Shown: piece by piece, positions 1-64,000 of the stretch
Numbering within the stretch: position 1 is the first letter of the stretch
How the letters are laid out: each line of letters opens with the position of its first letter
Source: a virus
Taxonomy: Duplodnaviria; Caudoviricetes
DNA: 64,000 nucleotides
Virus record (IMG/VR): IMGVR_UViG_3300032303_001222
Coordinates: 1,309 to 65,308 of that record
Strand: one strand, 5' to 3'
The notes under the pieces: model-generated
Database searches by the model: none
What the model was told of the DNA's origin: nothing
The model's input: only the letters and a program-made list of their open reading frames with translations
Program-made: the position numbers and the translations under genes

Positions 1-1820
1 TGATTCTGTTGCAGAGCCTGCAAGAAACGATTTGCGTCTTCCAAGTGAACTTTGGCGTGGACTGCGTGGTTTTCACCAGGATTTACGCTTACGCCACGGC
101 CACCTTGCATCGCATCGTTTTCAAGTTCCGCAATTTTGGCATCAATCGGAATGCGTTCTACTTCCCCCTTAGGTAGGTATCGATCGACCTGATCGTAACC
201 AACTCTTGCGGCTACCCTGTCACGAATAAGATTTCTCTGACCCACCTCGTCAAACCTCGGCATAATCGCCATAAATTCGTTAAAGGCCAGCATACGGGCT
301 CCGGGGCTTCCAGCCCCAATCGCTCGAACGGCTTGAACACGGTACACCTTCTGAACTGCCTTCCAAGGCACACCACGAGCTTCAATTCTCTTGCGGAAAG
401 CGATAGCCTCTTCGCCACCTGGCTCGTCAGAACGATAATTGACAGTAGCCAGACGTCGGAACTGCTCGGCGAGGAGCTTTTGGAAAGGGATATAATAAAG
501 GTTCATTGCCTGAGCTGACAGAAGCGATTGCTGTGCAAGTTGAGCTTGAACTTCGGTTGCAGTTCGAGCATCCCCGTCGGGCATAACCTGCTTAGGATTA
601 TAAGTGCCAGTATTATTTTGACGGACAACTTCGAGATCTCGGACAATCGGAAGAACATTGCCAGCCAGATTAGGCATAGTTTTATCAACAACATTAATGC
701 CGGGAGGCAGAATCGAGAGCGGACCATTGTACATCAACGAAAGATTGCTGACGTCTTCACCAGTAGCTGGCTGGATCATCAAAGCGGAAGAGAGCATAGC
801 TCCATCGACAATTGCATTGCGCATACGATTGGAGAGCTGGACAAATGGGAACAGCTTGTAACCCAAACCTCTCACACTATGAAGAAGACCATTCGTGCCA
901 ACCCCATAGGAGAACAATACAAAAGCCTCATTTGCGTGTTGGAATCGACTTGGCTTCTTGAATAGAAAATCATCAGTATCTCCAGCCCGAGTACCAATGT
1001 AGTGGGAGATCGTCCCATCAAATTCTTTGACGAAATAATGGACGCACCGAACAATTTTGGAACGTGCGAAAGAGTACATTAGATCATTATTTTTAAGTTC
1101 CTCCTGGAGTCGCTCCCAATCCCGGGAGTTGGAGGCCGTGCCGTTGTCCGTGGATAACAGGATGGCCTTGCGGGTTTCTTCTACGTTCCAGCCAAGTTCA
1201 GCAGCGATCTTTGGGTTCTCAATAAACTGGTACAACTCCCCAACCAAGTAATGGCGCTCAATTGTAGCTACCTCGACCTTGGTGTCGCAGGCGGGTGTTC
1301 CGCGTGGAACTTTAAAGTCTTTGAGCCCGCACACGCTCCACTTCCAACTGCGGTTATCCTCGAAATAAGCAACACCAACACCTTGTGAAACGAACTGGTG
1401 CGACAGCATTTGTTGTTTATAGAAAAACTCGTCCCAATCCGTAATGGTTCGGTGGAATTCTTCCGCAATGATGTTTTCCCACTCGACCCTCTGAGCTGGA
1501 TCACCCTCGGATGTCTTTACCGAGGCCAACCTATCAACGGAATTAACTAAATCGGAATAAGCAGAAAGAGATGTTTCGAGAGCTGCGGCAGCCTCACCAA
1601 AGTTTAGATTCGCACGATATCCCTGCCCCAATGACTTTAACTGCTGGGGTGAATACGGCGGCTCTCCGTCGAGCATCGACTGAATCTTTTGACGATCAAT
1701 TGCCGAAGCGTCATCAGCATTGCGTATAGCCGTATATACAGCATGAGCGCTTTTGGCGTCCTTAATTCTTGTCCGAGGGGCTTTCCCAGAATCGGAGATC
1801 GTCTCGAGTTCGATAGACAC
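1..1820 (-). CDS. Portal (head-tail connector) protein, 3'-truncated at window edge
   Basis: Manual translation from GTG at 1820 (MSIELETISDSGKAPRTRIKDAKSAH...) is open to the window edge, about 606 codons. It contains the portal-type motif DARTATEVQAQ and lies directly downstream of the large terminase. It is absent from the ORF track because no stop falls in the window. Confidence 0.8.
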   Translation of the reverse strand, partial: MSIELETISDSGKAPRTRIKDAKSAHAVYTAIRNADDASAIDRQKIQSMLDGEPPYSPQQLKSLGQGYRANLNFGEAAAALETSLSAYSDLVNSVDRLASVKTSEGDPAQRVEWENIIAEEFHRTITDWDEFFYKQQMLSHQFVSQGVGVAYFEDNRSWKWSVCGLKDFKVPRGTPACDTKVEVATIERHYLVGELYQFIENPKIAAELGWNVEETRKAILLSTDNGTASNSRDWERLQEELKNNDLMYSFARSKIVRCVHYFVKEFDGTISHYIGTRAGDTDDFLFKKPSRFQHANEAFVLFSYGVGTNGLLHSVRGLGYKLFPFVQLSNRMRNAIVDGAMLSSALMIQPATGEDVSNLSLMYNGPLSILPPGINVVDKTMPNLAGNVLPIVRDLEVVRQNNTGTYNPKQVMPDGDARTATEVQAQLAQQSLLSAQAMNLYYIPFQKLLAEQFRRLATVNYRSDEPGGEEAIAFRKRIEARGVPWKAVQKVYRVQAVRAIGAGSPGARMLAFNEFMAIMPRFDEVGQRNLIRDRVAARVGYDQVDRYLPKGEVERIPIDAKIAELENDAMQGGRGVSVNPGENHAVHAKVHLEDANRFLQALQQN

Positions 1821-1829
1821 TATCCAGCT

Positions 1830-1856
1830 AGTCTAACATTGACGGATTTTCGTCAA
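1830..1856 (-). promoter_or_regulatory. Promoter for portal gene, TTGACG-N15-TAGACT
   Basis: Extended -10 (TGnTAGACT), 9 nt before the GTG. It overlaps the inverted repeat TTGACG-gatttt-CGTCAA (1839-1856). Confidence 0.55.
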
Positions 1857-1863
1857 GAGGTGT

Positions 1864-3594
1864 TTAAGCTCCAAGGATTTGACGATCCCCATACGAGCTT
1901 ACGTCTAATTTTATAGCCGATTTAAGCCATCCTTCTCCCCGATTCATAACGAGCTTTCCTCCGGCGTAGGCATTCAATCTCTGGCGACAGATGTCCAGCA
2001 TCAGGAACGCGGCATCCGCTAAGTCGGGAGACTTCCCCATTCGGGCTTTCATGTCCTTTTTAGGCTCCACCACCAACTTTCCGCCAGAAGCCGTGCTGTA
2101 TTTTCGAGCTGTAAGCTCCCTAGCGAGATCAGACGTTATTCCCTTGAGCTGCCCCGATCTCAAAAACTCTACACCAACGTACCAGAGTTCAGTAACTCGG
2201 TTTGTAAACTTCTCGTTAGCCTTCACAGGAGATACCCCGCTGGTGGGCATTGTTGTAGGCTTTTCTCCAAACTTGACCCGAAAGATCCTTGGCGACCACA
2301 TTTCGCTTAAAATGTCACAAAACGGGTCTCCAGCGCCCGTAGCGTCGACGGCAAGGTGTTCTGGCCTAACCCCCTCTTTTTCGCATATCTCACGCACCTG
2401 ACGGGCAATCTGGAAGTTTCTAGGTTCATTAGCTCTGGTGGAGTCTTCCCTGAGAAGGTGAGCCTTGCCAAAGGCTACGGCAGGCACTCCTACATTTGTC
2501 TTACCGTAGGATCCGATATAAAGGACACTTCGATCTCCCCCGTTGGTAAAGGCTGGGTCAAACCCCGCAACCTTGGTAGGAGACCCATCCCATATGGGTA
2601 GTGCCTCACCTTCGTATCTTCGGATATCGGCTTCTGAATAAATGTTCTGTTCTGCCCCAATAGGCGACGGGAATGAGCGGATAAATCGCCAGTAGGACAA
2701 AGAGTTCTCTCCTTGATACTCCCGAGCCTCACGAAGCTGCTTGCTCGTGAGCAAGAATGGCCACTCGTCATCCGAGTCGAGGTTGGGGGTTCGCTCGCCA
2801 TCTAAGTGAATACACTTCCCTCGGGCGGTGTCCCACTCATCCATTTCAGCATTCACGCTGTTCCAAGTGTTGACGGGCGTTATGAACTGACCAAAAGGAT
2901 CGTATGCGGAGGCGAAGTTTCCAAGAGCGATACATTGGAAATAGGGGTTGGAGTCGAGGTTATGAATAGCCTCAAAGATGGCAGGCGATACGTCCGTGGC
3001 CTCGTCTACCAGCAAGAACACTCTTTTGTTCTTCAACCCGATCAGTTTCTCGGTGGCTTCCTTCTCTTTGTCCTTAGCCGAAGGGATAAGCGTAATTGAA
3101 GACCGATCGCTTCCAGCCTCCTCCATAATAAGTTTTCCCATCGAATCAACAATCTTACCGGGGAGTCCTGGGACTTGAATGTGTCTTTCTCGAATCACGC
3201 CCCACATACGTTTTCGGGCTTCTCGAACAGACGTAGTGGTGACTAAGACGAGTGTATTGAAGGGATCACACAGCCAATTCACTAAACCCCAAATACCAAT
3301 GCAGTGAGTTTTACTCGAGGATTTAGGACCTGAGATGCCTAAGTAATTATACGAACACGCGGCCTCAAATATTCTTTCCGCCCAGGGGTTCCATTGAAAC
3401 CCTCCTTTATTTTTTCGCTTATCGTAAGGCCAAAGTATCTCAACAACTCTTCGGAAATGCGCATATTTGCCCAAACCTCCACGCGCTGGAGAGAAGTTTT
3501 CGCGGAAGCCGATTAACTCGATAGTTAATTCAGTAGTTCCAGCAGGCCAAGTTCGTCCATATTTCTCAAAACTTTGACTCACACTCAATTGCAA
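1864..3594 (-). CDS. terL: Terminase large subunit
   Basis: N-terminal ATPase (deviant Walker A GPKSSSKT, Walker B FLLVDEA, coupling motif LGN) and C-terminal RNase H-like nuclease (AGFDPA, AVDATG, SPDLADA). True start is probably TTG 3588 or GTG 3582. Confidence 0.92.
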   Translation of the reverse strand: MQLSVSQSFEKYGRTWPAGTTELTIELIGFRENFSPARGGLGKYAHFRRVVEILWPYDKRKNKGGFQWNPWAERIFEAACSYNYLGISGPKSSSKTHCIGIWGLVNWLCDPFNTLVLVTTTSVREARKRMWGVIRERHIQVPGLPGKIVDSMGKLIMEEAGSDRSSITLIPSAKDKEKEATEKLIGLKNKRVFLLVDEATDVSPAIFEAIHNLDSNPYFQCIALGNFASAYDPFGQFITPVNTWNSVNAEMDEWDTARGKCIHLDGERTPNLDSDDEWPFLLTSKQLREAREYQGENSLSYWRFIRSFPSPIGAEQNIYSEADIRRYEGEALPIWDGSPTKVAGFDPAFTNGGDRSVLYIGSYGKTNVGVPAVAFGKAHLLREDSTRANEPRNFQIARQVREICEKEGVRPEHLAVDATGAGDPFCDILSEMWSPRIFRVKFGEKPTTMPTSGVSPVKANEKFTNRVTELWYVGVEFLRSGQLKGITSDLARELTARKYSTASGGKLVVEPKKDMKARMGKSPDLADAAFLMLDICRQRLNAYAGGKLVMNRGEGWLKSAIKLDVSSYGDRQILGA

Positions 3595-3621
3595 GTGTAA
3601 AATCCGTCAAGAAAACGTCAA
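3594..3621 (-). promoter_or_regulatory. Promoter for terL, TTGACG-N16-TACACT
   Basis: Sigma70-like hexamers just upstream of terL, with tandem TCTTGACG copies. Confidence 0.5.
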
Positions 3622-3841
3622 GAAATTTCAACCGATTTCTGTAATTAGCTATAGGATAGCTATTTCTACTTTTTGCCAATTGGGCTATGACCCCGCAAAC
3701 GTAAGTTCCTTATTTCCAACAATTTCCGATAACCCCTTCAATAAAAAGACCATACATAGGAAACCTCGGAAACGCAATCGGCAAAAATAGGCAAAGATTT
3801 CCGTTGCGTTGGTCAAGACTGTCAATACTATCTGTCAAGAA

Positions 3842-5062
3842 ATGAAACCCATCATTATCAAGAAGGGCTGGGCAGAAGTTCGCATCTACGAGTGCGAAGT
3901 TCGTGGCAAATATTTCACTTATTTCGTGTGCTGGCGAGTAGGAAAACAAAGAATGCGTCGCGGGCTGGCGTCTCTTGCAGAAGCCAAGCGAGAGGCAAAA
4001 GTAATCGTGGAGCAGTTGGCGGACGGATCCGCTATGCCAGCCGAAGGAATCACTATGCGGGATCTTCAATACTACCGAGCCTGCGAAACGATGCTTAACG
4101 GCGTCCCACTCGACCGGGCGGTAAAAGCCTATCTCCAAACCAATCCAGCAGAAACAAAGGAAATCCGTGTTCCCGCGCTCGTGGAAGAGTTCCTAGCCAA
4201 AAACGAAAGTTCACTAAACTCCAATTCTCAGAAGATCACAATGCGAGCTCTCTTGAGGCGGTTTGCTTCGAAAATGTCCAAGCCTATCTCTCTGGTAACC
4301 CCACACGATATCGACGAGTACCTTGCCGACCCTACCTACGCTCCTCGCACTAGGCACAATCAGCGTTCAGCAATTATCGTCCTGTTTAACTACGCCCGTA
4401 GAAAAGGCTATTTGTCCGACGAGCGTAAACACGCTGCCGAAAAATCAGAGGAGATTAAATTTAAAAAGCCACCCGTTGAGATTTACTCCGCAGAACAAGC
4501 GGAAGCTATGCTCACCTTGTGCGACAAGAACCTAGTCCCCTTCCTCGCAATTGGGTTGTTTGCGGGCATTCGTTCTGCCGAGCTGGCGCGCTTGAAGTGG
4601 GAAAACATCGACTGGGTTGGTGGCAATATCCGTCTTGACCGAGAAATCACTAAGACCAATCAAAGTCGGTTGGCTCCCCTTATGCCCAACCTTGCTGAAT
4701 GGCTAGCCCCCTATAAAGATCTTAAGGGAAACATTCTTGCTTCAACAAAATCACGTTATCCAACGACTTTAATTTCTCCTTGGCTGGCATCTCAGGAAAA
4801 CCCGAGACTGCCCTCTAAGTGGATCGACAATGGCATGAGGCATTCATTTGCTTCGTATCACCTCGCATACACCCAGAACGCTGCCCAAACTGCCCTCGCC
4901 TGCGGTCACTCCCCAGGGATGCTTTTGGGAACATATAAGACGATCACCGTAAATGGTGAGTCTTTAAATCAGGAGGTAGCCAAGAAATACTTTGAAATTC
5001 GACCAAAGGCGGTCGACAACGTTATTTCTATATCAAGCCATGGCAAATCAAAGAAAGCTTAA
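3842..5062 (+). CDS. int: Tyrosine recombinase / integrase
   Basis: Catalytic motifs GIRSAEL (R), KT (K), MRHSFASYH (xxRH), ACGHS (H) and a downstream Tyr. N-terminal arm-binding-like region. Promoter-like TTGCGT-N16-TACTAT at 3804-3831. Confidence 0.92.
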   Translation: MKPIIIKKGWAEVRIYECEVRGKYFTYFVCWRVGKQRMRRGLASLAEAKREAKVIVEQLADGSAMPAEGITMRDLQYYRACETMLNGVPLDRAVKAYLQTNPAETKEIRVPALVEEFLAKNESSLNSNSQKITMRALLRRFASKMSKPISLVTPHDIDEYLADPTYAPRTRHNQRSAIIVLFNYARRKGYLSDERKHAAEKSEEIKFKKPPVEIYSAEQAEAMLTLCDKNLVPFLAIGLFAGIRSAELARLKWENIDWVGGNIRLDREITKTNQSRLAPLMPNLAEWLAPYKDLKGNILASTKSRYPTTLISPWLASQENPRLPSKWIDNGMRHSFASYHLAYTQNAAQTALACGHSPGMLLGTYKTITVNGESLNQEVAKKYFEIRPKAVDNVISISSHGKSKKA

Positions 5063-5207
5063 CCAGACCACCGCGACATTCACTATTCCTAAACACTTGC
5101 TCGCTTGGGTTCAGCAAGAGGCAACCAAACGCGGACAATCCACATCAGAATATATTCGTCATCTGCTCTTGAAGCAGTGGGACGAAAAAAACCAGAATAA
5201 AAAGTAA
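5040..5207 (+). CDS. Ribbon-helix-helix (CopG/Arc-like) regulator 1
   Basis: 55 aa: beta strand ATFTI, helix KHLLAWVQQEATKRG, helix STSEYIRHLL. Overlaps the integrase 3' end. Confidence 0.7.
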   Translation: MANQRKLNQTTATFTIPKHLLAWVQQEATKRGQSTSEYIRHLLLKQWDEKNQNKK

Positions 5208-5208
5208 T

Positions 5209-5391
5209 TTAAGGCTGTAGCAGAAAAGCCAACAGAAGATCCGCGCCGTTAACAAAGTCCCATAGTATTTTTGTGATGAGCACCGAGAGGGTTGTGCCCC
5301 TCTTAGTCGCGAGTTTTTGAAGTTTTTGCTTAAGGCCATCAGTTCCCCAAAAACCGATATACTTCCTAGTGGGATGGCGCTTGTTGGGCAT
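5209..5391 (-). CDS. Ribbon-helix-helix regulator 2
   Basis: 60 aa: YIGFWG, DGLKQKLQKLATKRG, TLSVLITKIL. Shares ATKRG and the RHH spacing with regulator 1. Confidence 0.65.
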   Translation of the reverse strand: MPNKRHPTRKYIGFWGTDGLKQKLQKLATKRGTTLSVLITKILWDFVNGADLLLAFLLQP

Positions 5392-5435
5392 TCGGTTTGA
5401 TACCCAAAAGTTGGCATAAGCCAACATATATTACG

Positions 5436-5471
5436 GGTGTTTAACACCCCAAGTGGCTGGTGTTTAACACC
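5436..5471. promoter_or_regulatory. Tandem palindromic operators GGTGTT-T-AACACC x2
   Basis: Identical 13-bp palindromes at 5436-5448 and 5459-5471, in the divergent intergenic region. Confidence 0.7.
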
Positions 5472-5660
5472 TTATAAACGGCTTGTACTTGAACGCCTGT
5501 AATTGTAACCATTTAATTTGTGGACAAAATTAATACATTAATGCGAAACCCTAGTCTTCGTTTTATGACGGGGGTTTTTCGGAAAAATGAAATTCTTTTT
5601 ATTTAAAAAAGAAATCGCTGGACATATAAGTGCTGACGCTTACACCTAGCAGACTAATTT

Positions 5661-5966
5661 ATGAGACTCGTATTAGAAACCAAATCTGTTCGAGTCTTAA
5701 CCCTCCCCAGCGGGCACTTGGCGGTGGAACTTGAACCAGTAGACGAGTCGGGCTGGCCAAAAACTCTTCCACACGAATCCATTTACAGAATTCCAGATTT
5801 AATGAAACGTCTCGGCGTTTCTCGCAGATCCATTCAAAATTATTTCCGCAGGGCGGTAAATCCCCTGCCGCACTCCAAAGCGGGTGGACGCCCGCGAGTG
5901 ACCGAATCAGACCTCTCGGCTTGGCTGAGCCGGGAAAAAGTTAAGGAAAAAATTAGAATCTTATGA
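5661..5966 (+). CDS. Excisionase/AlpA-like HTH DNA-binding protein
   Basis: YRIPDLMKRLGVSRRSIQNYFRR...LPHSKAGGRPRVTESDLSAWL fits the Xis/HTH_17 pattern and lies near the integrase. Confidence 0.7.
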   Translation: MRLVLETKSVRVLTLPSGHLAVELEPVDESGWPKTLPHESIYRIPDLMKRLGVSRRSIQNYFRRAVNPLPHSKAGGRPRVTESDLSAWLSREKVKEKIRIL

Positions 5967-6421
5967 ACCATCCAAAAGAGTTCATTGCTATCGATCCGGG
6001 GAAATCGGGCGGGATAGCTTGGAAACTAGCCTACGGGGTACGCGCTATCAAAATGCCAGAAACTGAGCCAGATATCTGTGCGAGATTAAAAGAGATCTAT
6101 TATCACTTGGACAAGCCTACTTGTATCGTTGAGGAGGTGGGCGGGTACATTGGCCGTCCTCAACCAGGCTCTGCTATGTTCACCTTTGGGAGAAACTTTG
6201 GTTTCCTTCTGGGCACACTTACTTGCCTTGGCGCGAGGATAGTTCTTGTTCGGCCACAGAAATGGCAGGGGTTCCTTGGTCTAGGAAAATCTGAAGGTGA
6301 TAAGACGAAGTGGAAGAATAAGCTAAAATCCAAAGCTCAGAACTTATTCCCTAGTCTTGACGTAACTTTGTCAACGGCTGATGCGTTACTACTTCTTGAG
6401 TATGGAGTTAAAACTGAGTGA
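5963..6421 (+). CDS. RuvC-like Holliday junction resolvase
   Basis: FIAIDPGKSGG, IVEEV, FTFGRNFG, PQKWQ and ADALLL match phage RuvC-like resolvases. Confidence 0.8.
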   Translation: MNHPKEFIAIDPGKSGGIAWKLAYGVRAIKMPETEPDICARLKEIYYHLDKPTCIVEEVGGYIGRPQPGSAMFTFGRNFGFLLGTLTCLGARIVLVRPQKWQGFLGLGKSEGDKTKWKNKLKSKAQNLFPSLDVTLSTADALLLLEYGVKTE

Positions 6422-7686
6422 ACTTCGAACTCTACCCTTGGCAAACGGAATCCGCTGAAAAGATCCTATCTTCGTTGCGGGAGAACCATATTGCTGCGGA
6501 TTGGAGTGACACAGGGACGGGTAAAACAGCTAAAGCCGTGTGGGTGGCTAAACAGCTAGGTAAGCCTTTCGCTATCATCTGCCCCAAGGGCGTGATTCCC
6601 GCGTGGAAAGAATGGTGCGAGAGGGCTGGGGTTTCACCTATTTTTATTTTGAACTACGAGAAACTCAGAACTGGCTCAACAATCTACGGAGATTTTGTAA
6701 GCGGAAGCTGGGTCTGGGCAAGCCTACCCCACGATGCGTTTTTAATCTGGGACGAAGTCCATAAGTGTAAGGGGCCAAACTCTCTAAATGGGAAGATGCT
6801 CATCCAGTCTAAGCAATTCTACACCCTTCTCCTATCTGCTACATTCGCCTCAAACCCCATGGACATGAAGGCCAGCGGGTTTCTGCTGGGCCTCCACAAG
6901 TATACCGATTTCTTCCCATGGCTTCTTAAAAATGGAGTTAAGAAAGCCCCTTGGGGTTCCTTTGCCTATTTCGGTGGGAAGTCCAAGCTGACTGCAATTC
7001 ACGAATCTATTCTGCCTAAAAGCACACGAATTCGTGTTTCAGAGCTGGGCGACGCCTTCCCAGACAACGAAGTACAATGCCAAGCGTTCGACTGCGGAGA
7101 TTCCGATGCAATTTGGATGAGCTTACAGAAGCGTCTTGCGGAAATTGAGAACAGCCGTGCTAGCGACAAGCCAAGCCCTATGACGGAAATCCTCCGGGCG
7201 AGGCAAGAAGCCGAAATGCTTCGACTCCCAATTATCAATGAAATGGCAAACGACTTAGTCGATGAAGGACGAAGCGTAGTTATTTTTTGTAATTTCAGAA
7301 ATTCTCTTGACGAATTATGTCTAGAGCCTAGCAAAGACCGAATGATAATTTACGGAGGACAAAGTGCGGAGGAAAGACAGGAGGCAATTGAGAGTTTTCA
7401 AAGCAACGAGTGCAAGGTTTTGGTTTGCCAAATTCAAGCTGGGGGCGTCGGGCTTTCCCTTCACGATTTAAATGGTCGTCCTCGTAGTTCCCTTATTTGT
7501 CCTACGTACTCTGCTATTGATTTAAAACAAGCCCTTGGGCGTATCCACCGGGCTGGGTCACTTTCGAAAGCAATCCAGAAGATTGTTTTTGCAGCGGGAT
7601 CGATCGAAGAAAAAGTAATGCGTCGTGTTCGGTCGAAACTCAAAGACATCGAAACCCTAAACGACGGAGATATGGAGATCGCATGA
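6418..7686 (+). CDS. SF2 (SNF2-like) DNA helicase
   Basis: DTGTGKT (I), WDEVHK (II), LSAT (III), GGVGLSLH (V), QALGRIHR (VI). Confidence 0.88.
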   Translation: MNFELYPWQTESAEKILSSLRENHIAADWSDTGTGKTAKAVWVAKQLGKPFAIICPKGVIPAWKEWCERAGVSPIFILNYEKLRTGSTIYGDFVSGSWVWASLPHDAFLIWDEVHKCKGPNSLNGKMLIQSKQFYTLLLSATFASNPMDMKASGFLLGLHKYTDFFPWLLKNGVKKAPWGSFAYFGGKSKLTAIHESILPKSTRIRVSELGDAFPDNEVQCQAFDCGDSDAIWMSLQKRLAEIENSRASDKPSPMTEILRARQEAEMLRLPIINEMANDLVDEGRSVVIFCNFRNSLDELCLEPSKDRMIIYGGQSAEERQEAIESFQSNECKVLVCQIQAGGVGLSLHDLNGRPRSSLICPTYSAIDLKQALGRIHRAGSLSKAIQKIVFAAGSIEEKVMRRVRSKLKDIETLNDGDMEIA

Positions 7687-7856
7687 AAGCTGAAGAAATT
7701 AATGATGGGTTGGCAACTATTGCTGGAAAGTTTTACACGCTTTCCCAGCAATACATCCACTCGGGAATGACCGCGGCAAAGATGCAGAAGTGGGAAGAAG
7801 AGTTGGATTCGGTGGCTACGGAGTACGAAACACTCCGAGAACAGGCGGGAGAATGA
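7683..7856 (+). CDS. Hypothetical protein, 57 aa
   Basis: ORF MKAEEINDGL...EQAGE with ATGA couplings on both sides. Confidence 0.55.
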   Translation: MKAEEINDGLATIAGKFYTLSQQYIHSGMTAAKMQKWEEELDSVATEYETLREQAGE

Positions 7857-8095
7857 GCGACCACCACAAGTTTTCACCATCGCAGTTGATGTACCGAGAA
7901 GCTTGCCCAGGCTGGCAACCCGACGAAGGACCATCCTCTGTGGCGGCTACCGAAGGCACGATGATGCACAAGGCTTTAGAGACTGGAGATCACTCTGGCC
8001 TAACCGAAGAACAGAAGAAATGTGTGGATATGGTGCAAGAGCTTTTTGACACGCTTAAGGAGGAGCTATCCAATGACAATTTTAAAAGAGCTTAA
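7853..8095 (+). CDS. N-terminal part of a DUF2800/Cas4-like PD-(D/E)XK exonuclease
   Basis: HHKFSPSQL..REACPG...AATEGTMMH is the typical N-terminus of this family. Confidence 0.7.
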   Translation: MSDHHKFSPSQLMYREACPGWQPDEGPSSVAATEGTMMHKALETGDHSGLTEEQKKCVDMVQELFDTLKEELSNDNFKRA

Positions 8096-8936
8096 GCTAT
8101 CCATCCTAAACGGGCTAACCTTTGGGACAGCCGATCTGGTTATGGTTAAGGGAGATCGCGCTATCATCGGTGATGCAAAGTTTGGGTGGAACCCAGTTGA
8201 AGACGCGGAGACCAATTTACAGGGCTGGGCCTATGCCGTGGGGGTGTTTGAAAAGTACCCAGATGTTCAGATGGTTGATGTGGTCTTTGCCCAACCAAGG
8301 CTTAACAGCGTTAGCCGACACGCTTTCTTCCGTTCTGTTGATCTTGACAGATTAAAGGTAAGAGTTTCCACCGTAATCGCTCGGGCGAAGCACCAGCCAC
8401 CAGAGCTGAACCCAACGGAGTTTGCCTGCTTATACTGCGGAGCCAAAGCTACATGTACTGCCCTTCACAAGAAGGCTCTGATCATCTCCAACAAGTTCTC
8501 TCCCCTCACCCCCGACGGAGAGCTTATCGACCTCTATAACCCCGATCAGCTAGCTACGCCTGACCTTAGGGGTAAGGCCGAGATCCTTCGCAGGGTCTTG
8601 GAGCCTTGGTGCGAAAAGGTACGAAAAGAGAATGTTAAGTATGCACTTGAGTCTGGGACGGAAATCCCGGGGTTTGAGGTGGCGTCCAGAGCTGGTCGAA
8701 GAACAGTTACCGACCCCCAGCTCACTTACGAATTGGTTAAGGACAAGCTAACCCCCGAGGAGTTCGCGGCTGTTTGCGAAATCTCGGTTGCACAACTTCT
8801 GAAAGCGTACTCCTCGAAGGCACCGCGAGGTGCCAAGGAGAAACTTAAACAGGAGATAGAGGATAAACTCGACGAAGCAGGCGTTCTGCAAGGCGGCGGG
8901 GAGATCACCTATTTAAAACGAACAAAGGAAAAATAA
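8073..8936 (+). CDS. C-terminal part of a DUF2800/Cas4-like PD-(D/E)XK exonuclease
   Basis: FGTADLV...IGDAKFG...NLQGWAYA, with a later C-x-x-C-x5-C cluster. ATG at 8073 is preceded by AAGGAGGAG. Confidence 0.8.
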   Translation: MTILKELKLSILNGLTFGTADLVMVKGDRAIIGDAKFGWNPVEDAETNLQGWAYAVGVFEKYPDVQMVDVVFAQPRLNSVSRHAFFRSVDLDRLKVRVSTVIARAKHQPPELNPTEFACLYCGAKATCTALHKKALIISNKFSPLTPDGELIDLYNPDQLATPDLRGKAEILRRVLEPWCEKVRKENVKYALESGTEIPGFEVASRAGRRTVTDPQLTYELVKDKLTPEEFAAVCEISVAQLLKAYSSKAPRGAKEKLKQEIEDKLDEAGVLQGGGEITYLKRTKEK

Positions 8937-8941
8937 ATAAA

Positions 8942-9685
8942 TTGAAAACATCATTCGCCAAGGCACCAACGGCTAAACCCGTGGCGGCGCCAACTGAAAC
9001 GGAATCAACGTCGGCATTAGCTACCCAAGAGGAAGCTACGTCGACCCTAACTGTTAGGGGTACTCCCGGCCAGGTAAACGGAGAGTTTACTGCGTCGGAC
9101 ATCGTAATCCCCTACCTCAACCTTGTCGCAAAGACTGGGGAGCTGTCTAACCAGTTCCCTGCTGGAGCCTTTGTGTACAATCGCGAGGTCATCATCGGAG
9201 ATGGCAAGAAGCCAGCTCAAATCACAGTCCTCCGAATCACAAAGTTTTACCGACAGGACTTGCCGTTTGGTACCGAGGAAACCCCAAAGACCTTCTCGAC
9301 CAAGCGTGATGTAGTCGCTGCTGGCGGACACGTTGGTTGGTCGGCAGATGCAGAAGAAGGATCTGAGAGGTACTCGGAAGCTATGGACTGCATCGTTCTT
9401 CTCAAGAGCCCAACCAAGGGTAACGCTATGTTCCCCTTCGAGTTCGGTGGTGAGAACTACGCGCTAGCCAAATGGTACATCACCAAATCGGCCTACAAGT
9501 CCGTTGGCGCGAAGCTCTTCACCGACTCGCAGATGGCTTTGAAGGACGGCATCGACACGGCTAGCTACGAGCTGACCAGTCAGATCAAGACTGCGGCGGT
9601 CGGTAGCTGGTACGTGCCAGTAGTCAAACTGAGCCAGAAACACGACGCAAAGTTTGTAGAATTTGTCCGAGGTCTACTCGGATGA
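8942..9685 (+). CDS. Probable ssDNA-binding/annealing protein
   Basis: Position between exonuclease and polymerase; DIVIPYLNLVAKTG motif and aromatic beta-rich core. Confidence 0.5.
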   Translation: MKTSFAKAPTAKPVAAPTETESTSALATQEEATSTLTVRGTPGQVNGEFTASDIVIPYLNLVAKTGELSNQFPAGAFVYNREVIIGDGKKPAQITVLRITKFYRQDLPFGTEETPKTFSTKRDVVAAGGHVGWSADAEEGSERYSEAMDCIVLLKSPTKGNAMFPFEFGGENYALAKWYITKSAYKSVGAKLFTDSQMALKDGIDTASYELTSQIKTAAVGSWYVPVVKLSQKHDAKFVEFVRGLLG

Positions 9686-10056
9686 GTAAAAAGGTTCCGG
9701 CCCATGGTGCGCAAGGAGATCTTGCGACGACTGCTGTCAGCCTCCAAGTCTTTGAAACAGGCTCGGAACCTTTTGTCCCTTCGATCTCCGAGGTCGCTGA
9801 CATGGCGGCCTCGGTGGTCAGAAGGATTATGATGCGGGGTAGCGATAAAAGTGAGTTTGGGCAGTGGTTTCACACGGACAGCATCCGTTACAACTCCGAC
9901 AGATGTATCAACCACCTCTGTCAGGCAATGATGCAGTTGGACGGGAATAAGAAATCACCAGACGCAAACGGGGAGGAACCAACCGATCACCTTGAACGAG
10001 CACTCGTGCGAGCAGCGTTCTTGTTGTTCAAAACAAAGAGAGGAATGACTTCGTGA
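9682..10056 (+). CDS. DUF5664-like (dATP/dGTP diphosphohydrolase-related) protein
   Basis: RG.DK...W...RY..DR..NHL...D...DHLERA...A.FL resembles the DUF5664 pattern, but divergent. Confidence 0.45.
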   Translation: MSKKVPAHGAQGDLATTAVSLQVFETGSEPFVPSISEVADMAASVVRRIMMRGSDKSEFGQWFHTDSIRYNSDRCINHLCQAMMQLDGNKKSPDANGEEPTDHLERALVRAAFLLFKTKRGMTS

Positions 10057-11513
10057 AACGAAAAAAGAAGATTTCAACAGTTATGCGGAAAGAAGCGAAA
10101 AAGGTTAACGATTACCGAGATGAGGAGATTGGTAAGATTACAATCCAGGCCATTCGTGATCTGGATATGTGCGAAATCGTAATGGAGACGGACGACGAGA
10201 CTTTTGAGAAGGTGGCTTCGATGGGCAAGGAACTCATCAAGGCTGATAAACAGGAACTTTTCGGATATGCGGTCAAAAAGGCGATCGAGGACACGTTGAA
10301 AGAGAGAGGAGTTCTCAAATGATTTTGGAGCTACTTGACTCTTGGCTCCTATCGCTCTTCGTGAGACTAGGAAATAGGTGGTTTGAAAATGTAGCGTTTA
10401 GCTGCGACCCGAAGACAGAACGTGTTCGACACATAATCTTTGCCCAGGACAGAAGGTGGCTTGCGAAGACTATCGATCTGATTGAAGCGCAGGGGAAAAA
10501 GAAATGATCGTTCAGCTAAAACCAGAGCTCTTCGTCTACACGCCGAAAGGTGAAGGAATGGCTTGGATGATTACGGACTACGGGATTGAGCATAACAAGG
10601 TTTGGACCGTAGCTCTTCGTGACGGCCGGGTAATGGACTTTTGCCAAAGGGACATCACTCGACCAGAAAATCTTACCTACGGCATCGAAGAACCAAATAA
10701 CCCAGAAAGGGCATCATATTATGGTTACTGAAACAGTAATTGTACTCCTCTCCTATGTATTTGGAGGGGTAAGCGGATCTCTCATAACTCTTTTTTGGCT
10801 GTTCTGGTCGAAGAGAACTGAGTTCCACACCACCTCGTATACGACCGCATCGGGACGGCCAGCCGCTTACGTCAACTACACCTTTCCGAAGGGTAGTTTT
10901 AACTCGAAGGTGTGGCCTTTTCGGAAGGCAGAAGAAGTCTTCGCAAAGCGGAAGGGTAGAAAATGAACTTTGGCGAGTTTTGCTTAACGGCGGTGTGTCT
11001 CATTTTGGGGGCAATGCTGCTGACTACGATATGTGCGTTTTTAGTGTGGCTATACGAGGATTGGAAAAAGAACAGGAGGGACTGGTGAACGAAGTGAACC
11101 AACAGATTAAAGACTTATGGGAACGGGTATCTCAGCTTGAGGCCGAGGTGCGCGAACTTAAGAAAAACCAGTGGGCTTTTGAACCTTTGAAAGAAAGGGT
11201 CGAAGTCATTGGCGGGTATTACCCAAACGTCAACACAACTGGCGCTGGGATTCAGTAAACACATAAACCAAAAGGAGGAAATATGAGTGCAGAACTTACT
11301 ATTCGAATCACTGAAGACGCGGAAAAGAAGGAACTAAACCTAGAGGTCAAAGCCACTCAGGACAACGGAACCGAGTTGGAAAAAGCGATTGTGACTCGCT
11401 TGAAGCCCTATATCGAGGCTTGTCTGGATGGGTTTGAAGGACAAGCGATAGAAAACGAAAAAAGAAATGAAGAGATCGAGGCTGCCCAACAGTCGAGGAT
11501 CATTCTCCCATAA
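10053..11513 (+). CDS. Cluster of about seven small hypothetical genes (10053-10322, 10319-10507, 10504-10731, 10721-10966, 10963-11088, 11085-11258, 11283-11513)
   Basis: Head-to-tail ORFs with stop/start overlaps. Two have single TM helices (10721, 10963). Confidence 0.6.
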
Positions 11514-11518
11514 CGTAC

Positions 11519-13285
11519 GTGGACACGTACGCTATTGACTTTGAAACCACTTACAGCTCCGACAACAACATAGGCCAACTGGGTCAGTGGCACTATCTCC
11601 GAAACCCGGAGACAGATGTTTACATGGTTTCTGTTGTTGGCCCTGGGGTGAGTTTCGTGGGTGCTCCTAAAGATGCACCTTGGGACGTCATAGACGGCCA
11701 CAGGTGGATTGCGCACAACTACTCCTTCGATGGGGCTGTAATGGAAGTCTTGGCAGAGCGAGGTGTGACCAAAGCGAAGCCTAAGGAGTTCTTTTGCACG
11801 GCTAACCTCTCTGCCTTTATGGGAGCACCTAGAGCTCTGGGTGGAGCGTCCCAGGAGCTCCTTGGCAAAGTCGTGGATAAAGATCCTCGAGCTTTTATGA
11901 AGGGCAAGTCTTGGCGAGAAGCTGTGGCTTTGGGCAAGGAGCAAGAAATCAAGAAATACGCTATGACCGACGCAAACTCTTGTCTTGAGCTGTACTCAAG
12001 TTTTGGTGATCGGATGCCAGAAATGGAAAAGGCTCTTTCGGCTCACACGGTACAAATGGGCTGGAGAGGGTTTAGTGTGGATAGCGGGCTTGTCGACAAA
12101 GGCTTAAACACGTTGGATTGGGTTAGGATTAAGGCGTCTGAGAAGCTACCTTGGAAAGATGATGACGATCATACGGGAGATGTTCTCAAGATGGGTGGCT
12201 TGGCAAAAGCCTGTCGTGAAGCCGGAATCGAAGTTCCTTCGTCTACCTCCGAAGACGACCCCGCGTGTCAGCGTTGGGAAGAAGAATACGGAGAGGCGTA
12301 CCCGTGGGTCGCAGCAATGCGAGACTGGCGAAAAGCCAATATGCTCTTTGCAAAGCTCGAAATCCTCTGGAAGAGGCGGAGGCCGGACGGAACAGTCCCT
12401 TACGGATTAAAATACTTTGGAGCTCAGACGGGTCGCTGGTCGGGTGACTCGAAGTTCAATGTCCAGAATTTGCCTAAAGGGGATATGTTCGGAGTCGATC
12501 TCCGTGCGTGTATCGTCCCGCGAGCTGGGAAGAAGTTTATCATCTCAGATCTGGCTCAGATTGAACCCAGAGTTCTCGCCTGGTTGTGCGGAGACGAAGT
12601 CCTTCTAGACGCAGTTCGTAAAGGATACGGCATCTATGAGGCTTTTGCGGTCTCGAGCGGAATGTGGAAAGGTGCGAAAGGAACTCTCAAAAAGACAGAT
12701 CCAGCTATCTACGCTCTCTCCAAGGCTCAGGTACTAGGGCTTGGTTATGGCTGCGGGGCTAAGAAGTTCGTTTTGGTTTCCAAGCTGATGGCTGGTCTTG
12801 ACATCGATCAGACAAGATCAAAAGAGATCGTCGATTCGTACCGCCGGAAGAACACCAAAGTCGTAGCTCTCTGGAACCAGTTGGAGCGTGGCTTTAAGGG
12901 CAGTCACAACGAGGACTATATGGTGGAACTTCCGTCGGGACGGCAACAGAAGTATTTCGGAATCACAACTCAGAGAGGCACGATGGGAAAACCCGACTGG
13001 CGCGCGAGTGTCACGCTAGGAGGACCGAAGTTTGCCTTCTGGGGCGGAAAGCTAACCGAGAACCTTGTCCAGGCGGCGGCTAGGGACGTTTTTGGTGAGG
13101 CAATCCTACGGCTTGAGAAAGCTGGTCTGCCTGTCGTCGCGCATATCCACGACGAAGTGATTCTTGAAGTCGACAAGGACGTTACATGCGCGGACGTCGA
13201 CAACCTTATGGCGGTTACGCCCGAATGGCTTCAGGGGTGCCCAATCGCTGCCGAATCACACGAAGCCGAGTGCTATCAAAAATGA
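11519..13285 (+). CDS. polA: Family A DNA polymerase with 3'-5' exonuclease
   Basis: Exo I AIDFET, Exo II AHNYSFD, Exo III YAMTDA, TGRWSG..NVQNLP, motif A DLAQIEPR, motif B KAQVLGLGYG, motif C HIHDEV. Confidence 0.95.
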   Translation: MDTYAIDFETTYSSDNNIGQLGQWHYLRNPETDVYMVSVVGPGVSFVGAPKDAPWDVIDGHRWIAHNYSFDGAVMEVLAERGVTKAKPKEFFCTANLSAFMGAPRALGGASQELLGKVVDKDPRAFMKGKSWREAVALGKEQEIKKYAMTDANSCLELYSSFGDRMPEMEKALSAHTVQMGWRGFSVDSGLVDKGLNTLDWVRIKASEKLPWKDDDDHTGDVLKMGGLAKACREAGIEVPSSTSEDDPACQRWEEEYGEAYPWVAAMRDWRKANMLFAKLEILWKRRRPDGTVPYGLKYFGAQTGRWSGDSKFNVQNLPKGDMFGVDLRACIVPRAGKKFIISDLAQIEPRVLAWLCGDEVLLDAVRKGYGIYEAFAVSSGMWKGAKGTLKKTDPAIYALSKAQVLGLGYGCGAKKFVLVSKLMAGLDIDQTRSKEIVDSYRRKNTKVVALWNQLERGFKGSHNEDYMVELPSGRQQKYFGITTQRGTMGKPDWRASVTLGGPKFAFWGGKLTENLVQAAARDVFGEAILRLEKAGLPVVAHIHDEVILEVDKDVTCADVDNLMAVTPEWLQGCPIAAESHEAECYQK

Positions 13286-15405
13286 ACACCACCTTATTTA
13301 AAATACCCAACCTCCGAGCCAGAACAGCCGCACCCATCAAACCTTGGGACGGCAAAATCGAAATACCAAATTTTGCGAACAAAGAAGCGTTCCGTGCGTG
13401 GGCGAGCGACGAAACAACTGACTCTGTTTTTGTATCGGGATTCGAAGGAGTTAACCCCCACACGCGGGTAAATAAAAATAACGAACCTTGCAAGATGCAC
13501 GGACTGATTGCCGATTACGATACTCCCCTCACCGACGAGATATTGTTGGAGGGGTTGGCCAGAGGATCAAAGCCTGGATGGAAGCCGATGTTCGCCCATA
13601 AAACTTTCTCCAGCGGGGCTCGTGTCGTCTGGATGTTTGAAGAACCTATCCACGTCCTACCCGGTGTACTGAAAGAGTTCCTAGGGCTGTTGGTGAAAGA
13701 GACCAAGGCGAAGAACATGTTCCCGAGGATGGACGACGCGATCCTCAAGCCCGACCAATACTACGCTTGGATGCCGGGGGCAATTAAGTTCGCAGACCAA
13801 CCCATACGATCCGAAGCTCTTCATAGCGTCCTTGCTGAGGCTGTCGAGAAATCAAAGAAATATCGCGGCGAAGGAGAGGTGGCCATACCGCTCGACAAGA
13901 TCTATCAAAAGATCCAAGAGGTTTACCCTGGTCGCTGGACTGGCTCGTTCGAGGAAGGAATGCGTGGACCTTTGTTCTGGATGGAGGACGGAGTTGACAG
14001 AGTAGGATCCCAGGTCACCAAAACTGGAATGATTTCGTACTCAACCAGAAGCCCGAAAGGCTTTATGACGTGGGCAGATCTATTCGGTGCAGGCTGGGTT
14101 AGGGAGTTCCAAGAAGATCGTTTCGGTGGACCTATGCAGAGCTACTGGTTTGATGGGAAATATTATTGGAAGCGGGATCTAGAACGCTTCTGGCAGTCCC
14201 AAGAAAGTGGTAATACTCGCCACGATATTGTTGGTACTTTTGGACTAAGCGCTGCTCCTGATTCGAGGGGTTCTTTGTCAGAGGCTGACGAGGCTTTACG
14301 GCGTATCCGAGAAGGTCGACGAGTCCACGGCGCTATCCCCTGTTTGTACGATCCTCGTGAAGCCGTAATGCGGAACGGCAAGCGGATCCTTAACATCTCC
14401 AAGACCCGCGTGATGCAGCCAGAGGAGAAGTCTGGTGGTTGGGGCGAGAACTTCCCTTGGCTGGCCAAGTTCCTCGACCAAGCCATCGATCCAATTGAGT
14501 CGCTCCCATTCCTAATGGCGTGGCTCAAACGGTTCTACACATCGGCTCTCGAGGGAAAACTCCTACCAGGGCAAGCCGTGTTTATCGCGGGACCAGTAGG
14601 CCAAGGCAAAACGTTCTTTGGAACAGAGATCGTTGCTAGGTTGATGGGTGGCGGTTGCGATGCATCCGACTATCTCGTCCAAGGGTCGTCCTTCAACGCA
14701 GAGCTGTTTGAGGTTGCTCTGTGGAATGTCGACGATTCGTCCAGCGCTGATTCTGCGGAAGCCCACAAGCGGTTCAGCCGGATGATTAAACGTGGCGTGG
14801 CCAATACCAAGCACACGTACCATCGCAAATTTCACGATGCGGAAACCGTCAACTGGAACGGACGAATCATCGATACACTCAACGACGATCCAGAATCAAT
14901 CCAAGCTGTTCCACACACCGACGGCTCGATCCTCGACAAGATCAGTCTATTCAAGTTTCAAGGGCACAAGCTCTTTGAGAATATTGGTTATCTTGAGCTC
15001 GAAGCCACCTTGGAGAACGAGCTCCCACACTTCGCGGCGTGGCTACGGGATTGGGAAGTTCCCGAGGAGTTTTTGGGATCGAAGCGGTACGGAGTAAAAT
15101 CCTACCACCACCCAATGCTCCTAGCCGAATCCCGTGCGTCCTCGAGCGTTAACGGCTTCAGCGAATTTCTTGATCTATTCCTCCGCAACTATCGTGCGGA
15201 TAACCCAAAGGCAATTGATTGGAAAGGCACGTCGACTGAACTGCTCCTAGCTCTTCAGAACGATGCTTCCCTCCAGAGCTCGGTAAAGATGTTTGTCAGC
15301 AACTCACGGTCGTTAGGCCGGATGCTGGCGAGCCTTGCTGCCACAGGCGACAAGGTAGAACGGAAGACACACGATGGCGTGACTATTTGGAGAATAACCC
15401 TATGA
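13282..15405 (+). CDS. Primase-polymerase fused to SF3/D5-like helicase
   Basis: N-terminal GLIADYD and HKTFSSGARVVW prim-pol motifs; C-terminal Walker A GPVGQGKT and WNVDD Walker B. Confidence 0.82.
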   Translation: MNTTLFKIPNLRARTAAPIKPWDGKIEIPNFANKEAFRAWASDETTDSVFVSGFEGVNPHTRVNKNNEPCKMHGLIADYDTPLTDEILLEGLARGSKPGWKPMFAHKTFSSGARVVWMFEEPIHVLPGVLKEFLGLLVKETKAKNMFPRMDDAILKPDQYYAWMPGAIKFADQPIRSEALHSVLAEAVEKSKKYRGEGEVAIPLDKIYQKIQEVYPGRWTGSFEEGMRGPLFWMEDGVDRVGSQVTKTGMISYSTRSPKGFMTWADLFGAGWVREFQEDRFGGPMQSYWFDGKYYWKRDLERFWQSQESGNTRHDIVGTFGLSAAPDSRGSLSEADEALRRIREGRRVHGAIPCLYDPREAVMRNGKRILNISKTRVMQPEEKSGGWGENFPWLAKFLDQAIDPIESLPFLMAWLKRFYTSALEGKLLPGQAVFIAGPVGQGKTFFGTEIVARLMGGGCDASDYLVQGSSFNAELFEVALWNVDDSSSADSAEAHKRFSRMIKRGVANTKHTYHRKFHDAETVNWNGRIIDTLNDDPESIQAVPHTDGSILDKISLFKFQGHKLFENIGYLELEATLENELPHFAAWLRDWEVPEEFLGSKRYGVKSYHHPMLLAESRASSSVNGFSEFLDLFLRNYRADNPKAIDWKGTSTELLLALQNDASLQSSVKMFVSNSRSLGRMLASLAATGDKVERKTHDGVTIWRITL

Positions 15406-15948
15406 GCGTAAAGCGACTAACCTGGTTGGAAGAAATCTTAGAGCGTGCAGAGAAAAGTCTTAAGGATGAGAAACCAGCAATGGCAAAGACCCGCGTCGCT
15501 ATGGCTCGAGCCATTACCAAGGAGCTTCTAAAGCGGGCAAAGGAACACCAAAAGCGAGATATGGAAAAGAAAGCTGGAGCATAGGGGTTGACCTTTCCCC
15601 TTTGAGATTACATTCGACTTATGGCTGCGAAAAAACAAAAACCACTTTGCGTCCATTGCTTAGCCGCGATCTACAACGGAATGGATCAGTGCAACCAATG
15701 CTTCATTCGTTCTACCGGGAAAAGGATTAAGTCGCACGTGCCTGAGCAGAAAAGCAAATTTGGCAAGTGGAAGACGGCGAAGTATGGTCGAAGAGACTGA
15801 TAATTCTGGTCTTGGGGATGTGGATCTCCCGGATCTTGAACCAAGCATTGCGTACCTTACCGCAGAAGGCTTCATTGAATGGTACTTCGATAAGGACGGC
15901 GAGCTGTGCCTCCGATTAAGCGAGGCTGCGATCGAGATGGGTCTTTGA
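15402..15948 (+). CDS. Three small hypothetical genes (15402-15584; 15621-15800 CxxC zinc finger; 15784-15948 acidic)
   Basis: Manual ORF MAAKKQKPLCVHC...CNQC and two ORF-track ORFs. Confidence 0.5.
15588..15614 (+). promoter_or_regulatory. Promoter TTGACC-N15-TACATT, 6 nt before ATG 15621
   Basis: Read directly from the sequence; leaderless geometry. Confidence 0.55.
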
Positions 15949-15954
15949 GGTGCC

Positions 15955-15981
15955 TTGACAGAATTTAAACTAAGATAAATT
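15955..15981 (+). promoter_or_regulatory. Promoter TTGACA-N15-TAAATT, 7 nt before ATG 15989
   Basis: Read directly from the sequence; leaderless geometry. Confidence 0.55.
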
Positions 15982-15988
15982 TGTATTT

Positions 15989-16294
15989 ATGCCCTACGAC
16001 GGTGATCCGACATCAAACGAAAACAAAGCTCTGTATAACCTAAACGAATTGGCGCAGGTTTCTCTGGGCCAAAACGGATTTGTTTTTGTGAACTCCACGA
16101 CTGCTCAGACAGGAAGCTTTGGGGCAATCCAGGTTATAGCTTCTGGAACCACAACCTTCAGCGCATTGTCGGCTTCAAACTCAACTGTTACAGGTTTGAC
16201 TTCGGAAGCTCTCTCGGCTGGTACAGTTATTTACGGACCGTTTACTGGATTCACATTGACCTCGGGAAGCAAAGTCATCGCCTACAAGGCATAA
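15989..16294 (+). CDS. Probable minor structural protein
   Basis: Ser/Thr/Gly-rich beta-strand composition typical of virion decoration proteins. Confidence 0.5.
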   Translation: MPYDGDPTSNENKALYNLNELAQVSLGQNGFVFVNSTTAQTGSFGAIQVIASGTTTFSALSASNSTVTGLTSEALSAGTVIYGPFTGFTLTSGSKVIAYKA

Positions 16295-16300
16295 ACTGCC

Positions 16301-16810
16301 ATGCCGAAACTCGGCGTAGGCTTAAACTTGTCGGTTCCTAAGATTGGTGCTGCTGCACCCAGCGGGATTCCTGTGGCTAGCACCTCAAGCATAACAATAT
16401 CTGGGAATGGTCAGTATAGCGGAACATATGAAAGAGTTGGGCAGGGTGGAATTATTCTTAATACTTATTCTACAATCGAAAATGATGGTTTTGATAAATA
16501 TGCTGTAAACGGAGGATATGTTTATAGAAAACCTCTTAATCAAAACATAGCTTCCTTTACTTATAATGGTGTTCTTTTAATTCCACCTGGTGTTACAATT
16601 AGAGGTATAGCGGGTTCTAATGAACCAAATGTAGATCAATTTAACGGGCCATTCGATACTTGGGTATTAATGAATCCTTATTATGACGAGTCTTGGGGAG
16701 TTTCCCAAACTTTTGCAGTAAATGCATCTACAAATGCATCAATTATCCCTACCTCTGGATGGGAGGACAGGGCAGGGCTTGTAGGAACTCCGACCATCAC
16801 CGCCGCTTGA
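16301..16810 (+). CDS. Structural-type protein, paralog A
   Basis: Starts MPKLGVGL..PKIGAAAPSGI and ends IIPTSGW...TITAA; paralogous to the next gene. Confidence 0.55.
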   Translation: MPKLGVGLNLSVPKIGAAAPSGIPVASTSSITISGNGQYSGTYERVGQGGIILNTYSTIENDGFDKYAVNGGYVYRKPLNQNIASFTYNGVLLIPPGVTIRGIAGSNEPNVDQFNGPFDTWVLMNPYYDESWGVSQTFAVNASTNASIIPTSGWEDRAGLVGTPTITAA

Positions 16811-16814
16811 TTTT

Positions 16815-17300
16815 ATGCCAAGACTATCTTTAGGACTAGGGGTGCATAACATCCCCAAGGTTGGTGGAGCAGCCGCACCTAGTGGGATTGTTGTAGCCAC
16901 AACAAACGCAGTTAATATATCTGGAAATAACAACGTTGTTCCAAACGGCACATATACAAAAGTTACTTCAACGGCAACAAGAGTGGCTGGCGCTCTTATC
17001 AGCGATAAAATGTTTGTAGCTACTGGCTTGGTCTACTTAAAAGAAACAGGATATGGAGATTTCAATTATCCGACCCAGGCATACGGATATATTCTTATTC
17101 CACCAAACACAACATTCACAGCAACATGGTTTAATCCACTTCCATCTGAAACATTTTGGCGGGCTGGAAAGGTTTATGCCTTTTCGGGGGAGGAAAGCGA
17201 AGATTTTGCATTTGCTAACCCAAATAACAACTCATCCACAGACGCAACAATTATTCCGACATCTGGTTGGAATTACGCCATCACCATCACCGCTGCTTGA
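16815..17300 (+). CDS. Structural-type protein, paralog B
   Basis: Starts MPRLSLGL..PKVGGAAAPSGI and ends IIPTSGW..ITITAA. Confidence 0.55.
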   Translation: MPRLSLGLGVHNIPKVGGAAAPSGIVVATTNAVNISGNNNVVPNGTYTKVTSTATRVAGALISDKMFVATGLVYLKETGYGDFNYPTQAYGYILIPPNTTFTATWFNPLPSETFWRAGKVYAFSGEESEDFAFANPNNNSSTDATIIPTSGWNYAITITAA

Positions 17301-17328
17301 TGTTGCCTTTGCGTTGTAACCACAAGCT

Positions 17329-17570
17329 TTTACAGCTAAGGGAAATAGCCTATTTGCGTAAGTGGTTAACGCATAGGGCTTAACGGAAAGTGGATTAGGG
17401 GATCGAAAAAACATATCGCGGCCATAGAAAAACAAAATGGCCTTGGCAAAAATAAATCTGCAAACCAACGATATAAAAATAATCCACTTTAATCCTACTT
17501 AGCTGTAAATATATAATAATAAGGTAGATACCAAGTGGATTAGACAAATTTGGTCAAAAATAATCCACTT
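17329..17570. repeat. Non-coding block with four alternating 10-bp TAATCCACTT repeats and a 12-bp inverted repeat
   Basis: AAGTGGATTA 17388 and 17533; TAATCCACTT 17480 and 17561; TTTACAGCTAAG 17329 versus CTTAGCTGTAAA 17498; AT-rich. Confidence 0.75.
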
Positions 17571-17613
17571 ACAGCTGTTACCCACTACCCGCCAAGGACT
17601 TACCAACTAAGAA

Positions 17614-17790
17614 CTAGTTATTCTTTGCATTGCGCCTCTTGTGTAGGCGACGGTTATATAGCCCTTTCAGGATAAGGTCGTAGGTGGTGGCTAGGATCAT
17701 CCAGGTAACGACTAGGGCTAGGGTGACTATTGATATCCCAACGACCCATGCTGTGAGCATGAGCAGGTTGTATAGGAGGCCGTCAATCAC
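17614..17790 (-). CDS. Small membrane protein
   Basis: MIDGLLYNLLMLTAWVVGISIVTLALVVTWMILA...KRRNAKNN: hydrophobic helix with a basic tail. Confidence 0.45.
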   Translation of the reverse strand: MIDGLLYNLLMLTAWVVGISIVTLALVVTWMILATTYDLILKGLYNRRLHKRRNAKNN

Positions 17791-17947
17791 CCTTCACCCT
17801 CCAACCGATCATCGATCTGGTCTTTATCCTTATCCTTGAAGTCCATGGGGTCTCTTGAGAAGACACCTTTAGCATCCAAGAATTCGAGCATAGCGGCCTC
17901 TTCCCGGGCCTTTCGCTCATTGTCTTGGTCAGGAGTGGTCAAGACTA

Positions 17948-18091
17948 CTACCTACGTGAGGCAGCCGCGTTATCTACCAAATTAGGGTACCTGCGACCTG
18001 CCGCCCTAGCCCGAGCCTTTGCCCAAGCCTTATCACGAGGGGAAAGCTTTTTGCTTTTGCCAGCGGGGCTTTGTTTTTCCCAGAACTTCAT
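17948..18091 (-). CDS. Small basic phage protein
   Basis: MKFWEKQSPAGKSKKLSP...AKARARAAGRRYPNLVDN, a motif I recognise from aquatic phage late regions. Confidence 0.55.
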   Translation of the reverse strand: MKFWEKQSPAGKSKKLSPRDKAWAKARARAAGRRYPNLVDNAAASRR

Positions 18092-18348
18092 CAGCAGCCC
18101 CAAAGAACCTTCCGGGACCAGTAATTCGCGGATAGCTTCCCGTCCCCTCCCTTGATCCCACCTGACCTAGCGCAATAGCTCTTGCGACGCTTCTGGCTGT
18201 GGTGCTGGCGATAATCTTTCATTGAACTATCCCCGAAGTGAACGAGACGCTCTTTCCCATTTGCACAGGCTTTGACCATCATCTTCTTTCCGGGCCTCGT
18301 ACTTTTACGGGGCACGTTGCATTTCATGTTGGCCTTACCTAGGGGCAT
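18091..18348 (-). CDS. Basic conserved phage protein
   Basis: LVHFGD..M...KRRKSYCARS.G...KLSANYWS motif. Confidence 0.6.
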   Translation of the reverse strand: MPLGKANMKCNVPRKSTRPGKKMMVKACANGKERLVHFGDSSMKDYRQHHSQKRRKSYCARSGGIKGGDGKLSANYWSRKVLWGC

Positions 18349-18352
18349 AACA

Positions 18353-18784
18353 TTATTTAAAGGAGCGGATCTTGTAGATGGTTCGGTTGATCAAAGCCTG
18401 AATCTCATCAATCTCGTTTTGAATCTCTGAGTCGGAAGCGACCGAGTACCTATTAGTCATCACAAATTCGCTGAGGTCGCTTAGGAATTTCTCGGAAGAG
18501 TTGGTGTCCAATTCCATCTCAAAAGGATAGTTTTCAATAATTCCGTACTTGCCTTGATACGACTCGACAAGGTCATCAACCAACTCGACCACCTCATCGT
18601 AGAACTTCCCAAGAGCTTTGTGTTCAGAAGCAGATCTCGATCGAAAATGCAACTGATGAGCAATTGTTGCAGAATGCAGAAGAGTGGCGACAAAGTCACC
18701 AACTGGGTTGGCCGTATCCTCAGATTCATCCATAGGGACTTCTTTTGTTACGGGCATTTTCATTTTCATATTTCCTAGTGGCAT
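18353..18784 (-). CDS. Ferritin/Dps-like four-helix protein (DUF5856-like)
   Basis: AHQLH...EHKALGKFYD...DDLVESYQGKYG di-metal-type motif. Confidence 0.7.
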   Translation of the reverse strand: MPLGNMKMKMPVTKEVPMDESEDTANPVGDFVATLLHSATIAHQLHFRSRSASEHKALGKFYDEVVELVDDLVESYQGKYGIIENYPFEMELDTNSSEKFLSDLSEFVMTNRYSVASDSEIQNEIDEIQALINRTIYKIRSFK

Positions 18785-18785
18785 A

Positions 18786-19031
18786 TTATTTTCTCCAAGA
18801 GTTGTTGTTGCGGCCTCGGTTCAACCCGCGACCCATCACCCGCAAATTGGACGGGCGATTGTTCATAGGGTTTCCATCCTTGTGGTCGATGTCCTTACCA
18901 TCGCCCTTGTGGACTTTTCCCGCGGCCATTGCTTTCCTCCGAGCAGAGTTTCTATTCGCCCTCTCCTGTTTCGCTTTTCGCGAACTGTGGTACCGGCGGT
19001 ACTCTGTGGCGTAGTCTCTTCCCAAAGGCAT
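18786..19031 (-). CDS. HNH endonuclease (packaging-associated type)
   Basis: KDIDHKDGNPMNN..SNLR...NR HNH motif. Start ATG 19031. Confidence 0.85.
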   Translation of the reverse strand: MPLGRDYATEYRRYHSSRKAKQERANRNSARRKAMAAGKVHKGDGKDIDHKDGNPMNNRPSNLRVMGRGLNRGRNNNSWRK

Positions 19032-19037
19032 GTGCCT

Positions 19038-19064
19038 ATTGTAACGGGGGGCGAAGTTTGTCCA
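19038..19064 (-). promoter_or_regulatory. Promoter TGGACA-N15-TACAAT, 6 nt before the HNH ATG
   Basis: Read directly from the sequence. Confidence 0.6.
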
Positions 19065-19190
19065 GACCCAGCAAGAAAAAATAAAAAAATTTTTAATATC
19101 GCTGCATCGTTTCCCCAACCTAATAGAGGGGGGGTATATACCTACCAGGGTATCCCTTTTGATTCTGGATTATAGATAGTCTCTTGGTTC

Positions 19191-19211
19191 AAAAAAGCCT
19201 TCGGCTTTTTT
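19191..19211. terminator. Bidirectional terminator-like hairpin
   Basis: AAAAAAGCC-TTC-GGCTTTTTT perfect inverted repeat. Confidence 0.55.
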
Positions 19212-19316
19212 GCGGTGGGGGTCGAGCCGATTTTTTGGCGGGGTTTTCGTTGGGGTTTTGCCGTCGGCAGAGCAGTTCTGCTGATGAGCAAATAACAATA
19301 AACCAAGGAGGTATGT

Positions 19317-19634
19317 ATGAAGCAGTTAGCTAAATGGATTGCTGGTCTGACTAGCCCAGCTTGTAACCTAATCAATGAAAATGGTAAGCGAGTTCTTCTC
19401 GTTGCCTTCCCAGAGAGTTATATCCTCTCCAACTATAAGTCTGGTGAGAAGTCCGATGGATTCGGATTCTGGTCAGATTATCAGTTGTCGACCAAAGGTC
19501 GTCCCTTCCCTACCGAAGGCATCGATGGCAAAGTGGTCTATGTGAAAGGCACTTTCGCCTTTGTTCCCCAGAGGGAGCAGAAAGCCAAGGTTGCTACTGC
19601 CAAGGCTTCAGCAACTGAAGTATTCGGTAGCTAA
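19317..19634 (+). CDS. Hypothetical protein, first gene of the rightward early region
   Basis: Strong RBS AAGGAGG; followed by its own terminator. Confidence 0.7.
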   Translation: MKQLAKWIAGLTSPACNLINENGKRVLLVAFPESYILSNYKSGEKSDGFGFWSDYQLSTKGRPFPTEGIDGKVVYVKGTFAFVPQREQKAKVATAKASATEVFGS

Positions 19635-19643
19635 TTGATTGTC

Positions 19644-19682
19644 GAAGCCCAGAGGGTTCAATCCCCTCTGGGTTTCTTTTTT
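19644..19682 (+). terminator. Rho-independent terminator
   Basis: 13-bp stem GAAGCCCAGAGGG/CCCTCTGGGTTTC followed by a T tract. Confidence 0.8.
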
Positions 19683-19711
19683 GTCTTTTAACCTTAATCC
19701 TGGAGGTATCT

Positions 19712-20068
19712 ATGTTAAACCTACGTGCCATTCTTGTTACTGCTGGTTTCCCCGATGTCCAGATGAACAACATCCTTACTGCGGGCATTGAAGTTAGTCC
19801 TACCGCTAGAGCTTGTTACGAGGCCGAATTGTATAAAAGTGGTAAAGCTTTCTACAAGCGCCACCTCCGCAACGTCGGAGCAACCAAGGTCTCATATCCT
19901 AGCCGATTCAAGCTACAAGCCGCCAGACAGCGGGAGGACTATCTTCAACGCCAGAAGCAAGCCGAGCGAGACATCATCAGAGAGTCCTACAATAGCCGGA
20001 GGGAAGAACCTACGACCCGCAAACCTACGGCAATCACTACGACTTGGGATAAGATCCTAAAGGGATGA
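19712..20068 (+). CDS. Hypothetical protein
   Basis: RBS GGAGG; 118-aa ORF. Confidence 0.65.
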   Translation: MLNLRAILVTAGFPDVQMNNILTAGIEVSPTARACYEAELYKSGKAFYKRHLRNVGATKVSYPSRFKLQAARQREDYLQRQKQAERDIIRESYNSRREEPTTRKPTAITTTWDKILKG

Positions 20069-20102
20069 ACGAGTCACCAACTCAATTGGTATCTCTGTAG
20101 GA

Positions 20103-20564
20103 CTAGATGTCTTGACAATTCTTGACAACTTCAGGTTCTACAACTTGTTGAAGCACAGCAATGTTGATTAAACTGCCTTTAGTACCAGATCCTTGGTCTG
20201 CTAAGCCAAGTGCTGGTCTGGCAATACGATCGATTTTGCCAAGTGCTTCGAAATGCTGGTCGACTTCTTTGGTCGTGGCGGGTTGTTGAGCTTCCAACAC
20301 GTCTAAGCCTCGGTCGACTTGCTTTACAACCCTTTCAAGATATCCAGACGCTTTATTTGTGAGCGTTTGCATAGTGTTTTGTGACTGACGTGCTTGAAGA
20401 GACTCCCGTAATGCATGTCTCTTTGTAGACCACCCACCTCTACGAATCTTAGCGGTCAGAGTGGATGTTTTGATGTTGTACAGAGCACAGATATCTACCG
20501 GGCGAGTACCTCTTAAGTAGTCAGCCTCGATCAATTTCCAGTCGATGCCCAAGTCCTTCGGCAT
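20103..20564 (-). CDS. terS: Terminase small subunit
   Basis: N-terminal HTH DWKLIEADYLRG...ICALYNIK.STL...IRRGGW followed by helical oligomerisation segments, typical of TerS. Promoter TTGACT-N17-TACAAG (20571-20599) lies 6 nt before the ATG. Confidence 0.7.
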   Translation of the reverse strand: MPKDLGIDWKLIEADYLRGTRPVDICALYNIKTSTLTAKIRRGGWSTKRHALRESLQARQSQNTMQTLTNKASGYLERVVKQVDRGLDVLEAQQPATTKEVDQHFEALGKIDRIARPALGLADQGSGTKGSLINIAVLQQVVEPEVVKNCQDI

Positions 20565-20604
20565 CTACTACTTGTAACAGAAGGACAATAAGGAGTCAAG
20601 ACAT

Positions 20605-21931
20605 ATGAAATTAGGACAATGGAGAGACAACGAAAACCTACGCAGAACACTGAACCGCCTACAACCCAAGACCGATTGGATTGTATTGCGAAACGGACGA
20701 GCCGTGTCTGGCCTCCGTCACAAGTACATCGGTGATTGCCGTCAGGAAGTGTTGCATTGGGCGAAGATCATCTCGAACTTCCCCGACGCTTCCAAGCTGG
20801 CACTGATGGCTGCTGACGGAACATACGTCCCCTTGAAAGGCTGATGTATGGCACACCTGAAATTGGTTCAACCATTGCCAGTCATCCCCGAGTACCAACT
20901 ACGGGATGCCTTCCTTCAGATTGATTCTCTCCGGGAGAGGAATCTATTCCTCGAACAAGAGAACGAGAAACTCAACAAGATCGTGAGTCGCATTACTCGT
21001 GAGACTCAACGCATCTTCGAACCATACGAGGAGGTTATATGTTTGAAGTGATCTATTGGAATAATGTTATCAAGGGATTCAGAGTTATCAAAAGGTTCAG
21101 CAACCTTAACAAAGCGTTCCACTTCCTAGTCGCAGAAGGCTGGGAGTGGGACGACAAAGCCAGAGTACGAAAGGTTTCAGTATGAGTGACGTCTGCCCTT
21201 GTTGTGACAAGCCGACCGAGAAAGCACGACGAGACCTAGGTCTTGTCTACTGCTTTGCTTGTGCAACCCGCCACCCGACACCCAAATACAAAGGTGCGAT
21301 GGTGTACGCCCACAAGACAGGAGCAACCATCGAGCTGATGGCACCTGAAACTTTCGTGGATTTGCGTAGGTACTCCAGACGTATTGGTCAGCGTTCCACC
21401 TTGCGGAACGTGCTGTTCGCTGGCGGCCGAGCAGTTTGAATAACTAAGAATGTATTCTTGACAGATCCTTGTTCAGTCAGGGATGCTGCGTGTCAAGACA
21501 ACCCATAAGGAGAAACAACTATGAGCAGAATCAATATTGGTACGAGTGAAGAGAAAGCCACATCGGGCGTCGAGTGCATTAGCATTCGAACTACCGCAGA
21601 GAAAGCAGACGTCGATCTCTTGAAGATGCTTGGGATGATTGCCGCCAAGGTAACTGGTGGCGAAGAAACCAAGACTTGCGAGAGGGTTAAAGCCTCTTTG
21701 TCTGCCCTTGGTCTGATTGCCAAGTGCAACGACGAGATGTTCTCCCAAATCGTGATGATGCTTTGCACTTCTTCAACAGCCTGCATCCCCGACCAAGAGT
21801 TTGCCAATAGCGGATTCGCTATGGATATGCCCAAGGAATTGCAAGAGATAAGAGACAAGATCAAAGAAACCATTCTTGAGGCTCGGAAAAGAAAGTCCGA
21901 GCAAGACATCAAGAACAACCAAGCTCAGTAA
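20605..21931 (+). CDS. Five small early genes (20605-20844, 20848-21051, 21039-21185, 21182-21439 CxxC zinc finger, 21521-21931)
   Basis: Contiguous ORFs, several with AAGGAG RBS. Confidence 0.6.
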
Positions 21932-21961
21932 AACCCACAACCCACAAAGGAGAAACCCACC

Positions 21962-22699
21962 ATGCCTACATTAAAAACCAAAACGAAATCAACAACAACA
22001 GCCGACTGCTGGAAAGACATCGAGGACGCACTGAACGCTGGCGTAGACCGCCTTGTTCTTTACGGACCTCCTGGAACTGGCAAGACCTACGCTGGTCTGA
22101 CGATGGCAACGCAAGAACGTCCAACGTTCCGTCTTATCTGCACCCCAGATATGACCAACGCTGACGTGACTGGTGCTTGGATGCCAAACGAGAAAGGTAC
22201 GTTCTCTTGGCACGAGGGTCAGGCTGTTAAGGCTTGGCGTTCAGGTGGTCGCTTGATTGTCGACGAGATCGACAAGGCTGGCGGTGACGTGTTCGCCACG
22301 TTGCTTGCTATGACCGACTCCCCAGAATCCTGCAAGTGGGAGAATCCCCAAACTGGTGAGACCGAGACTCCCAAGAAAGGCTTCAGCGTTGTGATGACGA
22401 CGAACCTTGAGGAGTTGAGCGACTTGCCCGAGGCGATTCGTTCCCGCTTCCCTATCCGTGTTCGAGTCAACAAGCCACACGTCACAGCATTGACCCGCTT
22501 GTCGCCTGACCTTCGGGCTTACGCCGAACGTGCCGCTGACTTGGGCGATCGTCGTATTGACCTTCGTTCCTTCTATGCGTTCGACAACCTCCGCAAGTCG
22601 GTAGGTGCAGAACGTGCGGCGAACTTGTTGTTTGCTGGCTCGGCTCGTGAGTTCCTCGACGCCATCAAGGTCGACACCCTCACCCCGAGCAACGACTAA
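21962..22699 (+). CDS. MoxR/CbbQ-type AAA+ ATPase
   Basis: Walker A GPPGTGKT, Walker B LIVDEID, sensor TTN, arginine finger AIRSRF. Confidence 0.88.
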   Translation: MPTLKTKTKSTTTADCWKDIEDALNAGVDRLVLYGPPGTGKTYAGLTMATQERPTFRLICTPDMTNADVTGAWMPNEKGTFSWHEGQAVKAWRSGGRLIVDEIDKAGGDVFATLLAMTDSPESCKWENPQTGETETPKKGFSVVMTTNLEELSDLPEAIRSRFPIRVRVNKPHVTALTRLSPDLRAYAERAADLGDRRIDLRSFYAFDNLRKSVGAERAANLLFAGSAREFLDAIKVDTLTPSND

Positions 22700-22734
22700 C
22701 CCGCAACCTTTAACCCTCACAGAAAGGAGAATCA

Positions 22735-24090
22735 ATGAGAGTATATCCAGAGTTTATCCGCCAGATGGGCGGTGAGCGTGGTGCTAACGAACGTTGGGAC
22801 ATCATTCGATGTGCTGGCATTCGTGGTGCACCCAAGACAAGCATCGCAACCAATACAATGCACGTCCCCTTGGACAACGACGAGACAGCTCGACACATAC
22901 GAGCACACGAGTTGATGCACGTTCGGTTGAGTCCACCCGATCTGAAGCCTTGGATCAAACGAAACAAAGCTTCCTTTGATTCTCTGATTGCGGCCGAGGA
23001 AGCACGTATCAATCGTGTCTTGTCGAAGCTCAACTTCGAACCCGAGACCCATCTGCTAGATATCAACGACGGCAACAACGCATACACCTGTGCGAAAGCT
23101 AAGGATATGAAACGCCTAGTTTATGGCACGTCTGCCGTTTATGGTACTGCCAGTTGGGACTCTTGGCTCAAGGGCATCGACAAGGCGTGTGATGAACTTG
23201 GTGACTCCAGTATGTTGGAGTCGATCGAGAATCTTGCTGACTCGATTGGTGAGATTCTCGATACGCATAGCTCCGAACTTGCTTCCGACAAACCCATACT
23301 GGGCAGTCGTAACAAGCTTCTCAATCGTGGCTTTGCCGTGACCGAGAGGATCGCAATGTTGTTGGACAAATGTGCTGCCTTGGCTGAAGAGACAGGCACT
23401 ATTCCGTCCTTCAAGAAACGTAATGATGAGCACTTGAGTGCAGATATGAACGCCAAGTTCGGTGACCTTTGTCAAGGCCCAGCACCCTTGACTCGGTTAC
23501 ACAACGGCAACCTAGGCAAGGTCAAGCTGGCCTCACCTACGGGGCGTAACCCTCGCCGTATCCATCGGATGCTGACTGACCCGTATCGTCGGATCTTTGA
23601 TCGGACGAAGCGTAACTCAGGCGGTGTCGTGTTGATCGACGGCTCGGGTTCAATGAGCGTGGATAGTGACGACATCCTACAGATACTTAACGCAGCACCT
23701 GGAGCTACTGTCGCCCTCTATGCCCACAAGGAAGGAAGCAAGAACGTTCCCAACTTCTGGGTACTAGCCAAGGACGGCAAGATGGTGGACAAGTTACCCA
23801 CACGTCACGGCTTTGGTAACGGAGTTGACGGACCAGCCTTACGCTGGGCAATCAAGTCCAAGCGTTTCCAGAACGAGCCAGTCCTATGGGTATGCGACGG
23901 ACAAGTCACCGACGGCAGAACAGACAGCACCTACTCACATCTAACAGCAGAGGCAAGGGTGTTGGCCATCAAGGCCAAGGCAATTATGCACCGACGGATC
24001 GGAGATGCGGTTTCGTATCTCAAGAAGGTTGCACAAGGACAAGCCCAGAGCGGTCCCCTTCTCATCGGTGAGATTGCTTGCGGTTACTAA
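22735..24090 (+). CDS. VWA-domain protein with N-terminal HExxH metallopeptidase-like region
   Basis: HELMH...EEAR zincin-like motif; MIDAS DGSGSM and CDG; adjacent to the MoxR ATPase. Confidence 0.8.
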   Translation: MRVYPEFIRQMGGERGANERWDIIRCAGIRGAPKTSIATNTMHVPLDNDETARHIRAHELMHVRLSPPDLKPWIKRNKASFDSLIAAEEARINRVLSKLNFEPETHLLDINDGNNAYTCAKAKDMKRLVYGTSAVYGTASWDSWLKGIDKACDELGDSSMLESIENLADSIGEILDTHSSELASDKPILGSRNKLLNRGFAVTERIAMLLDKCAALAEETGTIPSFKKRNDEHLSADMNAKFGDLCQGPAPLTRLHNGNLGKVKLASPTGRNPRRIHRMLTDPYRRIFDRTKRNSGGVVLIDGSGSMSVDSDDILQILNAAPGATVALYAHKEGSKNVPNFWVLAKDGKMVDKLPTRHGFGNGVDGPALRWAIKSKRFQNEPVLWVCDGQVTDGRTDSTYSHLTAEARVLAIKAKAIMHRRIGDAVSYLKKVAQGQAQSGPLLIGEIACGY

Positions 24091-24115
24091 CCAATAAAGA
24101 AAAGGAGAAACAACA

Positions 24116-24622
24116 ATGAGCAAAGATAAACCATATAAAATAGATATGAAAAGTATTATGGAACAGATGGCGGCCGATCGAAAGAAGCGAGCCACTAGTG
24201 CAGAGCTGAACAAAGCCGCACTAATCACAGCCGTTAAGTCATTCAGAATCACACGAATAGAAGCAGAGTTCTCTGGTGGCGGGGATTCAGGTCAGATAGA
24301 TGAGGTGCGTTACTTTGCGGGTAAGCAACGGATCAGTGACGTGGACTCAATAAAGAAAACCATAGTTGTAGAGGCAAGCATACGTGACTCAACAACTTAT
24401 TGTGACACCAAGAAGGAGTGGGTCACCACCACTAGATCCCCGAACATCGAGGAGTTAGTCGAACAGATTTGTTACGACTTACTTGAAGCTAACCACGGAG
24501 GTTGGGAGATTAACGAAGGTTCATACGGAGAATTCGTATTCAACTTCGGCAAAGGCAACAAGATTGACCTCACCTTCAACCAACGGGTCGAGTCAGTAGA
24601 GACAACCGAAGAGACCTACTAA
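24116..24622 (+). CDS. DUF6878-like protein
   Basis: FSGGGDSGQID and GWEINEGSYGEF motifs, recognised from memory. Confidence 0.65.
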   Translation: MSKDKPYKIDMKSIMEQMAADRKKRATSAELNKAALITAVKSFRITRIEAEFSGGGDSGQIDEVRYFAGKQRISDVDSIKKTIVVEASIRDSTTYCDTKKEWVTTTRSPNIEELVEQICYDLLEANHGGWEINEGSYGEFVFNFGKGNKIDLTFNQRVESVETTEETY

Positions 24623-25086
24623 TGGCTAACCCCTACCACCACGCAGTCAGCTCGGCAAAGAAATGGGGTGGCAAGGCAGAGGATTACCAAGCCATCCACG
24701 ATTGGTTCGACGAGAGCAAGATGATGATGGCCGACTTCCGGCATAGGGCACTACGGCATCACGCCGAGGGATGCTTTATGGCAGAGAGGATCTTCGGTCA
24801 TACGATCACCAATAGTGACGGACGCAAAGTGCCGACACGATGGGTGGCAGAGCAACACGTATCGGAAGACCTTGGGAGAATCCCAAGTATGCAAGATTGG
24901 TTTTGCCACATCCAACCACAAGTCTGGATGGGTAAGACGCAGAAACTTCCAGAAGAAAGTCGGGACTACCAGTCTATGTCAGTTGACCAACACGATTTAG
25001 TTAACGACAAACGCCATACGTTTGCCGAGGACATACAAGAAACCAACCCAATGCGAAGTGCATATGGGGTGAAAGGAGAATATTAA
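24622..25086 (+). CDS. DUF6915-like His-rich protein
   Basis: PYHHA.SS.KKWGG...IHDWFDESK...DFRHRALRHHAEG...EQHV.EDLG motif. Confidence 0.75.
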   Translation: MANPYHHAVSSAKKWGGKAEDYQAIHDWFDESKMMMADFRHRALRHHAEGCFMAERIFGHTITNSDGRKVPTRWVAEQHVSEDLGRIPSMQDWFCHIQPQVWMGKTQKLPEESRDYQSMSVDQHDLVNDKRHTFAEDIQETNPMRSAYGVKGEY

Positions 25087-25087
25087 T

Positions 25088-25486
25088 ATGGTTAAAGGAA
25101 TCTTAATTGACCCGAGAGCCAAGACAGTTACCGAGTACACCTCTACGACTGGCTTTGATCTTGAAGAAATCTACGCCCTGCTTGGGTGTAGCTGCATCAC
25201 TTCCTTTGGAATACGGGGTGACGACGTTGCCCTATGCGACGACGAAGGATTGCTGAAGGGCGACCACTATATGGAACTGGCTGGTTGCTATACCCTCAAG
25301 GGTGCAAGCCAATCCCATCTGGTTGGACGAACTCTAGTGGTAGGCACTGGGAACGAGGGACAAACCATCTCCCCTCAATCCTCTGTCCAGGAGATACAAG
25401 ATCTCGTGGTATGGGTGGACAACGTGCCGACCACCGAACAGATGGACGAGCTGATGGACATCAAGGTCACGGGGTGGGATGTATGA
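25088..25486 (+). CDS. DUF3846-like protein
   Basis: LEEIYALLGC...CDDEGLL...LVG..LV.G pattern. Confidence 0.55.
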   Translation: MVKGILIDPRAKTVTEYTSTTGFDLEEIYALLGCSCITSFGIRGDDVALCDDEGLLKGDHYMELAGCYTLKGASQSHLVGRTLVVGTGNEGQTISPQSSVQEIQDLVVWVDNVPTTEQMDELMDIKVTGWDV

Positions 25487-28400
25487 CCTTCGGCCAATGG
25501 CGAGCACAGATGTCGTCGCAAGTAGCGGCTGAGAGTGCTCGTGAATACTACGACCTTAAGTCCGAGAAGTTGAGGCTTGAGAACGAGAAGCTTAAGGAAG
25601 AAATCCTCAAGCTGAAGAAAGACCGATGAGCGACCTACAAACCTACCATCAATACACCATCAAAGATTGGGAAGTAGTCTTTGCTGTTGATGTCGACGGA
25701 CATCTTACCTTTGAGCTGTCCCACAAAGACGGAAGCAAAGTCATTAAGTGCGGAGCTGATTGTGCTTGCGATGAATACTCTTGGGCAGATCGCTTCACTA
25801 CTAAAAAGATAGAAGCCGATTACCTAGAGCGAGAGGCGATGGAGTCAAACGGAACTGACGGATTGTAAGCAACACATATGAAATCCAGATGGTTCGTCCA
25901 CTACAACAAGCCAGCGAGCAGACAGAAAGGTCATGCGGTTATGACCCTGCACTACAAGGATGTCTGCCATTTAGTTCGTAACATCAAGATCCAGACCCCC
26001 TGCGAAAGCCACGAGCGTCGGTCACAACCACGCTGCGTCATTCGTGGATGGGCAAGCAACGTAACAATCAACCAAGGAGTAGCGACAATACAATGAAGTC
26101 AAAGGTAACACCTTCAATGGTCGAGTCTTGGGTTGGTGATGGATTCACCAACAAAAGAAACAAAGTAACAACCCTAGAAGATTGCTTCAAGATCTTGGCC
26201 GATATCGCCAACGACAAATACAAACCAAGGCAGTTGAAAGAAGATATCGAGATGGGTGAATACGATTCAGAGGGCAAATGAAATTCAAATATGTGATCAA
26301 AGATACTGAGACAAACAAGCTTCGTCTCTGGTCAATTCGTCAGGTTCTTTTTGAAATCAATCGTGACCGATCCGATGACTGGATTCCTTACAACAAGAAA
26401 GACTGGAAAGAAGGCTGGAACTTTTGGATCAGAGATGACGTGTACAACACAATCGAAATGCTTGGAAAAGTTCGTGTCAGTTAATGATTAAAGGAGGACG
26501 AATGAAGAAAGAAACATCCGACATCGTAAGGTTCTACCATTGTAAGAAGTGTCTTGAATGTATGCCCGATGGAGAAAGCCCAGCAAGCTGGGCAAGGCTG
26601 AGCGTTGGGTTCAGCAAAGAGGGGATGCAAGTGTGGTGCGAAAGGCACAACATGAATGTCATCCACATTGATTTCCTCGGGCAGAAAGTTGGGATTGTTC
26701 CCAAGAAAGGAAAGAGATGAAACAGAAGATACCCACAAAGATAACACTACATCGCCACGTAACTACGGGTGGAGCTGTCTACCTTACCAACAACCATAAC
26801 TTTGCAAAGGCTAAGATTATCATTCGGTTGGATGGCGTAACCGAGCTATCCAAGTGCGAAGTAGGATGCGAATGACCACCAAGAAACTTTGGAAGATACA
26901 GGTCAAGGCTGTCCACGGATGGGCAGACCTGAAGGTGAACGTAGATGGCACAGATAAATACGTTGATGATTTCTGCGAGAGCGAAGCAGAAGCCCAAGGT
27001 GAATGCCAAGGGTTGAACAGAGAACTTGGTGGAGGTTACCGGGTTGTCCCATCTGATACCCCGAGTGACTTCGACCTCTATTAAAAGGAGATAAGTATAT
27101 GGCTAAGTATTTAGTCGAGTTGCGTAGGACTGTTGAATCCTACGCCGAAGTTGAGATTGAAGCAGAGTCGGAAACTCTGGCACAAGACAAAGCCTACCAT
27201 ATGTGGGAGCAAGATTCCGACAACAACCGATTCGAGTGGGATGAAATTGAAGAAAACTGCCGAGTGCATAGCTCGGAAAGAATGCATGAAGAAGAAGCCT
27301 AAGTATAAGGAGATACCTATGAAGAAAAAGAAAGTATCGAAACGCAAAGCAAGTAACGATTACGCCAGCAAATACGAGAGCAAGTACATCAGACTAACAG
27401 AGCAAGGACGGAAAGACGCAGCCGACGGCTTGCTTCAGTCTATCCGTGGTAAGTATGTGCTAGGCCAAGCGTGTGCCCTAGCCTACGCCAAACTTCGCAA
27501 CGAAGAACCCAGCAACGCCGACGACATCGCATTACTTGGCGAGAAGTACTTCGGTATGTTCTATGCTATGACGCTAGACAAGCTTGGGATCAGCGATGGG
27601 AGGAACGGCAATGCCAACGCCTAGACCAGATCCTTATCTCAAGGAGTATCTCAAACTCCGTGGCAAGATACTAGTCGATGTAGTCAAGGACGACGATGGC
27701 ATCAACGGCGAACCAGTCTACGGCTTGGTGTTCAAGTCTGGAATTAAGGATCGCAAGCCCTCGGTGGCTTGGGTGTACCAAGATGAAGAAGGTAATGGTG
27801 CTGGGTTTCTTAACATCACAGAAGTTGATTTGGGTACACGTTCAATATCTGTGGAAGGGGTTTAATCAAACCTCTTTTTATTTCCTTTTGTCTTGACATT
27901 TGTTTGTCATAACAGGACCATACATAACCACACGAAAGGAGTAACCTTAATGAGAATCGACATCGACTACGCAGAGGCTGACTTCCAATACCAAGGGGCT
28001 TCGTATCAAGCCATTGGTGGAGTCATCCACAACACGACATCAGAGGATGTTGGTATTGGTAGCTACGAATACTGGGGGCATTGCGAATACGACAGCAAGG
28101 TTGTCGAGGTAAGTGAGTACGGAGAAGCCGAGTTCACTACCCCCGACATCTACCCTGCTGGATCGGAAACCCCCCTCTCCGACCCACCACCCGCCCTGAT
28201 CGAAGCAGCGCAGGAGGCGTTGTTTGAGAAGACACAGGAGAAGGCCGAGGAGATTGCCACGGAGAATTCTTAATGTGTGTTCGCTCTTTCCTCGAGGACA
28301 ACGTACGCCCGTGCAAGGGCAGATACCAAAAGGTTAGAGAGGTTTACAAGATAGCTGGCAAACGGATTCCCAATCTCTTGTTGCACAAATGCGACAAGTG

Positions 28401-29491
28401 CGGGCACACGACTCTGCCCTGGGAATCAGTATTAAGGGTCGACAAAGCAACAACTAAAGAAAGGAAACAACATGCAAAAGAGAGGCTTAGGAATAAACAC
28501 GTTAATAAAGATATATAAGTCCAAGCTGATAAAGGCTCAGGACTACTTAGAAGCTACTGAAGGAACAAGGAATAGCACCTGCCAAGGAAGTTATGACGTT
28601 GGGTATTACCAAGGAACCATAGATCTACTCGAACGTCTTAGGCCAACGAAGAAGACAACCGCATGAAAGAAGCACTCAAGAACTTAGTCGAACAATCGGA
28701 AGTACCGATCCTCAAGAACGAGATCGACCAGCTCCGAGGTACTCTATCCACCCTTACCAACCTTGTTCTTAAAACCGAACAAGACTTGGCCAGCTACCGC
28801 AAAGTCACTGAAGATTTAGCCAAGGAACTTTCCGAGCATCTCAAGGTACGGACATCTCATACAACCTTTGTCAACGGCAAGGGTTTGGAGACGTACTACC
28901 GGGATGTGGCAAGCGTATCGAAACGATGGAAAGAGTGGGAGGAAATGTACAAGGCTGGCAAACCCATCTCCGAGATTGCTCGGAAGTGGGGCGTCAACAC
29001 CCACACCGTTCGACACGCAAAGGCTAAGAACTTCACCGCATCCGTTTGCAAGACACCCAAGAGCAAGGAACAACCAAGGGATGTTCAATTATTCCTAGGC
29101 CGTAAGAGACATATGAGGCAGAAGCCTCATCGCCTACGCCTTGCCGCTTAACCAAAGAAAGGACACTACAATGAAATCTATAATTCCGTTAACCACGGAA
29201 CAGATCGACACGTTTGGCGAAGCAACCGCCAAGAGAAACCAAGCAGAGAAAGTACGGGAAGCAGTACTCCCCCTCCTCAAGCTTACCTACCAGGAGACAG
29301 GCAACCGCTTCTTCGAAGGTAACTCGTGGATTGTTAAAGCATCCGATGGGATGAAAAGGACATTGGACGTTTATAAACTGATCAATGTTCTTTCAGCCGT
29401 CGGTGTCAAAGAACCCGCCACCCTCGTGGATGGGTGCTACACAGAAGCAACCTTCCCAACGTTTCGTGTTCAGGCCGTTCCCTCTTTATGA
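25483..29491 (+). CDS. Array of about 16 small early genes, many acidic; includes DpnD/PcfM-like 27099-27302, YgiT-type zinc finger 28273-28518 and HTH protein 28663-29151
   Basis: Head-to-tail ORFs, most with AAGGA(G) RBS or ATGA coupling. Confidence 0.6.
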
Positions 29492-30207
29492 GTCCAAGAT
29501 TCGTTAAAGGGAATGCCAAGCTTAAGGATACCTACATCTTCAACCTCCCTGCTGGGCATACCTGTCCTTGTGCCAAGGAGTGTTTGTCAAAGGCTCATCC
29601 TGTTACTGGCAAGATAACTGACGGAATACAAACATTGTTCCGTTGCTTCTCGGCCAGCACCGAGAGCCTTCGTGAAAACGCAAGGAAGATGCGGTGGGCT
29701 AACTTCGCTGCGTTGCACCGCAAGACTACCCTCGAGATGGCTGACCTTCTTTCTTCTGCACTACCTAAGAAAGCTAAGCGTGTTCGGATTCACGAAGGTG
29801 GAGACTTCTTTAGCCAAGCCTACTTTGACGCTTGGCTTGAAGTTGCCAACAGAAACCCTCACGTTTTGTTTTACGCCTACACCAAATCGATCCCTTTTTG
29901 GTTGGCTCGTCTTGACAAATTGCCGTCAAACATTCGGCTGACTGCCAGCCTTGGCGGAACTCACGATGACCTAGCCATTAAGCACAACCTCAAGACTTCG
30001 TATGTGGCCTTCAGCGAAGAGGACGCAAACATCCGTGGCCTTGAGATCGATCACGATGACAGCCTTGCCTACGGACCCAACGAGAAATCGTTTGCTCTCT
30101 TGATCCACGGGACACAGCCCGCTGGGTCGGAAGCATCCAAGGCTAGGAGCTTACTACGAAAGAAGAGTGGCTTCACTGGCTACTCCAGAAAAGCAGTAAC
30201 CGCATGA
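29488..30207 (+). CDS. GP88-like protein
   Basis: FNLPAGHTCP..C...C and VRIHEGGDFFS..Y...W..VA...FYAYTKS match the phage GP88 pattern. Confidence 0.7.
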   Translation: MSPRFVKGNAKLKDTYIFNLPAGHTCPCAKECLSKAHPVTGKITDGIQTLFRCFSASTESLRENARKMRWANFAALHRKTTLEMADLLSSALPKKAKRVRIHEGGDFFSQAYFDAWLEVANRNPHVLFYAYTKSIPFWLARLDKLPSNIRLTASLGGTHDDLAIKHNLKTSYVAFSEEDANIRGLEIDHDDSLAYGPNEKSFALLIHGTQPAGSEASKARSLLRKKSGFTGYSRKAVTA

Positions 30208-31658
30208 GATACTTGTCTGTTTGTTCAGGCATTGAGGCGGCCTCCGTTGCCTGGGAGAAACTTGGGTGGAAGCCCGTCGCCTTTTCAGAAATCGAACCTT
30301 TCCCGTCAGCGGTGCTGAATCACCACTGGCCTGAGGTTCCCAACCTAGGAGATATGACTAAATATGAATCATGGAAATTCGAAGAACCAATTGACGTTCT
30401 GGTCGGAGGAACACCGTGTCAAGCGTTCAGCGTCGCGGGACTCAGGAAAGGATTGGCCGACCCAAGAGGCGGTCTCTCACTCACCTTCGTCAACATCGCA
30501 GATCACTTCAACCCAAAGTGGATCCTCTGGGAGAACGTCCCCGGTGTCCTTTCCTCAAGGGACAACGGGTTCGGTTGCTTTCTGGGAGCACTTGCCGGGG
30601 AAGATGGTGAACTCAAACCGCCAGGGGAAAAATGGGCAGACGCAGGTTGTGTGTATGGTCCCAAAAGGTCAATCGCTTGGCGATGCCTTGACGCCCAATA
30701 TTTCGGTGTGGCCCAACGACGCAAGCGTTGTTTCCTTGTCGCATGTCCTCGAGACCAAGGAGATCCAGCCAAGGTTCTATTTGAGTGGGAAGGCTTGCGC
30801 AGGGATACTGCGCCGAGCCGAGAAGCGAGGGAAAGAACTACCACCCATGCTGAAACAAGCACTGGAAGCAGTGAGGCAGTAGGTGCATTCAGGATGCAAG
30901 CCTTCGGGGAATACTCCGATGACGGCTCTGCATCCACGATGAAGGCTAGGGATTACAAGGATGCTACCGACTTGGTTGCTTCCCCTATTGTGATTGATCG
31001 TGCTGCCTTTAACCAAGGGCAGAACGCACAATACAAACCCCATATCGCCCATAGCGAAACAATGGATTCCCTAGTAGCTCGAGGACCCCACGCCGTTGCT
31101 ATCCCCATCCACGACCAAGCCACCCGAAATGCTGGCAAGCGTGGTGACAAGCAAGACGGCAAAGGTAATGGGCTGGGTATCGGTAAGCTAGGTGACCCCT
31201 GCCCTACTCTGACCAAAGGCGACAAACACGCAGTCCTATATGAGAATCACCCCAATGATTCTCGAGTTACTGGACCTCTCGATGTTGCTCCGTCTTGCGT
31301 ATCACGATATGGAACTGGTGGTGGGAATGTTCCACTTGTGCAAGAACCCGTTGCAGTTGATTGCTACAATAAGACAATCAACAAAACTTCGCAGACACTT
31401 TCATCCTCTGCCTCTGACATTAATCATACGGGAGGTGTGATTAATCCAGCAGACAGAATGGCAGTCCGACGCCTCACCTGCAAAGAGTGCGAGCGTTTGC
31501 AAGGATTTCCAGATGAGCATACACTAATTCCTTGGAGGGGTAAGCCAGCCGATCAATGCCCCGACGGTCCACGTTACAAAGCGTTAGGGAATTCGATGGC
31601 AGTTCCATGTATGGAATGGATCGGCAACAAAATTAAGGAGGTATCAGTATGTGGATAG
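30204..31658 (+). CDS. C5 cytosine DNA methyltransferase
   Basis: Motif I SVCSGIEA, IV GGTPCQAFS, VI WENVPG, VIII QRRKR, IX RRLT..ECERLQGFPD, X RYKALGNSMAVP. Confidence 0.95.
   Translation: MRYLSVCSGIEAASVAWEKLGWKPVAFSEIEPFPSAVLNHHWPEVPNLGDMTKYESWKFEEPIDVLVGGTPCQAFSVAGLRKGLADPRGGLSLTFVNIADHFNPKWILWENVPGVLSSRDNGFGCFLGALAGEDGELKPPGEKWADAGCVYGPKRSIAWRCLDAQYFGVAQRRKRCFLVACPRDQGDPAKVLFEWEGLRRDTAPSREARERTTTHAETSTGSSEAVGAFRMQAFGEYSDDGSASTMKARDYKDATDLVASPIVIDRAAFNQGQNAQYKPHIAHSETMDSLVARGPHAVAIPIHDQATRNAGKRGDKQDGKGNGLGIGKLGDPCPTLTKGDKHAVLYENHPNDSRVTGPLDVAPSCVSRYGTGGGNVPLVQEPVAVDCYNKTINKTSQTLSSSASDINHTGGVINPADRMAVRRLTCKECERLQGFPDEHTLIPWRGKPADQCPDGPRYKALGNSMAVPCMEWIGNKIKEVSVCG
30364..30882 (+). CDS. 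Nested out-of-frame gene resembling the beta subunit of two-component C5 methyltransferases
   Basis: 172-aa ORF in a different frame of the MTase, ending FYLSGKACAGILRRAEKRGKELPPMLKQAL. Confidence 0.65.
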   Translation: MNHGNSKNQLTFWSEEHRVKRSASRDSGKDWPTQEAVSHSPSSTSQITSTQSGSSGRTSPVSFPQGTTGSVAFWEHLPGKMVNSNRQGKNGQTQVVCMVPKGQSLGDALTPNISVWPNDASVVSLSHVLETKEIQPRFYLSGKACAGILRRAEKRGKELPPMLKQALEAVRQ

Positions 31659-32264
31659 CAACCAAGTTTGGTTTCTATTCGATGTCGAACAAGAAAGCTT
31701 ATCAGTTCCCAGAGTATGAATCCGTGATTCATGTTCGGGGACGAAGCGAAGATGATATGAAGAGATTGATCAATGAGATCCGGGGCTTGTCCCTCAAGAT
31801 CATCCCCGAGATCTCAATGCGTGAAGATGTGGATTATACTTACCGCATCTTCATCCACCCGAATGACTTGCCCAAGGTGTTAGCAAGGCTTGGCAACTCT
31901 GTGGATTACACCAGCTTTAAGGGAATGATTGGGGAGTCCAAACACCAGAAGCATAAGCTCAACGCTTACTGCCAATTCTGGTACGATATGGTTGTTGCGT
32001 TTGGACAAGACCCGTTAACGAAAGGATAACTTGAAAGAAGAACTAAAGACTAAAGAAGATAAACTAGGTTACTGGATGTGGGGAGCGGATGAACCTGCCA
32101 CCCACATTTGCGAACACGGCCACAAGGAATGTGCCGTGGAATCTGATGGAGTCTGTATGGATTGGTTACAGCTCGAGATCGATCGAGAGTGGCCGACCAA
32201 AGAGAAGACCCTACCTATATCGTGGGAGGATATCTTCAACGATGGAAAGGAAACCCAATGGTAA
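31649..32264 (+). CDS. Two hypothetical genes (31649-32029, 32031-32264)
   Basis: RBS AAGGAGG before 31649; the first starts with an MWIATKFGFYS motif common in phage proteins. Confidence 0.6.
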
Positions 32265-32572
32265 AGATTCTTTTGATGATAGCGACTCTTGCCAGCCCGC
32301 TGGTGGCTCAGGAAGTTTTGATCTCTGCCAATCCAGATCTGTTGTATTCGACAGCTAATGACTACGGACCTTGGGGAGCACCAGAGTTTATCAACTCATT
32401 CACCAATGACTATGGACCAAATGGAAGCCCAGAGTTCTTGGGTAGTGCCACCAACGATTATGGTACTGGCTTAAGGCCATCTACCCTAGTTCTTGAAAGT
32501 CCGTATCTACTAACCGAACGGGAACTTCTGGCGCCATTTATTTTGACGCCAGTAATTGACCTAACCCCCTAG
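32258..32572 (+). CDS. Secreted protein with three 16-aa NDYG repeats
   Basis: Signal peptide MVKILLMIATLASPLVA followed by S.[A/T]NDYG repeats. Confidence 0.6.
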   Translation: MVKILLMIATLASPLVAQEVLISANPDLLYSTANDYGPWGAPEFINSFTNDYGPNGSPEFLGSATNDYGTGLRPSTLVLESPYLLTERELLAPFILTPVIDLTP

Positions 32573-32925
32573 CTATTGAGCATCGCCCGTCGCTTGGCAC
32601 AAGCCCCACAACCTTGGATGTTTGTGCCAGCGACTTGGTCGATAGCTTTTGCAATAGGCTGGGCAAAGGTATGAACTATGTCCCCCAACCCAACGCTTTC
32701 GCACAAGCTCTTGTCAACTTTGTCACAGATCTGATCGTGGATCATTTGTTCTTGGTTTCCATTTAGGACAAGTCCGTTTAGGTGGCGATGGCGGTTCACG
32801 TTAGCTAACAACTCATCAAATGTGACAGCCGTTATGACTACTTTGGTATCGTGGTCTTTATAGAAGAATCCAGTAGGCGGTGTTATTGTTTTATCTTTTA
32901 ATCGCACTTGGGTATCTTGACACAC
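32569..32925 (-). CDS. Cys-containing conserved phage protein
   Basis: GLGDIV...GCGACAKRRAMLN motif. Confidence 0.6.
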   Translation of the reverse strand: MCQDTQVRLKDKTITPPTGFFYKDHDTKVVITAVTFDELLANVNRHRHLNGLVLNGNQEQMIHDQICDKVDKSLCESVGLGDIVHTFAQPIAKAIDQVAGTNIQGCGACAKRRAMLNS

Positions 32926-32947
32926 TTTGTTATAGACTCAACCTTGT

Positions 32948-33241
32948 TTGGTGGACGAGTACGACGATATAGATGAAGTTAGCCCTAGGGAGGACGACGA
33001 AGGCGAAGAGGAAGAAGAAGTTAATCTTGTCCTTCTCAATGGGGCAAGCGACGCTGGGACAAAGCTTTTAAAGTTTTTCCTCGGTGCCGCTGTTCTTGAT
33101 GGCAACGGGTCGTTCCAAGTAAGTCGTAAGGCTTTGTCAGAGTTTATTGATTTATGCAAAAAGCATCAATCTTTCGAACTATGGGCAGACCCAGATTTTA
33201 ATGGTGATGGCATTGAGCTAACCATCAAATGGCACGACTAG
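32948..33241 (+). CDS. Acidic hypothetical protein
   Basis: Asp/Glu-rich N-terminus; oriented opposite to the flanking structural genes. Confidence 0.5.
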   Translation: MVDEYDDIDEVSPREDDEGEEEEEVNLVLLNGASDAGTKLLKFFLGAAVLDGNGSFQVSRKALSEFIDLCKKHQSFELWADPDFNGDGIELTIKWHD

Positions 33242-33271
33242 TTTTTCTTCTGGCGGTTCTAACGCCAGTTA

Positions 33272-33766
33272 TTATTTTGCGGCTGTTGATGCTAGTTCTG
33301 GCTTACTACCTTGCTCGACATTGGCCGAAGGCGTTTCTTTGGCTGCAAGCTCGCTGTAGAATTTGTTGACCCCAGCAAGCCAATTATTATTCAAACCCCT
33401 TGGGTCATTTGCAGCACCTTTTGGGGCATAGATTTCAGCCAGCTTGTCAACGTCGCCACCAACCTGGTCGAGCCTTCGTTTGAGGTTCTTGGCTGAGTAA
33501 AGTAACCCCTCACCCAAAGAATCAAACTTCTTAAGTTTAGTCCACTTAGTTTGAGGATCCATAATCCCAGCGGGGTTGTTGTAGTTCTGAATCGCGTTGC
33601 TTGTTCCACGTCCTGTTTCGTGGGCAATGACGGCCGCAAAGAGTTCCGGGCTAATCCCAGCAGTCGAAGCGGCTTGGACAATAAGTCCAGTCTTGCCAGC
33701 TAAGGCTCCTTTACCAAAGAGAGTCTGAAGCTTTTGATCACCAGGAGATTGCGTACCTAAACCCAT
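33272..33766 (-). CDS. Glucosaminidase/lysozyme-like (GH73-type) peptidoglycan hydrolase, probably virion-associated
   Basis: AAVIAHETGRGTS...NNPAG...F.S..EG...Y motif; lies next to the ejection genes. Confidence 0.7.
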   Translation of the reverse strand: MGLGTQSPGDQKLQTLFGKGALAGKTGLIVQAASTAGISPELFAAVIAHETGRGTSNAIQNYNNPAGIMDPQTKWTKLKKFDSLGEGLLYSAKNLKRRLDQVGGDVDKLAEIYAPKGAANDPRGLNNNWLAGVNKFYSELAAKETPSANVEQGSKPELASTAAK

Positions 33767-33819
33767 ATGTTTTGTGTATTGATTTCCTATTACGTTTAGT
33801 TATTAAAGGAGGATATTAT

Positions 33820-34041
33820 ATGAAGGTAAATCGTCAAGAGGTCGGGTTTTTGTACGGATGTTTGTATTATTCTTATGATGTATTAGTTCGTATCTTTGCC
33901 CATTTTGTATCGGGTGCTTGTATTCTTTTGTTTGGATTGTTTCTTGGTTTCTTGCCTTGGCTTCTCACCAAAGGATTATTCTTCTTGGTTTTGCAACCAC
34001 TCGCCCAAACTTTGAAGTTTTTGTATTCTCTCGTCGTTTGA
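33820..34041 (+). CDS. Small membrane protein antisense to the structural module
   Basis: Strong RBS AAAGGAGG 7 nt before ATG 33820; 1-2 hydrophobic helices. Confidence 0.5.
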   Translation: MKVNRQEVGFLYGCLYYSYDVLVRIFAHFVSGACILLFGLFLGFLPWLLTKGLFFLVLQPLAQTLKFLYSLVV

Positions 34042-37000
34042 ATCAACCATTCGTTTAATCGCCATATTCTTGGCGTATTCAGTAGCCGAAGAGGTCACTT
34101 TCTTAACAATCTCTTGAGCAACAAACGAAGAAGATTCCTTTAGTTGCTGAACCATTTCAGGTGTGTTCAACACTTGGTTTAACATTGTTCCTCGATCCAC
34201 TTTGTATTGGTAGTACTGATCCTCTTCCATAGGAATTACCCCTAACAAAAGCTCTCTCCTCGGAGGGTTAGGGAAAGCGTTCTTCGAAGCCAATGTGTCG
34301 ACAAGCGGATCTGGCTTCCTAGCTGTTGCAATACGGGAAGTAATCGGAATTTTGTTACCAAGCATATCTACATCAGGTTTCCCATAGAGCTCTCGGAGGA
34401 CTGGGGTATTCGCAATAAAGATGCCATTCATTAGCCCATTTCTCGCCGTCCTCTTATCCATATCCGTCTCGACCCCGAACACGTTAAGGATTTTGGGTAT
34501 GATCTTCTGGTCGATATCCCTAATAATATTTGGAACAAGCAAGGAACTTCCAAGACGCCCAGCAAATGCTAGAGCTCTTGCCTTCGCCTGCTCTGGTTGC
34601 GAGCTGTCTGTGCTCTTAAATAAGTCGGACAAACCTGAAAGGAACAACATGTCAAAGGGGACAAGGATGGCTCTCATACTTACCGCTGATGTCGTGTTAA
34701 ACAAAGCCTTTGCCCCTGTTTTCTTGTAATGGTGGTTGTCTGTAATTTCACCCAAGAAAGCGAGCGGGATTGCCAAAGGAGTAGGCAAGTAGCTGATGTA
34801 AGCGTTTCCAACCTTAATGCTCCAAGGTTTCCAACCAGTCTTAGATAACGCCAGCTTAGCCGCGGGGTCATCTGGGCCAGATCCGTTGATTCTCCACCAA
34901 GCTTTTTCGTAATCTTTATCGTACCCAAAAGCCTGAAGACCAGCTGCTAGGGTCAAGAACAGCAAACCAGCCAATGCCCTTCCCCTAATCATTTCACGCT
35001 CAGCGCCTTTGACATCATCCCATTTACCAAGCCTACGCCCAATGAGCTTCTCTGTTGGGAGTCCGTAGTATCTGATCAAGCCTGGGACTACGCCCATATC
35101 AAGGGACATATTCCAAACATTTCCAACGATTCTTGTAAAAGGAATTACAAATCGTGTTTCTGGTTGTTTGGCGGCCAAAACATTCAAAGAGTGAATTACG
35201 TTACCCAAGAAGCCTTTTGGTTCTTGTTGGAAAGTATTGGTCAAAGCCGACAAGACAGATTCGTTAAGTAACTCTTGCGTGTCGACGTTACGGCTTTCGC
35301 CAGACTCGGTCTTGTTTTGCCCAAGCTGTTGATCAAGGATCTCAAAGGTTCTCAGCTTAAATTCTTTTGTTCCCGGCTTTAAACCCTCCATTAATGCGTC
35401 ACTCTGGGCGCTCTTCATCGAGTTGCTATCCCGAAGAGCGGAAGCCAAAGCCTGGGCAGAAGCGTCTTTGCGGCTTAACCCAAGCTCCAGTGCCTTATTA
35501 TAGGCGTATTTGTATAGGTAATACTCCTTGTTCATATTGTAGAACACGGAATCCACAGCAGACATAAACCTTGATACTGTTGTCGAGTAAGTTCCTAGTT
35601 TTTGGGGCAATCCTTTTGCCCGCTCTCTTAGCACTTCCCCAGTATCGGTTGCCTTTAAACTGCTTATGCTTAGTTGAACTTGTTTAGTCCAAGAAGTACC
35701 CGTCCCCATAATGTTGAGGAAATCTGCCCATCCGACTTGGATTCCACGAAGAAGCGCGGATCTCTTCTCTGGCCCTGCATTTCCAGTTAACGAAGAGTGG
35801 ATAAGCTCTGGCATTAGGACGCAGAAAGCCGTCGAGGCGTTGCCGTATAAGTTGGCTAGTTGCGTGTCGTATCCAGACAAGATGGACGAGTACCACCAGG
35901 TAAGCGTGAAATCCCACTTGTTCATTTCCGTCTTTTCGTAGATCGCTCGCATTGCTTTTTGGTAATAAACGTTTCTTTGGTAACCCTCTGGCTTGGTCTC
36001 TGCTTCCTCGGCAAGGTTGTATACTTCTTCAGCAAGTTTGGGATCGGTAAGACCTTCTTGTTCCGCAAATTGAGACCAAAGATTTATATTATCTTTATCC
36101 ATCAGCCCCAACGACGTGGCTTTAACAAGGCGGTCTAGGAATCTTTTTAGGCTAGGCTCAAGTCGCTTATCGGCTTGGCTCTTGATCAGGTTGGTAAGTG
36201 CTTTGTTTGCTTCTGTTCTTACGAGCTCCTCAATCCTCTTTGCAATCGCCGTCTCAAGCTTCTCAGCAATAGTCGGAGTGACACCTACTTCTGATGTCGA
36301 TTCGGTATTAGCACCTTGAGCTTGGAGCAGATCGGCCTCGGTTGTCTTGTTAAATACCTCACCCAAATTAGCTTGTTCAACAAAGAGTTTAGCTAAGTCC
36401 GATGCCTGTTTCTGCATCGTATTCTTCCTAAAGTGTTCGCGTATCAGAGTCTTGAGGTCGATATCCGAGGCCTTAAGAAGGGTTTTGATTTGGGGAAGCG
36501 TGAACGGCTGGTCTAAAGCTGTCTTCAAATACTCATTAAATATTGGGGCAAGTTTAGGATTTGCGGCCACTTCTTCTCGAACCGAGTCCTTAATTTGCGA
36601 CCAAGCTTGTAAGGCTTTCGGCCAGAGAGCCAGTAGGTCGGACATTCTAGAGATCGTCTTTGCTTTCTGTTTTAGTTTAATGAGATCTTCGATCTGCTCA
36701 TTGGATGCGTTCTCGTTCTCTGGGTTGCCTTCGACTTCGACATCTTTAATTGCTTTCCCCTGTTCCTTGGAAAGATTGTCGATCATCCCCTTAATCCGGC
36801 GAAGAGCCGCGGTCGCCTCCTGATTGATCGTCTTAGGCTTGTTGGTGCTACCCGCCACCGTCACAGCATCACCCTCGCCCTCAACGACTCCCTCACCCTC
36901 CTGTGGTTCTAGAGCCGCAAGACGTTCGTTAACGCTATCGGTCATACGCTTGGCGACGCTTTCGGAGAACTGTTGCCACAACGTCATCGTTGTCTTGGCC

Positions 37001-40000
37001 GCAATCTTCTTATTATTGGACTTGGAAAGACTTGTAGCTTTGGCAAGCACCTGTTCCAGATCTTTTAAGACTTTCTCTAAAGCATCCTGGGCAAGCGGAT
37101 TAAGTTTATCCTGTGCCTTCTTAATAAATTCCTTAAAGCTTTCCTTCATTACCGCGTCGCGCTTGCGAGCTTTCTTGTAATAAAGAGCCTCCATACCTTC
37201 GGGTCCAAGAAGTGAGATGAACTGGTACGCCCGCAAGGCACGAGCTGTCTTTGTGCTTTTCTCTAGAAATTGATCAAGGAAAGCTGCCATCTCTGTTGCG
37301 GCCTCTGGCCGGGTCTTGGCTTCTTCTCGGTAGCCCTTAATCACCAGCATTCCCAAAGCTTCCTGAGCACCCGCTTGGATTGGGTCGTCTTCGTCATCCA
37401 TCAAGCAAGCCAAAGCACTCTTCTCTAGTCCGTGCTTTGCGAAGTAGGCTTGTGCTTCCTCAATAGTAACCGAATCAGGAATTGCCTCGTAGTTCCTCTT
37501 CTTTAGAAGCCCCATCACATCTTTCGAAACATACTTTTCTAGCTTCACCCCAAATCTTCTTGGACGAACTTCAGCCGCACCGAGGATGTCGTTTACGGGG
37601 TAGGCTCTGTCAGACGTAGCGGAAGGAGCTGTTCTCCTCTGGAAAATGAAAGTATTCGGCTGACCCTTAAACTTAATCTTTGATATGTTGTGGCGGTTCA
37701 GAGCTGAGTCAGAAGCAACCGCATAGCTGGCCAAGGCCGCGGCTGAGTCGGTCGAATACATTGTCTTCCCCTTGTAGCGGAGAACGTTTCTTCCCGTGGC
37801 TCCATCCTTTGTGACTAACCCTTCCAGCTTTTGAGCAAGCTGGCTCTTCTTCAATTCCCCAGGCTCTTGGATTGAGCTGAACCGACCAGAGTTTACTGCG
37901 TTTTTCACGCCATCCCGGCGGAAGGCCAAGAAGTTCCAAGCCGAGTTCTCGTTGTATTTGGCCAAGGCTTCATCGTAGTTAGCCTTCAGCTTTGCGTCTG
38001 TCTGGTCAGCCATCAACTTACGAGCTGCGTCGATCACTAGGCTGGCCTCGGCATCTCTGCCTTCTTTCAACCAGACCCCGTCAAAACCAAGATCAATAAT
38101 GTTCTTAAGGCTTGGGTATCCATAAGTCTTGCCCCACATCTTCTTGATTGTTTCCTCGCTTACCCCCTGCTTCCTCAACTCATCTACATCGGGCATATTT
38201 CTTGGGCCAGTCAGCGACCCATCTTCTTTACGATAATCCAACTTCCCTTCAAAAATTTGCCAATCGTGTAGCCCAGACTTAAAAGCAAATTCAACTTCTG
38301 GATCTGGTGTGTACCCCTGACCTTTGACAACTTCTAGGAGTTGATTGATATTCTCCGAGGATCTTGGGTCAAAAGGCTTGGTGGATTTGACGTACATAGG
38401 GATGACCACTTGGCCTTCGAAGTGACCCTCTGGATTATTCTTAGTTGCCCATCGTTCTGCCCACTCCCTCATCGTGGATGTCCAAACACCCTTGAACCGA
38501 TTCATTGCCAACCTACGGAGGTAAGACGGAGTCTTTATGGCGTTGGTGAGTTCGTCTTTGTAGAGGTCACTATACCTTTGGAGATACGAGCCAGTGCCGT
38601 GGTACATCAAGGCTGGCTCACCAGACTCATCCAAGATCTTGCTGGTGGCTCGGCTTTGCGGGGCATTCTCCCAATCGCCAAACCAAGCCTTAAACAGCGG
38701 GGTTCTTTCGAGGCGATATCTAAACTCAGACTTCGGAACCATCTTCGACCCCATACCCGAAACCATACTTTCCTTACCCGTAGCCTTATTGATTAGGTTG
38801 CCTTTGTTATTTCTAGTTACTTCGACTGCAGCCATTTGGCCACGTAGTCTCTCGAAGAACTCTTCGGTTTGTTGCTCTGTAACCCCAGTAACTGGGGTGA
38901 TGATATCAACAGCCGAAAGCTGATCAGCCATATATTGGAGACGATTCCCCATGTACTGCTGGAGACGCTGGGGTACTGCGTTTATGATAGCGTCTGCGTT
39001 GAGTACAAGATCGGAAAGCTGGGCGATCAAGTCGTCGGTAGTGAGGTTAAGGTAGGGGTAGTTCTGCTTAAACACCTTGATTGAATCGTAATAGAAAGGC
39101 TCGTTCCTAGGTTCTTCTTCGAACGCCTTGGTGTCGAACGTGCCGCCGCTGTCTACACGATACGTTGTGTAAATTGTTTCCGTGTCGTCTCCATCTTCGT
39201 TCGGAGTTTCCGTCATCTGGATGAGCACGTTGTCCTGTTTGGTCACACCGACTGAATCGTAGTTAAACAAGAAAGCATCGATCAGAAGACCATCCGCAAT
39301 CTGGTCATAGATCTTTTTGATAAGCTCGGGTTTGTTCTGATGAGTCTGGCGAAACTCCCTCAAGCTCTGGCCATCGGCAAGGTAGGCAGCAATTTTGGCT
39401 GGCTTGCCATCTACCTCAATAAGTTTGGAGTCGGCAACCGGGTAGTTGAGAACGCGATATACATTCTCAGCTGCGACCTCGTTCTCAAACTGCTCCCGGC
39501 TTTGGTCGGTCTTGACGATAAACCGATTGCCGTCGACATCTTGGTAAATCGCAACTGGGTGGGATCCGCCAGAAACTTCTCGCTCAAAGGCCAGCTCCTC
39601 AATGCTGTCTGGAAGCCTGCTTTTCTTCTGGCTTCCGTTGCGCTGGTTCGAAAGGAATCCCCGTCTCGGCATAGCGGGAGCTCCGATAACGTCTGACTGC
39701 GGTGGCTCGTATACAACCTTGCTCCGAGGTCTACCGCTGATCGAAGTAAGATCCTGAATAAGCTTAACTTCGTCTTCAATCGCGGCTTCAAGAAGTTTGT
39801 CTAGTTGAGTTTTGCTTGGGCTACCCTCGAAATACAGATTGAACCCGTCACCCACAACCCGTAACCAACCACGCTTCAACATCTCCTCGACTGGCTTCTC
39901 TTGCTGTTCTTTCTTGCTGTAGGTATCGACAAGCCTCCACTCCAATAAGAAAGGATCTTCTGGTTGGTTTTCGTTGAGCCATTCGATGGCTGTCTCGGCG

Positions 40001-43000
40001 TGTGTGCCGATAGCGTTTAAATCAATCAAAGCCTCTTCTGGAACTTCAAGAACTTCTCCATCGTTCTTCATCCAATAAGGGCGATCTGTTGGGATTGCCG
40101 CGCCGATAACCTCACTTCGAGCTGCTTTAGCTTTCTGTCCAAGTTCTTTGAGCTTTGCTTGGATGGCTTCGACGTACTGAGCCTTGTTCCAAGTGGGTAC
40201 GTATGTCTTAAACTCTTCGCTCTTTCTTGTTTTCGGGTTGAACCTTACGCCAGTAATCTTTGCCGTCGGTACCTTGATCCCAAGTTCTTTGGCGTACTCC
40301 TGGAGAAATTCTTTCCTAGCCGTAAATAACCCGCTGTTCTCAACCTCGGGAGTCACGGGAGGCTTCTCAAACTTTGACTCCGTTTTCTTAGGCTCGACGT
40401 AGGCGTTACCTGCCTTCTCTTGCATCGGCGGGCGTAAAATATTTAAGGACTTCTGCCTAAGAAGGCGGGTCGTGTTAATGAGGTACCGGGCATCGTTGTC
40501 TCTTACACCTACTAGGCGAGCCGCGATGTTGGTGATCGCCTGAATGATTGAATCAATAAAGTCGCTTAGAGATTTCCTCTCAATGTCGTCCATAAAGGCC
40601 GCAAGCTCTTCGGTCGTTATTGTGTTGTCCTCGGTGACGCTCCCAACAGTTTCGTTCTCGACCATCATCCGAATGAATTCGAAGTATTGCTGTTCGTCGT
40701 TTGCGAACTTCCCTTCGTCGTTGTTGTAAAGCCGAGCCACTAGCTTCTTGAGCCTGCGATTCTTGTTGAGAAGACGAGCTACTCGCTTGGCCTCGTTCTT
40801 AAGGTGCTGGTCGAAGGTAAGGCCAAGCTGACCCGCCTCTTTCTCAAGCTGTTTAAGATGGACGTTGTGAACTGTCTCGTGCGTCGCAACAGCCATCAGT
40901 TGCCAGTTCACCCATCTCTTAGCTCCCTCCTCCTTGCCGAATTTGCGGATGAGCTGACGTTTCTGGGCAAGCAAAGCCTCTGGGCTTACGTATATGGAAA
41001 GCCCCTGCCTATCACTCTTAAGAACGTAGACTGGGTTATCTGTTTGCCCGACCTTTAGTTCCCCAGGAAATCGGATTGCCCTAAGGGTGTTAAACAAATC
41101 GTTTAACGCTGCCCGCGCGGCTTTCGATATGTCTAAGTTTTCGAAGCCTGCGTCGACTTTGAGGCTGGGAACATTTCCCGAAGTTGCTGGCTGTTCTTTG
41201 CCCACTCCGGGTTGTCTTCGGCTAGGTCGTGTACGGCTTCCAGAATTCTGGTTGGTTTCGCTTTCGCTCGCAGTAGATCCGACAGATGCGGGTGTCCCCC
41301 GTGATTGTGTATCGCCTGATCCAGATGGTTGCTGAACGCTAGGTTGTTCACGAACTCCTGTGCGTTTGCGTCGTCTGGAAACAGGTTTGCTAGGCTCGGG
41401 CTGTTTAACGATTGGTTCATTTGGTTGTCCTTTCTTAATGTTCTCAAGTCTTTGTTCTACCGAAGCCTCCTCCAAGTTACCCTCTTCAAGAGGGGTAAGA
41501 ACCTCGGAAGCAAGTCTGCTCCTTTGCTCTGGTGTAGAGTTGTAGGCGGATTCGATAAGTTTTTCGGCTAGGTATTGATTCTGTGTTGAGTTCCTCCCTC
41601 GATCGGCCAACTCTTGAGCCTCGGCCTTGTCTTTCTTAACTTTTTCTTTGGCTTCAGCTTTTTCCTTGGCTCTCGTCCTAGCCTTCTCCCCCTCTGGGGT
41701 TAGAGCTGTCGAGATTTGGTCGGTCGAGACCCCTATTCCAGAGTTATTTAGCTCCGCGGCAAGCGCCGTTTGCGCCTCTTTAGCCATCTTGGATACGGCT
41801 TTTGCAGAAACCTTTTTCTTGTTCAGCTCGCTTAGGAACTTCGCCAAATCCTCGTACGACTGGAGGTTCTTTGTCTCAATACCTGAAGGCGTTGGCCCAC
41901 CGCTTAGTTTGTGAACCAGCCAATCCAAAATGAGTTTCTGGTCTGGGCCAAGCTTCTCACGGGCTGGGTTATATCCGTTCTCACGGAGGATTCTAGACGC
42001 CCTAGGTTCATTAGCCCCGCTCTCTACTCTGGCTTGCTTTGTTTCGCCAGCCGCCTGCTCCTCTTCATCCAATTCCATCTGAGTCCTAGCTGGTCTGTCA
42101 GAGGTCTCCGTTTGATCAAGGATCGGGGAGTTACGCATAAGTGCCTGGATGTCGGCACTTCCCCTTGCGTCCTTAGCGGAGTCCTCCGCCCAACTCGCTA
42201 GGATTGGGCTAATTGCTTCTGATGTCAGCTCTTCTTCGGTAAAGGTATTCTTCTTTTGAAGGTAGTTGGCCACCTTGCGAAGAAGGTCATCGAAAATGTA
42301 GTCATCAACGTTTGGTATATTTGTGTATCTCTCAGATACCTCTTTCGCAATCCGACGGATGTTTGAGAAAGCCATCTCCTTCCACGACTGCTGCCCTTCG
42401 TTTAGTTTGCTGTCTCGGACGGAGTAAAGTTTTTGCCGAAGGTTTGCTTTCTTCTTCGCTCTCCGCTTCTCGTCGGAGTTCATAGCCTCGAGTGGGTTTA
42501 CCTTCGCGGCAATCCCAGGCACGGCATCAATATTCTTCTCAAGCCCAGCTACCTTTCCATACTGAGTCTCAAGAGCCTTAAGGTAATCGCCACGCTTCCA
42601 CCCAGCCTTTTCCTCAATTTTCTGACCCTCTGGCAAGGCCTTGTTTGCTTTGCTTAAGGTAGATCGCAAGAAACGGATTTGGTTCTTGTTCTTTTGAACT
42701 TCTTCCCACTTGGGCAGTTCAGCTTGTTTTGTTTTTGGTGCCTGAGTACTTAATGCAGGAGCGACAGCTTCTGAACTTTCTTTAGCAGGCTCTGGCTTGG
42801 CTGTCGGCACAGGAGCGACGGCTTGGGCTTGGGGCATTTCTGCTTCTGGAGCTTTTGCTTCGGTGGCTGTTGTTTCTTCGACTGGAATTTCCGCAGGTTT
42901 TTCTGTTTCATTCTTTTCGGCGTTAAATTCATAGTCGCCTGTTTCAGGATTAAGCAACCACTGCTTGGGTAAAACAAAACCAAACCTTTCAATGTCATCT

Positions 43001-44418
43001 CCTTTTACTGGTTGCCTAGATCTGATCCGACCCCAGACCTTGGCGGCCTCGAGACTATTCTGTGCGTCCATCGGTGTCTCTGCCGTTGGTGCTATCGATT
43101 CAACTTCTGGCGACAATGCTGGAGCTTCTGCTTTGGGTGTTGCTGGCTGTTCGCTATCAAAGACCTTTGCAGCTTCCGCTTTATTCATATCCAAGTTGAG
43201 CTGATCGATATCTTGAGCTCCCGCAACAGCCCCAGCTTGGACTACCGCTTGAGCTGTCTGTGGCGCTCCTGATTTCGCTAGGTTCTCTGCTTGGGCAAGC
43301 GTTCCGTTTTGGCTCATCTGCTCAGCAAGGTCGTTTTGACGGATATCAGAGACTTGGTCTTGGTTAAGAGTTTCTTGGACGGCTCCTAGTCCTTCCTTGC
43401 CAACCCCTTTAGCAAATGCATACGCAGACCCTGGTACTTCAAGGAATCCTTCTAGGGCTATGGCATTCGGACTTGTAATCTCGCCTTCAGAAAGAAGTTG
43501 CCCACCAGCCTCACCACCAGCACCCAGACCAGCTTCGATAGCTACTCCAGTAGCCGACTCCAAAGCGGTAAGTTTAACCTTTGGTATAAACCCCTTTGTT
43601 GTCTTAAACTTTGTTGCGAACCTACCTCCCAAGGCTTTCGCCACAACCATTGACGCCGCGTCAAACGCTCCAGGCACAACTCCTTTTTTAAGAGCCTTGC
43701 CCTTTGCCTTATCCATAAATTCTTTATCAAGAAAGGCATCACGAACTTGTATCGGATCGTTTAGATCAATCCCCTCTTCGGACATTTGCTCCAGCAAAGA
43801 GCCAGAATATTCGAGCATAGTAGATGTTGCGCCAGCACCAGCCGCCAACCCTACAGTAGATCCAATTGCGGCTCCGGGTGCCTTGCCGATAACACCGCCA
43901 ATTGCAGATCCAACCTTTTCAGTAACGATACTAGTGGCTAGCTGAGAAGGTATATTCTCAAGGAGAAACTCAAGAACTGCGATTGGCTTTTCTTGGAACC
44001 CTTCAAGCACACCCATCTTGTCTGCCCCAACTTTCTGGACAGTGCTGGAAGATGGGTATTTCTCGAGTTCTTTGTTAATACCAGCCAAGGCGTATGAGGC
44101 CTCTGGGCTTGTTGCGGCTCCCGTTGATATTGCCGTAGTTAATCCAGCTTGCTCAAAGTTTAAAAGGGATCGTGCGGCAGCGTTTTTAAGGAGCTGCATA
44201 GGGCTCTGCGTATCTAGGATATCGTAGTAGGCGGCCTCAAAGTGGTTGTTTAAGTAATCTACATCCTCTTGTGTTTTTAATAGGCCTTCCTTTTGAGCTA
44301 CGCCTACGGAAGCGTCCCGCCACTGCTTAAAGAGATCTGTTTTTTCCGATACCGAAAGGTTCCCGTACTCTGGATCTTCTGTGTAATTTGTCCAAGGGAC
44401 GATTGTCTCATCCGCCAT
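33976..44418 (-). CDS. Giant (3480 aa) internal virion/DNA-ejection polyvalent protein
   Basis: Sits in the ejection-gene position. Contains a sigma-like HTH region, HETVH zincin motif, HipA/PI3K-like kinase motifs and ART-PolyVal motifs (FKAWFGDW, YHGT, GFDGV), plus an LPD38-like C-terminus. Confidence 0.8.
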   Translation of the reverse strand: MADETIVPWTNYTEDPEYGNLSVSEKTDLFKQWRDASVGVAQKEGLLKTQEDVDYLNNHFEAAYYDILDTQSPMQLLKNAAARSLLNFEQAGLTTAISTGAATSPEASYALAGINKELEKYPSSSTVQKVGADKMGVLEGFQEKPIAVLEFLLENIPSQLATSIVTEKVGSAIGGVIGKAPGAAIGSTVGLAAGAGATSTMLEYSGSLLEQMSEEGIDLNDPIQVRDAFLDKEFMDKAKGKALKKGVVPGAFDAASMVVAKALGGRFATKFKTTKGFIPKVKLTALESATGVAIEAGLGAGGEAGGQLLSEGEITSPNAIALEGFLEVPGSAYAFAKGVGKEGLGAVQETLNQDQVSDIRQNDLAEQMSQNGTLAQAENLAKSGAPQTAQAVVQAGAVAGAQDIDQLNLDMNKAEAAKVFDSEQPATPKAEAPALSPEVESIAPTAETPMDAQNSLEAAKVWGRIRSRQPVKGDDIERFGFVLPKQWLLNPETGDYEFNAEKNETEKPAEIPVEETTATEAKAPEAEMPQAQAVAPVPTAKPEPAKESSEAVAPALSTQAPKTKQAELPKWEEVQKNKNQIRFLRSTLSKANKALPEGQKIEEKAGWKRGDYLKALETQYGKVAGLEKNIDAVPGIAAKVNPLEAMNSDEKRRAKKKANLRQKLYSVRDSKLNEGQQSWKEMAFSNIRRIAKEVSERYTNIPNVDDYIFDDLLRKVANYLQKKNTFTEEELTSEAISPILASWAEDSAKDARGSADIQALMRNSPILDQTETSDRPARTQMELDEEEQAAGETKQARVESGANEPRASRILRENGYNPAREKLGPDQKLILDWLVHKLSGGPTPSGIETKNLQSYEDLAKFLSELNKKKVSAKAVSKMAKEAQTALAAELNNSGIGVSTDQISTALTPEGEKARTRAKEKAEAKEKVKKDKAEAQELADRGRNSTQNQYLAEKLIESAYNSTPEQRSRLASEVLTPLEEGNLEEASVEQRLENIKKGQPNEPIVKQPEPSKPVSRRRKRTGVREQPSVQQPSGSGDTQSRGTPASVGSTASESETNQNSGSRTRPSRRQPGVGKEQPATSGNVPSLKVDAGFENLDISKAARAALNDLFNTLRAIRFPGELKVGQTDNPVYVLKSDRQGLSIYVSPEALLAQKRQLIRKFGKEEGAKRWVNWQLMAVATHETVHNVHLKQLEKEAGQLGLTFDQHLKNEAKRVARLLNKNRRLKKLVARLYNNDEGKFANDEQQYFEFIRMMVENETVGSVTEDNTITTEELAAFMDDIERKSLSDFIDSIIQAITNIAARLVGVRDNDARYLINTTRLLRQKSLNILRPPMQEKAGNAYVEPKKTESKFEKPPVTPEVENSGLFTARKEFLQEYAKELGIKVPTAKITGVRFNPKTRKSEEFKTYVPTWNKAQYVEAIQAKLKELGQKAKAARSEVIGAAIPTDRPYWMKNDGEVLEVPEEALIDLNAIGTHAETAIEWLNENQPEDPFLLEWRLVDTYSKKEQQEKPVEEMLKRGWLRVVGDGFNLYFEGSPSKTQLDKLLEAAIEDEVKLIQDLTSISGRPRSKVVYEPPQSDVIGAPAMPRRGFLSNQRNGSQKKSRLPDSIEELAFEREVSGGSHPVAIYQDVDGNRFIVKTDQSREQFENEVAAENVYRVLNYPVADSKLIEVDGKPAKIAAYLADGQSLREFRQTHQNKPELIKKIYDQIADGLLIDAFLFNYDSVGVTKQDNVLIQMTETPNEDGDDTETIYTTYRVDSGGTFDTKAFEEEPRNEPFYYDSIKVFKQNYPYLNLTTDDLIAQLSDLVLNADAIINAVPQRLQQYMGNRLQYMADQLSAVDIITPVTGVTEQQTEEFFERLRGQMAAVEVTRNNKGNLINKATGKESMVSGMGSKMVPKSEFRYRLERTPLFKAWFGDWENAPQSRATSKILDESGEPALMYHGTGSYLQRYSDLYKDELTNAIKTPSYLRRLAMNRFKGVWTSTMREWAERWATKNNPEGHFEGQVVIPMYVKSTKPFDPRSSENINQLLEVVKGQGYTPDPEVEFAFKSGLHDWQIFEGKLDYRKEDGSLTGPRNMPDVDELRKQGVSEETIKKMWGKTYGYPSLKNIIDLGFDGVWLKEGRDAEASLVIDAARKLMADQTDAKLKANYDEALAKYNENSAWNFLAFRRDGVKNAVNSGRFSSIQEPGELKKSQLAQKLEGLVTKDGATGRNVLRYKGKTMYSTDSAAALASYAVASDSALNRHNISKIKFKGQPNTFIFQRRTAPSATSDRAYPVNDILGAAEVRPRRFGVKLEKYVSKDVMGLLKKRNYEAIPDSVTIEEAQAYFAKHGLEKSALACLMDDEDDPIQAGAQEALGMLVIKGYREEAKTRPEAATEMAAFLDQFLEKSTKTARALRAYQFISLLGPEGMEALYYKKARKRDAVMKESFKEFIKKAQDKLNPLAQDALEKVLKDLEQVLAKATSLSKSNNKKIAAKTTMTLWQQFSESVAKRMTDSVNERLAALEPQEGEGVVEGEGDAVTVAGSTNKPKTINQEATAALRRIKGMIDNLSKEQGKAIKDVEVEGNPENENASNEQIEDLIKLKQKAKTISRMSDLLALWPKALQAWSQIKDSVREEVAANPKLAPIFNEYLKTALDQPFTLPQIKTLLKASDIDLKTLIREHFRKNTMQKQASDLAKLFVEQANLGEVFNKTTEADLLQAQGANTESTSEVGVTPTIAEKLETAIAKRIEELVRTEANKALTNLIKSQADKRLEPSLKRFLDRLVKATSLGLMDKDNINLWSQFAEQEGLTDPKLAEEVYNLAEEAETKPEGYQRNVYYQKAMRAIYEKTEMNKWDFTLTWWYSSILSGYDTQLANLYGNASTAFCVLMPELIHSSLTGNAGPEKRSALLRGIQVGWADFLNIMGTGTSWTKQVQLSISSLKATDTGEVLRERAKGLPQKLGTYSTTVSRFMSAVDSVFYNMNKEYYLYKYAYNKALELGLSRKDASAQALASALRDSNSMKSAQSDALMEGLKPGTKEFKLRTFEILDQQLGQNKTESGESRNVDTQELLNESVLSALTNTFQQEPKGFLGNVIHSLNVLAAKQPETRFVIPFTRIVGNVWNMSLDMGVVPGLIRYYGLPTEKLIGRRLGKWDDVKGAEREMIRGRALAGLLFLTLAAGLQAFGYDKDYEKAWWRINGSGPDDPAAKLALSKTGWKPWSIKVGNAYISYLPTPLAIPLAFLGEITDNHHYKKTGAKALFNTTSAVSMRAILVPFDMLFLSGLSDLFKSTDSSQPEQAKARALAFAGRLGSSLLVPNIIRDIDQKIIPKILNVFGVETDMDKRTARNGLMNGIFIANTPVLRELYGKPDVDMLGNKIPITSRIATARKPDPLVDTLASKNAFPNPPRRELLLGVIPMEEDQYYQYKVDRGTMLNQVLNTPEMVQQLKESSSFVAQEIVKKVTSSATEYAKNMAIKRMVDSNDERIQKLQSLGEWLQNQEE

Positions 44419-44421
44419 ATA

Positions 44422-45447
44422 CTATCGTCCTTGGTTATTTGGTTTTCCCGCGGCCTTCTTCTGGCTCGGCAGTAGCGGGAATGCGTCTTTAAGTGATCTC
44501 TTTTCCTCCTGTTTTGGTTTTTGTTGAGTCTTTACGTCGATCTCTTCATCTTCGGTTTCACCGGGTAGCTTGTCTGATATACCAGCAGTTTGCTTCGCAA
44601 TCTGAAGTTTCGTTGCGGCCAAATCTCTTTCCTCTTTGAGTTGTTGCTTAACCGCCGCAGGAATAACTGGATTGGCTGTTGCGTCTCGGTAGCTCTTGCT
44701 GGCTTCATTGAACTCAATCGTAGCTGTCTTGAGACCTTCAATTGTAAGTTCGGTTCCGTATTTGTACCGGGCTTTGATAAGATCTGGGTCACGCTTCTGG
44801 ACTTCTTTTTCGACTTTGCTTGCTAAAGACGCTGCCAACATCTCTTCGTCTTGCGTCAATTGCTCGCGACGAAGAAGTTTTTTGCCTAGCATTTCGGATA
44901 CGCCCCTAGCCTCTTCTGTAAATCCGTTGTCTGGCGTAAGATACTTTGAACCCTTCAGCAGTAGGTTGCCCCGCTCACTACGATCTTTGTACTCGACGCT
45001 TGAAGCTAAGGCTTTATCTCGCAGTTCACGTTCAGCCATCTTAAGTTTGGCTCGCATCCTCGGTCTAATATTCTCGGGAGCTTGTTCAATCACACTCATA
45101 TCTGGAGACCATTTTTCAATGGCGTCTGGATCACCGTGCAAATTGTCCAACTCAGTCGCAAATCCAGCAATTATCGGAGCCGTACTAGTATCAGCCTCCC
45201 AATCCACAGCTTGGCGATTCCACATTTGCATTTGTGCATCTTGGTATTTGCCAGTCATATCGAGACGTTTATTTTCCATCTCGTAATTGCGATCAGCTTG
45301 CCGAATTTGTTCGGCATAAGACTTTTCTCGTAGGCTCAAATCTTTTTGAGCCATATCCTGGCGTTGAGCCATCAAGTAGTTCGAGACAATAGCCTGCGAA
45401 CCCGTGACTAGGTTATTGAAAACCTGCTGTCCCTGTTCTGGCGTCAT
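44422..45447 (-). CDS. Internal virion (ejection) protein
   Basis: Helical Gln/Ala/Glu-rich protein upstream of the giant ejection gene. Confidence 0.6.
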   Translation of the reverse strand: MTPEQGQQVFNNLVTGSQAIVSNYLMAQRQDMAQKDLSLREKSYAEQIRQADRNYEMENKRLDMTGKYQDAQMQMWNRQAVDWEADTSTAPIIAGFATELDNLHGDPDAIEKWSPDMSVIEQAPENIRPRMRAKLKMAERELRDKALASSVEYKDRSERGNLLLKGSKYLTPDNGFTEEARGVSEMLGKKLLRREQLTQDEEMLAASLASKVEKEVQKRDPDLIKARYKYGTELTIEGLKTATIEFNEASKSYRDATANPVIPAAVKQQLKEERDLAATKLQIAKQTAGISDKLPGETEDEEIDVKTQQKPKQEEKRSLKDAFPLLPSQKKAAGKPNNQGR

Positions 45448-46292
45448 GGCGCGTAGAAGTTAGGGAATTGATACCCTTTTCCGTCTGAACCTCTTGCGAC
45501 GGCCAGCATATTTCCACCAGCAATGCCAGCGCCACCCAAGGCCGAACCCATTCCAAAGCCTTGGCCACCACCAAAAGACCCGCCAATCTGAGAACCAATC
45601 GACAACCCCATTGGGATAGACATCCCACCAGTAAATGGAGCGGCGAGCACTCCGAGGCCAGCACCAAGTACGCTTCCTCCGATTGCACTCCAAGGACTGC
45701 CACCGTACTGCTGGTTATATTGGTAGTTAGACAATTGCTGCTGGTTGTATGTGCTTGTCGTGGCATCGGCCTGCCGATTTTTAATTTGGTTATTATACTG
45801 GGCTAAGTTCACGTCCTCTGCCCGGATCGCCTGCGGAGTAAAGGCAAGGTTCATAGCCTGTAACGGCATCATAGCATTTGCCTCAGCTCTCAAGGCTTGT
45901 TGAGCCGCGAGACCCCTACCCTGTAGCTCCATTGAGCTTAGACCAAAATCTCGTGCTTCGATCCCAGCTCTCTGCCCAGCACCAGAACCCATAGACAAAC
46001 CTTTAAATGCGGCTGTCTGTGAAATCTTTTGAGCTACGTCGGCTGGGATTAACCCGTCAGCGTAAGAGTCAGATACTTGCTGTGCCTTGCTTACTCCAGC
46101 TTTGTATCCTGGTTGCAACTGCTCAAGAGCATCAACCTTTTTGGTGGCCGAGGATGTTAGAACATCCTGAATCGCCCCAAAATCCTTCTCTTCCTCAATG
46201 AATTTCGTTAGAGCTGTTCGAAGTTCTGGTAGTGATAACTCCGTATATTGCGGAGCTTGGAACTCTGGCTTTTTCGGTTTTGATTGGCTCAT
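45444..46292 (-). CDS. DNA pilot/ejection protein
   Basis: Gln-rich helices and a Gly-rich hydrophobic C-terminus (SAIGGSVLGAGLGVLAAPFTGG). Confidence 0.65.
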   Translation of the reverse strand: MSQSKPKKPEFQAPQYTELSLPELRTALTKFIEEEKDFGAIQDVLTSSATKKVDALEQLQPGYKAGVSKAQQVSDSYADGLIPADVAQKISQTAAFKGLSMGSGAGQRAGIEARDFGLSSMELQGRGLAAQQALRAEANAMMPLQAMNLAFTPQAIRAEDVNLAQYNNQIKNRQADATTSTYNQQQLSNYQYNQQYGGSPWSAIGGSVLGAGLGVLAAPFTGGMSIPMGLSIGSQIGGSFGGGQGFGMGSALGGAGIAGGNMLAVARGSDGKGYQFPNFYAP

Positions 46293-46295
46293 AAC

Positions 46296-46613
46296 TTACG
46301 CCACCATCCGTTCGATAAGCTTTGGACCGTAGGTTCGGACTCTGTTGTTGTGCTTCCACCTTTCAAAGATAATTGAGATTGGGTGGAGCTTATCCGAAGC
46401 TTCTCGAATCAACTTTTTTCTCGTTTCTTTTGATTCGGCTACAAAGAAAAGAACCTCCCAGGTATCGGCCTCATGTGGCTTAAGCCCTAGTGCCCCGTCT
46501 TTGGCAATAAAGAGAGCTCCGTGATTGTTGGCTTCCTTCACCATTTCCGCCACGCACAAACCCTTGTAGGGCTTGATGAAACGTGAAATATACTCGGAAA
46601 TTACGTTTGCCAT
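46296..46613 (-). CDS. Small protein in the T7 gp13-like position (possible GNAT-like fold)
   Basis: Position between the tail and ejection genes; start ATG 46613. Confidence 0.45.
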   Translation of the reverse strand: MANVISEYISRFIKPYKGLCVAEMVKEANNHGALFIAKDGALGLKPHEADTWEVLFFVAESKETRKKLIREASDKLHPISIIFERWKHNNRVRTYGPKLIERMVA

Positions 46614-46624
46614 GTACTCAGACA

Positions 46625-46651
46625 AGTTTAAGCCTGACACAGACTTGTCAA
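46625..46651 (-). promoter_or_regulatory. Promoter TTGACA-N15-TAAACT for the ejection operon
   Basis: Read directly from the sequence; 11 nt before ATG 46613. Confidence 0.55.
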
Positions 46652-47064
46652 GATTCTTGATTGACTTGTGGTTTTGGATACTTGGCCTTGATCTCCTGGC
46701 GCTTTGCTTCCAAAGCATCAGCGGATTCAGACCGACCCTCAACGACCTTTTCCCAAAGAGCCACGTTCAGCTCAGATAAGCTTGGGTATTCAGATGCTCT
46801 TTTCTCCGAATAGGAGCGAGTATCTGGGGCGGGCGGTACAGCCTCAGTCGTCAGAACTTCGTAGATTTCCCCGTCACGCTCCTCCGTAGACGAAGAAGTT
46901 ACCCTCTCGCCAACCGGGGGATATGCAGGGTGGTAGGGTTTGACACCTATGGCTGCCAGCTCCTCCTTCGACCAGAATTGAAATACGGTCTGGGGGTGCT
47001 GAATTTCGTTGATGGTTATTCCTCTTGGGGAGGAAATGATTTCGTTGTTTGTTGTTATCCACAT
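46648..47064 (-). CDS. Tail-fibre accessory/assembly protein
   Basis: WSKEELAAIG and KRASEYPSL..L..ALW motifs; RBS AAGGAG; follows a tail fibre. Confidence 0.6.
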   Translation of the reverse strand: MWITTNNEIISSPRGITINEIQHPQTVFQFWSKEELAAIGVKPYHPAYPPVGERVTSSSTEERDGEIYEVLTTEAVPPAPDTRSYSEKRASEYPSLSELNVALWEKVVEGRSESADALEAKRQEIKAKYPKPQVNQES

Positions 47065-47077
47065 ATATGTGTTCTCC

Positions 47078-50035
47078 TTATCTTGCTCTTGAGTATTTGA
47101 AGGGGGATTCGGCAAAGGCTACGTAGATGTAGGTTCCTCCAGATGCGTTTTGATCGGTTGATGCTGTACGCATCTTAAATCCATTTGATAATATATCGAT
47201 TTCATTTCCCCCTCCGTTATATTCAGCGTTGGGTAAATTTGGAAATAATGATAGCCTAGAAAAGTTGAATGTGTCCCTTGAAGTATCTTGGATATAATAG
47301 TTACCAGTGGAATCTGTTCGCTTATACATAATAAACTTTGGCCTAAACCCGCAGTAAACAAACGGACCATCTGCACTTCCGTTGCCAGTGTAAGAACCGA
47401 ACTTGCTGAAGCCTTCGACTTCTGCAAATAAATAGTTTATATAAGTTGACCCATTTAAAGCAAGTCCAGAGCCAACTGTAAAATTCGATGAGGTTGGAGA
47501 TGTATTAACCCAATATGCGCTTGCAACATTAAATGCTCCAGTTGCTTCAAGTTGCACTGCTCCAGTATTTCCAAGTGAAGCGTGGTAAACAGGCCAACCA
47601 CCAGTTCCAGACCTTATTTTATTTATAATCAACTTAGGAGTAACCCCAAGAGAATGAGATATTGTCATATTTGCACCTGTTCCAGTATAAGAAACAATAT
47701 CCATCCCAGATATCGGTGACTCGTCCCAAATCCAATCTACATATCTATCAGTCGAGAAGTTCGCTTGACCCATTCCGTAGTTGATGGTGTATCCATTTGA
47801 ATTAAAAGATGCTAATTGGCCTGCAGTTGCTTCGGCTGCAATTGTATTTGATATAAGATATTTCGTTGCGCCCCTAACCGAATCCCACAGAATGTTGTCG
47901 TAGGCAGAAGTTCTATCCTTTGTCCAAATAAAGTCTGGAGAAAATTCAAGTCCTGTTTTGGTGTAGTTACTTGCTCCGTCAGACGTTCTTGTGACAACAT
48001 CAAAATAACTGCTTGGCTTCTTAATGGTCGGAGTCGGAAGATTTGCCGTGCAGAGAGCCTTGAAACCAGTTGGTGCAGTGTAGGCAAATGGGCGTTGGCC
48101 GAAGTTTGCAACCAGTTGATCCCCCAAATAAGTGTTGCAAGCAAAGTAGTAGGATCGCCCAGAAAGTATAGAATATGTTTCTGTTGTTCCAGATGCTGGG
48201 TTCCCGCTGTTAGCCCAAGACCCATCCCTTCCAAACCACACCTTATTGTTGTCCATATCAAGAGCAACCATATAAACTTCGTTAAGAACTGGGGAGCTAC
48301 CCCCAAAGTTTGTTATAGCAGAGTTGGTATTGTTGTTTCCTTTAAATGTCCCGCCATTAACAAAAGCTGAGTACCCATCAGCAAATCCGCTTAAGTACGG
48401 GTTTCCGCTGGTTAGGATCGACGTGTTTGTGGAGCTTACAATTCCAATCTGGTCTGAATTTACTCCAGCAGTATTTGTAAACTCGCAGTACCACTTTCCA
48501 GTAGACATCGCAATTGAGGATACGCCTAAGGCATTCTTTGAGTTAGCCCCACCAGTATGGGTTAACGTAAGGTTCCCATCCGTTATAATACCTCCAATAT
48601 TTCCAAATAATGGGTTAAGTGTCGCGTAGTTCCCGCTTACCTCACCACCCAATCTAGTATCAACTCCATAATTAGTTGGTGAATCTACAAGGCTGTCGTT
48701 ACCAGTTCCGGGAGTTACGGAGAGGTTATTAGGGTACCAGGTATTATACCCTCCCGTTGCAACAGACGCATCTGCGCCAATAAGCAAGGTTGGGCTATTA
48801 GCAACCCCATTAGTCCAGAGATATGGACCAGCAACCGAAGAAGCCTCGGTTTGCATACCCCATACGTAAACAGAGCTACCATTACCAAGATAATTAAAGC
48901 CACCTAAGGCCGTGTTATTCTTTATGTATACCGAAGATCCACCTGTTGTTCCGCCATTACCTATATTCGATACTGACACCCTATACCACCCATTCCCCAC
49001 AGATGTTATTTTGGATGAAGCATCAGACCCCGCTATAATCGTCCCAGTAGAAAGGTCAGCATAGCAGTAGGTTGCAGTTACTGTATTCCAGTTTTCCAGA
49101 GCTATGGCTGATCTAGTATTAGCCTTAACGTAAACTGAAGTGGTGTACGTAACGCCCGACGCATATGTTTGGTTATTAAAGAAGAATCGGTGGTTTGAGG
49201 TAGTTGAGGTCTCCACTAATGCGTCTGCTGTTAGCGCTCCGTTTGGAGCAGTAGTTGCATTTGTTGTGACAGTAATTCCATCTTTTTGATACATAGCTAC
49301 ACTAAAGTCTTCACTAGTAAGAACACTATTCGACCCAGTGCTTGTATTTAAGAATGGAAGATAAAACCCATTCGTTCCATAGGTCCCGGTGAAAGCTTTT
49401 GCTTTCCATCTTCCAGTTGTCGCGTCGGTTTCGCCGAAGGACGATGGTGTAAGAGCTTGTCCGTCAATGAAGTTAATTTCGGTCATATAACCATTGAAGT
49501 AGGATGGTGGAGAAAAGTACGTTCCTATATACTGAGGATCTGTTGAGTTTACATAACTATCTCTGTTTTGAACATACGCTCCAGTTGCAGCTGAAAAACT
49601 TAAAGTTTGCTGAACTCCGTTTATATATAGCTTAACTGCTGCAGATGAAGTTGCTTGGGTTGTATCGTATGAAACTACAATATGATACCACGCAGAAATG
49701 TCCCTAAATACGCTTGCTGTCTGCCAAAACAAATTATACGAAGATGCAGTATAATCATTAACAAGCAGGGCATCTGCATTAAAAAGAATTGAAGTTATAT
49801 TGTTTGCAGCCGATTTGCCTTCAAACAATCCAAATGTACTTGATGAGCCTAAAGTCCCTCGCTTAACCCACCCACTCCAAGTCCAAGTCTTACGATTACC
49901 CGCAACCGAAGGTGTTCTGCTTAAATACGCTGAATCAAGCGAGTTAAACCGCAGGCTACGGCTTACCTGATAGGTATCGTTGTCGCTAGTAGAAGACGCA
50001 CCCAGCAGACCAAGCGGGAGAACTGGCCAAGACAT
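47078..50035 (-). CDS. Tail fibre/receptor-binding protein with LamG/ConA-like and SPRY-like lectin domains
   Basis: SLRFNS.DSAYLSRTP, TWTWSGWVKRG, WYHIVV..DTT, GKWYCEF and PTGFKALCT motifs typical of aquatic phage fibres. Confidence 0.8.
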   Translation of the reverse strand: MSWPVLPLGLLGASSTSDNDTYQVSRSLRFNSLDSAYLSRTPSVAGNRKTWTWSGWVKRGTLGSSSTFGLFEGKSAANNITSILFNADALLVNDYTASSYNLFWQTASVFRDISAWYHIVVSYDTTQATSSAAVKLYINGVQQTLSFSAATGAYVQNRDSYVNSTDPQYIGTYFSPPSYFNGYMTEINFIDGQALTPSSFGETDATTGRWKAKAFTGTYGTNGFYLPFLNTSTGSNSVLTSEDFSVAMYQKDGITVTTNATTAPNGALTADALVETSTTSNHRFFFNNQTYASGVTYTTSVYVKANTRSAIALENWNTVTATYCYADLSTGTIIAGSDASSKITSVGNGWYRVSVSNIGNGGTTGGSSVYIKNNTALGGFNYLGNGSSVYVWGMQTEASSVAGPYLWTNGVANSPTLLIGADASVATGGYNTWYPNNLSVTPGTGNDSLVDSPTNYGVDTRLGGEVSGNYATLNPLFGNIGGIITDGNLTLTHTGGANSKNALGVSSIAMSTGKWYCEFTNTAGVNSDQIGIVSSTNTSILTSGNPYLSGFADGYSAFVNGGTFKGNNNTNSAITNFGGSSPVLNEVYMVALDMDNNKVWFGRDGSWANSGNPASGTTETYSILSGRSYYFACNTYLGDQLVANFGQRPFAYTAPTGFKALCTANLPTPTIKKPSSYFDVVTRTSDGASNYTKTGLEFSPDFIWTKDRTSAYDNILWDSVRGATKYLISNTIAAEATAGQLASFNSNGYTINYGMGQANFSTDRYVDWIWDESPISGMDIVSYTGTGANMTISHSLGVTPKLIINKIRSGTGGWPVYHASLGNTGAVQLEATGAFNVASAYWVNTSPTSSNFTVGSGLALNGSTYINYLFAEVEGFSKFGSYTGNGSADGPFVYCGFRPKFIMYKRTDSTGNYYIQDTSRDTFNFSRLSLFPNLPNAEYNGGGNEIDILSNGFKMRTASTDQNASGGTYIYVAFAESPFKYSRAR

Positions 50036-50038
50036 ACC

Positions 50039-50767
50039 TTACGCGTAGTTCAACGACGATACGCCGTAAAGATGAGTTCCGTCCGTGGAAGTAGTTGCAA
50101 CAAATGTGAGGATGTCAATCTTGTTAGCGGCTGTGCTTAAGGTTGGAGCTCCCGAGGATGTGGTAGCTCCAGCAAACCGATACCCGGTGTTGCCAGCGCC
50201 AGAGGTTCCGAATGGGAATGATAGCGTTCTGCCACCAGTTCCGTCTTGTTTGACAATCAAGATGTACACCGCGCCAGCCACAATGTTTGTTGGGTTACCC
50301 ATCGCCCTATTTCCACCGAGGGTTACCACGGCTACTTGGTTCTGGGACAAGTCCCAAGCAACAGTACTCCCATCAGTCAAAGCCGTTGCCGTAAAATTGT
50401 GTGTACGAGTGTATTGCTGGGCAGTTCCGAGAACGGCAACGCTCGCCGTATCAACCTTGGCGGAAGTAACGTTTGCGTTAAGAATCTTGGCCGTGGTGAC
50501 TGCATCGGTGGCAATCGTAAGAGCAGTCCCACCAGCGGTCTTCGTGACCTCACCAGTAAAAGCGGTGGTGCGAAGGCTCCCAGCATCTGTGAATTCTAGG
50601 CCACCAGTAACTTGGATCTGCTCGACGGCACCAGTACCAGCGGTATCCCGACCAACAAGCCGATCGGTTGTGATATTGGAAAGTTTTGGGAGGCCAATGC
50701 TGTTATCGGCTAGAACCGAACTTAGGCCGTCTGTTAAAAGTTTAGAAAGGTCGCGAGCTTTGCTCAT
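50039..50767 (-). CDS. Tail fibre-associated structural protein
   Basis: ALTDGSTVAWDLS.NQVAVVTLGGNR...LIVKQDGTGGRTL...IDIL domain. Confidence 0.65.
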   Translation of the reverse strand: MSKARDLSKLLTDGLSSVLADNSIGLPKLSNITTDRLVGRDTAGTGAVEQIQVTGGLEFTDAGSLRTTAFTGEVTKTAGGTALTIATDAVTTAKILNANVTSAKVDTASVAVLGTAQQYTRTHNFTATALTDGSTVAWDLSQNQVAVVTLGGNRAMGNPTNIVAGAVYILIVKQDGTGGRTLSFPFGTSGAGNTGYRFAGATTSSGAPTLSTAANKIDILTFVATTSTDGTHLYGVSSLNYA

Positions 50768-50788
50768 GGGTCAATGTTATCCTTACTT

Positions 50789-51169
50789 TTAGTTAGTCAA
50801 TGGGGTGACTACCCAAGTTTTGCTCTCTTCATCCCAGATGTGTCCCCCACCATCTTGGGGGTATGGGATTGGGGATTCCCACAAGCACGTCTCCTCGTTA
50901 AGAATCCAGCTTGGGAAAGGTTTAGGTGGGATGAAGGCATCCCTAGCTGAATCGTATGTGTAACCGATGCCAGCATAGTTTTTGCGGAACGATTTGTTAA
51001 AAGATGTTTGTTTCCAAGTTCCGGGAATCTTGAGGGTTTGATTTATAAACACCTGGCCGAATGGTTCCGTTTGTGGGAATGCGTAGTCTGGCTCGTTTAC
51101 AACAGAGTTGTTTACTGAAATTACTCGTTGGACTAAGTTATCTGAATTTAGCTGTGCAAAGTACGCCAT
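50789..51169 (-). CDS. Tail fibre chaperone-like protein
   Basis: MAYFAQL...WKQTSFN..FRKNYAGIGYTYD..RDAFIPPKPFPSW.LNE.TCLWE.P motif. Confidence 0.7.
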   Translation of the reverse strand: MAYFAQLNSDNLVQRVISVNNSVVNEPDYAFPQTEPFGQVFINQTLKIPGTWKQTSFNKSFRKNYAGIGYTYDSARDAFIPPKPFPSWILNEETCLWESPIPYPQDGGGHIWDEESKTWVVTPLTN

Positions 51170-51173
51170 AAAA

Positions 51174-52124
51174 TTACCAGAGAATGGTTCCCGAATCGTT
51201 AAATATATAAATTCTGTAACCACCAGAGGGGGTTACTGTGGGGTTGCCTGTAGTTGTGGCTTCTGGGAATGCGTCAGAGTGGCGAATAATCACTACCCCT
51301 TTTGCCCCAGATCCACCCGTACCAGATGCGCTTCCTCCACCTCCGCCTCCGCTCCCAGTGTTGATTGTTCCGTTCCCACCAGTGCCGTTAGCCGTGTTTG
51401 TCCCGTTACCTCCAACACCGCTTCCACCAGAATTAGCTGCCGCACCAACTCCACCACCAGCCCCACCGCCACCAGCACGAGTAACACTCGTCCCCGTAAT
51501 TGCGGAAGCTGTCCCAATCCCACCAGCACCTCCTTGATGGGCAACATAATTCCCCCCTACTCCACCACTACCACCACCTCCTCCTCCCCCGAGTGGACTT
51601 CCGCTCCTACCGCCAGAGCCGCCGTTATTACCTTGGCTTGGTGAAGTAGCGGGCGTGTTTCCCGAACCCCCCGCTACTGTGCATCCGCTTTGACCACCGC
51701 TACAGTCGTGGGATCCTCCTCCTCCACCAGAACCGCCACTCACCCCTGCAATATTGCTGTAAGTTCCACCGCCACCACCACCTGCTGATGTGATCGTACT
51801 AAAAACAGAAGGAGATCCATCTATCCCACTACTATATGTAACTCCGCCTCCTCCACCCCCCACGGTAATCGTATAGTTAACTCCAGAGCTGATTGATAAG
51901 GTAGATGTTCTATAACCCCCAGCCCCACCACCTCCACCACCGTACCCACCTCCACCACCGCCTCCGCCAGCAATCACAAGATACTCTACCGACGGAGGAG
52001 CCATGCTTGGCCAATTCCCGCTCAAATTAGCTACAAACACTTCTGGCAGACTCCACCGCCCAGAAGCAAGTAGTTGGGTAGGGTTATTGGCAACGCCAAG
52101 AACACCCCCATTCCAATTAGCCAT
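51174..52124 (-). CDS. Glycine-rich domain tail protein
   Basis: VEYLVIAGGGGGG...GGGGAGGYRT...GVVIIR Gly-rich domain. Confidence 0.75.
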   Translation of the reverse strand: MANWNGGVLGVANNPTQLLASGRWSLPEVFVANLSGNWPSMAPPSVEYLVIAGGGGGGGGYGGGGGGAGGYRTSTLSISSGVNYTITVGGGGGGVTYSSGIDGSPSVFSTITSAGGGGGGTYSNIAGVSGGSGGGGGSHDCSGGQSGCTVAGGSGNTPATSPSQGNNGGSGGRSGSPLGGGGGGGSGGVGGNYVAHQGGAGGIGTASAITGTSVTRAGGGGAGGGVGAAANSGGSGVGGNGTNTANGTGGNGTINTGSGGGGGGSASGTGGSGAKGVVIIRHSDAFPEATTTGNPTVTPSGGYRIYIFNDSGTILW

Positions 52125-52477
52125 TAGGAAATTTCCTCGTAAGAACAGACGGCTTCAAGCCTGCTTGAAGCACTTGCCGTAAGGCGAAGGCTGTCTCCTT
52201 CCTCTAAATAGATTGCCTTAGTAATAACATCTAAGGTTGCATCGGCTGGAACAGTAATCGTGTTGGCAATTCGATAGGCTACGGATGATCTAAATATGTC
52301 TACGTTTGCAGTAGCATTATTTACACCGTCTATGTTGCTAACGTAGAGAGCATTTATTTTGAATACCTTGTTGCTTCCAGACGTGTTTGTGACGATAGCG
52401 GTTGCAGAAGTTGTGATAGCCTGGACTGCTGTTTTACCAGTAATCGTTGCTACGTTTACAATGTTGGGTGCTGCCAT
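52124..52477 (-). CDS. Small structural protein
   Basis: MAAPNIVNVATITGKT...IYLEEGDSL motif; RBS GGAGG. Confidence 0.65.
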   Translation of the reverse strand: MAAPNIVNVATITGKTAVQAITTSATAIVTNTSGSNKVFKINALYVSNIDGVNNATANVDIFRSSVAYRIANTITVPADATLDVITKAIYLEEGDSLRLTASASSRLEAVCSYEEIS

Positions 52478-52481
52478 ATAA

Positions 52482-55379
52482 TTATCCTCCAAATACAATA
52501 GTCATTGCGATTGATTTTCCTGTGAGTGTTCCTTTTGCTGTGGAATTTAATTTAGCATAGGTCACAGAGTTGTCAGCTATCCCAATAGTCGTGACCTGCC
52601 CAAACGCTAGGATGTCCACAAAGTCAGATGCCGAGCATCCGCTGACTAGAGTGATTGTATCAGATCCTGTAGTCGTGTAATCCAATGTAGGGGCTAACAG
52701 AATTCCGTTTATAAAGACGTAAATGAACCCAGGAGTGAAGGCTAAGGTATTACCGTTGGTGTCGATACCCGTAAAAAGAGTTTGGTTTGCACTTGCAATG
52801 TATCGGAATGACGCCAAGGGAGCAGATATTGCGCTGGCTCCAGAAGCAGAAATAGTCAACGAACCAACCCCTTGAGCAATTGAGACGCCAGTCCCAGCCA
52901 CAATCTGTTTATATTCCAGAGATGTCCCGCCTGAGTTTGTCCCAACAACGTAATTAGCTAGGCCGGGGCTAGCCAGTTGGGGAACTGCACCGAAAGCAAC
53001 TATGTCAACGTCGTCGTTAACGGCGCAAGCCACGCTAAGGGTGATCGAAGTTCCGTTGGTGGCCGTGAAGTCGGAATCGTCCAACTTCACACCGTTAAGA
53101 TATACGCTTAAATATTTTGGGGTATAGACAAGGCTTGTTGAAGGCGTTGAGGTGTCAGCTCCGCTGAATACTGTTTGCCCAGCGGTAGCGTTGTAGCGAT
53201 AGATTGCAACGGCTCCACTCGCTGACCCTCCTCCTCCAGCTCCCCCGCCCCCAGTATTTGTAATTGTGACAGTCCCGGCAACGTCGGAGATACTAATCCC
53301 AGTGCCTGAGGCTAGTGTCTTGTTTTCAAAGGCTGTACCGCCGGAGTTAACCCCAACAAATGTGTTTGCTGGCCCAACAGTTGTTCGACCAGTTCCTCCG
53401 TTGGCTACTGACAAAGCGTTGGTCAAAGAGAGCGACGTCGCACTCGCTGCCCCAAGGGTTGGGGTAACTAGGGTTGGGCTATTTGCAAATACCAGTGACC
53501 CAGTTCCAGTCTCGTCAGATATAGCGGTTGCTAGTTCAGCCGAAGTAGCTTGGAGGGTGTTGCTGGAAAGATTAATTGTCTTGTTGGTTAGCGTGTCGGT
53601 CGTCGCTCTCCCAACCAAAGTGTCGGTGCTTGTAGGTAGCGACAAAGTTCCCGTGTTAACGATTGAAGAGATATTTGGAGTCGTGAGCGTTGGGGAGTTT
53701 GCAAATACTAGGCTTCCGCTTCCAGTTTCGTCGCTAACAGCGGTAGCGATCTGAGAGGACGTAGCCGTCAGGGTGTTGTTAGTGAGGTTGATCGATTTGT
53801 TGGTTAAAGTGTCGGTCGTCGCTCTTCCAACCAAAGTGTCGGTACTTGTTGGGAGAGTAAGTGTACCAGTATTTGAGATAGAAGATATAACGGGGGAAGT
53901 AAGTGTCTTATTTGTTAGCGTATCGGTTGTTGCCCTTCCCACCAATGTGTCGGTGCTTGTGGGCAACGTGAGTGTCCCAGTGTTAACAATTGAGGATATG
54001 ACTGGCGACGTAAGGGTTTTGTTTGTGAGAGTGTCTGTTGTCGCTCTCCCAACCAAAGTATCGGTGCTTGTCGGTAAAGTTAAAGTACCAGTATTGGAGA
54101 TTGAGGAAATAACTGGGGAGGTAAGAGTTTTGTTTGTGAACGTCTCAGTATTGGCAAGGGTTGCCAGCGTCCCAGTAGTCGGAAGAGTTACGCTCGTATT
54201 GGCGGTTGAGGCTAGTGTTGTGGCAAACGCTCCAGACGTAGTTAGGTTTCCGCCTAGTGTGATGGTCTTTCCAGTATTGTTAACACCTGTCCCGCCGTAT
54301 TGCCCAGCAACAATCGTCCCCTGCCAGATCCCAGTGCCAATCGTGCCGACGCTGGTCAAGGAGGAACCAGTAACGCCAGATCCAAGAGTGTTGTTTGAAA
54401 GAACGTCTGTTCCGTTGATCTTGTATGTCTTACCCGTAGCTACATTTACATTTTCAGAAGATGTCCAGGCCGCAGTCGAGTTGACCCAGTTGAGGGTCTT
54501 GTCGGTTGCACCTTTAATCGTAATACCGCCACCATCAGCCGTTGTATCAGTAGGAGTACCAACGTCGGCAAGGACAACGTTCTTGTCTTCAACAACTAGG
54601 TTTGTCGTATTAATGTTAGTCGTCGTGCCATTGACTGTGAAATTACCAGTTATGGTGAGATCCCCCCCAATCGTTGCATTCGCCGTAACTGCAAGCCCAG
54701 TTCCAGTAGCTTTTGTGGCAGAGATTGTATTGGCAACACCAAGCGTTCCAGTAACAGAGGTATTGCCAGTAAGATCCGTTGTCCCAGTAACCGCAAGGTT
54801 ACCCCCAACATTGACGTTTTTCTCTATCCCTACCCCACCCTCAACCACAAAAGCTCCTGTGTCCTTGTCCGTTGACTGAGTTGTTGCGGAGACTGTCTGG
54901 GATCCAGTAATTGAGAGATTGTTGAGCGTAGCCGTGCCGTCGATGTGAAGATTTCTCCAACTTTTAGCGACAGATCCTAGATCATAGGTGTTGTCCGTGT
55001 TTGGGAGGATGTGAGAGTTGATGTCGGCGTTGAAAACAACGTTGTCCGTGTCTGTGTCGCCAAGTGTCAAAGTCCCACCATTAGCCGTCAGAGTCCCCTG
55101 AATAACGGCATTTCCAGCAACTGTCAGATCCCCACCCATTGAAACATTTCCAGTAAGCGTGGAAGCACCAGAAACAGAAAGACCAGAAAGAAGGCTTGTA
55201 GACCCAACCACCTCAAGGCTTCCAGAAGACTTGACTATTGAAGTTGAAATCTGGAGAGCTGAAGCTGTTGCGTCCCCATCCTCAACAACTGTCAAAGACG
55301 AGTTTACGCCGTCAGTCGAGGCCGTCTTTAAGAGCTCTTTATAGCTCTCAGCAATCGTGCGATCAAAGAGCGTACTCAT
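52482..55379 (-). CDS. Long tail fibre with internal repeats
   Basis: Thr/Gly-rich. Contains TLTNKT repeats and two C-terminal copies of a YRY.A.A.QT.F.G.D...VYLNG..L domain. Confidence 0.8.
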   Translation of the reverse strand: MSTLFDRTIAESYKELLKTASTDGVNSSLTVVEDGDATASALQISTSIVKSSGSLEVVGSTSLLSGLSVSGASTLTGNVSMGGDLTVAGNAVIQGTLTANGGTLTLGDTDTDNVVFNADINSHILPNTDNTYDLGSVAKSWRNLHIDGTATLNNLSITGSQTVSATTQSTDKDTGAFVVEGGVGIEKNVNVGGNLAVTGTTDLTGNTSVTGTLGVANTISATKATGTGLAVTANATIGGDLTITGNFTVNGTTTNINTTNLVVEDKNVVLADVGTPTDTTADGGGITIKGATDKTLNWVNSTAAWTSSENVNVATGKTYKINGTDVLSNNTLGSGVTGSSLTSVGTIGTGIWQGTIVAGQYGGTGVNNTGKTITLGGNLTTSGAFATTLASTANTSVTLPTTGTLATLANTETFTNKTLTSPVISSISNTGTLTLPTSTDTLVGRATTDTLTNKTLTSPVISSIVNTGTLTLPTSTDTLVGRATTDTLTNKTLTSPVISSISNTGTLTLPTSTDTLVGRATTDTLTNKSINLTNNTLTATSSQIATAVSDETGSGSLVFANSPTLTTPNISSIVNTGTLSLPTSTDTLVGRATTDTLTNKTINLSSNTLQATSAELATAISDETGTGSLVFANSPTLVTPTLGAASATSLSLTNALSVANGGTGRTTVGPANTFVGVNSGGTAFENKTLASGTGISISDVAGTVTITNTGGGGAGGGGSASGAVAIYRYNATAGQTVFSGADTSTPSTSLVYTPKYLSVYLNGVKLDDSDFTATNGTSITLSVACAVNDDVDIVAFGAVPQLASPGLANYVVGTNSGGTSLEYKQIVAGTGVSIAQGVGSLTISASGASAISAPLASFRYIASANQTLFTGIDTNGNTLAFTPGFIYVFINGILLAPTLDYTTTGSDTITLVSGCSASDFVDILAFGQVTTIGIADNSVTYAKLNSTAKGTLTGKSIAMTIVFGG
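53460..54143 (-). repeat. Three 111-bp (37-aa) repeats followed by one complete and one partial 216-bp (72-aa) repeat
   Basis: TLTNKTLTSPVISSI.NTGTLTLPTSTDTLVGRATTD x3 at 54143-53811; the longer unit spans 53810-53595. Confidence 0.85.
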
Positions 55380-55555
55380 TCGGCAAAGTTCCACATAAGG
55401 TAAACATTGTTCCATTTCTCAGCAGGGATGAGCGTGTAGCTCTGCCAAGAGTTTAGCGACGCACACAAAGCTACGGCCGTAGAAGCTACGTCTTCACACA
55501 ACGTTGTTAACGTCGGTGCAATCTCCTCACAATTAGGTGTAACTTGAAAAGCCAT
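55376..55555 (-). CDS. Hypothetical protein, 59 aa
   Basis: Manual ORF MAFQVTPNCEE...WNFAE coupled to both neighbours. Confidence 0.5.
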   Translation of the reverse strand: MAFQVTPNCEEIAPTLTTLCEDVASTAVALCASLNSWQSYTLIPAEKWNNVYLMWNFAE

Positions 55556-56838
55556 TAGAGGAGTGCCTGGATATCGCCAAAGGCGAAGTTTTTCATTTGA
55601 ACCTGCATTTGATTTCTAGCCCCACCCCGCATTTCAGCTAGTTCTTTCTGGAGAAGGGAGATTGCTTTGTTTTCGTAGAACATTGATTTTTCTGGGTCTT
55701 TCTCTTGGAGAGCCATAACCATAGTTTTCACGGCTGGGTAGTTACGAAGATCCATTTTTTCGGAATCCCTAGCTTTGGCTCTCCAACGTTTCTTAGCGAG
55801 TATGTTGATACATTCCGTGGCTTTTGAATCGCGAATAAAATACTTACGTTTCCATTCGTTGTTTACATAGACCTCGCCTCGGTCAACCAACACATCATAC
55901 CCAGAGCTATCCTTCTCTTGGTAGCCAGGACCGTTTTCGTGATAATCGTACCGACGATCAAATATTGATATAGGCACATTACCCATTGTGACGCCGAGCA
56001 CCGCTCCAATCGAAGTTGGGAGAAGAATTTCATTGGTGTTGGTAATGTTAACCCGGTAGTTCTCAACAGCTCCATACCAGCATCCACGAGCAAATAAGGC
56101 TTCTTCAGCGTTATTGATCAAATTCACAAGCTCGGCATCCGATACACGAAGGCCGTCAACTAGATCTAGGGCAAGCTTCGCTCTAAAATCACCAAGGCTA
56201 TTTGGGATAGTGCTTGCCTTTTTAGTTTGGTAATTGATTCGTCGGGCGGCCTCGAGGGCTCGATCAGTCTTACTCGTCAGCCTTTCAATCGCCTTGTTCT
56301 CAAGAGCTTGAGCCATTTCGAGTTGATTGTTCTCTTCTCGGTACAACGCAAGAATCATAAGTTTAATTGCGTCTAAATCATCGATCACTAAGAGATCGGT
56401 ATCTGTAGCTGCTCCTACATAGTTCAGCTTGCCAGTTACTTCGACACGCTCTGGTGCAGTCCCCTCAATGGCGTAGGTTCTAAAGTCAGACGAAGTTGGT
56501 ACGTAGTTTAGAGGGAGAACGTCTCCTGTATCCGTTAAGAACGCTTGAACGGAGTTTGTCAAGAATCCAGCCGAAGCCGTTGTGCTAGCCACTCTGATTG
56601 CACTCTCTAAACCAAAACCAGCCGTTGTTGAAATATTTCCAGTATAAGCGGGCAATGTGAACTGCCCACTCACTACGGGAACAGAATAACGAGCAAGAAC
56701 GCCTAGCCAAGCTCTGGCACTATGAAGCCTTCTCTGAGCTTCATTGATCCTAGCTATAACCCGGGAGTCAGTCGAACAAACCCCATTGTCGACATAGGGC
56801 GACAATGAAGTTCTAGCTTCGGTTAAAGTAAGAGCCAT
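55555..56838 (-). CDS. Head-tail adaptor (tail tubular A-like) with tandem-duplicated domain
   Basis: Two halves share R..L...VDG....D.....IN.A...L....W.G and A.K.M..AL...ENKAI..L. Confidence 0.55.
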   Translation of the reverse strand: MALTLTEARTSLSPYVDNGVCSTDSRVIARINEAQRRLHSARAWLGVLARYSVPVVSGQFTLPAYTGNISTTAGFGLESAIRVASTTASAGFLTNSVQAFLTDTGDVLPLNYVPTSSDFRTYAIEGTAPERVEVTGKLNYVGAATDTDLLVIDDLDAIKLMILALYREENNQLEMAQALENKAIERLTSKTDRALEAARRINYQTKKASTIPNSLGDFRAKLALDLVDGLRVSDAELVNLINNAEEALFARGCWYGAVENYRVNITNTNEILLPTSIGAVLGVTMGNVPISIFDRRYDYHENGPGYQEKDSSGYDVLVDRGEVYVNNEWKRKYFIRDSKATECINILAKKRWRAKARDSEKMDLRNYPAVKTMVMALQEKDPEKSMFYENKAISLLQKELAEMRGGARNQMQVQMKNFAFGDIQALL

Positions 56839-56840
56839 GC

Positions 56841-57197
56841 TTAGGAAACCTTGAAGACTTTAACTTTAAATGTTTGTGAACTTGGGTCGACTGTCGTCAA
56901 GTAGTTGCAACGGATAGTTACCGTATTTGCAGAAGCCACATATCCGTCAAAAACACACCCCGTAGTTGGGGTAGATGGAAGCCCTATTAATACTGGATCA
57001 CCAACGCTAGCACCAGCCACACTTAAGGTTGTTACCTGAGCTGTCCCAGCAGTACTTGATGGGAAGTCAAAAGTTTTTGTCCCTTCTAGGATTACGTTCT
57101 GAGTTGGTACCGATAAGTATTGAGCAAAAAGATCAATAAGCTGTTGGGGAGTTCCGTAGCAGGTCTGAGGAGGAAGCGAACCGGAGATTAAGGCCAT
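56841..57197 (-). CDS. Small tail-associated protein
   Basis: TVAGASVGDPV..G.P......GYV..ANTVTIR beta-rich motif. Confidence 0.55.
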   Translation of the reverse strand: MALISGSLPPQTCYGTPQQLIDLFAQYLSVPTQNVILEGTKTFDFPSSTAGTAQVTTLSVAGASVGDPVLIGLPSTPTTGCVFDGYVASANTVTIRCNYLTTVDPSSQTFKVKVFKVS

Positions 57198-57198
57198 A

Positions 57199-57948
57199 TC
57201 AGTATTTTATAACCCAATTTAAAAACACAAGAGGGGGAAGGTTATTATGCGGGGTAGCCGAAGAATCCGAAGAAGCGAGGGTTGTAAACTGGTAAGACAT
57301 GCCAATTGCCCCTCCGCAATCAGTACCTGGGTTGCTTGTGTTGCAGGCAGAACTCCTAGCGTCTACAGACTGATTTCCAGAAGTAATTGTCGTAGAGGCA
57401 GAATAAGAATGGTTGTGCGACCTTAACGAGGCTTCTGATGGTGTAAGGGTATGTGCTTCTTCCCCACCTGTTGACCCAAGAATAGCTCCATCAAAGTTAC
57501 CCGAAATTGAATTTGTAAGCCGACCAGAGCTTGAAACACCCCCCATCGTCTCCCTCCCAAAGATAGAACGACCGCGAAGGTCTGGGAGGGTAAAGGTTGT
57601 TCTATTGTCCCCTGCCCCGTAAGTGATCCCAATAGCATCAAAAAGAGATGCGTAAACTGCTCGGCTTACCGCCTGCCCATTACATAGAAGCCATCCGTCT
57701 GGGATATTTGAATCTGGGAATGGGTAGATGGATCCTGGAAAAGAAAAAGAAATTGCTGACGTTGTAGTTGCTGGAGATGGGGTTAGCAAAACGTTTCCAC
57801 CCGGAAATACGTTACCCACGGTCCCAGCACCTGAAAACGCGTTAAGGCTGGAGAGTTGAACTTTTCTGGAGCTCCCAGAAGCATTAACGATAGGTACAAT
57901 TGTAGTGCCAGAAGGGCTCGTGACCTCAGGAAGAAAAGATATTTTCAT
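57199..57948 (-). CDS. Tail collar domain protein 3
   Basis: PGSIYPF...IPDGWLLCNGQAVSR..Y..LF..IG.TYG...FTLPDLRGR...HNNLPP. Confidence 0.85.
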   Translation of the reverse strand: MKISFLPEVTSPSGTTIVPIVNASGSSRKVQLSSLNAFSGAGTVGNVFPGGNVLLTPSPATTTSAISFSFPGSIYPFPDSNIPDGWLLCNGQAVSRAVYASLFDAIGITYGAGDNRTTFTLPDLRGRSIFGRETMGGVSSSGRLTNSISGNFDGAILGSTGGEEAHTLTPSEASLRSHNHSYSASTTITSGNQSVDARSSACNTSNPGTDCGGAIGMSYQFTTLASSDSSATPHNNLPPLVFLNWVIKY

Positions 57949-58682
57949 ATTTTAATGATCCAATTCAGATTTAGGTACGGAGGAAGGTTTTCGTGTGCCG
58001 AACCTGTAAGGGGTGCCGCAGAATTGATGGTTACGGTAAGGCCGTAACACCTAAAGCCACCAGAAGGTACGGAAGATACAGAAGTTTCTTGTGCGGCTGT
58101 GGAATTATTCCCTTGGTATGTCACGCCATAGTTACGATAAAAAGTGCTGTAATGAGTACCGTGATTGTGGCTAACCAATGGGGTTTGAGCATCAGTTAAG
58201 GCATGAGTCTCGAAACCAAAAGAATTTCCAAGAGTAGTTGAACCCGAAGCAGTAATCCTCCCAGAAGAAGTTGAGCCCATATCGTCTAGCCCAAAAGCTG
58301 CTTTCCCAGACATATTAGGAATGTTGAAATTTGCGCCAGTTCCACCGTAACGATACCCAATTTTGTTGAACAAATCTTGGTAAGTTGAGACAACCAAAGA
58401 TCTGCCGTTGCAGAGCAACCATCCAGTTGGGTCAGATGTGCCAGCATAAAGGCTCATCAAGCCTGGTGAATAAAAAGAGACGCTACCCGTCGTAGTGATT
58501 GGGTTTGGTGAGCAACGAATCCCATTTCCTGAAGACAATTCCCTTAACGTTCCGTCATCTAAATAGTTTTTAATTTGCAATACGGAGATTTGTTTCGTCA
58601 CCCCGTTTTGAACGCAAGGTAAAACCGAATCAATTGTGGGGGAATTCGTGTTGGTGAGAGATGATATTTTAAAGGTTGCCAT
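57945..58682 (-). CDS. Tail collar domain protein 2
   Basis: PGLMSLYAG..DPTGWLLCNG...LF.KIG..YGG...FNIPNMSG...HENLPPY. Confidence 0.85.
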   Translation of the reverse strand: MATFKISSLTNTNSPTIDSVLPCVQNGVTKQISVLQIKNYLDDGTLRELSSGNGIRCSPNPITTTGSVSFYSPGLMSLYAGTSDPTGWLLCNGRSLVVSTYQDLFNKIGYRYGGTGANFNIPNMSGKAAFGLDDMGSTSSGRITASGSTTLGNSFGFETHALTDAQTPLVSHNHGTHYSTFYRNYGVTYQGNNSTAAQETSVSSVPSGGFRCYGLTVTINSAAPLTGSAHENLPPYLNLNWIIKI

Positions 58683-58685
58683 AAA

Positions 58686-59405
58686 TTAGGTTTTGATTAG
58701 ATAGTTTAACACGATTCCGGGAGGCATATTGTTGTGTGCGGATGCTGCGTTTGCTCCAGCAAACGTTGGGATATTTCCAGAATCAGAAAGAGCTTGAGAG
58801 CAATTACTGGCAGTCCAATTCGCACAACCGATTGATAGCTGTCTTCGTTTGCCGTCGGTACAGCATTGCCCAGAATTCGGCCCGTCAACGCAGAAATCTC
58901 CAGTATAGCCGTGAACGTGCCCCTTCATACCAGCCTGGGAACTAGTCAAAAGTACATTTTCCAAGCCACCAGATGTCCCAATTGCCCCTCCCCCATAAGC
59001 GTTGGCGGCCATTCGGCCACGGAGATCTGGCAATGCAAATGTGGTAGACCCATCACCAGCTCCGTAAGTTGTTGAGATAACCGAGAATAAAGCAGAGTAA
59101 GTCGTTCGTGAAATGGTCTGGCCATTGCAAAAAAGCCAACCAGTTGGGACTTTTGAATCCAACCCAGCAAAAGGTACAATCATGCCAGGAAGTGAAAAAG
59201 AAACAGTAATGTTCTGAGTTGGAGAGCCTGCGCTGGCGACAGCCATATTAGTCCCAGCAGTTATTGAGGTAACTGTCCCACCAGTCACAAGAGATAGAAC
59301 ATTAGAAAGAAAAGTCTTTCTTGTGACCCCATTGACTACGACTGATAAATAAGAACTCGTCGAAGGGTTCGTGTCTTCTTGTAAATCGCTAATACGGGTT
59401 GGCAT
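58686..59405 (-). CDS. Tail collar domain protein 1
   Basis: PGMIVPFAG...PTGWLFCNGQ.ISRTTYSALF...FALPDLRGR...HNNMPP. Confidence 0.85.
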   Translation of the reverse strand: MPTRISDLQEDTNPSTSSYLSVVVNGVTRKTFLSNVLSLVTGGTVTSITAGTNMAVASAGSPTQNITVSFSLPGMIVPFAGLDSKVPTGWLFCNGQTISRTTYSALFSVISTTYGAGDGSTTFALPDLRGRMAANAYGGGAIGTSGGLENVLLTSSQAGMKGHVHGYTGDFCVDGPNSGQCCTDGKRRQLSIGCANWTASNCSQALSDSGNIPTFAGANAASAHNNMPPGIVLNYLIKT

Positions 59406-59594
59406 TTAATTCAACTCCAGGTATTCACCATCAATAGTTTGAAAGCCTGACTCGGCTGGATTTTCGATTACAAACTCTGAAGAGTTTTCATCTGCAAGAT
59501 AATCACGCACCTCAATGACGCCCGCAACGAGATTTGAAAAGATCCCTTGCCCGCAACCACATTCTAATACTTTACACTCTTCGCTCATGGGCAA
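59406..59594 (-). CDS. Hypothetical protein, 62 aa
   Basis: Acidic ORF coupled to the nozzle gene. Confidence 0.45.
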   Translation of the reverse strand: MPMSEECKVLECGCGQGIFSNLVAGVIEVRDYLADENSSEFVIENPAESGFQTIDGEYLELN

Positions 59595-61975
59595 CCTCCA
59601 CCAACTTGCTCAATAACCCTAGTTGCGGAATAAACAACTTTGGTAAGTGCAAACTGGCCTTCCCACTCATACCGAAACTGAAACGTGTGACCAAGCCGAG
59701 CTAGGGTATTTGTGGAAGTAACGCACTCATTAGATGGCATAGGGAGACGTATTTGGGATCTGTATTGATTTCGAACATTTGCTGGTTGATAGACGTCGCA
59801 TACAGATGGAGCTGGTATAGCTATGGGAGCCTCTACTGCTTCAGAAAAGGAGATTGTAAACTCATCATTAAACCTAGTAACAGAAGTTACGGGCATTGTT
59901 GCGGAAACCAAAGCCGCTTGAATTGAGTTTGCTGTGGTAGTCGACCACGTCTGAAGATTTGTATTTAGCTCTGCAAAAGAAGTCCTTGTGTTGCCAAGCC
60001 GTATATAGAATTGCGTTGCGGGTGCCGTAAAGCTGATCTTCCAGCTTGTTGCTAGTTCTTGGGTTTTTCCAGATGCTTGAACAGTTGAAATGTTTGATGC
60101 CGCAGTAGTTGTTGCAATTGATGTAATGCAAGATTGAGTTTCGGCGCAGGTGTTAAACGTATGCCAAGGAAACCAACAAGGGTTTTCGTCTGGTCTCCAA
60201 TAAGTATTGACCATTGTGTCCCCTGATAATCCGCCTATCCAAAGATCTCCACGCTCAAGTTTCTTAAGGTTAAATGGTAAGTTAAAATCAAAAGCTCGTG
60301 TTTCTACAGCGCAGTTAATCTTCCTTTGCGAAGCTCCAAGGGGGAAGTCAAACAAAGCCCAAGGGTAGTTTTCCCAAAGAAGGTTGCTGTTCGACTCCGT
60401 GTCGTAAGTAAACATAAAGCAACGGGGAAGCCTTCGGGTTACACCAGAAACCAACTGTAGGACGTCAAGCCCAGTCCAAACACCATCAAAGACAGCTGCT
60501 CGTTTCTCGCCAGAAGTACCCATTGAATTAAAATCTAGAACTCCGATTCCCTGATAACTGATTGGTCGTAGCTTGATTGGTTCTGTTTCGATGTTGTCGT
60601 AATTCTCTCTTGGGGAAAGAGTGAACATAAGTCGATTGTCAAAATATACGGCAGATACGTCACCAAGTAGGTACTCCGTATCATAATCCATAACAGCATT
60701 CATCTCGACTGAAACTGGGGTCATATTGAAACCATCCATTTGGGCTCTTGCGTGGCGGTATGTTCGGTATCCGTCGATACTCCTGAAAAAGAGATCGTTG
60801 TTGATAGTCACAACAGAACGATCTGAAACAAGCCCGATATTGTCTAGAGCGACTCGCTGGAAGCCTGATAGGTTTTTCCAGGCGTCTCTAGGGTTAGCAA
60901 CAGCAAAAGAGGAGGCTCCTTTTTCTCCGAATACGAGAAGATCACCCTGCCCAGTATTGGTATCGGAAATTGGTTGGAATACCATTCCTCGAATAGACCC
61001 CATCTGGGATGGGATTTGAAAGCTTCCACCTTCGTTCAAGTAAGTGGTTTCGGTGAACCTGAGAAGATCGGAATCTAATCCACTGTTGGCCTTGGTAACA
61101 AAGCCTCCTGAACCAGCAACCGTTAGGGAAGCCGAGATCGTGAAAGTAGTCGACGAGGTAACAGTAACTTTCCAAGTTCCATTAATGTTTGGGGTAGAAC
61201 TTAGCCCTGAAATAGTAACGACATCGCCAGTAACTAGCCCGTGTGCAGCTGAAGTAGTAATGACTGTTGGTGTAGCTGCACTAGCAGAGGAAATAATGGA
61301 TTGGCTGGTCGAGCCACCATAAACAAGATCGCCTGCCGTAAAGCTATCTTTGTCTGAATTTACTACAAACAACCGACCTTGGCCGTATGCCATAAACGTG
61401 CCGGTTGGAACGGAGGAGATATTCCCCAAGGTAGCTGCTGACCCAAGGCCACGCTGGTAAAGAACCTCTCCGTCATAAATTAAAGGCCTCTCTAATCCGT
61501 TTTGGATGACGAGATATTTCTCTGCTTGGCAAAAATAGACTCGGCGCGTTGCGTCCCACCTAAAGGTTCCGCTTGCGTCAATTGTTGTAAATTCAGAAAC
61601 AGGAAGCCTTGCCACATACCCTTCAACTGGGCGTATCCGAAAGACATACCCGCCAGCACAGGCGATTAAACAAGATTTGGTTGGGTCAGTCTTGTTGGTG
61701 TAGAAAAAAGCACCTTGGAAATAGTTTCCAGTCTTAACGTTGCTGGAATCACGACCTGTCGAAAATAGAGCAAGGCTTCCTGGGTAGTCTGGGTCATCGG
61801 TTAAGAATATCTGCTGGTTACCTGGTCTTGTGGCTGGGCGACCCCCGCGAAAGGTAACATTAATGCCCATTTGAACAGTAGAGTGGTCTGCGACATGCGG
61901 AGCCAAAGAAGAATCCATGCCCTTAACCCAATTGTATTGGCCGTCGTAAACTGTGAGATCTGCTGCATTGGCCAT
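59585..61975 (-). CDS. Tail nozzle / tail tubular B (P22 gp10/T7 gp12-like)
   Basis: 796 aa, beta-propeller-like repeats (AYGQGRLFV, GDLLVFGE, DLFFRS.DG). Contains an inserted T..AHGLVTGDVVTISG..NG beta module. Confidence 0.7.
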   Translation of the reverse strand: MANAADLTVYDGQYNWVKGMDSSLAPHVADHSTVQMGINVTFRGGRPATRPGNQQIFLTDDPDYPGSLALFSTGRDSSNVKTGNYFQGAFFYTNKTDPTKSCLIACAGGYVFRIRPVEGYVARLPVSEFTTIDASGTFRWDATRRVYFCQAEKYLVIQNGLERPLIYDGEVLYQRGLGSAATLGNISSVPTGTFMAYGQGRLFVVNSDKDSFTAGDLVYGGSTSQSIISSASAATPTVITTSAAHGLVTGDVVTISGLSSTPNINGTWKVTVTSSTTFTISASLTVAGSGGFVTKANSGLDSDLLRFTETTYLNEGGSFQIPSQMGSIRGMVFQPISDTNTGQGDLLVFGEKGASSFAVANPRDAWKNLSGFQRVALDNIGLVSDRSVVTINNDLFFRSIDGYRTYRHARAQMDGFNMTPVSVEMNAVMDYDTEYLLGDVSAVYFDNRLMFTLSPRENYDNIETEPIKLRPISYQGIGVLDFNSMGTSGEKRAAVFDGVWTGLDVLQLVSGVTRRLPRCFMFTYDTESNSNLLWENYPWALFDFPLGASQRKINCAVETRAFDFNLPFNLKKLERGDLWIGGLSGDTMVNTYWRPDENPCWFPWHTFNTCAETQSCITSIATTTAASNISTVQASGKTQELATSWKISFTAPATQFYIRLGNTRTSFAELNTNLQTWSTTTANSIQAALVSATMPVTSVTRFNDEFTISFSEAVEAPIAIPAPSVCDVYQPANVRNQYRSQIRLPMPSNECVTSTNTLARLGHTFQFRYEWEGQFALTKVVYSATRVIEQVGGGCP

Positions 61976-61981
61976 GGGAAA

Positions 61982-62008
61982 AGTCTATCCTTTTCTCGGA
62001 TTTCGCAA
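61982..62008 (-). promoter_or_regulatory. Promoter TTGCGA-N15-TAGACT, 6 nt before ATG 61975
   Basis: Read directly from the sequence; lies inside the 3' end of the upstream endonuclease gene. Confidence 0.55.
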
Positions 62009-62416
62009 GACGTCCCAGTTGTCTCTCCACGAGGAGTTAGGGGAGAAATAAATAGATTTAGTTTTTGGAAGCTTGGGGCTGGGTACGGCAAAAACGGCAT
62101 CTTGCGGGATATGGTAAAACACAAACGCGTCGCATACGTTTGCTTTATATCTCATCTTTTCTTTATTGATCTTTAAGTAGGCGCCATATCCGTACCCTGC
62201 TCCTCGGACAGCTAAGAACTTCAGCTTATTGCGGGCGTTTGAATCCGAGGCACCCATCGTGCTTTTAACCTGAACCCTGCACAACCTGCCCTTCCAATCG
62301 GTAATTAGATCGTATCCATCGTCAATTATAGGAGTACTGACAAGGAAGCCTTGTTCAAGAAGCTTTGCGGCTACCTTCTGAACACCGACGGCACCAATCC
62401 GAAGGCTCACAGCCAC
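61985..62416 (-). CDS. Free-standing PD-(D/E)XK endonuclease (PDDEXK_5-like)
   Basis: VSTP.IDDGYDLITD..G.L.RVQVKST...DAFVFY motif. Confidence 0.75.
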   Translation of the reverse strand: MAVSLRIGAVGVQKVAAKLLEQGFLVSTPIIDDGYDLITDWKGRLCRVQVKSTMGASDSNARNKLKFLAVRGAGYGYGAYLKINKEKMRYKANVCDAFVFYHIPQDAVFAVPSPKLPKTKSIYFSPNSSWRDNWDVLRNPRKG

Positions 62417-62937
62417 CCCCTGCCTAGGACATTTGCGGCCAGACGTCTTCGTCTGTAAACGCCGTCCCCGTCCCGGCTCCCGCCACCATTTGTATTGCCC
62501 TCAATCGTCACGAGCCAATCCCCCTCGTTTTTCTCAACAAAGCCAACGTGCGCCACCCGACCCATCGAATGAAACCAGATCCCAAAGACATCTGCTGGCT
62601 TGAGAGGGATTCCCTTTCTCTGGCGATCCCAGGTCGGTTTGTAGAGAAATGTCGGGCTCCAAGCCGATCGAGGGTAGGGATTGAGTAACGTTGAACCGAA
62701 TGCCTTGTCACCAACCCACACAATGAATGCGGCACACCAAGGTGCTTTTGAGCCTTCAAGATTTACGGATGCGAGGATCTCGTCCACCACGGGCCCGTCG
62801 TTGCGTCCCGACTGTTCCCGAATACCGATACTTTTGCGGGCTTGTTCAATGACGAGAACCCGCGACGCCTCAACTCCTGGGCTAGCCAAAGAGTCGGAAA
62901 GAAACGCAATAAAAAGCGCAACATATATTACTTGCAT
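62407..62937 (-). CDS. CHAP-domain endolysin with N-terminal signal/anchor
   Basis: PWCAAF (catalytic Cys), AHVGFV (His), TIEGNT. Hydrophobic N-terminus MQVIYVALFIAFLSDSLA. Confidence 0.85.
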   Translation of the reverse strand: MQVIYVALFIAFLSDSLASPGVEASRVLVIEQARKSIGIREQSGRNDGPVVDEILASVNLEGSKAPWCAAFIVWVGDKAFGSTLLNPYPRSAWSPTFLYKPTWDRQRKGIPLKPADVFGIWFHSMGRVAHVGFVEKNEGDWLVTIEGNTNGGGSRDGDGVYRRRRLAANVLGRGWL

Positions 62938-63269
62938 GAAATAATTGCTGCAATTAGGAGGATCCCAAAAACAAACGAGAAGATTGTCAGCCTTGTCTTT
63001 GGACAGGCTTCTTTCCAATCGTCTTTGAGAGCTCCCTTGTCGATATACCGATCTAGTATTTTCCAATCCATCTGGAGGACAGACCACGATAAGAAAGTAC
63101 AAAAAAGAAATCGTACAGCACCAAAAGCAAGGACGTGGAGCGAGCCCAAATCCACAACACCTGCGGTTGTATCAAAACCTTGAAGGATGGGCCCAAGAAA
63201 AAAGAAAATGATGATAGCGACACTCAGGGCAACTAAGCCTTGGAAGCTATTGCGGATCCACCTAATCAC
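62928..63269 (-). CDS. Holin-like membrane protein
   Basis: Three hydrophobic segments; immediately upstream of the endolysin; GTG start 63269. Confidence 0.6.
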   Translation of the reverse strand: MIRWIRNSFQGLVALSVAIIIFFFLGPILQGFDTTAGVVDLGSLHVLAFGAVRFLFCTFLSWSVLQMDWKILDRYIDKGALKDDWKEACPKTRLTIFSFVFGILLIAAIISCK

Positions 63270-63679
63270 CAGGGAATCCCCACAAATTTGCGGGCAACAA
63301 ACATAACCCCGCTGAAAAGAAACCCACGAAAAACCCAAAGCACTAAGGCAATGATGGCACCTCGGTAGATCCAAAGTTCCTTTAAAGCCTTCCTTTGTTT
63401 TTCCTTCCAAACAACTGCGTCTTTAACGGCTTCGTTCTTTTCCTTAATTGCCTGCTCAAGAGCCTCAGTATTGGCAAAGCAAGCCTCTTTAGCGGCCTTT
63501 AATTGCGTTCTGGCGGCCTCTATATGAGCTTTGGCCTCTGGGTTGGCTACGGCTGAAGCCGCATCAAGCCTAGCCTCAGCAGTTGAGAAATTGGGGTAAC
63601 CTTTGCTAGAAACTGTGGTGCAACCAGAGAGAATGAGACAAGCTAGGATCGTTACGGCGCCCATAGCTGATTTTGACAT
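63266..63679 (-). CDS. Lipoprotein with C-terminal TM helix (u-spanin-like)
   Basis: Lipobox LSGC, coiled-coil middle, C-terminal GAIIALVLWVFRGFLFSGVMFV; in the lysis cassette. Confidence 0.65.
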   Translation of the reverse strand: MSKSAMGAVTILACLILSGCTTVSSKGYPNFSTAEARLDAASAVANPEAKAHIEAARTQLKAAKEACFANTEALEQAIKEKNEAVKDAVVWKEKQRKALKELWIYRGAIIALVLWVFRGFLFSGVMFVARKFVGIPW

Positions 63680-63703
63680 ACTTTTGTCTAGACGCAACCG
63701 ATG

Positions 63704-63934
63704 TTATTTGACTCCAAGCTTTTCCCACAACCAAGTACCCACAACAGAAGCACAAAACCCAATTGCACCAGCCCATCCAAAAGCAACGTTCATATTCTTC
63801 TCTACGTGTCGGAGCCTGCCGTCGTGACCAGAAAGATGGTCGTCATGCCTCTTGATGAGATCGGCAATACCGTCCAATTTTCCGTTAATTGCGGCTAGCT
63901 CTACTAGTATTTCGTTTATTTCCTTGCGAGGCAT
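63704..63934 (-). CDS. XhlA-like small membrane protein / second holin
   Basis: Short coiled coil (HDGRLRHVE) followed by a C-terminal TM helix. Confidence 0.55.
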   Translation of the reverse strand: MPRKEINEILVELAAINGKLDGIADLIKRHDDHLSGHDGRLRHVEKNMNVAFGWAGAIGFCASVVGTWLWEKLGVK

Positions 63935-64000
63935 GTATTTTATCCAGTTTTGTAAGTCTCTTGTTTAGCCGATCACGAACTGCTTCGGGGTTGAGCCGAA

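Follow-up and report, generated by a model that had tools for sequence, protein, structure and literature searches.

The sigma factors closest to the element described here are those of ECF group 4, which includes sigmaE of E. coli, SigR of S. coelicolor and SigH/SigL of M. tuberculosis. In these proteins a flexible acidic linker joins a sigma2 domain to a sigma4 HTH domain, and there is neither sigma1.1 nor sigma3. Phages also encode minimal sigma factors. The free-standing proteins gp36 of phiEco32 and gp32 of SU10 steer the host RNA polymerase to phage promoters; both are products of separate middle genes, are made after infection and act on a defined promoter motif, tAATGTATAtA (PMC4281155). 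Of the SU10 sigma factor just one peptide was detected, and this in a crude PEG preparation in which non-virion proteins were expected (PMC4281155); apart from this peptide no injected or virion-borne sigma factor was found in the literature.

Other phages bring their transcriptional control with them. The N4 virion RNA polymerase (about 3,500 aa), the phiKZ virion RNA polymerase and T4 Alt are carried in the particle, enter with the DNA and control early transcription (PMC5512222; PMC13282480). For the polyvalent proteins of phages and conjugative elements it has been proposed that they enter by injection along with the DNA, are processed and 'jump-start transcription' (Iyer et al. 2017; PMC5512222). 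This founding survey covers ARTs, kinases, N4-type RNA polymerase fusions and many other domains; a sigma domain is never mentioned and the word 'sigma' occurs 0 times (PMC5512222), in line with the statement of an earlier note on the present DNA, which knew of no such domain described in large polyvalent ejection proteins.

We analysed a window of 64,000 nucleotides from a 65-kb uncultured phage. Its virion module contains a giant open reading frame, P0001 (33976–44418, minus strand, on which all features given below also lie), a single open frame coding for 3,480 aa with just two cysteines and a candidate for a virion-carried, ejected polyvalent protein. The gene is flanked by tail genes and a lysozyme gene within the virion gene block. 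Two co-oriented genes upstream, coding for 341 and 282 aa (44422–46292), have no family match, and the order of these two genes and the giant gene is kept in relatives. Downstream lies a lysozyme/glucosaminidase-like gene of 164 aa (33272–33766; PHROG 1259, 25820, 342), whose counterparts in the relatives carry PF01832.

The conserved C-terminal core of the giant protein (aa 2842–3450; 34069–35895) holds one TM-like segment according to hydropathy (aa 3148–3166). It is the only part that the giant protein has in common with a 1,121-aa protein of the podovirus record MW202801 (tblastn/blastp, 23% identity, E 1e-25). Judged by gene order, the latter occupies the same position as the giant gene and is the last of an ejection-type trio. 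Because of the C-terminal core and the last place among three ejection-type genes we read the giant protein as an ejection protein, which probably forms part of the particle and enters the host along with the phage DNA. Two further parts recall the polyvalent proteins, which are likewise multi-domain proteins with low-complexity spacers. The first is a zincin-like HExxH motif, HETVH (aa 1180–1184; 40867–40881), a candidate polyprotein-processing peptidase by analogy with the polyvalent-protein paper (PMC5512222); no peptidase family matched the giant protein bearing it. The second is an ART-PolyVal-like ADP-ribosyltransferase region (aa 1930–2052; 38263–38631), which matches PF18760 with E 2.5e-6 and 28.8 bits, below the 31.2-bit cut-off; most homologues of the giant protein carry a precomputed PF18760 assignment. 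As the giant size is similar to that of the N4 virion RNA polymerase, an enzyme of this type was considered for the 3,480-aa protein and rejected: no RNA_pol family matched, with a control that was uninformative, and no similarity appeared in any search.

The earlier note had placed a sigma-70-like domain at 41740–42400, quoting a series of short strings as counterparts of sigma regions. All of them are real and lie in the giant frame in the stated order, between aa 673 and 890: AFSNIRRIAKEVSERY at aa 683–698 (42325–42372), DDYIFDDLL at aa 705–713, NTFT at aa 724–727, PILASWAEDSAKDA at aa 738–751, QMELDEE at aa 780–786, EKLGPDQKLILDWL at aa 821–834, LQSYEDLAKFL at aa 852–862 and VSAKAVSKMAKEAQTALAAEL at aa 870–890 (41749–41811). 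Since the coordinates of the strings agree with it, the range given matches as well, and the observation as such is confirmed. The interpretation is partly supported: as set out below, the fold is plausible on the predicted models, and from it we infer the function.

Two AlphaFold2 models were made, one of the segment from the phage's giant protein and one of a 24%-identical relative. Both agree on the layout, namely a sigma2-like helical domain (aa 670–753; 42160–42411), an acidic linker of about 50 aa predicted to be disordered (aa 754–805; 42004–42159; pLDDT 31–57, acidity from charge counts) and a sigma4-like HTH domain of four helices (aa 806–896; 41731–42003). The two domains are confident in both models, with a pLDDT of about 85–90. 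The predicted structure places a sigma2-like domain, a flexible linker and a sigma4-like domain one after another and shows the sigma4 HTH fold of regions 4.1–4.2 in the last of them; this bears out the proposed parallel in order and spacing to sigma regions 2 and 4. A true sigma2 fold, with the helices of regions 2.1–2.4, is less certain for the first domain. Two details of that proposal did not hold. The string QMELDEE, taken for the region 3 SLD motif, falls in the low-confidence, probably disordered linker. The predicted layout, moreover, is ECF-like instead of sigma-70-like, since it has sigma2 and sigma4 without sigma3.

In three structure libraries, sigma factors were the dominant top matches of both models. 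They occupied most of the top 50 rows of the Foldseek search against the PDB and were aligned across both domains; the best matches spanning both domains were ECF sigma factors. For the model of the relative, SigL took rank 1 with 167 of 174 aa aligned, and whole-chain alignments in general spanned 144–167 residues of sigma chains 159–174 residues long. For the first model, every top-50 match to the C-domain was of the sigma4 type. The top three matches in BFVD were phage sigma factors (Foldseek prob 0.97, 0.96 and 0.85), a point of likeness to gp36 and gp32. Thus the segment gave matches to sigma2 and sigma4, not 'only a generic helical bundle or lone HTH'. All Foldseek E-values were above 0.01, and the two models, both built on one shallow alignment (8–9 sequences, Neff 2.3), do not count as independent. 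Among the 30 nearest named clusters in the ESM Atlas, 11 were viral 'sigma factor family' clusters (PF04542); further neighbours carry Sigma70_r4, Sigma70_r4_2 or GerE, the plain HTH families HTH_23 and GerE being among them. Judged by the predicted structure, the resemblance to sigma factors is above chance.

From these results we tentatively favour the explanation that aa ~670–896 form a very diverged sigma-like module of the ECF type (group 4), which would act on the host RNA polymerase after ejection. The giant protein would be packaged in the particle and then ejected together with the DNA. In the cytoplasm the module would be exposed either in cis or through cutting by the HExxH peptidase of the giant protein itself. 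The sigma2-like domain would then bind to the beta-prime clamp helices of the host RNA polymerase core and the sigma4-like domain to the beta flap, while the acidic linker would occupy the RNA exit path in the manner of ECF sigma factors. By this means the host RNA polymerase would be captured early, and the module could serve the first phage genes as a promoter-specificity subunit, could be a tether drawing the polymerase to the entering DNA end, or could compete with the host sigma factor. Packaging, ejection, processing, polymerase binding and promoter effects are all steps that we infer; together they would let the phage take control of the host RNA polymerase as it enters the cell, a proposal whose support comes from structure prediction.

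If the module does bind the host enzyme, this would be an undescribed entry strategy, in which a polymerase-binding or promoter-reading subunit alone is part of an ejected protein and transcription is taken over in the first seconds of infection without a polymerase being encoded. The proposed logic is the same as for the virion RNA polymerases of N4 and phiKZ and for T4 Alt. However, N4, phiKZ and T4 Alt deliver a whole polymerase or an RNA polymerase-modifying enzyme, whereas the module would bring no more than a subunit that binds the host polymerase or sets its specificity. A working injected sigma factor, a reading that we rate below as quite unlikely, would be a third bootstrap of infection beside the whole polymerase (N4, phiKZ) and the modifying enzyme (T4 Alt). 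A module that binds the host enzyme would also add a new domain class to the polyvalent proteins and, with ~230 residues, offer a compact handle on early host takeover in uncultured phages.

The comparison with ECF group 4 shows both likeness and divergence. Members of this group match best in structure, whether the domains are taken singly or the unit is taken as a whole, and several motif positions are in register. The sigma2-like domain has G-E/D-Q-x-x-W/F at its start, D-x-I-F/Y at the region 2.2 position and A-x-x-x-A-x-D-A at the region 2.4 position. In the sigma4-like part L-G/S-P-D/E-x-K stands before the domain, the scaffold helix carries S/T-Y-x-D/E-L-A, and K-x-V is found where the recognition helix starts. 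Unlike the group 4 factors, the module escapes the Sigma70_r2, r4, r4_2 and TIGR02937 profiles, has a linker of ~50 aa, which is above the usual length, and contains an extra loop of ~12–17 residues between helices of the sigma4-like part. It is without the region 2.2 Q-E pair and most of the basic residues of the recognition helix, and it is embedded at aa 670–896 of a 3,480-aa protein and not free-standing. In this last respect it also differs from gp36 and gp32, as it is part of what is presumed to be a virion protein, and the search for a cognate promoter class found none.

Conservation of the module extends over three clades, with identities as low as 24%, and all known relatives of the giant protein have it. 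No free-standing relative was found by phmmer among 1.84 billion representatives or by a profile search among proteins of 146–468 aa, so that the module was met solely inside giant proteins. Among GenBank phages the segment had no relative at either the DNA or the protein level. In the hhalign register, an alignment which is not statistically secure, the region 2.2 Asp is present in the phage's own clade, the Q-E pair of region 2.2 is replaced by F/Y and D/N/G, and the aromatic residue of region 2.3 (W/Y/F) occurs in the distant clade only. The recognition helix of the HTH has few basic residues and is variable; K and V alone are invariant in it.

We considered three alternatives to the favoured explanation. 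First, the sigma-like fold could have been exapted to serve some partner that is not RNA polymerase, either by PhyR-type mimicry, in which it would bind an anti-sigma factor of the host or a different sigma-binding protein, or as a DNA-binding or scaffold module that secures the end of the genome, be it inside the particle or at the site of entry. PhyR-type ECF-like domains exist that do not bind polymerase. The loss of the core-binding region 2.2 Q-E residues from a fold that is itself kept would agree with such a role, and so would the plain HTH families among the ESM neighbours and the additional HTH-like stretches in the giant protein. Nevertheless, a two-domain unit of sigma2 and sigma4 with an acidic linker most often binds polymerase, neither a receiver domain nor a partner gene is evident, and DNA binding enters this explanation as a proposal only. 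We regard it as somewhat unlikely.

The second alternative is that the resemblance arose by chance from a generic three-helix bundle and a generic HTH, AlphaFold2 having drifted on a shallow alignment to the commonest fold with that helix pattern. The results of the profile searches are in keeping with this. No match to the sigma profiles of Pfam and NCBIfam (PF04542, PF04545/PF08281, TIGR02937) was obtained even at E<=10 with the segment, the whole protein or nine family members, nor did the PHROG scan of whole protein, segment and family members give a sigma match; the sole matches in the Pfam, NCBIfam and PHROG scans for sigma were sub-threshold noise (Helicase_Sgs1, Mlp). Searches of PDB sequences with the segment by phmmer and by profile returned no sigma factor. 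HMM bit scores of −2 to +6.6 overlapped with those of reversed-sequence controls, which reached up to +2.9, and could not be separated from them.

The segment was also compared by hhalign with four home-made sigma alignments, one of six E. coli sigma factors and further ones of 13, 29 and 40 sequences. The matches were always collinear and never significant (P 0.004–0.15, probabilities <10%). Collinearity extended along the full length of RpoE, with G-D/E-Q..F/W, the region 2.2 Asp, an A...A.DA like IA.N.A.D, an LGP of the L-P type and SY.E(I/L)A in register; a homologue search with RpoE yielded near-identical orthologues only, and little was gained from it. Taken domain by domain, the N-domain matched sigma2 with P 0.0042 and the C-domain sigma4 with P 0.0036, whereas the crossed controls against the non-cognate sigma domain gave P 0.42 and 0.56. 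Among 113 windows along the whole giant protein aa 661–752 scored best with the sigma2 profile; with the sigma4 profile other windows reached a similar P, and this signal is not unique. By sequence statistics the sigma resemblance is not clearly above chance. The claim of a sigma-like domain stands as to the predicted fold; it does not stand as to a curated sigma profile, which is not matched, as to the region 2.2 Q-E pair, which is lost, and as to the recognition helix, which is weakly basic and variable.

A chance origin would account for these noise-level statistics, for Foldseek E-values that all exceed 0.01 and for the agreement of two models sharing one alignment. It would not explain why three libraries and two aligners agree in matching each domain to its cognate sigma domain and in the correct order, with 144–167 residues aligned of sigma chains of 159–174 residues, why sigma4-type proteins alone appear among the top-50 C-domain matches of the first model, or why cognate hhalign pairs score while crossed controls fail. 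The embedding search, which is independent, reaches viral sigma clusters too. We consider chance resemblance unlikely.

The third alternative concerns promoters. Candidate phage promoters, among them sites near 1857, 15954, 21456, 27891 and 46652, resemble the sigma70 type (cTTGACa ... TAnAnT), and a quick search of the phage genome gave no consensus of a non-sigma70 type. Intergenic 8-mers yielded nothing beyond TCTTGAC(A/G), and words of the TGCTGAAC type, which are ECF-like, were not enriched. TCTTGACA was found in 12 copies compared with 2.6 expected; this enriched motif is a sigma70-type −35 element and could be read by the host primary sigma factor. The earlier note had listed two promoter classes, TTGACA-N15-TAnAnT and a TCTTGACA-N14-CAGG motif. 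Six-frame scans of the phage genome with the sigma profiles were empty, though control genomes gave matches, and neither a sigma nor a T7-type RNA polymerase family was detected elsewhere in the genome, the control for T7/N4-type polymerases being uninformative. The earlier note had proposed that the phage may inject a packaged sigma-like factor and so redirect the host RNA polymerase from the start of infection. In its full form this would mean that the ejection protein carries a true, working promoter-specificity factor, which is freed by the protein's own peptidase, joins the host core to a holoenzyme and starts transcription at early promoters dedicated to the phage, ahead of the expression of any phage gene. 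This reading could draw on the same predicted fold, on a phage without a detectable sigma or RNA polymerase gene of its own, on an HExxH peptidase that could free the module (an idea from PMC5512222) and on the promoter classes and the TCTTGACA enrichment, but is quite unlikely, given that conservation is missing both from the residues for −10 melting and recognition and from the basic residues of the −35 recognition helix, that the enriched motif is open to the host primary sigma factor and that the intergenic k-mer scan gave no ECF-like or other distinct promoter consensus.

Further features were seen outside the two folded domains. The sigma-like module is bordered by low-complexity spacers, and directly before the sigma2-like domain lies a basic helix rich in K/R by composition (aa 648–666; 42421–42477), which was predicted by AlphaFold2 with moderate pLDDT (segment residues 9–27). 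The linker contains a conserved short motif, T-Q-x-E, in which Q and E are invariant, and P126, Q141 and E143 of alignment A1 are invariant in the linker down to 24% identity.

The giant protein P0001 had been proposed in the earlier note to carry a sigma-70-like domain, and all the strings quoted for this proposal were found within aa 683-890 (window 41749-42372), in the sequence given there. Of the checks suggested in the note, AlphaFold and Foldseek were applied to the segment. From a shallow family alignment AlphaFold2 predicted two confident helical domains, an N-domain (aa ~670-753, pLDDT 83-91) and a C-domain (aa ~806-896, pLDDT 71-91), joined by a low-confidence stretch of ~50 residues. 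When this model was compared with the PDB, sigma factors made up most of the top 50 rows and were aligned across both domains, but no match at E<=0.001 was obtained. As a robustness check the segment of a 24%-identical relative was modelled as well. Two domains were again predicted, Foldseek again returned mostly sigma factors, and in a BFVD search the three best matches were phage sigma factors (E 0.015-0.058; prob 0.97, 0.96, and 0.85). In the alignment-free feature search of the ESM Atlas the viral 'sigma factor family' (PF04542) accounted for 11 of the 30 nearest named clusters, and Sigma70_r4, r4_2, GerE, and HTH_23 clusters were also among the neighbours; the score of 0.94 and the shared-feature counts of 144-151 indicate a distant relative at best. 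By its predicted fold, the module is quite probably a real, very diverged sigma-like unit of the ECF type.

The module was compared with ECF sigma factors, its best structural matches, residue by residue using the hhalign register and the family alignment. At the start of the N-domain G-E/D-Q-x-x-W/F of the module corresponds to G-D-x-x-A-F. In region 2.2 the Asp is matched by the second Asp of N-V-D-D-Y-I-F, but in place of the Q-E after it the module has F/Y plus D/N/G. At the position of the Trp of region 2.3 the distant clade has W/Y/F and the clade of the window Ile. In region 2.4 the module shows A-x-x-x-A-x-D-A, with A, A, D, and A invariant, in place of I-A-x-N-x-A-x-D. L-P-x-x-x-R and S-Y-E-E-I-A of sigma factors have their counterparts in L-G/S-P-D/E-x-K and S/T-Y-x-D/E-L-A of the C-domain, and the recognition helix is opened by one Val and has few basic residues, only K and V being invariant. 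A sigma-like fold exapted for a different partner, by PhyR-type anti-sigma mimicry or for plain DNA binding, seems to us a rather unlikely alternative.

Between the two domains lies an acidic linker (42004-42159, minus strand, aa 754-805) which is predicted to be disordered. The sequence QMELDEE, formerly read as the region 3 SLD motif, falls within this linker. As a sigma3 domain is missing too, the layout of the module appears ECF-like rather than sigma70-like. In the family alignment P, Q, and E of the linker (T-Q-x-E) are invariant down to 24% identity despite the predicted disorder, which suggests a contact surface or a processing site.

Membership of the sigma family was not found by sequence. 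Even at E<=10 no sigma-family match was obtained with Pfam, NCBIfam, or PHROGs, whether for the whole of P0001, for the segment, or for any of nine family members, and neither phmmer nor the family profile found a sigma factor among all PDB sequences. A six-frame scan of the genome with Sigma70_r2, r4, and r4_2 was empty; control genomes responded. More sensitive comparisons were made with sigma alignments built from E. coli genes and the ECF genes of ~60 Pseudomonadota genomes. With hhalign the family alignment gave P values of 0.004-0.15 at a probability of <10%, and the alignments were always collinear, across almost the whole of RpoE. Taken separately, the N-domain matched sigma2 with P 0.0042 and the C-domain sigma4 with P 0.0036, compared with 0.42 and 0.56 for the crossed pairs. 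In a sliding-window scan across the whole giant family (113 overlapping windows of 92 aa) aa 661-752 ranked first with the sigma2 profile, scoring 21.2 against a background of 10.9 +/- 2.5 with a maximum of 17.5; with the sigma4 profile aa 1321-1442 was ahead of aa 781-932, which took no better than third to fifth place. The bit scores of plain HMMs (-2 to +6.6) overlapped with those of reversed-sequence controls (up to +2.9). The sigma signal in the sequence is thus correctly placed, yet statistically insecure. The interpretation in the earlier note is partly supported, in that a sigma-like fold is plausible on the predicted structure. A chance resemblance amplified by AlphaFold appears unlikely: both models rest on one shallow alignment and all Foldseek E-values are >0.01, but the case appears to exceed a single weak match, as each domain matched its cognate sigma domain and the order of the two was right, in three libraries, by two aligners, and for two sequences.

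Among 1.84 billion representatives phmmer found five relatives, four of them long (1,891-3,583 aa) and one of 225 aa for which the match was confined to its end. A word-indexed search across 5.8 billion sequences returned 16 proteins, every one of 2.7-4.3 thousand aa, and when proteins of 146-468 aa were searched with a profile, no relative of the module turned up. A free-standing form of the module is thus not detectable. Free-standing ECF-like sigma factors of phages, phiEco32 gp36 and SU10 gp32, are among the families nearest to it; they are middle genes with a defined promoter (PMC4281155).

P0001 is encoded by a single open frame of 3,480 aa (33976..44418, minus strand) in a 65.3-kb IMG/VR virus with a completeness estimate of 91%, nearly all of which is spanned by the window. 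The gene belongs to the virion block on the minus strand, with tail and virion-structural genes (PHROG matches) upstream, next two unmatched genes in the same orientation (282 and 341 aa), and a lysozyme/glucosaminidase-like gene downstream. Every related contig fetched had the order ~282 aa, ~360 aa, giant gene, small opposite-strand gene, and glucosaminidase. No cultivated phage in GenBank was related at the DNA level or across the segment. The sole GenBank match to P0001 was a protein of 1,121 aa from an uncultured podovirus of 40 kb (MW202801.1, 11781-15146), which corresponds to the C-terminal core only (aa 2842-3450, 23% identity, E 1e-25) and does not contain the sigma-like segment. Its gene is situated equivalently, after a 'stabilization protein' gene and two smaller genes and before an endolysin gene. 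Together with the restriction of the match to the core, this suggests that the N-terminal 2,800 aa of P0001 are accreted modules.

Further features of P0001 are an ART-PolyVal-like stretch (E 2.5e-6; 28.8 bits, under the cut-off of 31.2 bits), an HExxH motif at aa 1180-1184, and one TM-like segment inside the C-terminal core. They fit the picture of a 'polyvalent protein' (Iyer et al. 2017; PMC5512222) and of effector modules accreted onto an ejection-protein core; from this context we infer that P0001 is packaged and ejected. Only two of the 3,480 residues are cysteines (aa 2338 and aa 2866), compared with 41 tryptophans, and this may fit a protein crossing tail and periplasm unfolded. Within aa 1321-1442, which outscores the module's own C-domain against the sigma4 profile, a second HTH-like stretch, FLQEYAKELGIKVPTAKI, is located (aa ~1371-1388, window ~40255-40308, minus strand). 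A weak phmmer self-match links aa 1212-1286 to aa 797-872.

Once in the cytoplasm, P0001 would engage the core of the host RNA polymerase through the module, either in cis or after cleavage by the HExxH candidate peptidase. We tentatively regard this as the most probable job of the module. Engaged in this way, it might serve as a tether bringing polymerase to the entering DNA, as a competitor of the host sigma, or, rather improbably, as a true promoter-specificity factor. The nearest systems in the logic of delivery are the injected polymerases of N4 and phiKZ and T4 Alt. No injected sigma was found described in the literature, and the survey of polyvalent proteins (PMC5512222) never mentions sigma, in agreement with the earlier note. 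What appears to be new is the setting of the sigma-type module, in both its architecture and its delivery.

Elsewhere in the phage genome no sigma or T7-type polymerase family was detected (the control of the polymerase search was uninformative), so that the phage presumably relies on the host polymerase. In a shallow search, by counting intergenic 8-mers and testing for the ECF-like word TGAAC, no second promoter class was revealed, and so nothing pointed to a promoter cognate to a new sigma. The sequence TCTTGACA occurs 12 times in the window compared with 2.6 expected (e.g. at 20110, 20120, 21456, 27891, and 46646). Several cTTGACa sites (15954, 46652, 1857) are followed by TAnAnT at a spacing of ~15 nt, as had been pointed out previously. 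These look like sigma70-type candidate promoters that could be used by the host's own sigma.

A phage-integrase family gene (3809-5062, plus strand; PF00589, E 6.6e-8) suggests that the 65-kb phage is temperate. A small hydrophobic ORF (33772-34041, plus strand) runs convergently to the giant gene and shares ~66 nt with its 3' end; it codes for 89 aa when started at TTG and for ~74 aa when started at the first ATG. An opposite-strand gene of 69-75 aa was present at the equivalent place in all six related loci. The small ORF adjoins the lysozyme gene and could encode a holin-like membrane protein.
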